DNA of 64,000 nt, from positions 517,556 through 581,555 of the forward strand of contig RDEW01000034.1 in assembly GCA_011109175.1 (NCBI GenBank), in the 5' to 3' direction. The number at the start of each line of letters is the position of its first letter. Within the stretch, counting starts at the first letter, position 1. A program made the position numbers and the translations under genes. Source of the stretch: Dicyema japonicum. Taxonomy: Eukaryota; Animalia; Dicyemida. Below the pieces are notes generated by a model that had not been told where the DNA came from, searched no databases, and saw only the letters and a list, made by a program, of their open reading frames with translations. This document shows, piece after piece, positions 1-64,000 of the stretch.

Positions 1-448
1 ACGTCTCGCAGGTTTATACGAACGTTTTTTAAAAAGAATATAGTGATCACTGGTTGTGTTCGGTATATTCTGACCAGGTTCCCATTTTTATCTTTTCTTA
101 AACTAGTTTTATGTAATGTTGGATGATCAAAATAGTATTCGTAATAAACATGCGATCCAATACAGGTCTCTTCATTCCTCGTTTCACCAACTCTAGAATC
201 CCAGTCACCACCAATGAACCTCAGAAATGATGACGAAAGTTAGTCATATTTCCAAGTAAAACATGAGTAGAGCACATCGAGCTCTTTAGGATCGGCATCA
301 ACCCGGACAGCGGTCTGAGCATAGACATTGACGATAGAGATGACAGAATTAGATTTCGTTCAGAACTTGAGTTGCATGATTGTAATACGACTCGAGACAG
401 CCATAAACGTGTCAAATAGTAAAAGATCTCATCAAATCCAAGATTATA

Positions 449-516
449 AGCAGCGAGATTCGAACCCGTAGCCTAAGCCATTTAAGCCCGACATCTAACC
501 ACTATGCCACCTTGTT
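449..516 (-). pseudogene. tRNA-like sequence (tRNA pseudogene or SINE head)
   Basis: Minus strand reads AAGGTGGCATAGTGGTTAGATGTCGGGCTTAAATGGCTTAGGCTACGGGTTCGAATCTCGCTGCT, with Pol III A box TGGCATAGTGG and B box GGTTCGAATC. Acceptor and anticodon stems are imperfect. A related copy lies at 22623. Confidence 0.65.
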
Positions 517-1234
517 TCATGAAGACAGTAAATACTGACCCATGAATTGATAAATCACGTCCAAGTTGATGTTATTTTGGTAATGAACTTCAAACCACGA
601 ATGTTGAAAGTACTGAGGGAGAAATAGACAACGGGTAATCAAACGCGAAGAAGACAAGATTTCAAAAAAGGTACGTCCATCACCAACCACACCCTTATCC
701 ACGGAAAATATGTCATGCAGACCCAGTGTCTATGTTGAATGGACCTAGTAATTAGTTATTTTAATGGCAGTATAAGTGTTATCAATCACCTAAACAACAG
801 TTGGAAACAGTAGATGCTGGCCTAATACTGAAAAATTAAGTGCCGTTTAATGACTTTAAACACAACGTTTTTGACTAAAAAGGTAATAGATTAACTCGTA
901 TGCCCAGTAACGATGGCAACAAAAGTGGAGTGTTTATTAGAAATATGAGTGTGCGTAAAATGTGAATTGTTCAAAGACTGTGAAGAAATGGTTTTTAAAC
1001 TACGCAAGCAAACAAGTAGGTTAACTATGAGATTAGAATACCGGATAACTTATCTCAAATGTGATATCAAAAGTTTTGGTGAAGTCTTTGCTAAGATGTC
1101 ACTAGAAGAATATAGGGATGTTAATGAACTCATTAGAGTCAAGTCAGAAGTTAGAAGATTCAATATTGGTATAAAATTGTCACTGATGAAGCTCGATGCT
1201 CATACAGATGAGAAATAAAAGAAAAAAGGTTTAA

Positions 1235-1345
1235 ATGCAAGATCGGCAAACATAGACCGACTGTACATTCCAAAGTCTAGGTTAGGTGATGGTCTACGCG
1301 ATGTAGTCAAAATGAGGGAGAGGCCGTTGTTGGGCTTAAATTAGA
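1235..1345 (+). mobile_element. Degraded non-LTR retrotransposon remnant (post-RT region)
   Basis: Translates ANIDRLYIPKSRLGDGLRDV, resembling the DRLYxPRxxGGRGL motif C-terminal to non-LTR RTs. Confidence 0.45.
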
Positions 1346-2064
1346 GTGTGAAACAATAATATCTGAGAGGAAGATGGTATTCTTTACTGTTGAGTAGTCA
1401 AACTAACTAATGTACGTATCCAATCTCTAAATATGACCTTATACAAGAACACCAGGGAAGTACAGTGTCATTTAACGTTTTTTAGGTCGCCTGTTTGGGG
1501 GAAAATGCCTATAACTGTAGCCAACAGACACAACTTTTCCCAATAACATAGTTTGTTTTGTAGTGGCTACGAGTACCGTTCCCAGTAGGAAATTAACTAG
1601 ATTAACAAAAAGTGTTTGACATACAACTTTCTGAGCAACAATTCACTAGACTCTTATTAAATAAACAAAGATTACAATATTATAGGCAACTATCGTAGGT
1701 ACATAATTGTTATATTTCCACACGTGCACTTAAAGCGATTTTTCAGAAGTTTACATCAAAGTTCCAAATTTCACACATCAGGGGCTACTAGGTTATCAGT
1801 TCCGACAACTCTTTATGCACACGATGAGCTTACCTGTAAAGCCTTCTGCAAGCTCACCAATATACAACTTATAAATTTTTTTCATTTCTACTCAGAATAA
1901 CTACATGGTGACTCCACTTGTTGGAATTATGATATAAAGTTAAAGAGCGTCTGGATAACATTAGAACTGCTACTTTGTAAAGCACGAACACCCTAAATAT
2001 ATGCAATTGAGAGACAAATCTGTGATCTCAAAATAAATTTACTAAGTGAATAAATGAAAGTAAA

Positions 2065-5657
<3,593 letters not shown>

Positions 5658-5727
5658 AATAAATAACGACCTATTTTCTTTATTATAATATTAATTATGT
5701 TACGAATTAACCGCATGTTTAAGCATG

Positions 5728-8342
5728 CTAATTCCACGAACAGACATAACAGAGAGAATGAGAACATGATGAATGAAAGACATGACCACACATCATAACT
5801 ACTAGAGGACTCTCAATGACAGATTGACTACACTTTGCACATGTAGAGTCAAATGATATATGTATTGGTTTTGTTTGTACTAGTTGTTTAGCATATGTAA
5901 TGTAATCACAAGTGAATATTTGAAGACAACTCTTAAGTATTGACAACTTTAATAAAACCACCAATAACTTGAATGTTCATTTCATTAAAGAGAGTAGACA
6001 AAGATTTGCCAATACAACCAAACTTTATGTGTTTGGGAAGACGACTAACAAGTTTAATACAGTCCACTTTGTCTGAATGTAGTAAAAGTCCATTAATAAA
6101 ATCTATAATAACAGTAAAAATAACCTTCCCTGGTTAGGGACATTTCTAAAAGAGTATTCCATAAATCAGAGTCATTACAGTTTACACAAAAGTCAATAGC
6201 CTTTTCAACACTATTAATAAGTGATAGTGCCTTCTTAGTATTACCAATGCGGGCTTATTTATTATGTATGTATTACCATATAAAAAGGATGAGTGGACAT
6301 TCAGATTGTTATTATCACATATTCTAAGAGCTGTCTCAATGTCATACAATGCCTTTGATTTTAGAAATGGTAACAATGAGTCCAAATCATGTTTAATAAA
6401 CAAATTAATGACAGTAAATGTATGTCCTTCATTAACACATTCTGTCATTAATGTCTTCAAATACTATAATATTAAATAATACATACACATAACAAATATA
6501 ATTCATTATTCTTTATTTTATCAATCACTATACTCTCATCAATATATTTATTTACTAACAAAATACTAGCCTTCTCGGCATTAATATTGAATAGATTATA
6601 TATACAATCACTACTAATACTCTCCATTACTTCAAATATTCTCTCTGATTTACATCTCATACTAATATTATAATATAACCTCATTAAACATGACACTCCC
6701 TTTGATACTTCATTCTCCTTTAAATACAATTCTCCAAGACAACACATCATCACTTGTGATCTGCTTGATTGTCTCTCTAAACATTCACATAACACATCCT
6801 TTGGTAATAAATCCTTTCATTCATATAACACACCAACTGGATTATTCTCACTAACCCATACATAGAAACTAGGAGATTCTTCCGGTAATGTGTGCAATAT
6901 TACTGACATTCTCTCAATTAAAAACTGGGGTCCCACATTCATTCTGAGAATGGAAGCATCCTTTGCTCTATGCTCACTAATCATATTACAATATATAATA
7001 TGTAAAGGCATTCTCATATTGTCCTATTCTCGCATATGATTTGGCAAGGGAGGAAAGTACACGAGGGTCACTCACTGATTTGTCCACAAAACAGGCAATC
7101 TCATTAAGCATAGACATTGGAATTATACGTTCATTCATAGTTGTGACAAACTCCTACAATAATAAGTAAATAAACATCAAATTGATTATTACTGAGGAGT
7201 TGTATCATAATGTCACAGATTTTGTCCTTTGTGAGAAGGAATAGTTGTGATTTGGTCAGAACCAGCATTTCATCATCACTCAGATTGACTAAAATCAGTA
7301 TATAAGCAACAAAGTCCAGTTTTAGTAGAGAATGTGTTATTATTATTAGGCAGTTGTTTTATTTCAAAACTACTTGAATTATCAGAGTATTTGAGGACAG
7401 CCAGGTCAGAGGATTGAGTCAAAATAGTTAGATGCTGCTTGTACACAGTTACCCCACAAATTATGACGTCCTCCATTTTGAAATTAATTTCTAAATAAAG
7501 AGTACAAAATACCTCCACTAGGACTGTCCATGAATGAATAAACCATAATATTATATAACAAACAAACCCACACATTGGATGCCCAACCAACAACAAGTGA
7601 TAGTCCTCTAATATATGTGGTAGTCCATAGTAAATGACATGGACTATTCTCTGTCAAATCAATTCTGAGTATTCTTTGTTTAGATGTAATATTATGTACT
7701 CCAACCTCCTTTAATAATAAGTAAATAATACAGAATTAGTATTCCAAGCAACATAATGCTCAAATGACGATAGTGATAGAATGGCTGAGTTTGCAGAATA
7801 TAGTATTCCTGACTGACTAAACTTGCCAAATATATTATTCTTATAAATAATAATCTCAATTATAATAATATTACTTTGTTTGTTGATATTATAAATCTAG
7901 AATGCACTCTATTATCAAATTGATGATCAATGTCACATGCATTAATCTCTATGGGACTATCCAATGAGTAAATTATGTTAATACGGTCATCAAGTCCAAT
8001 TAGAGTTACCTTAATATTTGCCATTATTACTTTAAATTGAGTTGTCACCAACCCAAACTCATTATTCACTGACATACTATTTATTGGAGTTAAGTACTAA
8101 CATAATTAACAACAAAACCAGTTTATATGTTCTAAAGGGGAATCCATCAAATGTATACAAGTGAACACTACCAACATTAGTGCCAACTATAATTAACTAC
8201 AATATATTCACATTATTACTTTGGAAGAGGCACACAAACAAGTCACCAATTCATCATTCAATCCTAAGGATTCTGTTGACTGCAGTTTTATTGGTTTTGG
8301 CGCCTATATTTTATTATTTTAAATAACTGATAAAATGTCCAT
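5728..8342 (-). CDS. VPS41: Vacuolar protein sorting 41 (HOPS subunit), multi-exon
   Basis: Splicing 24-nt (8304-8327) and 23-nt introns gives MDILSAPKPIK...TCLCASSKLIIVGTNVGSVHLYTFDG. Clathrin-repeat region LLPFLKSKALYDIETALRIC. C-terminal RING-H2 CAKC...CGHVFHSSC...CYVC. Confidence 0.92.
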
Positions 8343-8589
8343 CACAAAACTAAAATAACAACTTATTAATATATTTAAATATGCATAATTATTTTTAATA
8401 AATTAAGTAACGACGTGTGTGTGTAGCGTGACGTTATGTGGTCCACCAATTCAAAAAATTCAAAAGGATTTGGCAACGCCCAGAGGGCTTCTAATGCTTT
8501 CCCGAAAAGGACCATTAGACCATTTCCTCCCGGGGGGTCATTATCAACCCCCCGGTGATGTGCTTCAAAAAAGTCCAAACATTCCCGGA

Positions 8590-10895
8590 GAAAACCCTCA
8601 GCCCACTGTGGAGAAAGGAAATCTACTGTTCTCCAATTGAACATCAACGGAATTAAAGGCAAGGTCAGGGAACGACTTAGATCAGAAGATCGACGTGGCT
8701 ATGATCCAAGAAACTAAACTTCTCATGAATGATGCCATTATTTCATTCCTTGAATACGAGGCTATCAGGATGGACCGTAAAAAGAGAAGAGGGGGTGGAC
8801 TACTTACTCTATTCAAAAAGAACCTGAAATGCAGAGACATTACTTCGGAAGTGAGGAATCTTGTTGGAAATGACGAGGTTACTTAGGCAATTGGAATCTC
8901 GCTTGGGACAACAAAAGGAAGTCTGTGCCTCGTGAACATCTACTTGCCTCCTCCCGACTCCTGCCCAAAGGACTATGACCCGACTCCACACCTATCAAGA
9001 TTGTCTATCTACGAGGAGATCATCATATGTAAAAATATAGCACCCCTTATGGTTGTCAACCCAACAGGCCGACACGACACGAAGCTATTGTTATTGAAAA
9101 CGGACTCCCTAATCATACTGAATGACCCAGCAAAAAATTCAAGGACCCCACTCAGGGAGACGGATCAGCCTACCTCTCCCGACGTAACACTCTGCTCCAC
9201 ATCATTTTCATCGAAAATTAACTGGTCAGTCTTCTACGAAACAAGAAGCGATCATAACCCGATTGTGATGAAGATCAAGAGAGAAGTCAAATTGAGGAGA
9301 ACTTGGACAGCTTCAAATCGCTAGAAAATGCGATCAAATACTTTACTTGCACAATCCTAGAAGCAAGATCATTGGCTATTTCCAAGCATCATCTAAATTC
9401 CTCTAATGGTCGAGAAATGTCGGCATTGATCAAGAACACAGAAAGTCGGAAGTGCTTTTCTCTTCATGCAGTAAACTGAAGAAGGATTCTAACCCAGTTT
9501 ACTTCTCGGATAAAGACGTGAAGAATGGGCAGCGTTTTAGAAGCACAACGTACTCTGCCGATCCCGACAACAGTTCAGTAGTGTTATTGAAGAACCTTGG
9601 AGATATGGGAGTCGGTTTACAACTAATCAATTAATTGGAATGTAATACAGCTGTTATGGAAGCAAGAAAACAGCCGACCTATTCTGAATCCTGGAAAACC
9701 TAAGGAAGATTCGGCATCATTTAGACCTGTGTCATTGTTATGTTCCGTATCGAAAATCGTGGAAAGGCTTGTGCTTGGGAGAATCAAGGCTTTCTTACCA
9801 GAAAAGGATTTTCAACACGGATTCAAGAGCGATTGTACTACATTAACGTACCAACAGAAATTAACCAACTTCATTAGAGATGGATTTTCAAACGAACCAA
9901 GGCATTTGAAAACAGTCTTATGTTCCATTGATATTAACAAGGCCTTTGATTCTATTTCGAGAAAAATATCATGAAAGAAAATTTTCCAGTCGGAGATCCC
10001 GGGGAGCTTAAACTTTGGATAACCAATTTCTTAAGTGGACGGAGGGGACGATTATGCTTCGGAGGACTGAAATCAGTTTCGCGTTTTCTCCAAACGATGT
10101 CCCCCAACGATCTCCTTTATCTCCCGCTTTATTCAATTTATACCTGGCCAAACTCCCGACACCGGAATCCAATAATGATGTTCTACTATCATATGCGGAC
10201 GACATTGTTTTGGCCTCGCGTGATCGGGATATTCAAAATGCTACAAAAAGATTACAAATTAACCTGGACCGACTCAACGCCTGGGTAATGAAGAACCGAC
10301 TCACGGTAACATTCCAGAAAGTCGATCATGTCTATGTTTACTTCGGACAAAAGGTTGGGGAAGAAGACTGTCACCTTAAAATTGGACAACGATGAAGTCC
10401 CTTTCAGCAAATATCAAAAGATCCTGGGCGTGACACTGGATACGCACTTATGTTTGTCACCACACGTGGCAAACATTGTTCTGAAGTGCGAGAAGAGGAT
10501 CAATGAATTAAAATGTTTATCTGGAATATGGAAGACAGGACCCACCCGGTCTTGATGAATATCTACTAACAATACATTAAACTATGCTTCTCGTGCGCGT
10601 GTGCTTCGTGGGGACCTTCATTATCATGGACGAATACTAAGAAAATCGAGGACATAAAAAAGAAGGCTTTCAGAATCACGGAGCGGTGGACTTGTGGGAG
10701 ACACAGACCCGGACCGACTACTCTAGAGGCCAGCATGCGGGAAGGTGGCCATGCAAATACAGTCAGCCGCCAATACGAATTATGTGGGCACGAGGGGGAG
10801 CACCAGGAAAGGATGAGGATTTTGGTAGAACGCATCGAGATCACGTGATAGTTAGTTTGGTTTTATTGTGGTCTTGGGTGTTAAATAAACTCTAG
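8590..10895 (+). mobile_element. Degraded Ingi/Vingi-like (I-group) LINE, APE + RT
   Basis: APE motifs QLNINGIKGK, IQETKL, GGGLLTL, NIYLPP, SDHNPI. RT motifs FRPVSLL, QHGF, DINKAFD, VPQRSPLSPALFNLY, YADD, KILGVTLD. 3' tail TTAGTT...AAATAAA. Many frameshifts. Confidence 0.9.
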
Positions 10896-11501
10896 GTGAG
10901 TGTACTCACATATTAAATTGTGGTTAGCAGTCATGCTCTTGATTAAAAAATTATGAATACAAGCACAACCAGTTGATTTTCACTTTGAGGGTATTAAGTT
11001 ATAGAATTAATTCATGTTAATTGGGTCTTCCATTTAGAATAGTACTTTACTAAGCAGTCGTAAGCAAACTGGGAAACATATATTAAGGTTAAATTATAAT
11101 TTCACCAATACTCTGTTAAATTATTCGATAATGTCAGGATTGACTTTTTGTAAATAAACTAACCATCATGGTTTTCAGTTTCTCGTAACTATTTTCAAAT
11201 GGTTCTTGACACTAAAACAGACAACCATTCACTAAATTAAAGAATTCGCTAAGTCACAGATAAATTTAAACTTAGGAACTTACGTAAATAAATGTAACTG
11301 AATAAACTATCAGTAGATGATGGAGATTGTTTTGAGATGGTGAACGTTGCTTTAATCTCACTTTTATCACAAATAGTTTGTTATAATAAATCGTTTTTAA
11401 TATAAAAATAGTTTGGTCAGATGAGAGAATGTAGTTATTGTGAATTATATTAAATATTAGTTCTTATTAAAATTATAAAAACAATGACGTAATAATATTA
11501 A

Positions 11502-11870
11502 TCACTTAGTCCAACTAACTTTAGGAATATCATAGTGCTCAGTCATAGAATCAAGGTACTCATTAAAGTCCTTTATTTTCTGTCTGTGAGTTTTAATTTC
11601 AGTTTTACTAATTCTTGCAATGTGCTATAATATATTATAATATTGAACTCGCTCTAATTGGGCTTCCGCAAAACGTTTTTGAGACGCTGTCCTTTGGTCT
11701 ACTTTCTTTAAGGAAGATGAAATCTCATCTGTCAGAATTTTCTTCTTTTGGTACATCATTAACAGGTTTCATAGAACTATTTCAAACTTAATTAAGATTT
11801 TATACCTCTTTTTCTTTGAAGATCCCTTGAATTTAAGTTTTTTACGCTCAACATAATCGTACTCGGACAT
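11502..11870 (-). CDS. FAM32A: FAM32A-like small nuclear protein (missed by ORF track)
   Basis: Splicing micro-introns (11777-11805, 11625-11648, probably a third of about 22 nt) gives MSEYDYVERKKLKFKG...QRTASQKRF...THRQKIKDFNEYLDSMTEHYDIPKVSWTK*, the FAM32A signature C-terminus. Confidence 0.92.
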
Positions 11871-11959
11871 AACACACAAAATCAAAAAGTATTTTTAATA
11901 AAATTAAATAAGTTAATAATATTATTATTTTTAGATATTATAAAAATATTTATTTATTG

Positions 11960-12985
11960 CCGAGGATCATTGACTCTCAGGTGACATTGAACTTAATACA
12001 GAATACTTGGAGTCTGTTACGAAACATCCCAAAATTCTTGGAGTCATTTTCGACCAACTACTGACATTCTCGAAACATGTAGAGAAACAATGTACAAAGG
12101 CCTTTCTCAAAATCAACATACTGAAAGCTGTGTTACGCCAAAGCAGAGGCCCTAATCATTATAAAAAATTCATTCTAACCAATTAACTATGCTGGTCTTT
12201 GTTGGTCAACCGCTGCCTCCCTCACTTCTATCGACAAACAACAAAAAGTCCCAAATATCTCGCTCAGAGCAACTACTGGATGTCTTAGATCAACCCCTAT
12301 TGATCATCTTCACTGGGAATCAAAGATTCTTATAATTGGATACCATTTGGAAATGAGAGCTGTACAGTTCATCTCTCAAGCGCAAACCAAAAGAAGAATT
12401 ATTATGACAACCAGTGACCTATCTGGAATGCTATCATCCATCCCTTCCAGCCCCAATGACCGGAGTTGTCTGAAACTGATGCACGATATTGTTTACAAGA
12501 ACCATCCGAAGACTCAATGATAATAAAATCCTACGCCGGCCCTCTCCTCCAATATATCATCAGAATCTTCTCTTTTAAGGGACATCTGGGTAAACCTGGC
12601 TCGTCTAAGATGTGGGAACATCCCCTCTCTACCGACGTACGATGTCCACTGTTCATTTTGCAACCTCTAATAGTTGACAACAAATCACCTCATCTCTTGG
12701 ACGAATGTCGTGAAGATCGAGTTTAGCTCGAAAAAAGCCTCCAGAATAAAGGAACGCTGGATTCCTGGAGAGTTCCAGCCACTAATGCCTCTTGAAGCCT
12801 TAATACGAATGAATCATGGAACGCGCCGTCGTGACTGCGAAAGTCCAGTCATTCGACCGATACGTGCTTTTGTGGGGTCGAAGGAGGAGCATTGGGCCAA
12901 GATGAGGTCTCTGCTAGAGCGTGCTGGAATCAGGTAATTAGTTAGTTTGTGTAACCGTGGTCTCTAGTGTTACTATTATTACCTA
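11960..12985 (+). mobile_element. 5'-truncated Ingi/Vingi-like LINE (RT thumb, C-terminal zinc knuckle, 3' UTR)
   Basis: PKILGVIFDQLLTFSKHV; VNLARLRCG; CSFC...HL. Ends GGAATCAGGTAATTAGTTAGTTT. Confidence 0.85.
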
Positions 12986-12999
12986 CTTGAATGTCATGA

Positions 13000-13460
13000 A
13001 TTAGCACAACGTTCTTCTACAATGCCGGGACTGACCATCTATAGAAGCGACCTGTATCTGCTGCGTCCTATTTAATAGCTGCTGGTTTCCTACAAGTTAG
13101 TGAGAACGGGTTACTTAAATAACTAACCAAATGGTGATAAAAAACCAAGACTTATACACAGCCTGTAAATCGAAACACTGGATAAAATTATTAAGACCCA
13201 ATGGAAATTATTTTGGCACATATTAAGGAAGAATCATGCCGTATCTGCTTACGATGTAATGTAATCATACTTTTTCTGCTCAGGGGCTTTCAGAGGGAAA
13301 TCAAGAGCAACTTAGCTATCAATAATGAAAATCGATCTAAAATGATGTTAGAAGACGTTGATGATTTAGGCAGCCTCCGAAAAATTGCAATATCGGAAAG
13401 AGCGTGGAGGTGTCTAACAGACGGGATCATCCGGGGGTGGAACAAGCGACGGGAAGGGTA
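13000..13460 (+). mobile_element. RTE-clade LINE 3' remnant
   Basis: QWKLFWHILRK (RWxLFGHILR motif) and LRKIAISERAWRCL (RTE C-terminus). Confidence 0.7.
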
Positions 13461-13594
13461 TAACTTTCACATTGCGAATGTGTATTATATTAATAAATTA
13501 GCTAAATGAGCACAGACTTACAAGGTGACGCCTTACTAGCGAAAACAGGCATTCTGTAATCCTCTTCTCATTGGATTAATTTCAACTCATGTTT

Positions 13595-15185
13595 TATTAT
13601 TATTATTAATTTTTTTTAAATAATAACAATTTATTGAAGAATAAAACCAAATAGTTAAAGGCTACTGGCTGCTCTCAGGATTGAGAGCGCATTTCCCCTT
13701 ACGATCTGTAAGGAGATGCGCTCAATGAGCCAGCCCTTCTCTCTGACATCTTTCCTCCTTTTAGCGACAAACGATCCAATTTTGTTGAGCAGGGCTAACG
13801 ACCAGCTTCCTATGACTCCTGAAGTTTCGACTGCGACTGGTTCAAATGTGTACTGCTCGCCGAGGCATGTGTACTTCTTTGCTTTAAGTATTTCTGCTTT
13901 CTCTGCATCTGAGCCTGGATTTGTCGCACTCATTGCAATATTGGAAGGGGAGAAGCTATCTACGCAGGTGGCATCCCAGGCAAGGTACTTCCCAGCATCC
14001 CACGGGAACAGAGTCGCTCCATCCGGCCTTCTGTTTGCCGTGGCAAGTCCTAGGGGCTCCATCTGGACAGGGAATCCGGCAGCTTCTAGTCCCCACGCAA
14101 TAACCTTGTTGATTGGACTATGTTTCAGGCTCTTTCCAGCGCTCCTTCGCCAGGAAAGTGCGTGGAGTCCTTTCGCGTCGACTATTTCTCCACATCTACA
14201 GCGATGGATTGCGAAAACATCGATTCCGAGGCGGACGCAAACCCCAATCCTCGTGGAGTCATCGTCCAGAAAAGTTTCGAGTGAAATGCACGGGAATGCT
14301 TTGAGCCATGCACCACTTACGTTTGTTGATGCGGTAGCCAGACAAGCCAGACGATGCTGGTCGAGTTGTGGTTTTAGCTCATCGATGGTCCTCGAACATG
14401 ATGATTGACTTGACATTCCGTTCCTTCAGTTCGGTCGGATGTGATCCGAGGACAAGAGGTGCAAAGCAGAGAAGGCGCATCCAAGCTTCTTGGGTGTTGT
14501 CACTGACTGCTTTGGTGATTAGTTTTGAGAGACACGTGGCAGCTGCTAGGCGCACCGACTTTGGGATTCTGAGTGGGATAACCCTCTCTGATACAAGCCG
14601 GCGCAGGCGGAGTAAACATTCGTCCGTGTTAGATAGGTCCAGGACTGAACCAGAGAGCGGTTCATTTTGCCTTGTGGGTTCCCAAGGCATGTTGGGCATG
14701 ACCAACTTGAGAGACACTGAGCAGTCCGTCTTGTCAGCTTGTTGCACCCAAGGTGTCCAAAATTTGGGCAACGGGAACATTGGATACTATATTTCCTCTT
14801 GTTTGCCTCTCCACAGATAATGCAGGGGATAGACGTGCGAGAAATAAGCTCTTTGGGTTTCGGTGTTGGTTTCGGATCCTTTTCCATTGTCATGTTCAAT
14901 CCAAAAAGTAGAACGGCCAATACACCACAACACCACAAAAAATCGATATTTATGATTAACCCCGGATACACCGAGAAAGAAGTTAAAGTAAACAACTAAT
15001 TAAATGTATCCAGTTTCCACTTCTACAGAAACAGAGTCCATCCGGAATCAACATAAAGGGTAAAAGACGTCCATAGTTGCAGTTGTGGAAACCCCTCCAG
15101 TGGAGTGGGGGAGAGCAAATGATCCTTTTTCGTGCCGGCCTGGCACTGAGCGCCACCTAGAAAGGTGGATCACATGACGCCACTC
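13595..15185 (-). mobile_element. CRE-clade (REL endonuclease) non-LTR element with N-terminal PHD finger and internal deletion of the RT domain
   Basis: PHD at 14687-14824. Pre-RT motif IPLRIPKSVRLAAATCL...AWMRLLCFA is joined directly (about 14400) to the post-RT SGAWL, CRCG..DAKGLHALS knuckle and REL motifs RPDG..PW..GK.LAWDATC..KY..VAVETSG..RGNA. A/T-rich tail. Confidence 0.9.
15120..15185 (-). ncRNA. Candidate HDV-like (nested double pseudoknot) ribozyme at the CRE 5' end
   Basis: Manual fold: P1 GAGTGGC/GGCGCTC, P2 TGATCC/GGATCA, P3 ACC/GGT with loop TTTCTA, P1.1 TT/AG, P4 TGCC/GGCA, J4/2 CGAAAAA. All elements are in HDV order. Confidence 0.6.
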
Positions 15186-15797
15186 TAATAGGATGAAAGC
15201 GGAGGAACAGACGAACAAAACTGAAACTTCAACCAATTAGCCACGAAGCACCACATGGCGCCACGCGGATATTTAATGACTCTGTTAGTGACTTCCTGAT
15301 TTTTAGCCTACTTGTGTAAGAATGAGGGTGAAATAACGATTAATCACAATGTACTTGTATAATTTAGCATTTGTTGGATAAATTGCGATTGATGGTTGAG
15401 ATACAATCAACGTTGCTTCCAAGAAATTTTTGAGTCATCCGGTTTTCCATATGTCTCGAGAAAGTAATGAGCTAATATGATTTTCAGGATGTTTAACGTA
15501 ATATAAATAATTTTGTTGTTTTGTGTGTTGGTTTGATGCAATACCTTTTATATTTAGTAAATAGGACTATGAAAACCTTAGCTGGGAATATATCAAGTGG
15601 TCAGGATGTCCTGTATTTCTTACATTACCACATTGGTTTTTCGGTTATCCCTGTCAGTGAGGACAATACCATTAGTATATGGGAATGTAATTTAATTTTT
15701 GTTAACAGACTGTTTGTTGCCACGTACAGCTTGAAGAGTGGTTCAAAAATGGAAAACCACGTGGAACTCCATTTATAACTTCGATTTTATTTTATAA

Positions 15798-15875
15798 CAA
15801 ATCACTAGTCCATATCTTTCGCGTAGGATTTTATAGCAAATCACTCGTCCATATCTTTCTCTTAGGATGTAAAAG
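15798..15875 (+). repeat. 39-bp tandem duplication
   Basis: CAAATCACT(A/C)GTCCATATCTTTC(G/T)C(G/T)TAGGAT twice. Confidence 0.8.
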
Positions 15876-16257
15876 ACCCATAGTTTATTTTGGAATGAAT
15901 ATTTGTATTTTTTTTGCAAATATTTTACTAGTTACGAAATCAAATGCCTCCGTAATATATACACAAACAAGTACAGTTCTCATTGATATATGCATTGTAA
16001 TAATTATGATTGATAAAATGTATGTTATCACAGTCTTATCCAAAATAGTGGACTAATGGTTAGTAATGCTGTTAAAAATAAAAATACTCATATTACTGCT
16101 GAGTTTATCCCAGGATGGAAAAAAGCTCATTGTTGATAGGCTAGTCATTAGTTCAAAGACTGAAGCTATGTCCCTCATACACTTTAGACTTGTGATTGGG
16201 CATAACACTATCCATTTTTTTTCACCCCAAGATCACCGGATTAGAAAAAGTTAAAAG

Positions 16258-17720
16258 TTAACTACTAACTAAGTGATCCCGGTTTTTCGGGTTCTGGCTC
16301 TCGTTCGGGGTCCTCGAAGATCCAACAGAATTGGTGGAAACGGGGACGGTCTCATTCTCAATAGATTTCCCGCATTTTCTAGATAGTCAGATATAGATAG
16401 TGAAAGCGGACAGCCGGTTTTTATTGCCCACTGAAGAAATGACTTCACTCTCCACCTTAGGTGTTCTTAAACATTCAATACGTTATCCACAGTTTTCTTA
16501 TTTATTATTTCAAGGCAGCAAGTTGTGCGGCTTCTAATTTTTGAGACGACGATTCAGAAATCATAGAGCTCCAGGAGGGACATGCATATTCGATTACTGG
16601 CAGTATGTATTGTCTGTAAATTTTCTGTAGTAAGAAGGTGTTGTGCCCGATTGGTGATCGGGACAAAATTTTCAATATGTTGGTCCTCCTCCTGACTTTG
16701 GTAATAACGTCATTGACATGTTGGCCGAATGTCAGGAGAGTATCCAACTTTAATCCTAGTATTGTTGGAGACTAATTTATATGAATTCCATATCCAAACA
16801 ATTTGATTTTGGGAGAGTATAATGATCTTCTATATGTAGAGAAAATTGTTATAAACGACTTTCCTGTAGAAACTTCCAGTCGATTTGATGTGAGCCAATG
16901 TTCCAGCATACTAATATAACTTTGAAGTTTTATCCCTGCCTTCTCATAGTTAGAGTCTCTCGTTGAAAGAACAATTTCATCTGCGTATGAGAGTATTAAT
17001 GTATCGGGATCGTCGGTTATTGGTGTACAGGTTGAAGAGTAGGGGAGAGAGGGGTGAACCGTGAGAGACACCATTCGGCAATAAACGGGATTTAGATTTT
17101 CTGTTGTCTGACATCACTTGTCCTCTTCTTCCACTTAAAAAGTTCGACAGCCATCTTTTAATGTTTGGATTTATAAGAATGTTAGAAATTTTCTCTATAA
17201 GCAGCGTCCGGGAAACGGAGTCGAATGCTTTCTTCAAGTCTATTGAAGCCATTATGGTCCTTTTATGTGGTTTTGGATAAGAGAATCCATCATAAATATA
17301 TTGAGTTAATTTTGTTAAGTGAGTCGTAGTAGAATGATTTTCACGGAATCCATGCTGGAATACTCGATTTGGTACAATATTTTTGATTCGTGTTAAGATT
17401 AATTTTTCTAAAATTCTGGACATTGCACATAGTATTGCAATTGGACGATAAGAAGAGGGATCGTTTGCAGGTTTGTTTGGCTTCCGAATTGGCAGAATTA
17501 TGGATTTCTTCCATATAGAAGGTATCATATTATTGTTCACAGATAGAGTATAAACGTATGATAGGAATTCGGTTGCCTTTTTACCCAGGTGTTTCAGTTC
17601 CATCATCGAGACATTGTCAGCATATCGGGAACGTGAGTTTTTGGCATCCATGATTGCGTTTCGAACTTTTTGTGGAGTAAAGACAATCAAATCATATGAT
17701 GGATACAACTTCTTGTAGAC
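16258..17720 (-). mobile_element. 5'-truncated Ingi/Vingi-like LINE with RT
   Basis: ORF 16977..17708: YRPIAIL, QHGFR, DLKKAFD, GVSHGSPLSPLLFNLY; then YADE and DTLLTFGQHV. 3' end GGGATCACTTAGTTAG. Confidence 0.92.
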
Positions 17721-17879
17721 TCACTATCCATTGAAAATTGAAAATGGTTAAAAACCTGATTTGAGATGAGCACGTGATTAAAGATATTTCCAATGCCAAA
17801 ACTAATCTAGCAATTTGTAGGGATTATTGGACTGGAAAATTTCAGTCGTTCGCGACTCTATTTTCCTTGTATTCCGAGT

Positions 17880-18985
17880 GAATATGGAGATCGATGGCAG
17901 TGCTGTCTTCGACAAGGAAACACATGGGGCTCCATCTTAGCTAATGCAACTCAACCTGCTCTCCCGACGAAAGTAAGCTGGACTACTGTAGGGAGAAAGA
18001 GGATGTCTGCGGTTTCCACAAAACCGCAAAAAAAACCTCAAATGGCCCTAAAAGCCATTCGTAGGCTCGAATCCTTCCAGAAAACACAAGCCGAAGAGGG
18101 ACAACAGGAATCAGGTAAGTATGGGGCTTACTACACTAGTGAGGCTATAGGTCCCAAACACAGGAGTAGTGAAGCTTCCATGGACAATAAGAACTCTGGC
18201 TGCTTATGGCAAAGAAAGGGTATTAAGAGAGGAGAATTCCAGTTGTTGAAGGAAGACGCCCAGATTTTGATGCTGAGATTAATGATAAGGTAAAACTTTT
18301 GGGTCCGGAGCACATAACATGTTACGGGTAATTCCTTAGGTGACCGAGTCGGTTGAACTAGTCTTCGGAGTTCCCCTGGACTTCGTAGATTGTGATGTAC
18401 TGAATAAGATTAAGCAAGCTTGCCTCTCGGCGCACAAGATTAATAGCCTCAAAAGTGGGAGGAGGAAAGTCCGGACCATAAAGGTCTGGCTTCGTTCTGA
18501 TGAACTGTGGTGAAGAAGGACGAGCCATTTAAGATTCCTCCTGTATCAAAAGGCATCGGTTAAGGTACCAGAGAGAAGAAGGCATGTATCCTCTTCTGGA
18601 ATGGTTAGTGATGTAGGGACTATCCATCGCGTGGTAAAAGGATATTGCAGCACTTCTGGCTCTACTTTCCCTAATACTCTCAGGGATATCTCTTTGTGAT
18701 ACAGGAAAAAGAATGTGCCGAAATAATGCTTAACATCGTTTCGATGGACGTCAGGTTCCTCCAGAAAAGAAGGAAGGCTCTTGAAGATCTTCTTGATACC
18801 CTGGAGGCCGACATCTTGATCCTCAACGAGACAAAGTGCAAGGATACGACTGCTGCAGACTTTAAGGGCTATTCTAGTTGTCATCTTTTATGGAAAGATA
18901 CACATCGAGGTTCGGGAACTAGTATCTATTGGAGGACGAGATTTGCAGCAGTCGTCCAAGGTACCTCACTTTGCCCCCATTGAGA
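17880..18985 (+). mobile_element. Jockey/I-like two-ORF LINE 5' part (ORF1 remnant + start of APE)
   Basis: ORF1-like LVFGVPLD...GRRKVRTIKVWL. APE start NIVSMDVRFL...DILILNETK...GSGTSIY, related to ORF 41701. Confidence 0.75.
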
Positions 18986-19019
18986 ACTTATTTTAATACG
19001 CATTAGGCTTCCTCGTTTT

Positions 19020-19560
19020 TCGGTTATCATTGGGGTAATGTATGCCAAGCAGTTGCGGTTGTATATCACATTAAGGCTGTTTTTCCCAATTGCGTTATAT
19101 TTGGCGACCTGTTGGTCTGGACAGAGGAGACGGAAAACGTCCCGACGGGATCACAATTTTCCCATTCGAAGAGGGGAAACCTTTGGTCTGGGACGCTACT
19201 TGTGTCGACACGCTTTGCCCGTCCAACATTGTCGGGAGCGCGGTAGACACACTGTATTCCGCGGAAAAAACGATGATGGCAAAGGAGAAGAAATACGAAG
19301 CGCTACGCGACCGATTCGCGTTTTATCCGATAGTGGTCGAGACAACTGGAGGAATAAGTGGAAAATCGCTTCGCTTCCTAAAGAAACTTGGACGCTTAGC
19401 TACACTAAAAAGCCACGACGCACGTGAGACCCGGTGGCTACTCCAGTTGATCTCTGTTGCAATCGTGAGAGGCAACGCAACATCGATAATGTCGGCGGGG
19501 TCCACTTTGGATGGCAGTTTTAAATATGATTTACTGGGGATAAATTAACTGATTATTTTT
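19020..19560 (+). mobile_element. CRE-clade 3' fragment (REL domain)
   Basis: GKRPDGITIFPFEEGKPLVWDATCVDT...KKY...IVVETTG...VRGNA. Confidence 0.92.
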
Positions 19561-19599
19561 GGCGATCTTAATTAAAGGCATACTGATTTTGGTTGCGTT

Positions 19600-19990
19600 G
19601 CTAGCAATAGGGGTCGACTCTGCGTGACTTGACTTAGAACTCGGACTCTCCGTCACGAAGTCGACGGATCAAAACCATAAAGACACGAGGACTCGGTCTG
19701 GCACGAAGGCCTCCGACTCGCCCTTGTAGAGACAAAAATACACTGGAGCTGAGAAGCTGGATCTCCAGCTTCTTGGAAGACCGGACAAACTACGTAAGGC
19801 TGCCGATCTAGTTTGTTTAGATCTAACCAGGGAGTTCCACAAGGTTGTATTTTTGGGGGACTACTATAGAGCGCCATTACAGGATAGAGGATACAGAAAT
19901 TTCAAAATTCTACGGGAGATAATAGAGAATATCCTCCGTAACTACAGAATTCGTGATAGGACATGGCAACTGATAGACGAGAGAGGCCAA
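19600..19990 (+). mobile_element. LINE RT fragment, probably continuing the 17.9-kb element after the CRE insertion
   Basis: DSVWHEGL, LRSWISSFLEDRTNYVR, QGVPQGCI. Then jumps to a C-terminal-like IERHYRIEDTEISK. Confidence 0.7.
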
Positions 19991-20143
19991 GGCGGCGAAA
20001 AGGTCAGAAACTTATCTTCCCTAACTATTATTTCTTTGACTAATAAAGAGTTACACGCTAAAAAGGACCACAATAAACCGTCCAGGAACTCCAAGAGAGG
20101 ACCCCATGGTATTTAAAATGTCCCTAATATAATTATTATTTAA

Positions 20144-20213
20144 GCGATGAAGGTAGTCGAACCTTAGACCTCAAGGTTTTTGGTCCAGAACTTATTACAT
20201 TGCGCCATCTGGC
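20144..20213 (-). pseudogene. Degenerate tRNA-like sequence
   Basis: GCCAGATGGCGCAATG...AGGTTCGACTACC carries A and B boxes, but the cloverleaf is poor. Confidence 0.45.
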
Positions 20214-20336
20214 AAATATTGATTTGAATAAAAAAAGTAATTAATAACAATTATATTTACTTTAAACAGAATTAATTAATTTGTAAATAAATAATTTTAT
20301 ATTAAAAATTAAAAAATAGGAAATTTAATTATCAAT

Positions 20337-21991
20337 GTGGTGACTATGAGTATGAATTGGCTTGACTATATGAAGTTTATTTATCCCGAAAAAGGAGATA
20401 ATTTTTATAATTTTTACATTGACACAAAAAATAATCGTTTAACGTACAAAACTGAAGGTGGATTGCTGTCAGTATCGACAATTTCATATTTTCCACTGGA
20501 CACATATTATATTATTATTCCCACACAAGGCTCTACTTTTACAATTATGTAGTTTTGTAAAGGAATGCTTAGAAATGAACAAACTCAGTGGACTTTGGAA
20601 TGTCCGGACGATTTAGGTAAACGGAGAGTTCTCACCAAGCTTTATCAGACAAGACACGGGGAATGAATTAAAGTAATTTTAGAAAACCTCAAAAACCTCA
20701 AAGGATGATGAGGATGGATTTTACCGTGAGTTTTTATACAATGAACTAATGGACTGCATAAAATTAAATATAAAATGGCCAATAATTGAAACAAATAGTG
20801 CCTGTTTGGAATACTACAGTCCGTCGTCAAAGTTGAATGCCAAAAAGTCATTTATTAAAAGTTACAGAAAATATGTGACAATTATAATATTATTTTAGAC
20901 AAAGAATAATGATGGTTTGTATGTAACGTGGGATAGGATTCTAGAAGGTCTGAAGAGTGCAGACATATTCTTAAACGTTGATGCCAAGACTGCGATAAGG
21001 AATGGAGTCCCGACTGATTACCGAGGACTGGTGTGGAAGCGGTGAGATGTAATATTATTTGTTAGACTGATTCAACTAAAATTGGAGATATTTGACCTTG
21101 GGATAACCCACATGTGTTATGTTGGATTTAAGGCTGAAACGGAAGGTCCTAAGCTGCAAAGTGAATTTGTTGAGCAAGTGAATGATAATATTATATTGTA
21201 GATAAATAAAGATGTTAATAGAACTAAATTAAATGATGATAATTATTCAATTAGTCAAAACAAACTAAGACAAGTATTATGCTCATTCTCATTACATAAA
21301 CAGTCAGATGGATATTGCCAAGTTTACTTTACTTTAATCCTTAGGGAGTTAACTTTATAGCTGCCTTCCTTCTTAAATATTTGAGTGAAGAGGATGTATT
21401 CTTCACTCTCATTTTGCTAGTTAATAAAATATTACCACCAAACTACTTTGGAATAAAATTACACAATATTATAGCAAACCAAGCCAGTTATCTTTGCTCG
21501 TAGTTTAGTATTCAATGAACTACTTGCTGATAAATGTCCTGCTGTTCACAAACACTCCAGAAAATATGGGGTTTTAATAAATGATTTCACTACCTCATGG
21601 TTTGTTACCCTCTTTACTGGCTCATTCTCATTACAAGTTGTCTCATATATTTGGGATTGTCTTCTCTTTGAGGGGGAAAAGGTAATTACTGATTATTAGT
21701 AGATTATCTTTAGATTTGCTCTTGCCTTTATTAAGTATAATGAGGACTATATACTCTCACTCAAGTCATCCACAGAAATTAGACTCTTTTTACAGGATAT
21801 CCCCAATAAATCATATGATTTGACATTATTACGTAATGTTACCCCTTTCCTTATTCTTAGATTGCTTTCAACTCTATTAATCCATTTCCCATCAACAGAA
21901 TTATTACAAGACGAACTTTCTTCCTGGATAAATTGAATAATGTAACTATTTTATTTATTTATAGAATCACGATATTATTGATTATATTTAA
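20337..21991 (+). CDS. TBC1D2: PH + TBC (RabGAP) domain protein, TBC1D2/2B-like, multi-exon
   Basis: PH-like N-terminus. TBC motifs IRNGVPTDYRGLVWK, DVNRT, GYCQ|GVNFIAA, WFVTLF, IWDCLLFEGEK|IIFRFALA, then IAFNSINPFP. Introns of 21-24 nt. Start codon uncertain. Confidence 0.82.
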
Positions 21992-22069
21992 TTATTTAAT
22001 ACCTGTTTGCGGTTATCACGAATTTAAGATATTTTAGACATTGAGACCTTTTTCACAATATTAAATTGT

Positions 22070-22560
22070 GCCTGAGCAACTTCATTTCCGTCAAAGTGGG
22101 AGAGCACGCTCGCCTATCGGATTACCTCAATGATCTCCAGTATCGTCTGCATTATTCAACCTGTTTTTATCTGATATCTCAAATGTAAATGATCCAGACA
22201 TGTTGTTCTAGCTTATGCAGATGATATCATCAAATCCAATTTGAGGCCGAACTGTATATTGGGGATACTTCTATATCAAGTAAACAGAAGATTCTCGGAG
22301 TTACATAAGACATACTAATGACTTTCCCCCAATACACTTAGAAGTCTTTACAAAATGACTTGTAAAGTAGAATGTGGGAAAAATTATAAAGAATCCTTTT
22401 CTTTCTGTCGACAGACTGTACAACAGTTTATCCCATCAAAAATCGAATACGATTGTCTCGCTTGGAGTTCCGCAGTATCCTCCAAACTTGATAAATTATA
22501 TTCAATCAACCAAAAAATTTACGTTCGCTTTACACATCTTTACACCTCATACCACTTTTT
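22070..22560 (+). mobile_element. Degraded LINE RT fragment
   Basis: GLPQ..SSALFNLF, AYADDII, KILGVT, IEYDCLAWS. Confidence 0.8.
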
Positions 22561-22622
22561 AGTTTGAATAAGAATTTTGGGTTCTTACTGCGATCATTTT
22601 TCCAAATTTTTAGCTTATTTGT

Positions 22623-22875
22623 AGCCAGGTGGCATAGTGGTTAGGTGTCGGGCTAAAGTGACTAAGGATACGTGTTCGATTCTCGCTGCTGTTCTCCTGG
22701 TGGAAGGTTCCACGCATCTACGATGCTAAAAAGGCTTGACGAGTGACGCCGTCATCAGTGGACTCTCACTGCGGAACTGAATTGTCAAAAAAAGACCCAC
22801 ACACAAGAAAAAGAAGTGAAGATCATTCCTTGGTTCTACGATTAGTTAAAATTAACTGTTACTTCATTTAAATAA
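22623..22875 (+). mobile_element. tRNA-derived SINE candidate
   Basis: tRNA-like head 22623-22690 related to 449-516, followed by a unique body and an ATTAGTT...AAATAAA tail resembling the local LINE tails. Confidence 0.55.
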
Positions 22876-22994
22876 AGTGTGTGTCCTGCCTATGCGGAGC
22901 TAATACCACGGCTCCGTGAAAAATACTATCATTATTGTAAAAACTATATTTTTGAAATTTTATTGTTAATTGGGGTTTCATTAAACAATAAAAT

Positions 22995-23720
22995 ATTATT
23001 AACTAACAACAACGGAGAAGGGCAGCTGCTGACATTATGGAGTAAGCGTTTCCGCGGACAACTACAATCCCAATTCGTTGCCTCAGCCAGACCGCTTCAC
23101 GCACGTCTTTCTTACGATGGGCCAATTTCCCCCCGATTTCCTTCAGGAAAGAGACTGTGATACTTCCCGCGGCACCAGACGTCTTGATTGCCACCGGTAC
23201 AAAACGAAAGCGGTCTCCAATTTCGCCATATTTTTTAATCTTGATATTCTCGGCCAGATCGGCTGCCAATCCAGCAGACTGCGCTGAGCATCATCGGGTT
23301 CGAGTGCACAGTCTCATACGAGCGATTTTCCCTCAGTGAATGGAAAGATTATTTTCCCGTCCAATCTCACGGGCTCCAGCACTGCCGGGAAGCCTGCAGC
23401 TTCAAGAGCACGCATGACAATGTTGTTCATAGCAGCGTGGCGGGGTGGTCTGCCCGCACTCCTTTTTCACGAAAGCGGATGCACCCCTTTGGCATCGACG
23501 ATCCCTCCACAACGACATTGGTGTTCGACGCAAACATCAACTCCCAGGTGTTGTGCGATCCCAATCCGAATACAGTCATCGTCCAATAGGGTCCCCAGGG
23601 AAGAACACAGGAGTGCATTTAGCCACGCTCCGCTCCCATGGTTGGACTCAGACTTTAGCACGTCTAAGACAACATGTCGTGTCCAGTCTTTTGGGTATAA
23701 TACGTGTTGCTTCATGATGC
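22995..23720 (-). mobile_element. CRE-clade 3' fragment
   Basis: GSGAWLNA, CRCGGIVDAKGVHPLS, KKY..RFRFVPVAI.TSG, VVRGNAYS. Confidence 0.9.
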
Positions 23721-23869
23721 GAACGTTGCTCCATGATGAGGTTCCGTAGTAATGAGCGATTCTTATGTTCAGGTCCGTGAGAATAAACAATTCGCAATAC
23801 AATTAATAATACGCTCCACGACACCACCACGTTAGTTTAATTTCTGAGTCTAATTATTTTTAATTATCG

Positions 23870-24065
23870 GAAGCACATAAAAGTTGTTTTGAATCAGTCG
23901 CCGTGGAAACGGAAGGAATCATAGGAAAGGTCACTGACCCTGATAAACAGATCCGAAGAAGAAAAAGAATAGAAAAAAAGCTCATCTATTGAGCGCATTT
24001 CCATGCAAATTATTTAAGGAAATGCGTTCTCAATTACCAGAGCATCAATGATTGTTAACTGTTAG
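23870..24065 (+). mobile_element. Short CRE-clade 3' remnant
   Basis: FESVAVETEGIIGK and ..MQII.GNAFSI.RAS. Confidence 0.65.
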
Positions 24066-24138
24066 TTTTAGTCAAAAATTATCTTAATAAATCCTTTTAT
24101 TTAGAGAACCCAATCCAATCAAATTATTAATAATCTAA

Positions 24139-24837
24139 TTAAATGATAACTCCAATAATAATTAGAGCATTCAGGAAATGAATAATATTGAATGCTGAAT
24201 ATATTATAATAATACAATTTATTCCAATATTACTGCGATCTTTGGTGGTTAATTTTTCAGAATCTTCATCATCATCGTCCATTTCTAAATTTAATAATTT
24301 GTTAACGTTTAATTCTTGTCAAAAAATCTGCTTTGCTTATACTTTGAAGAGTAGCAATTTGAGTAGGTGTTCTAAAATAATGTTAGATTATTAACAAATA
24401 ATTTCCGTACTTTTCACTTTTTGAAAAAATATTTTTAAACAGACATTGAAATATATTTACAATATAGAACTATTAATTTAAATTATTATACAAATCTTGA
24501 TCTCGCTGTTATCGTGAAAGTATTATCTCTGTAATCACAATTATCTTCACCAGGACTAATAAAATTAATTTTTGAATTACATTATTGTTATGGTAAGCTC
24601 AGGATCACTTTCCACTTCGATTACAGTAATAAAACTACTTAAAGCCTAATCATTAATAACACATTTTGACTGTTTTAAAGAATTGTAAATCATTCCCCTA
24701 ATAGTTAATAAAGTAAATTACTGAGACACCATTAAACTTTATTTTCAAAGTGTTTAATGTGTTTTGTTGTAAACCTATTTTATTATAAAATTAATACAAA
24801 TCTCTTTTATTCCTAACAAAATCACTAACAAGAACAT
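24139..24837 (-). CDS. Orphan protein of about 165 aa, 9 exons, with N-terminal signal-peptide-like and C-terminal hydrophobic segments
   Basis: Removing 8 GT-AG introns (23, 24, 25, 25, 22, 39, 22, 21 nt) gives an uninterrupted frame MFLLVILLGIKEICLQ...MDDDDEDSEK...FNIIHFLNALIIIGVII*. Confidence 0.75.
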
Positions 24838-25029
24838 TTGAGTTTTACCGAAATTGAATATTTATATTATTTATTACTTTCTTGGAATTTTTACTACAAA
24901 CATGCATTAATGACTTGAAAATAAATTTACATAAATTTAGAATGAACAACAAAGCAATCTTTGCAATCCGATGGTGGTTTGTCTTTAGAAATTCATGAAA
25001 ATTTAAAGGGAAGAAATTCCAAATGTTTT

Positions 25030-26585
25030 ACGTCGACAATTGTTCAAAATTCAAGAGATAGATCCGGCATCTTTTATTCCGATAGAAGTACAAGATACAA
25101 GAAGTAGTTATAAAGAAAAGTCGAAACTGAGTGGTCCCTTGTGTCATCCTATAACGCTGGAAGAAATAAATGCTGCAATTAAGGGTTGCAAAAATAAAGC
25201 ACCAGGGTGGGATTTTATCCCAATGAGTATTTTCAAGAACGCAGGCCCAATTTTAATTGAGTGCCTAAAAATATTATATAATTCTTCTTGGAGTTTTGGT
25301 CATGTTCCAGCTTATTGGAAACGAACAATTGTACGCATGGTTGTGAAAAAAGGAAAGCCAAGGTCAAAAGCAGATAGTTATAGGCCAATTAGCCTAGTCT
25401 GCTCAATATCGAAAGTTATGGAAAAAATTGTTTTCAATCGTCTATCAAGGCATGTTGAGGATAATAATTTTCTCTCTGATAATCAACTGGGATTTCGGCA
25501 TAAAAAAGGGACTGGAGATTGCTTTAAAGAGCTAAGATCTGCAATCGAAATTTCACGAAATAAAAAGGAATTTCTTACAATAGCATGTTTGGATATAACA
25601 AAAGCGTTTGACAGTGTTTGGCACTTTGGACTTGTTGATACGTTGTCAAAAGCAGAAATTGGGAAAACTGCGTTATTATGGATAGAAAACTTTCTTTCAA
25701 AAAGAAAGTCATATATACGTGTTGGAAATTTAATTTCAAAGAAAATTGAATTGCGAAGAGGAGTTCCACAGGGTTCAATTCTCAGCCCGCTACTCTTCAA
25801 TTGCGTAATGAGAGATTTGCCGAAAACAGAGAGCGTAAATAGTCAAATGATTATTTATGCTGATGACATTCTTGTGCTTGATTCAAGCATGAATAAACAA
25901 ATTTCATGGAAAAGGGTGGAATCCCATATTACTAAGATTGGAAAGTGGTGCCAAAACAATGGGTTGACTCTATCGAGGGAAAAAACAACAGTCACTTGGA
26001 TTGCAAGTAAAAGAAAAAATATTAATCAATGTGTGAATACTGGGGATATAAAAATCTCTGAAACATTGAAGTATCTCGGATTGTTGATAGACCGAAGAGG
26101 ATCTTTCAAGGAACATATTAAAACACGAAGAAAGAAAGCTACAGGAATGTTGAAATCTTTAATTCGATTTCATTTGGAGCCTGAAACTTTTCTTTTTGTG
26201 TATTCGGCGTGTGTTGAACCTTCTTGATATATGGTTATCAAGGATGGTTTAGAACAAAAGAAAGTGATGTCTTTGTCAAAAAATTGGAAAAGTCCAGAAG
26301 ATTTGCGATTAAATTGGCATATGGACTGGACTTAAAATCCAATATCGAAGAGGATTACGACCTGAAAGTCAGAAAGATAGAAAAATTATTACATCACTTA
26401 TGGAAAATGTGATGTAATTTTTGGGGTCCAAACGAAGTAGAGACATGTGGTGTCTCATAAAATGACCCTACACGATGAATACAAACCCACTTAATTAGTT
26501 TTGGTTCAGGTTTTGGTTTCTTTACAGTAATTAGTTTTGGGGTTTGTTAGAAAATAAAATTTGTCTTGTCTTGTCTTGTCTTTAA
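25030..26585 (+). mobile_element. 5'-truncated jockey/I-like LINE with nearly intact RT
   Basis: ORF 25040..26227: KAPGWD, YRPISL, LDITKAFDSVWH, GVPQGSILSPLLF, YADD, KYLG. Tail CACTTAATTAGTT...(CTTGT)n. Confidence 0.95.
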
Positions 26586-26749
26586 AGGAAGAGCTGTTGA
26601 AGATCAAAATATTAAAAATCTGGGGAAAACAATAAGATTACATAATGTGTGATAGTCTATATTGAATAATACCTAGTCACTTCACCGTTTAGATAAATTG
26701 GCTTTTCCAGAGTGTGCAGTTGTGGTCTTTTTAGTATGATCCTTTGTTC

Positions 26750-26990
26750 TATACATTCATACAATGGATCTGAATAAAGAAATCTAGAAAATAAAAAAAC
26801 TTTGCACTAATTTCAACATCAAGTATTAACGGAAGGCATAATAATCCTCAGACACAAGGGATTGTAGAAATATTCAATCAAAGGATAACGATAAAGTTGT
26901 CCAAAATGCTGCATAACAGTGAAAAAAGTGGCTTGATAAGTTATAGAATACTATGTACATATTCATTTTCTAACGAAAGTCCTTTCGAAA
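26750..26990 (+). mobile_element. DDE/rve integrase remnant (Ginger- or LTR-type)
   Basis: NPQTQGIVEIFNQRITIKLSKML resembles the PQxxGxVERxNxTIK integrase motif. Confidence 0.5.
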
Positions 26991-27244
26991 GATATCGAAA
27001 AATAAAGGAATAAATTCAATAATTCATGGTTATACACATATCCATTATGGTGGTTCCCAAACTGGGATCCGGGGAACCCCAGGGTTCTGCGAAATTTATT
27101 ATATAATGTGACCGGTTCAGAATGAGATACGGTTGAATACGAGCCGTTAAATATCGATATTCAATGTACCGATTTAAACAGCCAATCAAACAAAATGGCA
27201 ATCGTCCCAGATAACAGATAACATGATTTATTCGCAAAATCCCA

Positions 27245-27935
27245 ACTAACTAAACAAGGTAAGAGCCATTAACTAATGAGGAAAACCAAGATTTGGGGTC
27301 GTCTATATCGGGGCACTCTCATGAGACACCGTATGTCTCTTCTCCGTAAAAAGCCCCAATTACAATGCGAGTTTCCACAAGCAATGTAATAAATCACCGA
27401 TTCTTCTCGTTTTTCTTTCGTATTCGTCATCAATTTCAGATGCTAAATCCAATCCATGTGCTTCAATTTAGTTTCGTTTATAATAGAACTTCCATCTGGA
27501 TCGTGCTATAGCAACCAGCACTGAGGCCCGTTTCCGAAGAGAACGGGCATTAATCAGGGTTATCCTGACTACTTCTGGTTTTTTCGGTGGCTGCCCTCTC
27601 TTCTTAAGAGCACCACTCTCTTCTCTGTGTTGAAGCTTCTACTGTTTCTTTTTTAGAAGGTTTCTTATTATATGTCGTATTCCAGCCAGTCTGCCCATAC
27701 ATTCTAAACTCTGACTTTTAATTTCTTATTCGTTCCAATTTTGGAAACTTCACTTTCTCCATTATGGGCATTTTCTCGTTTTAGAGATAATTTTCCATTC
27801 GATTCTTTCCTTTTTGGTCAATTTTGTTTTTTTTTCGCTATGTTAGCTTCAACAGCCTTGGGACATCTTCCATAATTGGCAAAGTCGATGGATGAACCAC
27901 AATTCAAAGGACTTATTATTGTTTGTAACCGGACA
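27245..27935 (-). mobile_element. Internally deleted jockey/I-like LINE (ORF1 end + first ~35 codons of APE fused to the ORF2 C-terminus and 3' UTR)
   Basis: Knuckle remnant LNCGSS..ANYGRCP; TLINARSLRKR...NETKLK joined at about 27460 to AHGLDL..IDDEYE, homologous to 26310-26500. Confidence 0.75.
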
Positions 27936-27959
27936 CTGCGATCTTCTTTCAACACATCT

Positions 27960-29295
27960 CCATTAAGCCTGAAGTATTTTTCTAAAACTCGTAGTATATC
28001 TCTTCGTCTTTTAGCACCAGTGGCACCACTTATTCACCAGTGGGACCAGTGGCACAAATTTTTGCCCGAGAGTCTGTATTAATGATTGAACCTTAAATTT
28101 TTGAAAAAATGAAGTTTTATATCTCAACAAAGTTTGCTTTAAACCAGTCAAATTATGCAAACTGAAACAAGAACGAAGGCAAATTGAGAGAAAAATCAAA
28201 CTCCTAAGCAGACTACATCACACTAGTCAGTTGGAAAGCAAGATCAGAGAGGTAGAAAACCTTAAAGACAATGCTGCGACATTCATGGCTATACGACTAA
28301 TACGGAGGAAGAGCCAATCAGTGAAACTTATTTTGCATGACAGAAATGGAAAAACAATAGGAAATGTTGCAGAACAGACAGAGTTCATAGCATCGCATAT
28401 TGAACAACTGTTCTTTGTAAAAGGAGAAAAATCAGATTTCACGCCTAAGAACACAACACTTGAACGGATCATTTCACCGGAGGAGGTTTGCATGGCGATA
28501 AGGAAACTTAAATCTGGGCGCTCTCCAGGACCAGATAATATACCATCTGAATTGCTAAAATTTGGCCCTCCAGAACTTGCAGATAAACTCTCAAAATTGC
28601 TGAATGACATGATAGAAAACAAGGACTTTTCAGAAATTGGAAAGGGGATACTAGTACCAGTTCAAAAAGGTAATAAACCCCCTGGGCCAGTTGAAAACCT
28701 GCGCCCTGTCATCCTTCTAAACACCTTAAGGAAGATCCTTGCCCTAATTACTCTTAATCGGATCCAAGAGCCGGTGGACGGGTACTTGGCCCAGAGCCAG
28801 AGTGGTTTTAGGACAGGGAGATCAACGGCTGATGTAGTATGGTGCCATAGATGGCAATGTGCTATTCAACAAAGATTCCGGAGCTCAAAGACTATCCTTG
28901 GAATTGATCTGACCAGAGCTTTCGACACTGTCCGTCGGGGAAAACTCATTGAAGTGCTTGAAAGTTTCCTGGATAAGGACTCGGTTATTCTGATACGGAT
29001 ACTCTTATCAAACACGAGGTTACGAGTGCGTATTGGAAAATGTTTGTCACGGGAAATTATTTCAACAGTGGGCACACCCCAAGGAGATTCCCTTTCCCCA
29101 GTATTGTTTGCTATATACCTTGAATCGGCTCTGCAAGACCTCCGGAAGTATTACAACAATGATATTATGGAGATCGTGTATGCCGATGATGTTGACTTTA
29201 TCTCGACTGACAAAGAAGCACTCTTACGTCTCTTGGAGGTTGCATCAGGCTGTTTGGCCAAATGGTGTCTATCACTGAATGTTCAGAAAACGTAT
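27960..29295 (+). mobile_element. RTE-clade LINE with RT domain, truncated by a hAT remnant
   Basis: ORF 28231: GRSPGPDNI, LRPVILL, QSGFR, GIDLTRAFD, GTPQGDSLSP, YADD. Confidence 0.93.
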
Positions 29296-29329
29296 ATAAT
29301 TATTTTAATTAAACAGGTGAGTTTTCTTG

Positions 29330-30008
29330 TAGCATGTTGTGGAAAATACAATTGCGAAAATCTTATAGAGCCATGTTCAAAAAAGATCATCCGTACAGAA
29401 GATGGTTGTCACGTGGAAAGGTATTGGAACGTTTGTCCGAATTACGAAACGAATTTATTGTGTTTCTTAAGAAACGAAATTTTCCAATTTACAAAAATTT
29501 GGAAACAATCTTTGGTTACAGATAATTGCATATTTGGTTTCAATTTATGATAAACTGAATAAATTTACATTATCGCACAAGGAAAATATCAAACTGTTTG
29601 TACTTTGAACGATAAAGTAATGGCTTTAAAACGTATAATCGAATTTTGGTGGCTATCCGTAAATAAAAATAACATTACATGCTTTACCATTTTGCAAGAG
29701 TATCTTGATGAATCAAATGCGGATTGGACGATACAGTACTTCAGGACATCAAAGATCATTTGGTAATTTTGGATGATTACATTGCAAAATATTTTTTGGA
29801 TAAATTTGACATTTTATTGATTTGAGACCAGAATCAACGTCAAATCCGATATATAAAATGAATCCCTTTTTAATTTTTGGAGAGCATACATTTCAAAATA
29901 TCCTGATATCTCCGAAAAGGCTATACGTACACTATTACCTTTTCTGACGACTTACTCATGCGAGTGAGGGTTTTCAATATATACATCTACCAAAACAAAA
30001 TATAGAAC
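29330..30008 (+). mobile_element. hAT (Buster/Charlie, ZBED5-like) transposase pseudogene
   Basis: RRWLSRGKVLERLSELRNE; LQGK..DKV; dimerisation domain FWRAYISKYPDISEKAIRTLLPFLTTYSCE*GFS..TKTKYR. Confidence 0.88.
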
Positions 30009-30099
30009 TTAAGACCCAAACTAACCCCTCTGAATTCAGAGAATACCTATACAAAGAGCTCGAGGGATATCGATGGAATTACCGCCCCAGTCACATGCA

Positions 30100-30870
30100 A
30101 CTTATTAAAGAGGAGGATAGGAGACATGTATCTGTCAAAGAAAAACCATACGCCTGAAAACAAAGAATAGGATAATCGACCAGATTAAAGTAATTAAAAG
30201 CCTCAAGGACTACGGAATGTAATGAGGCCGTTAGATAAATTTGAGGCAAAGTACTGAATTACCCAGTAACTTTACGGTACATGCAAATGAGACAAATCGT
30301 GGATCAATTGGAAATGGCGGAGCTTATCGCTGACCACTTCGGAAATTTATTAAAATCAATCGATCACAATAGAATTGGAATTGTTCATGAAGAGGACGAA
30401 TTTCAAAAAGAAATTCCTCCACAAGAAGAACAGGTTGCAAGCTAATAATTGAAAAATGACAAGAGCCCATGCCTGGAAGGTCTCAATGACGAATTCTTCA
30501 AATATGGAAAACAAAGACTGAACGAAAGCAACGCTCGTATCTTAAACGAAATCTACAGAGACACATCCCACTACCGTTGGGAGACACATATTACTCTTCC
30601 TACCATATCGGCTTCTGTAAGATCAGATTGATCTCTGATGTTTCGTGTAGCCACAAGTGGAGGTGCCCAATAATCAAAATGTTCCAAGTTATGACGACCA
30701 TTCTTGGGATCGACATGTTAAAGTGTTTCGACTCGGGAAATCAGCGGAATTTGTCACGTCTTTGAAGGCTTCCTTGATAGTTCCACAGTCAGGCTAATTA
30801 AGATACTCCTAACAGACACGTACCTGAATGTGAGGATCAGTAGAACCTGCTAAATGGATTCGAGACAACG
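30100..30870 (+). mobile_element. Degraded RTE fragment
   Basis: LKNDKSPCLEGLNDEFFKYG; TILGIDMLKCFD; LIKILL. Homologous to ORF 28231. Confidence 0.75.
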
Positions 30871-32869
30871 CTATTAATCCAAGACAAATGTTTTTGATTT
30901 TTGTTCTTTTCCTTTTGTTTGTATGAGTCCCAGGAGACAATAAGTTATTGTTAGCCACCGGTTAAATTAATTATTGTTAACAGCTAATTAATGTGTACAG
31001 TTCATTAAGTCCTTCCAATGTCACATAAGCCTATAGAAAGTAGAGAGTCCTTGTAGTAGATCCTCAGTAGAATAAAAAAGAAATTGCTAATCTAAATGAT
31101 AACACTTCCCTTTCAAGGTTCATAAGAAAATGTTTTCAATGACCCAGGTTCTCTTTCCTTCCATGAAGGTAATATTGTTAAGAGGGCAGGATTACGTAAA
31201 CGTTCCCTCTGATCACCGCTATTTCGAGCCTCTGCCTAACCCAAGGTCCTTTGAGGGATTCGTATCTCTTGGATGCGAATTATGTTAATTAGAATTATGC
31301 AAAATATTAGATAATTTATTCACATAATAATTAAATAATCACAAATATATAAAATAGCTCAAATACAGAGATTCATAAATAATTTAATATTCAATAACTT
31401 TATTCGTAAAAGTCAAACATAATTTATTAAAATTTATTGTTTCGTAAAAATGTGTGAGATTATAACCAGAAAAGTCAATTAAAAACAGTTCGCGATAAAT
31501 GACCAGTGCAGTTATTCACCTTAACAACTGAAACACGTGATTTTTTGGGTAGAATATAACTCTAGCCATCCACAGAATAATTATAGGTTGCTATACAAAT
31601 ATAACAAAAATATTTCATATCAAAATTGAAAACATGCTGAGTGTTTTATAGTTCAATTCCCGAACAAATCTCTCTGATTATTTTGTGAGAATAACTATTT
31701 ATTTCCAAAGATGAAGATGGAATTTAAATCCAGGAAATATAGAAATTAACAAAACTTACATTTCATGTTGTAATCAAAAATGTCGTAACATGGATATATT
31801 CATATTTATAGAATATTGGGCCTAAATATATCTGCCGAAATCAGAATAATGTCAAATTACATAAGAATAATGGATCCATGATTTATTACATATGCAGTCT
31901 TGTATGTTTAATATTAGTCGTTTAATCGATTCGAATTAATCGAAATAAAAATTTAAAATACAAAATTGAACTTTATCTTTTTTCTTCTCTTAGCAAGTTT
32001 CTTCTCTAAGCGAACTGTCGTGATATTTTTGTGTTCTCTTTTCAGCCAAAATGAAAGTTGATTTGTTTCGTCTTTCATATCACATAAAGTCGTCATTTGA
32101 ATATTTTACCGGCATAAGATAAATATTGAATTCTATGAAAATTTAATTCCACCACAGGATTCAATCTTACAGTCTTAAATATAAAAAACCCATGTTTTTC
32201 ATCAAAGTAGACTTTTCCAACTTGTTCTTCTTTCTCCTGGTCGAACTGTAAATTTGTGAATCCAATACTTTCTTGGCTACAGTTTTCCAATTTGTGATAA
32301 GCGATATCATCATAAGGAGACATTAAGTGTACCAGACCAACCTAAGTGCACCAGAGTTAAATTAACAGGAAACCTTCTGACCCATTAATATGTTAGCTTT
32401 CCTAATAAAACAAAAATATAAATATTATTAACTAAACTGCGCTGGTTTGAAATTATTATTATTTCTAGGATACACTATAGATTCATAAGTGTTACTAGCT
32501 TAGACAATTCTTAGTTGTTTGACTATTTTCTAATCTTAATTAATTATAGTATTCTTACACGTGTTTTCAGCTCTGTTCTCAACGAAGAATCTGGTCAATT
32601 TATTTTCGTACAGTTGTAGAGAAAGTCAAACTACCTATGTCGAGGCATACTATGGAAGGATAATTGTCTTAAAGATTGATAGCTTTCATTCTAAGTGGAT
32701 ATACTGGAAGAGGTAAAGAGTTATTACATTTAATAAGTTATATTCAGGAAAGAGAAGTCTTCTGAATTCCGACCTGAACATCTTACAACATTTGTTCATT
32801 AATGAACATTTTAGTTATATTATACGCACTTTCATAACAAGTTACGAAAAATGTGAAACAGAGAAATCA

Positions 32870-33455
32870 AATTACTAGTTAACCTCCAGAGGTAATGGCA
32901 AGAGGTAGGATGGCGTAACAACCATGCCATTGAGGAGGTTTCTCGCCTGGATTCAAAGTGTACTGACACTTTCTCTAATGGGAATTTTCTGGGGGTCGCA
33001 TATTGCCCACTAATGACCTTCAGCAAACATGTAAGCAACGTCATCTTCTCTTCCTAGCGAAAACAAAAATTTGTAAAAACGCTACTTGGATACTACAAAA
33101 GATGTTTCCACCCAACAGTAAAACATCTCTAATCCAAATATATACTACAGGGGGTAACCTGTCCTATACCAATCTAAAAAAATAAACTCCTTCCAAGAGA
33201 TAGTAACGAGGGCCCTACAAAAATCCTCATCCGTGCCACTAAAGCCAACCCCGTTCGAGGAACTCGTGAGGAGAACGGAAGCCCAGTCGAATCCTCAAAA
33301 CTTCCGAAAAGTGATTCTTCCATAAGGAAATGTGTCGGCTCTCGGGAGGAAACCGAGAAATGATGAGGCGGTTGCCTAAGGAGGTTGTGATCACCTGCCA
33401 GCCCCAACTTTCTTTTATTTTGTTTGTGATTCTTGGTTTAAATAAATAAATAAAT
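32870..33455 (+). mobile_element. 5'-truncated LINE 3' part
   Basis: ILGVAYCPLMTFSKHV; tail TTGGTTTAAATAAATAAAT. A related fragment lies at about 33530-33625. Confidence 0.75.
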
Positions 33456-33624
33456 GTAGAAAAGATCCTAAATTAATAGAATGTGTTTATCATAGGTATA
33501 AATCATATCTAAGTTGAACTATTCACGCCTGTTATCTCCTGACTTCATATCTCAGGGGACGGAGGAGGTTTCTTGCATGGGATTCAAAGTGCACTTACAC
33601 TTTCTCTAGTGGGAATTTTCTCAG

Positions 33625-33860
33625 GTCATCCTTGTGAGCGAATTCCTCAGCAGCACTGTTGAAGACTTGAAATGAAGGAAGTACCATGACATTAGTTACC
33701 AGTTCGTTTTCCAGTCGATCTCCGTTGAGACGTCTAGTGTTATTGGCCGATCATGTCTAAGATTATCAGGCTAATCGGACGCTTGAGGAGCAGCGGAAGG
33801 GGGAGACTAGAATGAGACAATGGGCCCTCGCGATTATGAGGTAACTGATTGCGTGAAAGG
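33625..33860 (+). mobile_element. CRE-clade REL remnant
   Basis: EDLK.RKY..SISVETSSVIG. Confidence 0.6.
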
Positions 33861-33976
33861 GTGTCAAAATATAATTTAATATTTATAATATTCCATGAAT
33901 TAATGATTGACGTTAATGTAGACTCAAATAATTAATATCACTAAGGAACAGAATTCTATAGATCACTAAATTTAGA

Positions 33977-35910
33977 ATGTCCAAGGGAAATGACTCAGAG
34001 ATGACTTCAAAGGGAGAAAGTACAGCTTTACGAAGATTAACATAGGCAATAAAAATTCCGTGGCAATTCAAAGCGATAAAACGACGAATGAAAAATCCAC
34101 TGGAATTGGCTTTGTGAATAAAACGACGGGGGTGAAATATTACAATAATGGAGTTCAAACAGACCCAAAGCCAATTCCCTTACATTCGGTGGACCGACAT
34201 GAGAAAGACACTCAGACTGTGGAAATACAAAATGAGTAAGCAAAACGAGACATATTAGTGCCGTACAAACTTTTCAAAATGCCAGCACTCAAATGGACGG
34301 AATTGGAGTCTATATGAGTAAGAGTCACTCCAAGTTTGTGAGACCTAAGCCTTACATGAGCTTTGAAGAAATAGAAAAAAACAAGATCCGTGCGGTTGGT
34401 CGTTAAATAGACGCTAAGATCGTCACCATTCAAAAATATGTACGTCGGTGGATTAGCATTGCATATGTGGAGGAATTGAGGAGGAAGAAAGCTGAACGAC
34501 TAAAATGGGAGGAAGAACAGGAACAGAAGCTAATTTTTGAGAAACAAGAAAAGATCCGACGAGACTACGCGCGAAGAATGAACCCAAAGACAACCAAGGA
34601 CTTTGATTTGCTGTACAATCTGCTAGAAAGTTTATTTCTGCCTAATCTCCTCTCAGAGTGGAAATTAGAGCAAATAGATTTGATAAATGAAGAAAGCGAA
34701 AACATTGCGGACAAGAAGGCTCAGCTTTATGAGCTCAACCTACAGCACGTGGCTTTAATTCAGTCAATTGATCGTCGACGGGTGGCTGTAATGCAGGAAC
34801 AGAAAGTCAGCAACCAGAAAAAGTTGTTTAACAAAGTAAAGTGTAATTACACCAAACAGGCTTCCGAACCAATGAAGTGGGATATCAGTAATGGTGGAGT
34901 ATGCCACGTGGATAACGCCTACACAATCAGAGCACGTGAACTCAATAATATATTTTCTTCCATTAATCTGCAGTATTTGACGAATAACGAACGATTGGGT
35001 GCCTTGTTGACTTTGAAAAAGACAGTTTCTGTATTACATGAGGTTACTGGGGATTCTATGAATACGACTCGAAGCTTGGGAGAGAAATCACCAATTTGGT
35101 GGATAGAGAGGCGTCGCTGCTACTGCGTGGAATAGATGTTGAAAAGCTGAAAGGTCTTCGACTAAGAATATCAAATTTGTTAGTTCGGTTCATGGAGAGT
35201 CCGTTGTTCAATCCCCGGATAGCCGAATTTACCAGGGTTGATGGTAACTTTATGCCAAGAATCAACACGATGAGACCTGTTTCGTCAAAAATTTATTTTG
35301 TTGCTCCAATTGCGGGAGATATGGAGGTTCTAAGGAGTTTGTCCTCTCAAATGCTTCTGATTCTATAAACAGATGCATAAGATGTGCTCAGATTGATAAC
35401 TTGGCGACAAAGAGAGTCTACCTATACCATTATTCAATCATCCTGAGGGAGTTAAAAGTTGAGGAAGAAAAGTACAAGGGGGAGGTCAAGCTGGTTCATG
35501 CTATAAAGGTAGTTTCTGCTTTTATATGCAGGAATGCGACTTTCACTATCTCATTGACAGTATCTGGCACTCTCGGAGTATATTTAGCGGCCATGGGGAT
35601 ATTTTCGATTTGTGCACTGTCAGATGGGATAAACGGAAAGCGTGGTCTCCGTGGAACTGTTTGGTTGTCACAAAACGAGAGGCCAATTCTCACCGTCAGA
35701 TCACGGAAATAGAATCAGTTTTTGAATTTCGTTCAATTTTAGTGCTACTCGAAGGATATGATTGACAAGGTCATATACAAGCACATTCTAGCATTGAGAT
35801 ACTTTAAAAAACTACCCACTAATGAAAGCCTTCTACGGACTCCGAATGATCTGGAAAACTCTGAGGTCCTAACAATTGGAGGCAAAAGCCTCGCTACACA
35901 GACAAATTAA
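33977..35910 (+). CDS. IQUB: IQ and ubiquitin-like domain-containing protein (motile-cilium radial spoke), multi-exon
   Basis: GFVNKTTGVKYYNNGVQT, ASTQM..IGVY, IQ motif IVTIQKYVRRW, RRMNPKT..DFDLLY, TIRAREL, ERLGALLTLKKTV, PLFNPRIA, VRWDKRKAWSPWNC. Introns of 23-26 nt. Confidence 0.95.
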
Positions 35911-36001
35911 TCACTAAAACATTAATTTTTTATGAAATTCAGTCAAAAATACTTAAATTAAATTCAAAAACTAATTAACATCTAATTAAGAGTAAACAAA
36001 C

Positions 36002-36720
36002 TTAACATCTTCTTTTGGCTCCAGGATTGGTCATTTCCCAAGATCTTTTTCTTCCATCACTCGTCTCTGGCTCATTGTTCGACTTTTCAAGCACGTTATC
36101 AGTCTCAGTGGGGATCATTTCATAGTCCTCCTGTTCCTCGGTTTTATCAGAAATATTGTGAGGATATCTACTCTTATCCAAAGCTTCGTAATTAAATTTC
36201 CATTTCTCCGTCTCATGATTGGAAAAAATAAATCATCTGGGAAAATTTCGTTATCTTGAGTTTTAATTTCATGTTTAACATTCCAGTTTTCTAGAGCTTT
36301 TCTTTATCCACTCAAAATTTCTCAAATGAGGAGGTAAAGTCGATTAAAAAAACTTTCAACAGTTTGGTAATTTTAGCTTCAATTATAATACCCTACAGGA
36401 CAGAATGCTTAAAACAAATCACCTTTTGGAGAAGGATTTTTATTCCAGTTCATTAAGTACGAATCATCAGCGATTTTAGAACCAACACAAGCAAGTGTGT
36501 TCGTCGATTTTGAACTACCTATATAAAAGGCGCAAAGTTCCTAAAAGTTTTCCGGTAGCAAAAAAGAGGAGAGACGGCCGAAAGGAAAAACCTCTGATTG
36601 AGTGGACTTGCATACAAATCTTATTTCCTTCAAGCATGTGAACGCTGCCAAACAATTATAGTGTCTATTATCCTGATCAATATCATAAATATTCTGGAAT
36701 TGACTACTGACGGTAATAGT
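36002..36720 (-). other. Possible uncharacterised gene or pseudogene between IQUB and VPS52
   Basis: About 100-codon open acidic frame ending KRSWEMTNPGAKRRC* plus upstream spliceable frames. No clean ATG-to-stop model found. Confidence 0.3.
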
Positions 36721-36787
36721 TTATGTTATTTCCTCAATAAATAGAATAATAGCTGTTAATATAAATAAATCACATTCCCCAATACAA

Positions 36788-39532
36788 TCATAAGTTTTTC
36801 TTATGTCGTTTAATCTGGACAATAACATTATGAACAGATATAATATCACCAGAAACCCCCATCCGACCAGCCAATGAGTAAAATCGAGTATAATAGTCTA
36901 CCAATAAAGCCAAAGTTGCCTAAATCAGAGAAACCACATACTTTCAAAATATTAGACCCATTCGTGAAATTGGAGAAAGACCGAGTGACCTCAGAACAGA
37001 TCCGTTCGATTGAGGACTTCCAATAAGTATTGAAATGCTTAACCACCCGGTTTAAGACAGCAGTAAAGTTCCCATCTTTAAATGGCTAAATATAACTACC
37101 AATCTCTTCAGTATTGTCGTACATCTTTACGAAGGATATTAGGTCAGAAAAAAAAGTCAAGAGGATCTCCTCACTGTATTTCTCAGAAAGCTTGTCTAGT
37201 TTTTCCTGACAAGCTTGTAATTCTTTACTGCTCGTCACGTGTGACTAAAAATAAAATCATTTAAAAGTAAATAAAATGAAAACAATAATTTAAAATTTAA
37301 TAAAAAAGAAATAAAATAAAAAAACCGTCAAAATGGAATTGACGACGTCGTAGTTGTTAATAGAAAGCGATAACTGGTCTATCATCTTAGAGAACTGTCC
37401 CGATAACCTCTTAACAAGGGCGTCAGTCAGAGTCCACAGTTGGTCGATGTAGACATATAAATTCTGGGAGAACCCACGACTATTTATGCAAGTCAATGAG
37501 GCTAGTAACTCCCCACACCGTCTGATAACGAAAAATGGGGAATTCACGGAACACTCCATCATCCCAGGACTCCGCATATCAAAGTTCCGCAAACTGTCCA
37601 AATTCTGACTGAAAAGTTGTACAAATCTCTCCCAGAACATCTGATAGGCTGAAAGCCAGTACCTAAGACTCAAACCAATGGGTACCCGTCCAGTGAGTAG
37701 AGTCGGCTGTCGTCCCCAAATTGTTTGAGTTTTACCAAGATTTGAGAACATAGAAGCATCCCAATAACGTCGGAGGAACCGGCCACATGGTTAGCCATGG
37801 ATTTCTATGGATGAGTATAGAGACAACGAGATAGTATTGTAATGTGGTATCGATGATGTTAATGTGAAGTACTGATGTTAGTTTGTTATCCCTTAGTAGG
37901 AAAAAGTCATTCAAGAAGACATATTCCCGTTCATAATTAGCCAGTAAGGCATATTGCTCACTCCGTAGTAATACCTCGTAGTTATGCTAACAAATTAAAA
38001 TAATAAGGGATAAAAATTCAATATTTGCTAATAACATTATGAAGATCATATTGATAACAAATTTACATTAAAATAGACCATAATTGAGTACTTATGGGCA
38101 CAAAGTATAGTGATAATAAAATTCGTAACCATTCAATAAAAACAGCAAATTATTATAAAAAATATTCACAACACAGCTGAATTAATTTAATTAAAAATAG
38201 TAATAATAATAAATTAACAACAAAAAATAATTTTAAATATTTATTTAATTTAAATAAATAAAAGATATAAAAATAAATACGCTAATTTTGTTGTTTTTGT
38301 CAATATAGGGTACAATGGCCTGCCCATAATATCATTCAACACATCATCCCTTCTATCAAGAGCAAACAGAGAAACCCCACCCTGAGTACTCCCAGTCATG
38401 TCTAATTTACAATATAAATTACTTTTACGTCGCTCTTTAATAGTCCCCAACAGAATCTTCCCACTAGACCGGTTATTCACTGTCTAATCATTAATAAGCA
38501 AATGAACGATCAGTTCTGAGAGAGCATGACTGTAGGCTTTGAAATACGAGTAATACAAACATTTCATCGTATTCGTGTACTCATCCAATATTTTGGTAGC
38601 CATGGGTGTTTTATGGCAAAATATAAAACTGTATAAATCCCTAAAATATCAGAGTTCAAAATACCTGTGTTCCATGAAAACCTCCTGCAAATATTGGTAA
38701 TTTGTTAGCGTTTTTCGAAGCTCGTAGATTTTTGACAGCAAAAAATCGTTGATTCTTAAAGAAACCTGAGGATTGTATAATCAGAAATACCTGTTTTGTT
38801 AAATTGTCAAATATTTCGACGGCATCGTTAAAGGCTTTAGGTTTAGGCTCTTCAAAATCACTTATAAATAAAATTTTTCTGTCCAAAGCTTTTAACTCCT
38901 TCTTGAAGACATCACTCCTCACGGGAGACTCAAATAGAATACTATTAAATTAAACAATTAATTATTTAGTCGCCAAATATACAATAAATATTTTTTAATA
39001 AACTAAATTTAAAAAATACTTAATCATTTCCCAAGTAACGGTAATCTCGTCAAGAATAGGGCTTAGTTTATCTGAGATTTCCTCACAATTCTTCTTCAAA
39101 GATTGTATTCCTTGTGATTGTGTTTGTAGGGTTGAGATCTCTTCGCTTAGATTATCAATATTATCCAGGAATCCGTTTAGAAAGTCCTCTATTTTCTTAG
39201 AGATCACATGTATATGATACCTCGAGGACCTGGTCGCACTCCTTTATTCTGTTCCTAACCTTTTCCACGTGTTCCGACTGATTTAAGTCTGAAATTAATA
39301 TTTTGATTTAACAAATTTGAATTGCCATATCCTCGGATTTTTCTAACCGCTTGTTCGCCTCCTGAATGTACTCATCCAAGTTTATGTCCTATAATGATTT
39401 TTACAGGGAAACGGATTTCAGTGAAAACTCCATTACTTCTTTTGAGATTACCTCATCGACGTTTTCTTTAATAATTCACTAATCACTACCTTCGAATAGT
39501 CCCAATAGTTCATTGTCACTATCAGTAATCAT
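36788..39532 (-). CDS. VPS52: Vacuolar protein sorting 52 (GARP/EARP subunit), multi-exon
   Basis: Spliced N-terminus RIKECDQVLE|KIEDFLNGF..ISTLQTQS; LLRSEQYALL..REYVFLNDFF; WERF..INNYD; WKSSIERICSEVTRSFSNFTNG; ISVHNVIVQIKRHKKNL*. Alternative ATG at 39554. Confidence 0.92.
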
Positions 39533-39629
39533 TACCACTAGAATGGACTGACATAATTTACTTAATAAATTTTATTAATTTGTTCTATTTTATTAATTAG
39601 TTTTAAACTAAAAATTTAAATTACACAAG

Positions 39630-40310
39630 ATGGTCTCTATTATTGAACACTTCGAAAACTGATATGGTCGAGATCAAGCGGATGGAACGCATTACCAAAA
39701 ACTTGAGGAAGACCATAAAATTTGACTCGCTTCTTGGGGACTGTCAAGACATTGTGAGAAGGAAATTGTTATCTACTGTGATCATGGAAAAGCTTTTGAA
39801 AGGTTGGATCTAAAGGCGTCCTATTTGCCGATCATTCTGACTCAGATTGTATGAGGCTTTCGTGAAATTGATCCTACGTACAACTTTGGAAAATGGAGTA
39901 TCTCGAAAACCGACGGACGAAGGCTCGACACTCCTTTCATAGGAAGCAACTTCGTTCTCCTTTGGAACTAAAGTGTCAATGGGTGTAAGAAGTGAAGCAT
40001 TGTACAAAAGATGATGCTCTGTGCCGCTGAGTACCCTCATCGTGAAGATGCACTAGAAACTGTTTGATCGCAAGAATGGAGCGTGATACGCCAGCAAACA
40101 TCATCATGGAAGAATTCTTTGAAACATCTGGGGAAAAGTTCTGAGGCTTTTCCGAAGTCCTTAATGAAGATTTGAAACTAGTAAACAGAGCACTAAGGGA
40201 CGGTGCAGACCTCATTAGTCTGCTGAGTCTGGCATCAAATAGGAGAGGGTGGGAGAGACTAGTATCAAGGATCATACAAACGCTGCAGGAGTGGAATTAT
40301 AATAATAAAG
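39630..40310 (+). mobile_element. RTE-clade 3' fragment
   Basis: SLLG..DIVRRK; TPANIIMEEFF; LSLASNRRGWERLV. Confidence 0.8.
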
Positions 40311-40728
40311 TTTCTAATCTGATATGATTCTATGATTAGAGTTTCAAAACATTTCAAAAACCTCTCGTATGTGCCTTTCTCTGGATATCATGTTAAAGGC
40401 AACTTGACATCTCCATAGTTTGTCATATAAAAACTTATTCTGAATAAACTCTTTGCACAAATATGCCGTCTGGAGTAGTACGTGGAGATAAAGTGTCATT
40501 GGTTTCAACTTATGTTTGAACAAAGCATAATGAAGACACGGTCTTCCTTCAGTAAAAGATTATTGTTTTTCTCGATATAGTCTTTCGAAATAAGTGCTCT
40601 AAGCTAACTGCTGGAAAGAAATAGCATCATTTTTTTTATAATTTAACATTTTAATTATTTAATTAAAATTATTTGAGTATCGCGTCCGTGAGAAGGATTG
40701 AAAGTTTTCTAATTTGTATTAAATATTA

Positions 40729-43720
40729 ATGCCTGTCGTTAAAAAAGCTCCTACAAAGAAGATTACTAAAATCAAAAATACTACCTCTGGAGAGGTTTTA
40801 AAAGAGAGTTGTATTGAAAACGTTAAGACTACCTCTGGAGAGGTTTTAAAGGAGAGTTGTATTGAAAACGTTAAGGATCTGTCTCTGGAACCTGCTTTTG
40901 TATACTCTGGGAATGTTTTTTATACAAATCTCTGTTACGTCGTATGGGAGCCATCAAAATCTCTAACGTACTGTACACTTTGACTTGACAGGGTCTATCA
41001 GATTGAGCCACAAAGGCTCCGGGATCTTCCGCCTCGAATTCAAAAAGGAGAAGGACAAAAGGAACTTTTGTGAACATGTGAATGCTACTTCACCTTTTGG
41101 TCTTGGAAACCATTGCTTCAGTGAAATCCGAGGGAGACCGTCCAAAATTGTGTTGAAGAACCTGCCCTTTTGGGTTGATGATAACGACCTTTATGAATTT
41201 GTCAAGGAATTAGCTCTCTCTACTACGAGCATATGCCGTTTCTACAAGGGAGATAGGAAACTCCTTCTTGCAAAAGTTCTAGTTAGATCAAGGGCGGAGG
41301 CTACATCGCTTGTCAGTCTTGGTTTCAACGTCGCCCACGTGCCGATTACATGTGAATGGTACAGAAGAGGCCCACGTAGGTGTTTCAAATGCCAACTCTA
41401 TGGACACATATCTTCCTTCTGTAAGGACATTGTGCCAGATATGGTGGATGCCCAGTCGCCAAGAAATCTGATCAGAGGAGAGCAACTAAAAGCTATGGAC
41501 ATGCGATAATAGGCGATATTGGGAGAACGTGGACAGCAAAGACAGTTACGTCAAAGTCGGCACCTAAAATTCGTCGAAAACCGAACGATCCCGCCCAATC
41601 TATCAGAGAAGATATACACTGAAATATCGGAGATTATGTCACGGCTAAACTCTGTGCTCGATTGCTCATGTGGATTTAATGGAAACGGTCACCAAAATGT
41701 TTGAAGCAAGGACTAAAAATAGTGCTAGTGAATGCCCGATCCCTAGGGAAAAGGCATAATGAACTAGCACTACTTGCGAGGGCCTCCAAGATCAACATCT
41801 TGGTGGTCAATGAGACGAAATTAAAGAAAGCGAAGAGTAATATAATGACTGGATACAATTCTGTGGACGTTTTATGGAAGGCTGGAGTAGTTGCTGCTAC
41901 GGGAACGTCTATTTTCTACCGGGACTGCCTCCGAATTCGTAATCCAAAAGTTGTTTGTGATGTATTGTGTGAATTTGTAAGCATGGACGTTTGTTGCGAC
42001 GGAGTATGGATTAGTGTTGGAGGTCTATACTCCAAGAATCTTGAGACTTGTTCTACAGATATCACTGAGTTCTACAACAAAAATCCCTATACTATCTTAA
42101 TTGGGGATCTTAATTCGAAGAACACTAGTTATGGTTGTAGCAAGACAAATCAGGATGGACGACGTTTATAATTATTGTCTGATTCATGTGGCTTTGTGAT
42201 CCTTACGTCGGATGACCCAAATCATTTTTCTTATCATGGTGGCGACAAACTCGGCGTTTTTCGAGTATCGCCAGCTCTATCTGTGTATGTGGGAAAGCCA
42301 AAATCTCTGGATATCGGAAGCGACCATATTCCACAAGAATTAGTTATTAGTATAAGGCCAGATGTTATGGAAGATGCCTTCTTGAGGTTCAACATATCTC
42401 ATTTGGATTGGGCCCACTATAGAGTCTTCATATCCAATAATTTGTGTGTTTTACCGAGAGAATTTTCAACCATAGAATATATCAATACTGCAAGTCGAGA
42501 ACTAACGAATCTCATACAGTCATATCTTCACCTATATGCACGAAGGGTTTTCTCAAAAAATAATCATTATTTTGTGTCGCCAATTATTATGAGGCTTATT
42601 CGTGAGAGGAATCGCCTAAGGGCAAAGCAAAGGCGTTGTGTCGACAAAATAGATGGGAAATTCATATCAGACAGAATTAGGATGATGAAGGAAGCAATCA
42701 GGAATATATGGAAGGAAGAGACTGACCGTATATGGAAGGCTGAGGCTGCGAAAATTGATATAAAGAATCCCTCTTTTTGGAAATCCTATCAGAAGATGAT
42801 GTTTCCGAAGTCGGGGAGAAAAAAAATTATATTGAATAAACCAGACGGGGGAATATGCATAACGGAGGAAACACCTTCGATATTCAGGGATCAGCTCCAA
42901 AAAATTCCGAGTGTGAATCCGTGGAGTTTGATCCCTGATGACAAAAAGAAGGTGTCTGCCGATATATTTAAACACTCCAACGAGGAACTGCCAATTGCTG
43001 ATAGCACTGTCAGCGTCTTTGAGGTGATTACAGCTATCAGGGAATGCAAGATCAATGCTCCAGGATATGACCACATATCAATGAAACTTATCAAAGAGGG
43101 TCCGGATATTATATTTGACTATCTGTGATGTCTTTATGATGGGTGTTTACGACTTGTCCACATCCTTTTAATATGGAAGAAAGCTGATGTGAGGATGATT
43201 CCAAAACTAGGGAAGTCAAAGGGAGATCCGGCAAGCTAAAGACCAATTAGCTTAATATGTTATTTCGCGAAAGTGATTGAACGTATCATTTTCGAAAAGG
43301 CTAAGCAGACATATAGAAGAGAATGACTTTCTGACTCCGAGCAGTGGAGGTTTTCGTCCCAAAGAGGCTGTGCAGACTGTTTCTTTCTACTGAATTCTGA
43401 AATCATGAAAGCAAGGGATTCCAAAAGGCAAATAAACTTATTATGTCTTGACAACTCAAAAGCATTCGACAGTGTATGAAGCGTTGTTAAAGCAGCTTGT
43501 ATCAGCATGTGTTCCAAGATACCTATTTGTTTGGCTAAGAAATTATCTTCAGGAAAGACAATCTTTTGTGAAGGTGTGTGGAAATATATCCGATGCAAAA
43601 TCATTCAAGAGGGAGTACCACAAGGTTCGGTATTGAGCCCTATTCTGTTCAATATATTCATGGAAACGTATCTACCCCAAAAAGCATAAGACTATTTACC
43701 TTCTACTCTCTTGTAGGAAA
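40729..43720 (+). mobile_element. Near-full-length jockey/I-like two-ORF LINE, 3' end missing
   Basis: ORF1 KIVLKNLP...CFKCQLYGHISSFC (gag knuckle; 48-bp tandem duplication at 40780-40876). APE LVNARSL, NETK, IGDLNSK, GSDHIP. RT NAPGYD, RPISL, GVPQGSVLSP, ending just before YADD. Confidence 0.93.
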
Positions 43721-43859
43721 TGATATACTTATGATTAAATTAAAAAATGACATTTTATGGTTGTGACTAATGTACAGTAGATGACATCGTGTAACTAATG
43801 ATAATATGGTTTTCATTCCCAAATGCAAAAATGTCAACCATAATTAATAGAAGAGAAGA

Positions 43860-44215
43860 TCCATGGAAAACATGATTTAGCTTTCGTTGTGCCGAAGAGA
43901 TGACGTTGTCGATGTGTTTGCTGAAGGTTAAGAGTGGGTCGCAAGTTACGCCCAGTATCTTTACCGAGTTGGTCGTGGGGATTGAGTTTCCTTTTATGGT
44001 TGCACATGGAGCGGAGTTTGTCAATATTCTGTTTGTTGTGAAAATTGTTGTATAAGACTTTTCGGGACTTGTATGTAGAATGTTCTTAACGAGACAACAG
44101 TTCAGATCGATCAATGAAGCTTGTATCGGTAAACAGCAGTATTAACGCACTGGTTTTTGACTGCGACGATTATATCATCCGCATATGCCAGAACCAGAGA
44201 ATCGTCACTCAAAGG
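43860..44215 (-). mobile_element. Ingi/Vingi-like LINE RT-end fragment, opposite orientation
   Basis: LAYADDII; VKILGVTCDPLLTFSKHI. Confidence 0.85.
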
Positions 44216-44314
44216 AGTATTTTCTCCAGAATTATTTATTTATCATAATTTTATTTTGTTTAATTAAAGTTAATAATTAATTTATAATTTTAAATTATCA
44301 ATAAATATAATTAA

Positions 44315-45760
44315 ATGTGTTCTAGTGGTCCTCGACTTCGTCCAATAATAGCAGTGGTTGGACCAACTGGTTGTGGCAAATCACAAATAGCGCTCGCATT
44401 GGCTCAAAGATTTAATGGTTGCATAATCAACGCAGATGCAATGCAAGTAAGTCATACAATTATTGAGTTATACAAAGGACTGAATATCATCACTAATAAG
44501 TCTAGTGAGGAAGAAATAAAGTCATGTCCTCATTATTTGATTGACTTTTTGGATCCACTAACAGAGAATTACAATGTGAGGAAATATTCCGAATCAGCTT
44601 TGAGGATAATAAAAGAAATACACGATAAGTCCAACTCCCCAGTTATTATTGAAGGTGGGACTAATTATTACTTGGAATCAATTCTCTTTGAATCTCTATT
44701 AGAATTACAGTAATCTTACTTGACTTGTTTAGGCCAACCAAATTTACTAAACATAAAAGTGAATCAGCAAAGGATGAAATGGAATGTGTATACACGTCTG
44801 AGGAATGTAAAGAGAATCATAAATATTTGATGGAGATAGATCCTGCTTTCGGAGAGAAATTCCACCCAAACGACTCACGTAAAATAAAAAAGTATATAAA
44901 TCATATAACAAAGAGCTATTAAAGTTTATGAACAAACGGGAAGACGAATGAGTGAGTTGTATTCCCAACAACGAGAGGGGGTAAAATATAGACTGAGATT
45001 CACTGATTTTTGTTTACTTTATATTTATAGGGACCTGAAAGGTAATGATTGTATTTAATAAAAGAACTGGACTCGTTAATTGACAAAAGAGTTGACAAAA
45101 TGTTAGAACGTGGACTTGTTGACGAATTATTAAATTTTCATAGGAGATATAATGAAATGAGAAAGGACAAGAAAGGGTATATTAAATATAATATTAGAAA
45201 ATATGATTATGAGCATGGAATATTTCAATGTATTGGTTTTAAGGAGTTTCACGAATATTTGATTAATAATGATGGATTATTTAATAAATGTATATATTAT
45301 AATTATATTAGGTGTTAGTACAATCAAACAATCCACCAAACGATATGCTAGACAACAAATTAAGTGGATTAATAAACGATTTATTACACGTTTGCTTACT
45401 TGTTATTATAGAATATAATCATTTCTATGCTTATAAACTTGATTCTACTAATTGTCATGATTTGTCTCACCATATTATCCCTCAGGCTATCACCATTGTT
45501 GATGATTACTTGAATGTACTCTTATTATTCTATTAAAGGCACGTGAGTGTATGTTTCAACAAATTAAGATTAACTATCCTAAGGAAAATACAAATGGAGT
45601 TGTTATGAGAAGGTGTGATCTTTGTGAAATGGATTTCTTTGTTAATGATGAGACCTGGGGTGATCATTCTAAAACCAAGAGACACAAACTGGCTGTTAAG
45701 CTAAAGAAGAGGAAAATAAAAGATACAATTCATATTTTTAATAAAATTATATTAAATTGA
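44315..45760 (+). CDS. TRIT1: tRNA dimethylallyltransferase, multi-exon
   Basis: P-loop [18 protein letters not shown]|.[42 protein letters not shown]-terminal C2H2 CDLC...HSKTKRH. Confidence 0.95.
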
Positions 45761-45809
45761 TTTAATGTTTTACACTATTGGTACCTTATTAATATACTTG
45801 TCTGCTTCG

Positions 45810-46685
45810 ATGTACATAACTCTACGCCTTTGTGTCAAATGGACTCTTGACACTCTCATATGGGGTCGTAGATATAAAGGAATGGTTGTAAATTACTTCC
45901 GTTCCAACCAAGAAATCCACTATGTTTGTCCACGTCACTATAAGACAATGGTAGGTTTTTTCAGGCATCCATCTCCCATCGATTTCTTGTGTAGACACTC
46001 TCTGTGTCTCCATCCAAGTTTCAGTTCACCCTATTTACTACAAACGGAAGATTTAAAGGTGGATTCTATGTATTCCCATAAAACATGCTTATTCCTTCTA
46101 CGCGAATCCAGAAGATCCTTGGAATGACATTCGACTCTCCAGTCATACAGAGGAAGTGTTAACCAAGGGGCTTCGAAAGTGGAACGTCCTAAAGCTTCCA
46201 TAAAGAAGAGCCCCTTCCCATCTACAGGTTGCATCAGCAAACTATATCTTCAGGTTATTGTGGCGACAATTGAATATGCCTATTGTGCCTGGAGATTAGC
46301 TTTTTTCTCTTCTAATGTCAAGCGTATAAACTTCTCAGACAAAATCAAGCGGCATATGCAATCAGACACTATATCCATCTCCAGTTTCCTTTCAGTGGCG
46401 GAGAGTTTAGAAATGGTCAGGGGTTCATACATATCTGCATATCTGCAAGGAGCTAGGTAGCCCATTCAGGGAAAGAGCAGCCCATACAGATGAATTCAGA
46501 TCGACCATAAAAAAGCGTACCCCGATAGAATTCCTATGCAGGTATAAAAGAAGGAACTTCCGAAGGGCAGTTGGATCACAAACGGAGAATTTGAAAAGAA
46601 TTCTAGGGATGTTGGAGGCTGAGATCACTTAATTAGTGAGTTAATCCTTTCTTTCTTGGTAGGCTTTGGGTTTTAAATAAATAAC
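45810..46685 (+). mobile_element. 5'-truncated Ingi/Vingi-like LINE
   Basis: KILGMTFD; IEYAYCAW; ends GAGATCACTTAATTAGTG...AAATAAAT. Confidence 0.8.
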
Positions 46686-47121
46686 CATTAACAATTTCTA
46701 ATTAAAGACACTTCCGGGAAGCGATGTGATCCATAGCAGACAACTCGAGGAGAATCCGAAAATTACTAGTAGCTAAGACCACTTAATTAGTTGGCATATA
46801 AAAATATTGAATTTGTTAATGTAGACACGTGACCTTGATTATATCCTGTTCTCCCGGTGATATTCTTTCCCAGCATACATCTCTTTGAAAGTATCCGCTA
46901 TTATGTGAATTCTTCCACTGGAGTAAGGAAGAGAGAAATCATTTTTGGATGCCGCCCTTGAATTGGGCGTCTCTTAAATTGCGTGGATCCAATGATGATG
47001 CCTCTAAGAATTAAAGGAAACAAAGGACGAAGAGGAAATACTTCTATCAAGTAGGTGGATCTATGTAAAAATTATCAATTTTACAATAATATTAAAATTT
47101 ATATTAAATATAATAATTTGA

Positions 47122-48039
47122 ATGAGTCTCGTGTGTAACGTGGAGGATTTTGTAAAATACAGTAATTAATGCTACTAAATTAAAGAATCAATTCCACTAC
47201 CAGAAGTGATCTCATTATATCAAAATAACACTCAAATATTACCACATCAGTATTCCCACTGTGTTGCAATCAGAACATTATTTAAAATAATAAAATTACC
47301 ATATCAAATCGAATATTATTCAAATGCTGAGGACATTTCTCCCAACGGTATTCACTTTATTTACAAACAGGACAAATCCCCTTCATAAAATGCGGTCCCT
47401 TACTTATTTCTGGATTGCAGTCTATTCTCAGATTTTTGGACTTTAAAGTAAAACATTAAGTTTTATTTTGAAACTCTCTCCTTCATTGAAATTAGCTCAA
47501 TGTACACGTGACTTGATGTGGTCTTCAATATACTCACTACATGCTGATTTAACAGATTGTGAAGTTTATTTTAAATTTAAATTAGACTTATATCACGTGG
47601 TGTGATAACCAAACTTACGAGAAAGTATTTTGGGGGACTTTATTTAGTCGACCCGATTACTGGTTGGGAGTTGTCTCCCATTCCCTTTGAATGTAATAGT
47701 TCCTTGGAGTAAACGAAGGGAAATACAAAGAAAGCACTATTCGTCCAAAAACACTCCAAAAAGTCGTGAAGAGGTTGATTTGGTTATTATGTTGGTATTG
47801 GAAATGATTACAAGATCGTTCAGTCTGCTGTCTAATATTTTGGGAGAAAAGGAGTACTTTCTATCAGAATGGTTATACGTGTGAATATGTGTAGTGCGTG
47901 TGAGTTGGATGCAGTGGCTTATGGGCATATTATAGTATTTATGAGTGATGGAGTGTGTAATTCATTCTGTCACGATTATTTTACTATGCATCACAATTTA
48001 GTTGACTTTTGTCTTAGATTTAATAACTTTTATTCATAA
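47122..48039 (+). CDS. MTX2: Metaxin-2 (mitochondrial outer membrane, GST-like), multi-exon; missed by ORF track
   Basis: MSLV..; SNAEDISPN|GQIPFI; YITWCD..TYEK; PFPLN; LSNILGEKEYF; ELDAVAYGHI; [13 protein letters not shown]. One internal segment (about 47450-47560) could not be spliced in frame. Confidence 0.85.
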
Positions 48040-49127
48040 ATTCATCAATAACCAAGTCCACAGCCTGTGATGATGTAATAATATCCTTGGAGACCATTTC
48101 TTGAAGTGAGACTATTTTATCACAATATTTATCATTAAATAATTCCCACAATGAGTTTTGGAGGGAATTTTTAAACCAAAATTGTTTCTGACATGTCCGA
48201 TTCCTCCAAAACTCCCCACTTTCAGTCATTATGTCCTTAAACTGACCCATTTTCTCATATAATCCATCAAATCCCTCCCTTGTAGTAGAAGACACCCTCA
48301 CAACCTAAAATCCCCCATATTCAGACCTTAGGATTCCAATTGGGAGATTTATGAGATAAAAACTTTAAGGCATTCTGATAGTCAGACTGAACTCGTTTAG
48401 ATTCCTTTACCAAGTCAGAGTCACTTTTTGTGACCACGATTATATCACTCAGTTCAGTGATTCCCCGTTTCATTCCTAGTTTCCCAAATAGGAATACCCT
48501 GCATTTCATCCCCCGCGGATGGTGGAATCAGTAAAAGGAATAGATCTACCATTTCTGCCACGGCGGTCTCCGATTGGCCAACACCGACTGTCTCGATGAG
48601 AATGATGTTGTATTTGGCAGCCTCACAGAGGACGATCACTTCGTTAGTGACCTTTGCGACTCCACCAAGGACTCCTCCTGTGGGGGACGGTCTCACATAG
48701 GCGTTCTTGTTTGTTGAAAGCAAAGGCATTCTGACTTTGTCTCCCAAAAGAGAACCTTTCGTTACAACACAAGTACCTCCTCTTTTGACGGAGGAAGGGT
48801 CCACTGCCAGGACGGCGACCTGTTGTCTCTTTGAAGCAAATAAGTACCGAATGACTCAATAAATGTGCTTTTACCAGCGCCTGGTGGGCCAGAAATTCCA
48901 ATTCTGAATGTATTTGACGCTGTTTTGTTGGCATTTTGTTGACATTGTGCCAATATTTGTTGTCCAACAGCACGCTTTTGTAGATTTGTTGACTCCACCA
49001 TTGTTACTGAGCGAGACAAGGCTGATCTACTTCCCAAAATGATTTCATTAAACAGATCTGAGGCCATCGTGGAAACTGTCTCAATTTTGGTTGATAATGT
49101 CCTCATTAATAATTGCGGTATCTTCAT
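48020..49127 (-). CDS. MMAA: Methylmalonic aciduria type A protein (MeaB/ArgK GTPase), multi-exon
   Basis: [81 protein letters not shown]. Confidence 0.96.
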
Positions 49128-49254
49128 ATTGACTGAAATATTAAATTTGAAATATTCAACAATAATTCGTGATTAATTAATTCTAATTAATTTAAAAAAT
49201 CAATAAATTCATTATTTTTAAATGTTTTGTAGTTATTGTTAATAAATTCGATTT

Positions 49255-49535
49255 TTATAGAGAATACAAGGCTTCATCTGTCTGTGTGGCCAAGAAACAA
49301 GTCGTTTCTTCCATTCAAGGCTAAAGGCTTCAAATACACGAAATTTGGGAAAAACCCCACTCCTCTTCAAACCCTAATGAAAGATGATCGTCGTTTATTC
49401 AGGAAAGCCGTGGGTACTCTGGAGGAACACAGGAAAAACCTTTTGATCCTGTTGAGGCGTACGGGATCACTTAATTAGTTGGATTACTCCTTCTTTCTTG
49501 GTGTTCCCTTTTCGGGGTTATTAAATAAATAATAA
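49255..49535 (+). mobile_element. Short 5'-truncated copy of the ...RRTGIT* LINE subfamily
   Basis: Near-identical to the 3' ends at 54435 and 61661. Confidence 0.9.
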
Positions 49536-49559
49536 ATAATATAGAGAATACAAGATATT

Positions 49560-50560
49560 AATCGGATGTCTCCAAGAGACAAAAATATCGAAGGAGTTTG
49601 AAATCTTATACAAGAGAACAGGAACTGAGCCAATATCATGTGAGATTACTGATTCAAGATGAAGGCTTTTTTGATACATACTCCGCCACGATATGGGGAC
49701 CCCTGCCAACATAGCAATGGAGGAGTAGTTTGTCTTAGAAGCTTCTCGTTTCCGCGGTTATTCTAGATGAAGATCTCAGGATACGCTACGGAACATGGCA
49801 ACGGATCGAAAAAGATGGGGGACGTTAATTAGATTGTTAACTTTTCGTGTTGCACATGCTTTGTCATGATCTTGGCATCGCGTACGTGCCTATAATAATA
49901 ATACAGGAAGTTCTCTCACCTGAAAAATACACTGGGCAAATTGAGTGAATAATTCCTAATCGTAAACCCAGACAAAACCATAATAACCGAAATCAAAAGA
50001 ATGGAAAACATCCTTGAATAACGTTGGCGACATTTTAATCAGCTTGGATCCCTACTGGGGACAAAGAAGACATCAAAAGGAAAACACTTGTAGGAGTAGC
50101 AATGCAAAAACTCAAAGTGATGGCTGAAAGGACTTGATGTTAATCAACGGATGTTTAATGCATTTGTGAAACCAATACTCACCTGTAATGCTGGTACTTG
50201 GGTCTGTTCGATTAAGGAATCGATGGCTCTATTTTTATTTACTTGACAGGTTCTCGAATGCTGGAATTTTAAAAAAATGCAAGAGTAGGCTTCTAAACCA
50301 GGACATCACTGACGCCTGGTGGAGAATGTTTGGACACATCCTGCGTATGGATCTCGCTACCCCAGCGAATGTGGCGATGGAGGATCATTTTATGTTCGAG
50401 TGGAAATGCTTCCGTGGCGGAACAAGGATAACACTCCATATCATACTTTTCAAAGACCTCCACAGAGCGGGGTTAATGACTAAAGACGGGAGACGATCTG
50501 GACGAGCTGAGATCGATTGCGTGTAACCGCGAAGGATGGAAGAGGCTAACTAATAACATT
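49560..50560 (+). mobile_element. Two adjacent RTE 3' fragments (49560-49845 and 49870-50560)
   Basis: TPANIAMEE..TLRNMATDRKRW; WWRMFGHILRMDLATPANVAMED. Confidence 0.8.
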
Positions 50561-50811
50561 GTTTCTTGTGTTTTCATACTTTTCTATAACCATTATGCCA
50601 AGGCGATAAGTGCTTATACAGTCTGGCTTTTGATTTTGAATTTTTGACAGAAGAGTAATTTAAAGATTGAATGAATTTGTTTTTCATGACATGTAGCATT
50701 GTCGAGGAATATAAGGATTTTTTGAGTTTTCATTTTTCATTATCCTTTGTCCAACATAGTTACAGCACGAAAAAAAAGAAATTTTTTATTTGCTCTGTTT
50801 AAAAATTTCAT

Positions 50812-53590
50812 ATGGCTCGCCGACGACGTGGTGGCATTTGGAAAAAAAACCACACTTTCCCCTATCTTCACGGTGGACTAATAAGGAAGACCTGCGCCGC
50901 TGCAGAGACGTTAAGGCAAACCCTGGACCATCCAGAATAGTCTAACTAAAACAATAAATGGAATCAAGAACAAGATAATCGAACTTGGGACATTTGTGAA
51001 AGAAAATCACATTGATCTGTTGCTAATTCAAGAGTCTAAACTTTCTCCAATTCACAGTAATTCACAGTAATTCGCCGTGACAGAATTGGCAAACTTGGTG
51101 GGGGTCTTCTCACAGTTATCCGCAACGGCATTCCGTTTGAGGACATAACCAACAGTGCTTACACTATGCTTAAAGGATATGGAAATCTCGAACTTTTGGT
51201 TACCAAAATACGATTCCCAAGACTATCAATAACAATTGTCAACGCATATCTCCCACCACTGAGTTCCTGCTCGTCCAGTGCCCCCAGACTCACTCCTCTC
51301 GCGTCACTAAAGGATGTGATTATCTGTGGTGACTTCAATGCGAAGCACCCACTGTGGCTGACAGGACAAACCTACGACAAAAGAGGGAAGATGATAATTG
51401 AGGACCTCCACAGCCTATGTATACTCAACGATCCTGCATCTCATACAAGAACACCTACTCGACGTAACTATAAACCTTCTTCTATCGACATCTCATTGTC
51501 ATCACCGTCCTTGGTCCCTCTTATTGACTGGTTAGTGAAGTATGACACCAGAGTGACCACAATCCAATATTTTTGGAGGTCAAAACGAGGTCATGGATAA
51601 AAGGACAATGCCCAACGATAAATACAGCCTTGCGAATTGGAAAGGATTCAAGGAATACGTCGATAATTGTATTGGACTACTAAATTTACCCACTTTTCCC
51701 TCCGTCGAACAATTAGTGAAATGGTTCAACTCCATTATAAACGATGCGAAAAAGAAGTACATTCCTATGGGGAGACAACCTACGTCATCAAAACGTTTCA
51801 ACACAACGACAAAACATCTGATCAGAGAACGAAATAATCTAAAGATGGTAAAATCGCCAACAGAAGAGATCATCAGAAAAATACGAGAATTGAACAGAAA
51901 GTTCGACAACAACATAAAGACAGAAAATGCAAATAGATGGACGAGACTATCGAAGGCTCTCTACAAAAACCCCCCAATGCAAAGAGTGTGGAAGTGGATC
52001 AAAAACATCAAAAGACCCTCCCCAGAGAGAAAAGTCGAAGTCTACATAAAACCAGACATTCTGATAAAATATTACACATCTATATCCTACAAGAAGTTTT
52101 CAAAAGAACACCAAGTATTCCTGAAAAAGATTGAACCGAAACGATCCGATGACTGGATCTTATTTACTAGTCAGGATGTTCCATATCCAAGGCCAAAGGC
52201 CAGACAACATAACCAAATGTGAACTGAAACACCTAGGCTATCGAGCCCTGGAACTATTCAGCCTATCCATTAACACAAATACAATCCCTGAAATATGGAA
52301 GAAGTCTCTAATCAGACCTATCCGAAAACCCAACAAACCAATAGATGAACCATCTTCTTATCGCCCAATATCTATTCGAAGTCCGGTCTCAAGGATCCTT
52401 GAAAGGATTGTTTTGGAAAAAATACAAGACTCAATCTCAATACTTTCGACCCAGCACGAATTCCGGGATAACCATTCGACGACAACACACCTTACAACCC
52501 TCACACAATTCATTGTGGAAGGATTGAACTCCCCCAAACCCCATCAGAGGACAGTACTTATATCCGTGGACATCACAAAAGCGTTCGACTTAGTCCCTAG
52601 GAAACTCCTAACAAAGAAAATATGAAACCAACATCCATCCGAACCTGAAACTTTGGCTTGGAAACTTCCTAAATGGAAGACGAGCACAAGTACTCTGCAA
52701 CAACATCAAATTAAGATCTCGCTATTTCTCGAATGGAGTCCCTCAAGGCTCCCCACTATCACCCCAACTCTTCAATCTCTACATAAACGACATGCCACAA
52801 ATCTGCAATGAAAACTGTCTAATCCTCTCTATGCCGATGATATCATTCTTGCCTCCAAGGACAGAACATTCAATCAGCGACTCAGTTGGCTCAACAAATG
52901 CTCGACAACTTGGAACTATGGCTCTCGAAGCGGAGACTTGACACATCAGCAGCAAAGTCCTTTGTCACACTGTTTACTACCTACAAGAGACAGCTCTGTA
53001 TCGAACCAAAAGTCTTTATGAAGAACGAAGCTATCTCTATTAACAAAACACCGAAGATTCTGAGAGTAACCTTTGATCAGGGACTCACCTTTATCCGGCA
53101 TGTTGAAAACAAAGTAACTTCTGCTCTAAAAAAATGAGAATTTTAAAAGTGCTCTCAAAAACACTTAGAGATCAAACTGGGATCCTTGCCACAATTTACA
53201 AACATTTTATCAGACCAACGATGCCATATGCAAGTCTTTCATGGGCAATGCAAATGCCACGATCTTCCACATTGAAATTATCTACAATCGAGGAGACTGC
53301 AATAAAGGTTAATTGAACCAGACACAAATCCAACCATTGAAAATTTTTAATCGAATTACAACGGAAACTCTTAAAGGAGGCATTTCTACCGAGCTGCCCT
53401 ATATTACATGCATTATCGAAATATCTACAATCATACAGAAATTTTGAGCCGATGCCATGTCCAATGAGAAGAGCTGTTCAGGATTCTCGACCCGCCTGAC
53501 TCGTCCTCTCCTTTGTCGGTCTGGGATCAATTAGTTAGATGAGAACTTTTATTTCTTTCTCTTTTGACCCAGTGATCATGGGGTAATAAT
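50812..53590 (+). mobile_element. Near-full-length single-ORF Ingi/Vingi-like LINE: leader + 2A-like peptide + APE + RT
   Basis: MARRRRGG..DLRRCRDVKANPGP, then IV.L.INGIKNK, IQESKL, GDFNAKH, YRPISI, DITKAFD, GVPQGSPLSP, YADD, KILRVTFD. Tail GGGATCAATTAGTTAG...(TAA)n. Frameshifted. Confidence 0.92.
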
Positions 53591-53591
53591 A

Positions 53592-55612
53592 TGTCGCGAG
53601 CGCTACTTGCAACTATGCGCTACCTGCAATATCGATTTTTTGAATTTTTTGAATCTATGAAAATTGTTCTTTTGGATTAAAATTCTAATTTTTAGTAATA
53701 TAAAATGTTAATTTTATTGTATAAAAATTAATATAAACTATTAATACTAATTTTGAATTGTTATGTCACGCTTGTCCCACGTTGTTGTGGTGCTTCGTTT
53801 GTGCTAATGCTTAGTCCATATTATTTTTGTATTGTCTTACATTTTCTTCATTAATATATTTTTACGCAAACCTATATTGTCAATGTAATTAACTAACCTC
53901 ATCTCCTTTCTCGAATGAGTATTTTGAGCAATGAACACCCATTTTTCTGTTCATTCTTTTGAAATAAGGGGAATATCATAAGAATTCGTGGAAGTGCTCT
54001 GAATGAAATATAAATATCCGTTTTATTAAGTCAAAGCAATCTCTCCTACTGGAATGATAATATTGGAATCCGCAGATAAAACCGTTATTCAAAAGAATAC
54101 CACATTATAAACAATCTGATAAAAAAACAAGGAAGTCACTTGGGAAGCAAATAGTCTGGAAGAGAAATATAGAGGAGAGAATATAAATAGGGACAAATCA
54201 AATAGTGAAGAATAATCCATATTTAAAGGATACCAAAATACAAAATATATATTAAATATTTTGATAACAGCCTTCAACTCTATTTGATGAATCCACTAAT
54301 ATATTAATGAAAAAATGTAAGACAATACAAAATAATATGGACTAAGGATTAGCACAAACAAAGCACCACAACAACGTGGGACAAGCGTGACATAACAATT
54401 CAAATTACTATTAATAGTTTATATTAATTTTATTATTTATTTATTTATTTTAATAACCCCGAAAAGGGAACACCAAGAAAGAAGGAGTAATCCAACTAAT
54501 TAAGTGATCCCGGTACGCCTCAACAGGATCGAGAGGTTTTTCCTGTATTCCTCCAGAGTACCCACGGCTTTCCTGAATAAACGACGATCATCTTTCATTA
54601 GGGTTTGAAGAGGAGTGGGGTTTTTCCCCAAATTTCGTGTATTTGAAGCCTTTAGCCTTGAATGGAAGAAACGACTTGTTTCTTGGCCACACAGACAGAT
54701 GAAGCCGGAGCCATTATTTTTGATTGCGGCGTGGTCAAGCATTGGAGGGAAAAGATCGGGGGTAGATTCGTTTGACGTGCTAGTTTTCCAATTAGGGTAT
54801 TGATCTTGAGTGAATTTGATATCGAAGCTCCATAGGCCCATGAGGCACAGGCGTACTCAATCGTCGGTTTTAGGAGTTGATTGAACACGACGAGGGCGCA
54901 TTCCTGTGAAGGTTTGGACTTCAAGAGCGGTTTGATAATATTAAGTTTCCTGAGACCCTTTGTCATAACGTTCTTCACATGTTGAGAAAATGACATCAAA
55001 GGGTCAAATGTCACTCCCAGGATAGTTGGACGAGTCTGTAGTGGTAAGGAGTCTCCAAAAATGTTCAAATCAAGTGTATGTTTTTCTTTTCTGTCCGTGG
55101 TGAAGATTGTATATGTTGATTTGTCCCTGGATCGGAGAGACGATTCAACTTCAACCAGGCTCCCAGGTCGTCAATATGTGACTGAAGCTCTGATTTTGCT
55201 GTACCCACGTATTTGTTCCTGCTAGCGATGATTAGGTCGTCAGCATAAGTGAGAAGCATTGAATCTGGTCCTCCAGGGCAGGGTAAATCGTTGAGGAACA
55301 AGTTGAATAATGCCGGAGAGAGGGGCGATCCTTGAGGACGCCATTTGGTAGGAGACGGGACCTCGATCTTGCGTGGCCTATACAGACACGTCCTCTTCTT
55401 CCGGAGAAAAAATTGGCTATCCATCTTTTCAAATCCGTCTGAATGGTGGTGTCAAAAACCTTCTTCGTGAGTAATAATTTATACAATAAAATTAACATTT
55501 TATATTACTAAAAATTAGAATTTTAATCCAAAAGAACAATTTTCATAGATTCAAAAAAATTCAAAAAATCGATATTGCAAGTAGCGCATAGTTGCAAGTA
55601 GCGCTCGCGACA
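53592..55612. mobile_element. Long-TIR MITE/foldback element (TIR of about 270 bp), right TIR interrupted by a LINE
   Basis: Left TIR 53592-53860 (TGTCGCGAGCGCTAC...). Right TIR is split into 54298-54433 and 55476-55612 (...GTAGCGCTCGCGACA). TA flanks each end. Confidence 0.88.
54435..55475 (-). mobile_element. 5'-truncated LINE (RRTGIT* subfamily) nested in the MITE
   Basis: WIANFFSGR, PQGSPLSPALFN, YADD, ILGVTFDP; tail TAATTAGTT...AAATAAAT. Confidence 0.92.
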
Positions 55613-56039
55613 TAAATAATAATAATATTTGCCAAGTTAATTATCGTTCCTTTGAGAAATGATTTTTATGAGTTTTCGTCAAGAAAAGAGAAGTATAATT
55701 GCAGTTAAAAATATGTTCCTTCCCATATTGGACAATTTTTTAATTAAAGAGATACACAAAGCTATCAATTCCATGAATTTTTGTCACCTTGAGTTCAAAT
55801 TGTTTTGGTATTTTAGACTCATTTAAGAACGTCACAAAGATATTAAGTCAAATAGGAATTTTCTTTTTAAAATGAAAAATAAACCATTCAGTCATAATTA
55901 ATTAGTTTTGTTCCACATCGAGGTTTTAGTCTTATCCATTTCTATGCCAAACCAAGTGTTCAAAAAACTGAGGATGTTTTAAATCTGAGGTAAAGTTATT
56001 TCCAACAGAGATCAGACTGTAATCTTATTAATAATTAAA

Positions 56040-56220
56040 TAATTTGTGTCCTTACTTGGAACAGTAATGACATCGTTCGCAGAAAGACCCTTTCTACAGT
56101 TGCGCCTAACAAAGTTAAAAAGAATTGGATTGACGGAAGACGATCAAGTACATCATTTCGACTAAGACTATATAATGCCCTTGTTTAACGTCGCTTCCTT
56201 TACGATTACGCCTGCCATAA
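56040..56220 (+). mobile_element. RTE fragment
   Basis: DIVRRKTLS...LRLYNALV. Confidence 0.65.
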
Positions 56221-56299
56221 CAGTTACAATGGTAAATAAGGTCAGTCAGGGCCACTGTATTAACAATTTATTTAATAAAGATAATAAAGTTCACTGACC

Positions 56300-56700
56300 C
56301 TGTTAAACAGAATTTGATCGCTGATCGCGAGCAGGAAAAATGATGGAAGAGAAAGGAGTTGGTTAATTGAACATATTTTAATGCAAATCGTCAGGGGAAC
56401 TCCGTTCTCGATTATGAGAGCAGCCAGTAACTGTTAACTGTTATTTTTGTCTTTTATTGATTCGATAAATTTAACAAAATAAAAAAAGATCAAATACTGT
56501 AACGTTTATTTTATTGTAACCGTAATAGCAAGTGACATTAAACCAGTCCTATTATATAATTCATCAACGTGGGCAATGTCAGAGTTGAGAACAAGGATGG
56601 ACTCATTTCATCCAAGGCAGCTGAGGACAATGCTCGGATTGAATTGGCAAAGAAAATAAACAAGAATGCTTTATATAATATTTGCTACACTAGTTCTTTA
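56300..56700 (+). mobile_element. CRE 3' end followed by RTE fragment (copy 1 of composite)
   Basis: SWLIEHILMQIVRG..IMRAASN*, then IKPVLLYNSSTW..MDSFHPRQLRTMLG. Confidence 0.75.
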
Positions 56701-56789
56701 GTGACCCGTGGTTGTGATAGTGGAGAAGACGATTGTCCAATCCTGTACAGATATGAATGTAAATTCAAGTGATTACTACACGTAGGCAT

Positions 56790-58545
56790 TCCAAATGAGT
56801 TGTATGTCCCAGGCAGTGAGTTCTATGTCTCAGCGTTTAACACTTGTCAAGGAATTGTAGACTTCCAGAGCACATATACTGATCCTTTATTAATTGAGTG
56901 TTCGATTAAATTGTTTATAGTCAAAAGCCCATTCGGTCATAGATTTTTTGATGATTTTGGCAAGACCATCGGCCCTCTTGCATTCGAGTTTGTTGTTAAT
57001 AAGTTAAGTAATTAGAGATTGCGGAATAATGAAAAAGTCTGTTGGCTTCAGAGCATACGGTCTCTTACAGCGAAGTCCTTTTGGGTAGGAAGATGGCTTA
57101 TCTTCGCATAATGGTACATTAATAAGTTGGCCTGGTCACAGAAAGATATGACACAATTTCTTTTCTCGAGAGACCACTTGAGTGGATTGAGGGTGCGTCT
57201 GTCTTGAATTTATATTCTTGATGGTTCTCCAAAAGATACGGGATCCAGTATAAGGATTTAGAGTAGAAATAAAGTCATTCCATTCATTTGTCATGTATTC
57301 TAGGATTAGGGGAAACGCGTTCTCGATTATGAGAGTAGCCAGTAATGTTAATTTTTGTCATTAATTGGCTTAAAAAATTTAAAAAAGATAAGTATTTTAT
57401 TGTAACCGTAAAGGTAAGTGGCATTAAACGAGTCCTATTATATAATTCAACAACGTAGGCAATGCCCAAGACTGAGGAACAAGAGATAGACTTCTTTCAT
57501 TCGAGGTAGCTGAGGACAATGCTCGTATTGAATTGGCCAAAGAAAATAAATTGTGTTTTATCTTCCGTGACGTTTATTGATTTCAGAAAGATATTAGAGT
57601 CCATCGATTTGGTTCTCCTGCGTTCTTTGAAAAGATTAATAATTTCAGAAAGGAAGTAGAGGTCACGATAGCGGCCATAAATTTTTTGTCCGCAGCAATT
57701 TGAAAGTTTGTGAAGAAATCGACAACATCATCAAAAGATCGTAAATAAGCATGAGAAAAGTCTTTGAGTAAACCTTCTGTCTTGTTTTTGTAAAAATTTT
57801 ACTTTCCAGGTTTATATTTTATATACGTCTTCGTGATCCTCCTCCTAATAGTTTGATGGTTGAAGGTAATTAAAATCAATTGGTGGACAATTAAGAGATC
57901 ATAAAGGACATCCCATTGAGCGTCGAGAGTAATATTTTGAAAACAGAGGGGAAGTATTAGAATGATCTGAACGTAGAGCACGACGAATATGTAGAACAGG
58001 ATTATTCAAAATATTAAATCTCTATCATTCAGAATTTGCACTTCACGGTTATCAGAATTGTTAAAGATAACCAGGGAGGACGATGAGCATTAGAATCACA
58101 ACATAAGATAGTTTTCAATATAAAAAGTGAAAGTAAGCTATAATTAGGAAGAAACGAAGAAATTGGTGAGATATATATATATATATGAAAATAGTGAAAC
58201 AGGACTTACTAGGATAGATGAGGATCCTCAGATATGAGAGATTTAATAAAAGTTGAAGAATCAGCAAAAAAAATAGAAATGTGTACAAGAATAAGTAAAT
58301 CACCTTCACTTGAACTGAAGGCGCGGTCGGAACGTAATACAGAATAGTTCTTGAATTGAGGAGTTTTGGATTTCTGTTTAGGTTTAGTTCTTGGATAAAG
58401 GTAATGTCCACACAATGATTGTGCAAGAAGTTACGTAAATCAATACATTTTTGGAAAGTCTGTTGATGTTCAACTGGACTATCTCTAACTTTCGATGAAA
58501 TGACACGGGTACAGGGTTAGGTTAACATCACATCTGATTAAAGAA
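56790..58545 (-). mobile_element. Degraded Ingi/Vingi-like LINE 5' half (2A remnant, APE, linker, RT start), interrupted at 57302-57550
   Basis: IVQLNINRL, DITFIQE, FWRTIKNI, ARGPDG. Confidence 0.8.
57302..57550 (+). mobile_element. CRE tail + RTE fragment composite (copy 2), inserted into a LINE
   Basis: Homologous to 56395-56660. Ends AAGAAAATAAA. Flanked by degenerate direct repeats at 57288-57301 and 57551-57563. Confidence 0.7.
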
Positions 58546-58684
58546 ATCTGGGAACGGTAGTTTGGCGCTCTCCCACCATCAATCAAACTATTTGGCAGTC
58601 GCTTGGTAAGGGAAATAAGTTGGATCTTCGCTATAAATGTAATCAGTTTTCTCCTCGAACAGGTGACCCACATGCAAAACAATT

Positions 58685-58810
58685 ATTATTATTATTATTC
58701 CCCCAGGATCACTGGGTCAAAGAGAAAGAAATAAAAGTTCTCATCTAACTAAGTGATCCCAGACCGACAAGGTGAGGACGAGTCCGGCGGGGTCGAGAAT
58801 CCTGAACAGC
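58685..58810 (-). mobile_element. About 125-bp 3' end of the 50.8-kb LINE subfamily
   Basis: Near-identical to 53470-53590, with (AAT)n tail. Confidence 0.9.
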
Positions 58811-59514
58811 TCTTCAGCAAAACAATAAGCATTTTAATAGTTTCTAACGCCTCATGGGTGAAACTTTAACTATTATGGTTTTACGTAGCTTTAATAATAA
58901 TTGACTATTTATGTGAAATGGGGCAGTGTAATAAGTGCCTGACCGTTCCGAGCTCTAATCTCGATGTCCACTTCAATTGAAGGTTTTACTTCAGGATGGT
59001 TCAGGGATTTACGTGTGACGCCGTCATAAGTGATTAATTGGTGCGGGACCGAATGTCTCTGGGACTCAAAAACAAGCAAAAAAACAATAAGTTGAGAACA
59101 CATTCGATCTCTTGGACTAATGAATTTCTTGATCTTCTGATATTCCTCATAACTTAATTAGCTTTTTAACACAAAAAGTCACCAAATGATCCACAGTCCT
59201 TTTTTTTCTTACAATGATTACATAATTATCAATAACACGAGAATGGGATGTATTGTAGATCATTCTAGTAAAGATTAAGTTAGAGTTACTTGGGAATAAT
59301 GTGCTTTGTTCTAGAGTTTTATAACCAAAAATACATACAGAATATAAAATAATATTATTTTTAGTGAAACAAAATTGAAATTATTGACTTTTGGATAAAC
59401 TTGTAGACAATTTAATTAGTAATATTGATTCTTTAAATTAATATAAGATTATCTCAAATATTCAACGAGATTATGTTTTATTGTTTTTTATAAAATATTT
59501 TTTTAACAATTAAA

Positions 59515-59890
59515 CAAATGTCAGTTGAGGAAGCCTGCTCCGTGGATTGCGAACGAGTTCCCTTGGAGTATGGCTATTCTAATTTTTTGTCTTAGCCATA
59601 ACCATTCTCGTAGATCCCTTTTCTTTCTGGCAAGCAATCCTCCGAGTTCTCGCAAGAACTCAGCCGTCATTGGACCAGCGGCTCCCGATGATTCGGTCGC
59701 AACAGGAGTAAATCGGTAGCGATCCCCGAGGCAAGAATATTTCTTGATTTTTAGGTTCTCCGCAGTCGAAGCAGCTGCTCCAGGTGTCTGAACCGATTTA
59801 AAAATATTCGTGCTTGAGAACGTGTCTACACAAGTTGCGTCCCAGACCAAAGATCTTCCAGACGTGAAAGGGAAAAGAACTTGTCTACAC
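59515..59890 (-). mobile_element. CRE-clade 3' fragment
   Basis: FPFTSGRSLVWDATCVDT, KIKKY, PVATESSG, LQGNS. Confidence 0.9.
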
Positions 59891-60050
59891 AAGTTGCATC
59901 CTGTTACAGTTGTATTATTATTTTTATTGTTTAAAATAATAATACAATTGTAAGAAAACAAATATACTTATATAGTAATTATTCCTAAATACAATATTTA
60001 TTGGAAAATGTGGTCGATCAAAAATTTCTAATGATTTTAATTAGTGTTAT

Positions 60051-60822
60051 TTGATTGAGAATTTGAGAGGTTTTACAATAAAAGTGGTTTTTATAATTAA
60101 TTTGAGAGGCTTTAATTCTATAATACAATTAATAGCTCAGACAACTCAAGAGTTAATGATTATTCCGTATTATAAATATAGTTTTACGAATATATTACAA
60201 ATGATAAATGACTATATTGGTGATGAATATAGAATATTATGGAATAATTCTAATGATACAAACATTAATACTTTTTACGAACAAATGACAATTCTGGTGG
60301 AGACTTTTAAAGATGAGAATCCTCCAGAGTAAGACTTGGTTATATTTGTAAGATCGGTGGATATGTCCCCTGAAATAAGCGAGATAATCAAACAAGATTT
60401 TGACAAGAGTTCATTCCAAGGCCCTAACAATTGGGATCCATTCAAGGGATTTGATTTCTTTCAGTCTATGAATCAACCAGTAAACTTAAAAATGAGAGAA
60501 TTTGAGTTGGAATCAAAAAATAATGAGGAATTTGAATCTTTACAACATCCCCCCATAACAATGGAACAAATTCACGACGGAAAATGCTTTCTCCTGTCAT
60601 AACTTTTATAATAAAGAAAGAAGAATGCCTAAAATCCTGCCAAAGTGTGAGCACACAATGTGTCACAGTTGTATTATTGAACAGCTCATAAAGACTGGAT
60701 GGACTATTACTTGCACATTTTGTGGTAAAATAACAGAACTTCCTCTTATTAATCGACTTAGTGTTCTCCGTTTTGACAATGTTGCATTAGAAACATCACT
60801 TTTGAAACAAAATTTAAATTAA
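60051..60822 (+). CDS. RING-HC finger protein, multi-exon; start uncertain
   Basis: CFL(C)HNFY...MPKILPKCEHTMCHSCI...TCTFC. A 1-nt frameshift near 60595 is needed for the first CxxC. Confidence 0.65.
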
Positions 60823-61059
60823 ACTTGCATTTTTATGCTTTCAAATGTTTTTATGCTTTCAAATGTTATTATTCTTTCAAAATGTTTTATTATAAGTCGG
60901 ATATTTAAAATATAATCACAGAAATGGCAGACTAATTTGTCACGTTCTGCAGACTAGGCCTTTTGAGTACAGTCCGAAACCATGACGTCCGTGATGTCTT
61001 CTCTTGTTGATTTTTTTGTTATCGTGATTATGTCGGTGGGGATCGTTATTATTATTAGC

Positions 61060-62470
61060 AATGTCCGCGGAACCAGAAAAGTTAACTAATTTGAGATTCC
61101 ACTTTTGCCATGCATCTCTGGACACTCGCTGTGAGTCATTTCCATCCTCCCTGTTTCTCGCATCCGCCCTCAGATCATCCAGACCCTCTCCTGTTTTCAG
61201 TTTTCTTCCTATGCAAGTGAGTTATTTGTCGACCTCAATACTTTGTTTTGTTTAATCGTTATAACTTTGTTATTGTTTTAATTTAATAATTTAATCTATA
61301 AATCTGCACCGATATTTCCATCAGACTTGGACTGAAGATTTGCCAGACCCACAAATGCCGGTGTGCTGGTACCGTCAAATGTTATGAACATCATGCCATT
61401 TCTTGTCGAAGAAGTGCAGGACGATCCCCAAGACATAAGGCGATCAACGGAATTGTTAAGCGAGCCCTGGAGTCTGCTGGATACCCACATATTTGAACCT
61501 GTCGGCTTATACAGAGGAAACGGAAAACGGCCTGACGGAATCACAATTTTTCCATTCGAGGAGGGGAAAATTTGGTATGGGATGCTAAGTGTGTCGACCC
61601 CCTTTGCTCATCCAACATTGTCGAGAGCGCAGTAGACACACTGTATGTCTTCGGAAAACACTTATTTATTTAATAACCCCGAAAAGGGAACACCACGAAA
61701 GAAGGAGTAAACCAACTAATTAAGTGATCCCGGTACGCCTCAACAGGATCGAGAAGTTTTTCCTATGTTCCTCCAGAGTACCCACGGATTTCCTGAATAG
61801 ACGACGATCATCTTTCACTAGAGTTTGAAGAGGAATGGCGTTTTCCCCAAATTTCGTGTATTTGAGGCCCCTAGCCTTGAATGGAAGAAACGACTTGTTT
61901 CTTGACCACACAGACCGATGAAGCCGGAGCCGTTATTTTTGATTGCGACGTGGTCAAGCATTGGGGGGAAAGATCGGGGGTAGATTTGTTAGACGTGCAA
62001 GTTTCCCTGTTAAGGAGTTGATCTTGTATGAATTGGATATTGAAGCTCCATAGGCCCATGAGGCACAAGCTTATCTACCGTCGGTTTTAGTTGATTGAAC
62101 AAGACGACAGCGCATTCCTGTGACGGCCTGGACTTTAAGAGCGGTTTGATTTTATTTAGTTTCCTGAGACCCTTTGTCGTAACGTTCTTCACATGTTGAG
62201 AAAATGTCTCGGAAAAAACAATGAGGGCAAAGAAGGAAGCGCTACGCGATCAATTCACGTTCTACCCCATAGTTGTTGGGACAACGAGGAATAAGTGAGA
62301 GATTGCTTCGTCTTTTAAAGAAACTTGGACGCCTAACTACGCTAAAAGCCACGACGCACATGAGACTCGGTGGTTTCTCAAGTTGAGTTCTGTTGCGATC
62401 GGGAGAGGCAACTCAACGTCGATTATGTGGCGTGGACCACTTTTGATTGATCTATAAATTCCAAAAATAG
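61060..62470 (+). mobile_element. CRE-clade element (post-RT + REL), interrupted at 61661-62205
   Basis: SLFLAS; CRC..HAISCRRSAG; GKRPDGITIFPFEEGK; resumes at 62206 with KKLGRL..RGNS. Close to the 19020 copy. Confidence 0.88.
61661..62205 (-). mobile_element. 5'-truncated RRTGIT* LINE nested in CRE
   Basis: Matches 54435-54990. TSD-like ATGTCT(T)CGGAAAA(AA)CA at 61645-61660 and 62204-62220. Confidence 0.9.
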
Positions 62471-62530
62471 TAACTATAATATCTGTGACCGGTTCTAAAG
62501 AGGTTAGGCTGAAAATGAGGCGCAAAATCT

Positions 62531-62597
62531 ATTTAACCGTTAAAGCCGGTTAACCATATGACCGAAAGTTAACGGTAACCGGTTTAGACGGTTAAAT
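62531..62597. repeat. Imperfect palindrome rich in AACCG/CGGTT
   Basis: ATTTAACCGT...ACGGTTAAAT outer arms with inner TAAAGCCGGTTA/TAACCGGTTTA. Confidence 0.7.
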
Positions 62598-62989
62598 ATG
62601 AGCCATTAAGTCGCGAAACTTAACAAAGCATTATTACTATCATTTAGACAGCAAAACAATCGCGATAGACAGGCAGACAGATGATTTTATTAACATAACT
62701 CGTTACTAATTAAAAACTAAGTGAATAAAGAGAAGCCAATGAGTTTGTCCTAGTTGGCATGGTCTGGTATAACGAGATACCATGTGTGAAATTGTAGAAG
62801 CGATTTCAACATCGCGGTAGCTTTTTCCTTCTGTTCCTGATGTAACCTATAAAAGAACACTTCAAATTCACACAAACACCGAGATATTGCAATTGATCCA
62901 TACATTTGATTGCTATTAACGATAATTTTTGATTTATTTCTGTTGTTGATAATCTAGGAAACATTACATTTTTCTAGAGATAAGGATAT

Positions 62990-64000
62990 ATTTTATATCG
63001 GCACCAACATTTAATTTTTCAAATATGATTTGAAACTCGTTTCCAAGAAATGGAATGTCCCAATCACGCTACTCGCTACTCGTTGTGGTGCTAAGAAGAA
63101 AGAAGAGAAAAAGAAAGGAAAATCAGAAAATGACATGCAGAAAACTAATCAGGCCAAGTCTGACTCTGTTCACTGTCCATCTATGGATCACGTTACATTC
63201 GAAGAAATACAACTTTTACCTGCGAGATCAAAAGAGCAGTGCGTGTCTTGTGGATATTCAACGCGAGGAAGTACGGGTTGAATTGCACATCTTGGGAGAT
63301 TTTTCCACTTCGGTGTGTCCGAATGTTGAAATTGGCTGCGAGATCTCTATACAAATGGGACTGCGCATACTGTATGTATGCCGACCCCGCTCGGTGCCGT
63401 CATCCAACTGAATTCAGTCATCTCTCTTATTCTGGAAAAATCGAACCCTTTTTGCTACGCATATCCGAGAGTCGGATAGCTAGAAGGATTCCACTGAGGA
63501 TACCAAAGGCCGCTCGAATTCCCGCTGCTGAATGCCTTCACATCATTAATTTATAAAGCCATCAACACCAGCGACCAGGCTTTTGATATGTCTACTGAGC
63601 TTTGCACTTATGACCCTAGGAATTTCTGCCTCAGAGCAAGCTCGCAACAGATCACTGGCCTAAAAAATCAAGAATACTTTTGTCTTTTTGGCTACTTCAA
63701 CGCAGCAAGACTCAGGAATCGAGCCTGAGCAAGTACTTCGGCGTAAACAGTTGTCTACAGAAGCTGGGTGTAAACAGGAAGATTCTAAAACATTTCAAGA
63801 GAGAGTGAACCAAAAACTGATGGAGTTGTTGAGAAAAAAGCACCCTGCTCCACCAGCGGAACTTGACAATGCCAGAAGACCGCCCGGCATTTACTTTCAT
63901 GGAATTTGAAGTAGTGCGTGGAATAAAGTCTTTTGCTCCCAGCAGCTGCGGAGGTCTGGACGGACTGCGTCCAAGCCATGTAAAGGACTTAACCTCCGAA
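62990..64000 (+). mobile_element. CRE-clade element 5' part (PHD remnant + start of RT); runs off the window
   Basis: CVSC..KYGLNC..RC..KWDCAYC; IPLRIPKAARIPAAECL; LRKKHPAPP; SSCGGLDGLRPSHVKDL. Confidence 0.85.

Follow-up and report, generated by a model that had tools for sequence, protein, structure and literature searches.

A predicted HDV-type module inside SINEs and at the front of LINEs in Dicyema japonicum

HDV-like ribozymes are known from the 5' ends of several non-LTR retrotransposons, including R2, R4, RTE, LOA/Baggins and, as Pr77, L1Tc/ingi (PMC3185411, PMC4035085; clade list in PMC5786205). Pr77 of L1Tc/ingi doubles as a promoter (PMC3185411, PMC3383444). The short elements NARTc, RIME, SIDER and the R2 SIDEs consist of a LINE 5' HDV-like fold joined to a LINE 3' end, and in trypanosomatids some of the SIDER ribozymes lack activity despite an adequate fold (PMC4035085). 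The construction of SINEs from LINE parts has been described by Kojima for RTE and Vingi LINEs, including SINE bodies taken from LINE 5' regions (PMC5786205). The same study argues that SINEs would be cut short by a self-cleaving ribozyme placed behind the head, and no ribozyme fold in a SINE body is reported in it. Abundant non-autonomous retroelements can also carry small ribozyme motifs of other classes, as in the Schistosoma Sm-alpha hammerhead SINE, the retrozymes and the twister variants of S. mansoni LINEs (PMC4918200, PMC8501958).

Here we describe a 62-nt module of HDV type from the dicyemid Dicyema japonicum, found in 64,000 nucleotides of contig RDEW01000034.1 (assembly GCA_011109175.1, positions 517,556 to 581,555; hereafter the window, whose numbering is used throughout). 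Like the LINE 5' ribozymes, it has the helix order P1, P2, P3, P1', P4, P2', its +1 base is G, its J4/2 starts with C, and it occurs at the front of an APE-type LINE. In those ribozymes the cut is at +1, whereas here it is predicted 6-10 nt inside the LINE, 3' of an ATG that is in frame. The module further differs in that its first P1 pair is G-C and in that it is known from sequence alone. Two SINE families, F1 and F4, carry the module internally, 58-92 nt behind a head, whereas in NARTc, RIME, SIDER and the R2 SIDEs the fold is 5'-terminal. The build of F1 matches the one described by Kojima, with a LINE 5' segment between a head and a LINE tail, and F1 and F4 repeat the tail exchange seen between body-sharing SINE families (PMC5786205). 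Unlike those SINEs, the borrowed piece is a ribozyme-type fold and the head is not tRNA- or 5S-like. The Sm-alpha elements, retrozymes and twister variants differ in having another ribozyme class and in relying on demonstrated cleavage and sometimes on circular RNA, whereas the ends of the copies described here are fixed and their upstream sequence is retained.

The module and its host element

The module lies on the minus strand at 15120-15181, where it is supported by the reading of the sequence, a strict HDV descriptor, a score of 93.8 bits to a covariance model (R1, see below) and covariation. A preliminary description had read an HDV-like ribozyme here and assigned it to the 5' end of a CRE-clade element; the letters it quoted for 15185-15120 are identical to the minus strand. 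P1 pairs G15181-C15176 with G15154-U15149 (GGCGUC/GGCGCU), with all six pairs formed (G.U, G-C, C-G, G-C, U.G and C-G, two of them wobbles). This register had been proposed as an alternative and is the correct one; the register preferred at the time, GAGUGGC/GGCGCUC, was dropped because it leaves one mismatch in the window copy and two in the usual sequence of the family. J1/2 is AUG (15175-15173). P2 consists of UGAUCC (15172-15167) and GGAUCA (15125-15120), joined by six Watson-Crick pairs, and P3 of ACC (15166-15164) and GGU (15157-15155), with 3/3 pairs. L3 in the window copy is UUUCUA (15163-15158), and J1/4 is CAG (15148-15146). P4 pairs UGCC (15145-15142) with GGCA (15136-15133), 4/4, around a 5-nt loop. 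J4/2, CGAAAAA (15132-15126), begins with C15132, the candidate catalytic C, and the predicted cut is between U15182 and G15181.

P2, P3 and P4 are present in HDV helix order as first described. P1.1, proposed as TT:AG, fares less well: it is weak in the window copy, and in the family's usual L3, UGUCUA, it is the UG that can pair, with the CA after P1. The usual letters of the family were taken from aligned copies and contig counts. The window copy departs from them at two positions, each with a U where 96% of contig depth has another base: C at 15149 and G at 15162.

The module is contained in a single copy, about 313 bp long, of the SINE-like retroposon F1 (14956-15268, minus strand), which was delimited by homology, copy number and contig depth. 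Homology with 30 other loci is bounded at about 15274 and about 14947, contig depth is about 1000-fold higher between 14951 and 15278, and contigs of four public runs place the element boundaries at 15265-15268 and 14955. The copy is flanked by target-site duplications read from the sequence, tcattaaatat upstream (15269-15279, minus strand) and the matching tcataaatat after the SINE tail (14946-14955, minus strand). Other aligned F1 copies lie in unrelated flanks, have target-site duplications of their own and end in ...TCTCGGTGTATCCGGGGTTAATAAATAA. In the assembly (67.5 Mb, 377 contigs), a 211-nt query around the motif returned 1772 candidates, and all 40 that were scored are 92-96% identical; pattern matches to the module start number 798 to 813, and the genomic copies of F1 amount to at least 800.

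F1 is ordered as head, 62-nt module, body and a LINE-type tail ending ...TCTCGGTGTATCCGGGGTTAA. The head is about 87 nt long (15182-15268, minus strand), and over its first 16-30 nt (GCGTGGCGCCATGTGG...) it is similar to the LINE 5' terminus and to the module start. ARAGORN identified no tRNA in the head, and an Rfam E-value scan of it found neither a tRNA nor any other small RNA; a tRNA-derived head was rejected on these results. Thus, the part of the SINE definition that asks for a head from tRNA, 5S or 7SL RNA with a Pol III promoter has no counterpart in these searches, the head being LINE-like instead. In its other properties F1 agrees with a SINE or non-autonomous retroposon, since it is short, lacks an ORF, is present in many copies, has target-site duplications and shares its 3' tail with a LINE. 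A circular-RNA, retrozyme-like route was rejected because the copies have fixed ends and target-site duplications. A hairpin, CCCCACUCC-ACU-GGAGGGG (15092-15110, minus strand), follows on the 3' side of the module and was read from the alignments without statistics. Hairpins of other letters occupy the equivalent place in the LINE family F3 (CCACC GUCC GGUGG) and in other families.

Downstream of the SINE is an unrelated ORF element (13655-14892, minus strand), consisting of a PHD finger (Pfam, E 2e-6), a frameshift and a 253-aa C-terminal ORF. The PHD finger is the only Pfam domain in this element, the 253-aa ORF has unnamed relatives in a protein atlas, and no reverse transcriptase was found between 14892 and 13655. 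About 50 nt separate the SINE insertion from the ATG at 14892, which lies downstream of it, and the motif is 228-289 nt upstream of that ATG. The motif had been taken for the 5' end of this element. It instead belongs to a separate SINE, which has its own target-site duplications, ends at 14956 and shows homology limits that stop short of the ATG. The SINE was inserted independently of the neighboring ORF, and the annotation is corrected here so that the motif is not part of the PHD/ORF element.

Related modules in LINEs and other SINEs

Outside F1, the module is found in APE-type LINEs that encode a 2A peptide at the N-terminus, where it starts 6-10 nt from the element's 5' end. F3 is a LINE of this kind, and its copies start (A)ATGTTAGCGT|GGTGTC..., with the module followed by the 2A peptide GDVETNPGP (...LLILLCGDVETNPGP) and then by a Pfam Exo_endo_phos_2 domain. 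L1Tc also has an N-terminal 2A peptide. Most intact copies of the LINE have an ATG at -10 in frame with the 2A peptide and endonuclease, the ORF extends across the module, and the frame is unaffected by a 3-nt variant at the 5' end.

The window contains a second module, with a long L3 insertion, on the plus strand at 8430-8514 (22.6 bits and E 0.004 with model R1). It is preceded by the leader TAGCGT, has UGGUCC/GGACCA as P2 and CGAAAA as J4/2, and forms the 5' end of a decayed LINE in which Pfam locates an endonuclease at 8932-9321 and a reverse transcriptase at 9729-10392. A third, diverged stretch resembling the module belongs to another repeat family (46938-46999, minus strand; nhmmer E 0.02). 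Related copies of it exist, and its helices are ambiguous in the single copy. The second SINE family, F4, has 646 candidates of about 250 bp and has the head start and module in common with F1, with a different tail.

The copy L055 is an internally deleted F3 LINE in which the 5' end is joined to the tail CTTTCTCGGTGTTCCCGGGGTTATTAAA, and it is thus exactly the type of short element represented by NARTc, RIME, SIDER and the R2 SIDEs. Since this tail matches that of F1, an F3-type LINE is the likely partner of the F1 SINE. The start of the SINE head, GCGTGGCGCCATGTGG, resembles the LINE 5' terminus, GCGTGGTGTCATGTGG. In local alignments of head and LINE 5' end, the score of F4 was reached in 0 of 1000 shuffles and that of F1 in 31 of 1000. 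With a LINE-like head, a LINE module and a LINE tail, F1 appears from these matches to be made almost wholly of LINE parts.

Covariation of the HDV-type fold

A single copy of the module, such as that in the window, is suggestive of an HDV fold, not decisive. A loose HDV descriptor matched 13 times in the window and 14 times in the reversed window, and it was discarded as uninformative. A strict descriptor, tuned post hoc, matched only at 15181 in the window and once in 30 dinucleotide shuffles. Rfam gave no HDV-type match in the whole window at gathering score, and scans of F1, the LINE F3 and F4 at E-values up to 10 found no HDV-type family (HDV, CPEB3 or drz). The Rfam models of this type are narrow and cannot score pseudoknots, which makes their silence weak evidence. 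The MFE fold of the 71-mer was not better than shuffles (z = -0.54), in a nested representation that cannot include pseudoknots. A local hairpin, CCACCU/AGGUGG, also competes with P1 and P2. The decisive evidence is covariation across families.

The covariance model R1, trained on 13 F1 copies, encodes P2, P3 and P4 as structure and detects 118 modules in 339 kb. An alignment made with R1 leans towards P2, P3 and P4 and not towards P1, which was added afterwards as a pseudoknot. In this alignment with P1 included, 90.7% of the cells hold standard base pairs, compared to 81.8% in shuffles, and none of 500 shuffles was as high. Changes on both sides were seen in 17 of the 19 pairs, and the covariation score was 0.284 against 0.142. 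These cells are copies rather than independent events, and they represent about three large families plus some ten diverged copies that stand singly. When the 3' partners were slid by 1-3 columns as a control, the paired cells fell to 23-58%. P1 was 87.7% paired even though it lies outside R1, so the alignment had not been fitted to it.

The individual helices vary in ways that keep them paired. In P1, C3-G is replaced by U3-A in the LINE. P2 is UGAUCC/GGAUCA in F1, GGAUCC/GGAUCC in F4 and UGGCUC/GAGCCA in the LINE F3, with UGGUCC/GGACCA in the LINE at 8430 and CGGUUC/GAACCG as further variants. P4 ranges from 4 to 8 base pairs and has unrelated sequences between families; variability of sequence and length is typical of this peripheral helix in HDV-like ribozymes. 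A genome pattern search also indicated more module families, with the P2 5' strands UGGUUC, UGGUUU and UGGCUU.

The HDV-type nested order P1-J1/2-P2-P3-L3-P3'-P1'-J1/4-P4-J4/2-P2' is found throughout, with all four helices covarying across LINE and SINE families. The nested double pseudoknot that was initially proposed from one copy is borne out in that compensatory changes conserve its pairing from family to family. Together with the persistence in J4/2 of a C and an A-rich run after it, the compensatory maintenance of P1-P4 leads us to conclude that the HDV-type fold is real and under selection, in the non-coding SINEs as well as in the LINEs. This selection acts in the lineages that found new copies.

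Element 5' ends, predicted cleavage and candidate functions

A ribozyme that released the element by cutting itself from longer transcripts, as proposed in the preliminary description, is expected to leave copies that start at its cleavage site. The boundary had accordingly been placed at 15181-15185, with full-length copies reaching well beyond 15185 named as the finding that would speak against it. Alignment of other copies shows that they continue for about 87 nt past this point. Among F1 copies with a perfect module start, 100 of the 100 listed retain the upstream CCTATTAGAGT. About 96 of 100 F4 copies retain the head, and about 66 of 69 LINE copies retain GTTAGCGT, with one that starts near G1. 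F1 keeps about 87-92 nt upstream of the predicted cut, F4 keeps about 58 nt and the LINE keeps 6-10 nt, and none of the three has an excess of starts at G1. There is likewise no pile-up of loose contig ends at 15181 in the four public runs, although contigs cannot show RNA ends. The genome's copies give no sign that the module trims element ends. Because they retain the upstream sequence, the module does not define the 5' end of the elements, and even in the LINE the predicted cut is internal.

Several features of the module are nonetheless those of a cleaving ribozyme. A G at +1, an AUG J1/2 and a J4/2 of CGAA are shared by the HDV and CPEB3 ribozymes. In nearly all families J4/2 is a C followed by an A-rich run (CGAAAAA in the window copy, CGAAAA in the LINE F3 and the LINE at 8430, UCAAGA in F4, and CAUAAAAA), and the position equivalent to C75 of HDV, with purines after it, is therefore occupied by a candidate catalytic C. 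In F1 and the LINE this C is part of a mutable CpG. At 15132, T makes up 20% of contig depth, which is CpG decay in dead copies. The persistence of the C looks like selection on a catalytic core and not on shape alone.

Other features depart from HDV. The G.U first pair of P1 holds for the window copy, where it results from a private C-to-U change at 15149, and not for the family, in which the pair is usually G-C (in the F1, F3 and F4 alignments and in 96% of contig depth); G.U is found in a few diverged copies. P1 of the LINE has one U.U mismatch. L3 varies in sequence and length between families. F1 and F4 could form P1.1 between the UG of L3 and the CA after P1, and the LINE F3 could form no more than a single G-C pair there.

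We consider it somewhat probable that the SINEs have kept a LINE-derived ribozyme-type fold for its shape, that their 5' ends are not defined by it, and that cleavage is either attenuated or of no consequence to the transposing RNA. The 62-nt domain would have originated in an APE-type LINE family that encodes a 2A peptide N-terminally, at the LINE 5' end, and then passed into non-autonomous retroposons. In F1, a head that mimics the LINE 5' terminus would precede the module taken from the LINE 5' end, and a body and the LINE 3' tail would follow. The reverse-transcribed RNA would not be cut at G15181, and the domain most likely works by shape, in the manner of a LINE cis element that the SINE has borrowed, with access to the LINE translation or ribonucleoprotein machinery and RNA stability as candidate roles. 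Self-cleavage may be attenuated, given the G-C first pair of P1 and the short L3, or limited to RNAs that do not transpose. As a counterpoint to a function by shape only, a minority of uncleaved RNA could be the transposing fraction.

This counterpoint is the substance of the strongest alternative, in which the module is an active HDV-like ribozyme in vivo, cutting 5' of G1 in LINE and SINE transcripts, with new copies derived from the uncleaved fraction. Such cleavage might free the elements from read-through transcripts, remove a capped leader or limit the amount of SINE RNA. The complete helix order with covariation, the likeness to HDV and CPEB3 in G+1, J1/2 and J4/2, and the conservation of the J4/2 C across families would all fit, as would the established place of HDV-like ribozymes at the 5' ends of LINEs and their short derivatives (PMC3185411, PMC4035085, PMC5786205). 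They are opposed by the upstream sequence retained in three families, the usual G-C first pair, the unconserved L3 and P1.1 and the lack of an HDV-type Rfam match at E-values up to 10. Since the ATG of the LINE is upstream of the predicted cut, cleavage at G1 would also part the ORF from its in-frame start codon, and Kojima's 2018 argument that a ribozyme behind the head would truncate a SINE applies here directly (PMC5786205). We regard an active ribozyme as possible, and on balance unlikely.

Constraint on the DNA or on the coding sequence, with the pseudoknot as an incidental result, is an improbable explanation. It would involve an internal promoter like Pr77 of L1Tc, or the N-terminal reading frame of the LINE. 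The SINE heads do repeat the first 16-30 nt of the LINE, the LINE ORF crosses the module with a frame-preserving 3-nt variant at its 5' end, and Pr77 is both promoter and ribozyme in trypanosomes (PMC3383444, PMC4748587). However, this explanation does not account for compensatory double changes in P1, P2 and P4 that occur in the non-coding SINEs too, nor for a SINE module that is internal and far from the SINE 5' end. That the module is ordinary SINE sequence, whose two local hairpins happen to permit an HDV-like drawing, would suit the loose-descriptor counts, the MFE result and the competing hairpin, and is excluded to within a very small probability because long-range P1 and P2 covary across families, with slid controls that collapse and a strict descriptor found once in 30 shuffles. 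A ribozyme at the 5' end of a CRE-clade element, cutting read-through transcripts, has only proximity to the ATG at 14892 in its favor and is the least probable reading. It is opposed by a separate SINE with its own duplications and by copies in unrelated flanks, and it is refuted by the condition named for it beforehand, since full-length copies reach far past 15185.

Retention of the fold for its shape allows a broader and more speculative proposal, which we put forward with considerable doubt: SINE families may have adopted an HDV-ribozyme fold as their conserved central domain and kept it for a job other than end-trimming. One candidate job would be the docking of SINE RNA on ribosomes or on nascent LINE protein, and a docking role of this kind is known for the SRP domain of Alu. 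Another would be a regulated cut that parts the head from the body.

It was already known that HDV-like ribozymes occur at the 5' ends of LINEs and remain 5'-terminal in short derivatives of these elements. What is new here is a complete fold located internally, behind a head, in SINEs numbering hundreds to thousands, and a predicted cut that lies inside even the LINE. Its compensatory maintenance behind a SINE head is the opposite of the truncation expected in the literature (PMC5786205). Either the fold works without cleavage or its cleavage is gated, and both bear on the purpose of conserved SINE bodies. If the proposed takeover is true, it would explain in structural and functional terms at least one class of enigmatic conserved SINE bodies, and would exemplify, in nature, the reuse of a ribozyme fold in a role that is gated or involves no cleavage.

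Module families and tandem copies of the SINE

At least four more families carry the 62-nt HDV-type module, as seen in module 5′ halves with the P2 5′ strands UGGUUC, UGGUUU or UGGCUU, or with UUG as J1/2 (for example, G000:C223:66751-66785, C24:350958-350992 and C179:582862-582896 in the genome assembly). In all of these additional families, the leader TTA(A/G)CGT lies ahead of G1, the first base of the module. At four loci (L003, L004, L005 and L008), the SINE-like family F1 is found together with its flank in head-to-tail repeats with a period of 468 bp (e.g. G000:C290:515354-516033). These copies are mutually identical, and their P1 begins GGTGTC. The 468-bp repeats look like an insertion site duplicated in tandem, not a retrozyme-like array.

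Reading frame and 5′ ends of module-bearing LINEs

The open reading frame of LINE family F3, an APE-type family, starts with an ATG at element base 2 to 4 (e.g. L043:1654-1490 on the minus strand and L034:1507-2898 on the plus strand), crosses the entire RNA module (56 codons), and then enters the 2A peptide. Since the frame spans the module, the same 62 nt serve at once as coding sequence and as a conserved pseudoknot. The module-bearing LINE within the window is immediately preceded by a (GT)n microsatellite at 8400-8416 (+), and its leader consists only of TAGCGT; the element 5′ end is therefore ragged between copies. Across families, this end varies by a few bases, from -4 to -11 relative to G1.

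The region at 50690-50930 (+) includes the 2A-like ...DVKANPGP of another LINE, at approximately 50890-50930. Upstream of this LINE, the sequence ...cagcacgaaaaaaaagaaattttttatttgctctg is similar to the module's 3′ portion, comprising J4/2 and the flank TTTGCTCT. This sequence probably represents a decayed module marking the 5′ end of that element.

A hairpin downstream of the module

A second small hairpin is located approximately 10 nt 3′ of the module, at 15092-15110 (-) in the window SINE, and occupies the equivalent place in all families (the window SINE, LINE F3, the second SINE family F4, and the repeat family at 46900). Its stem letters vary among families, with CUCC/GGAG, CCACC/GGUGG, and CCCC/GGGG. 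The conserved 5′ region of the LINE may extend beyond the 62-nt module.
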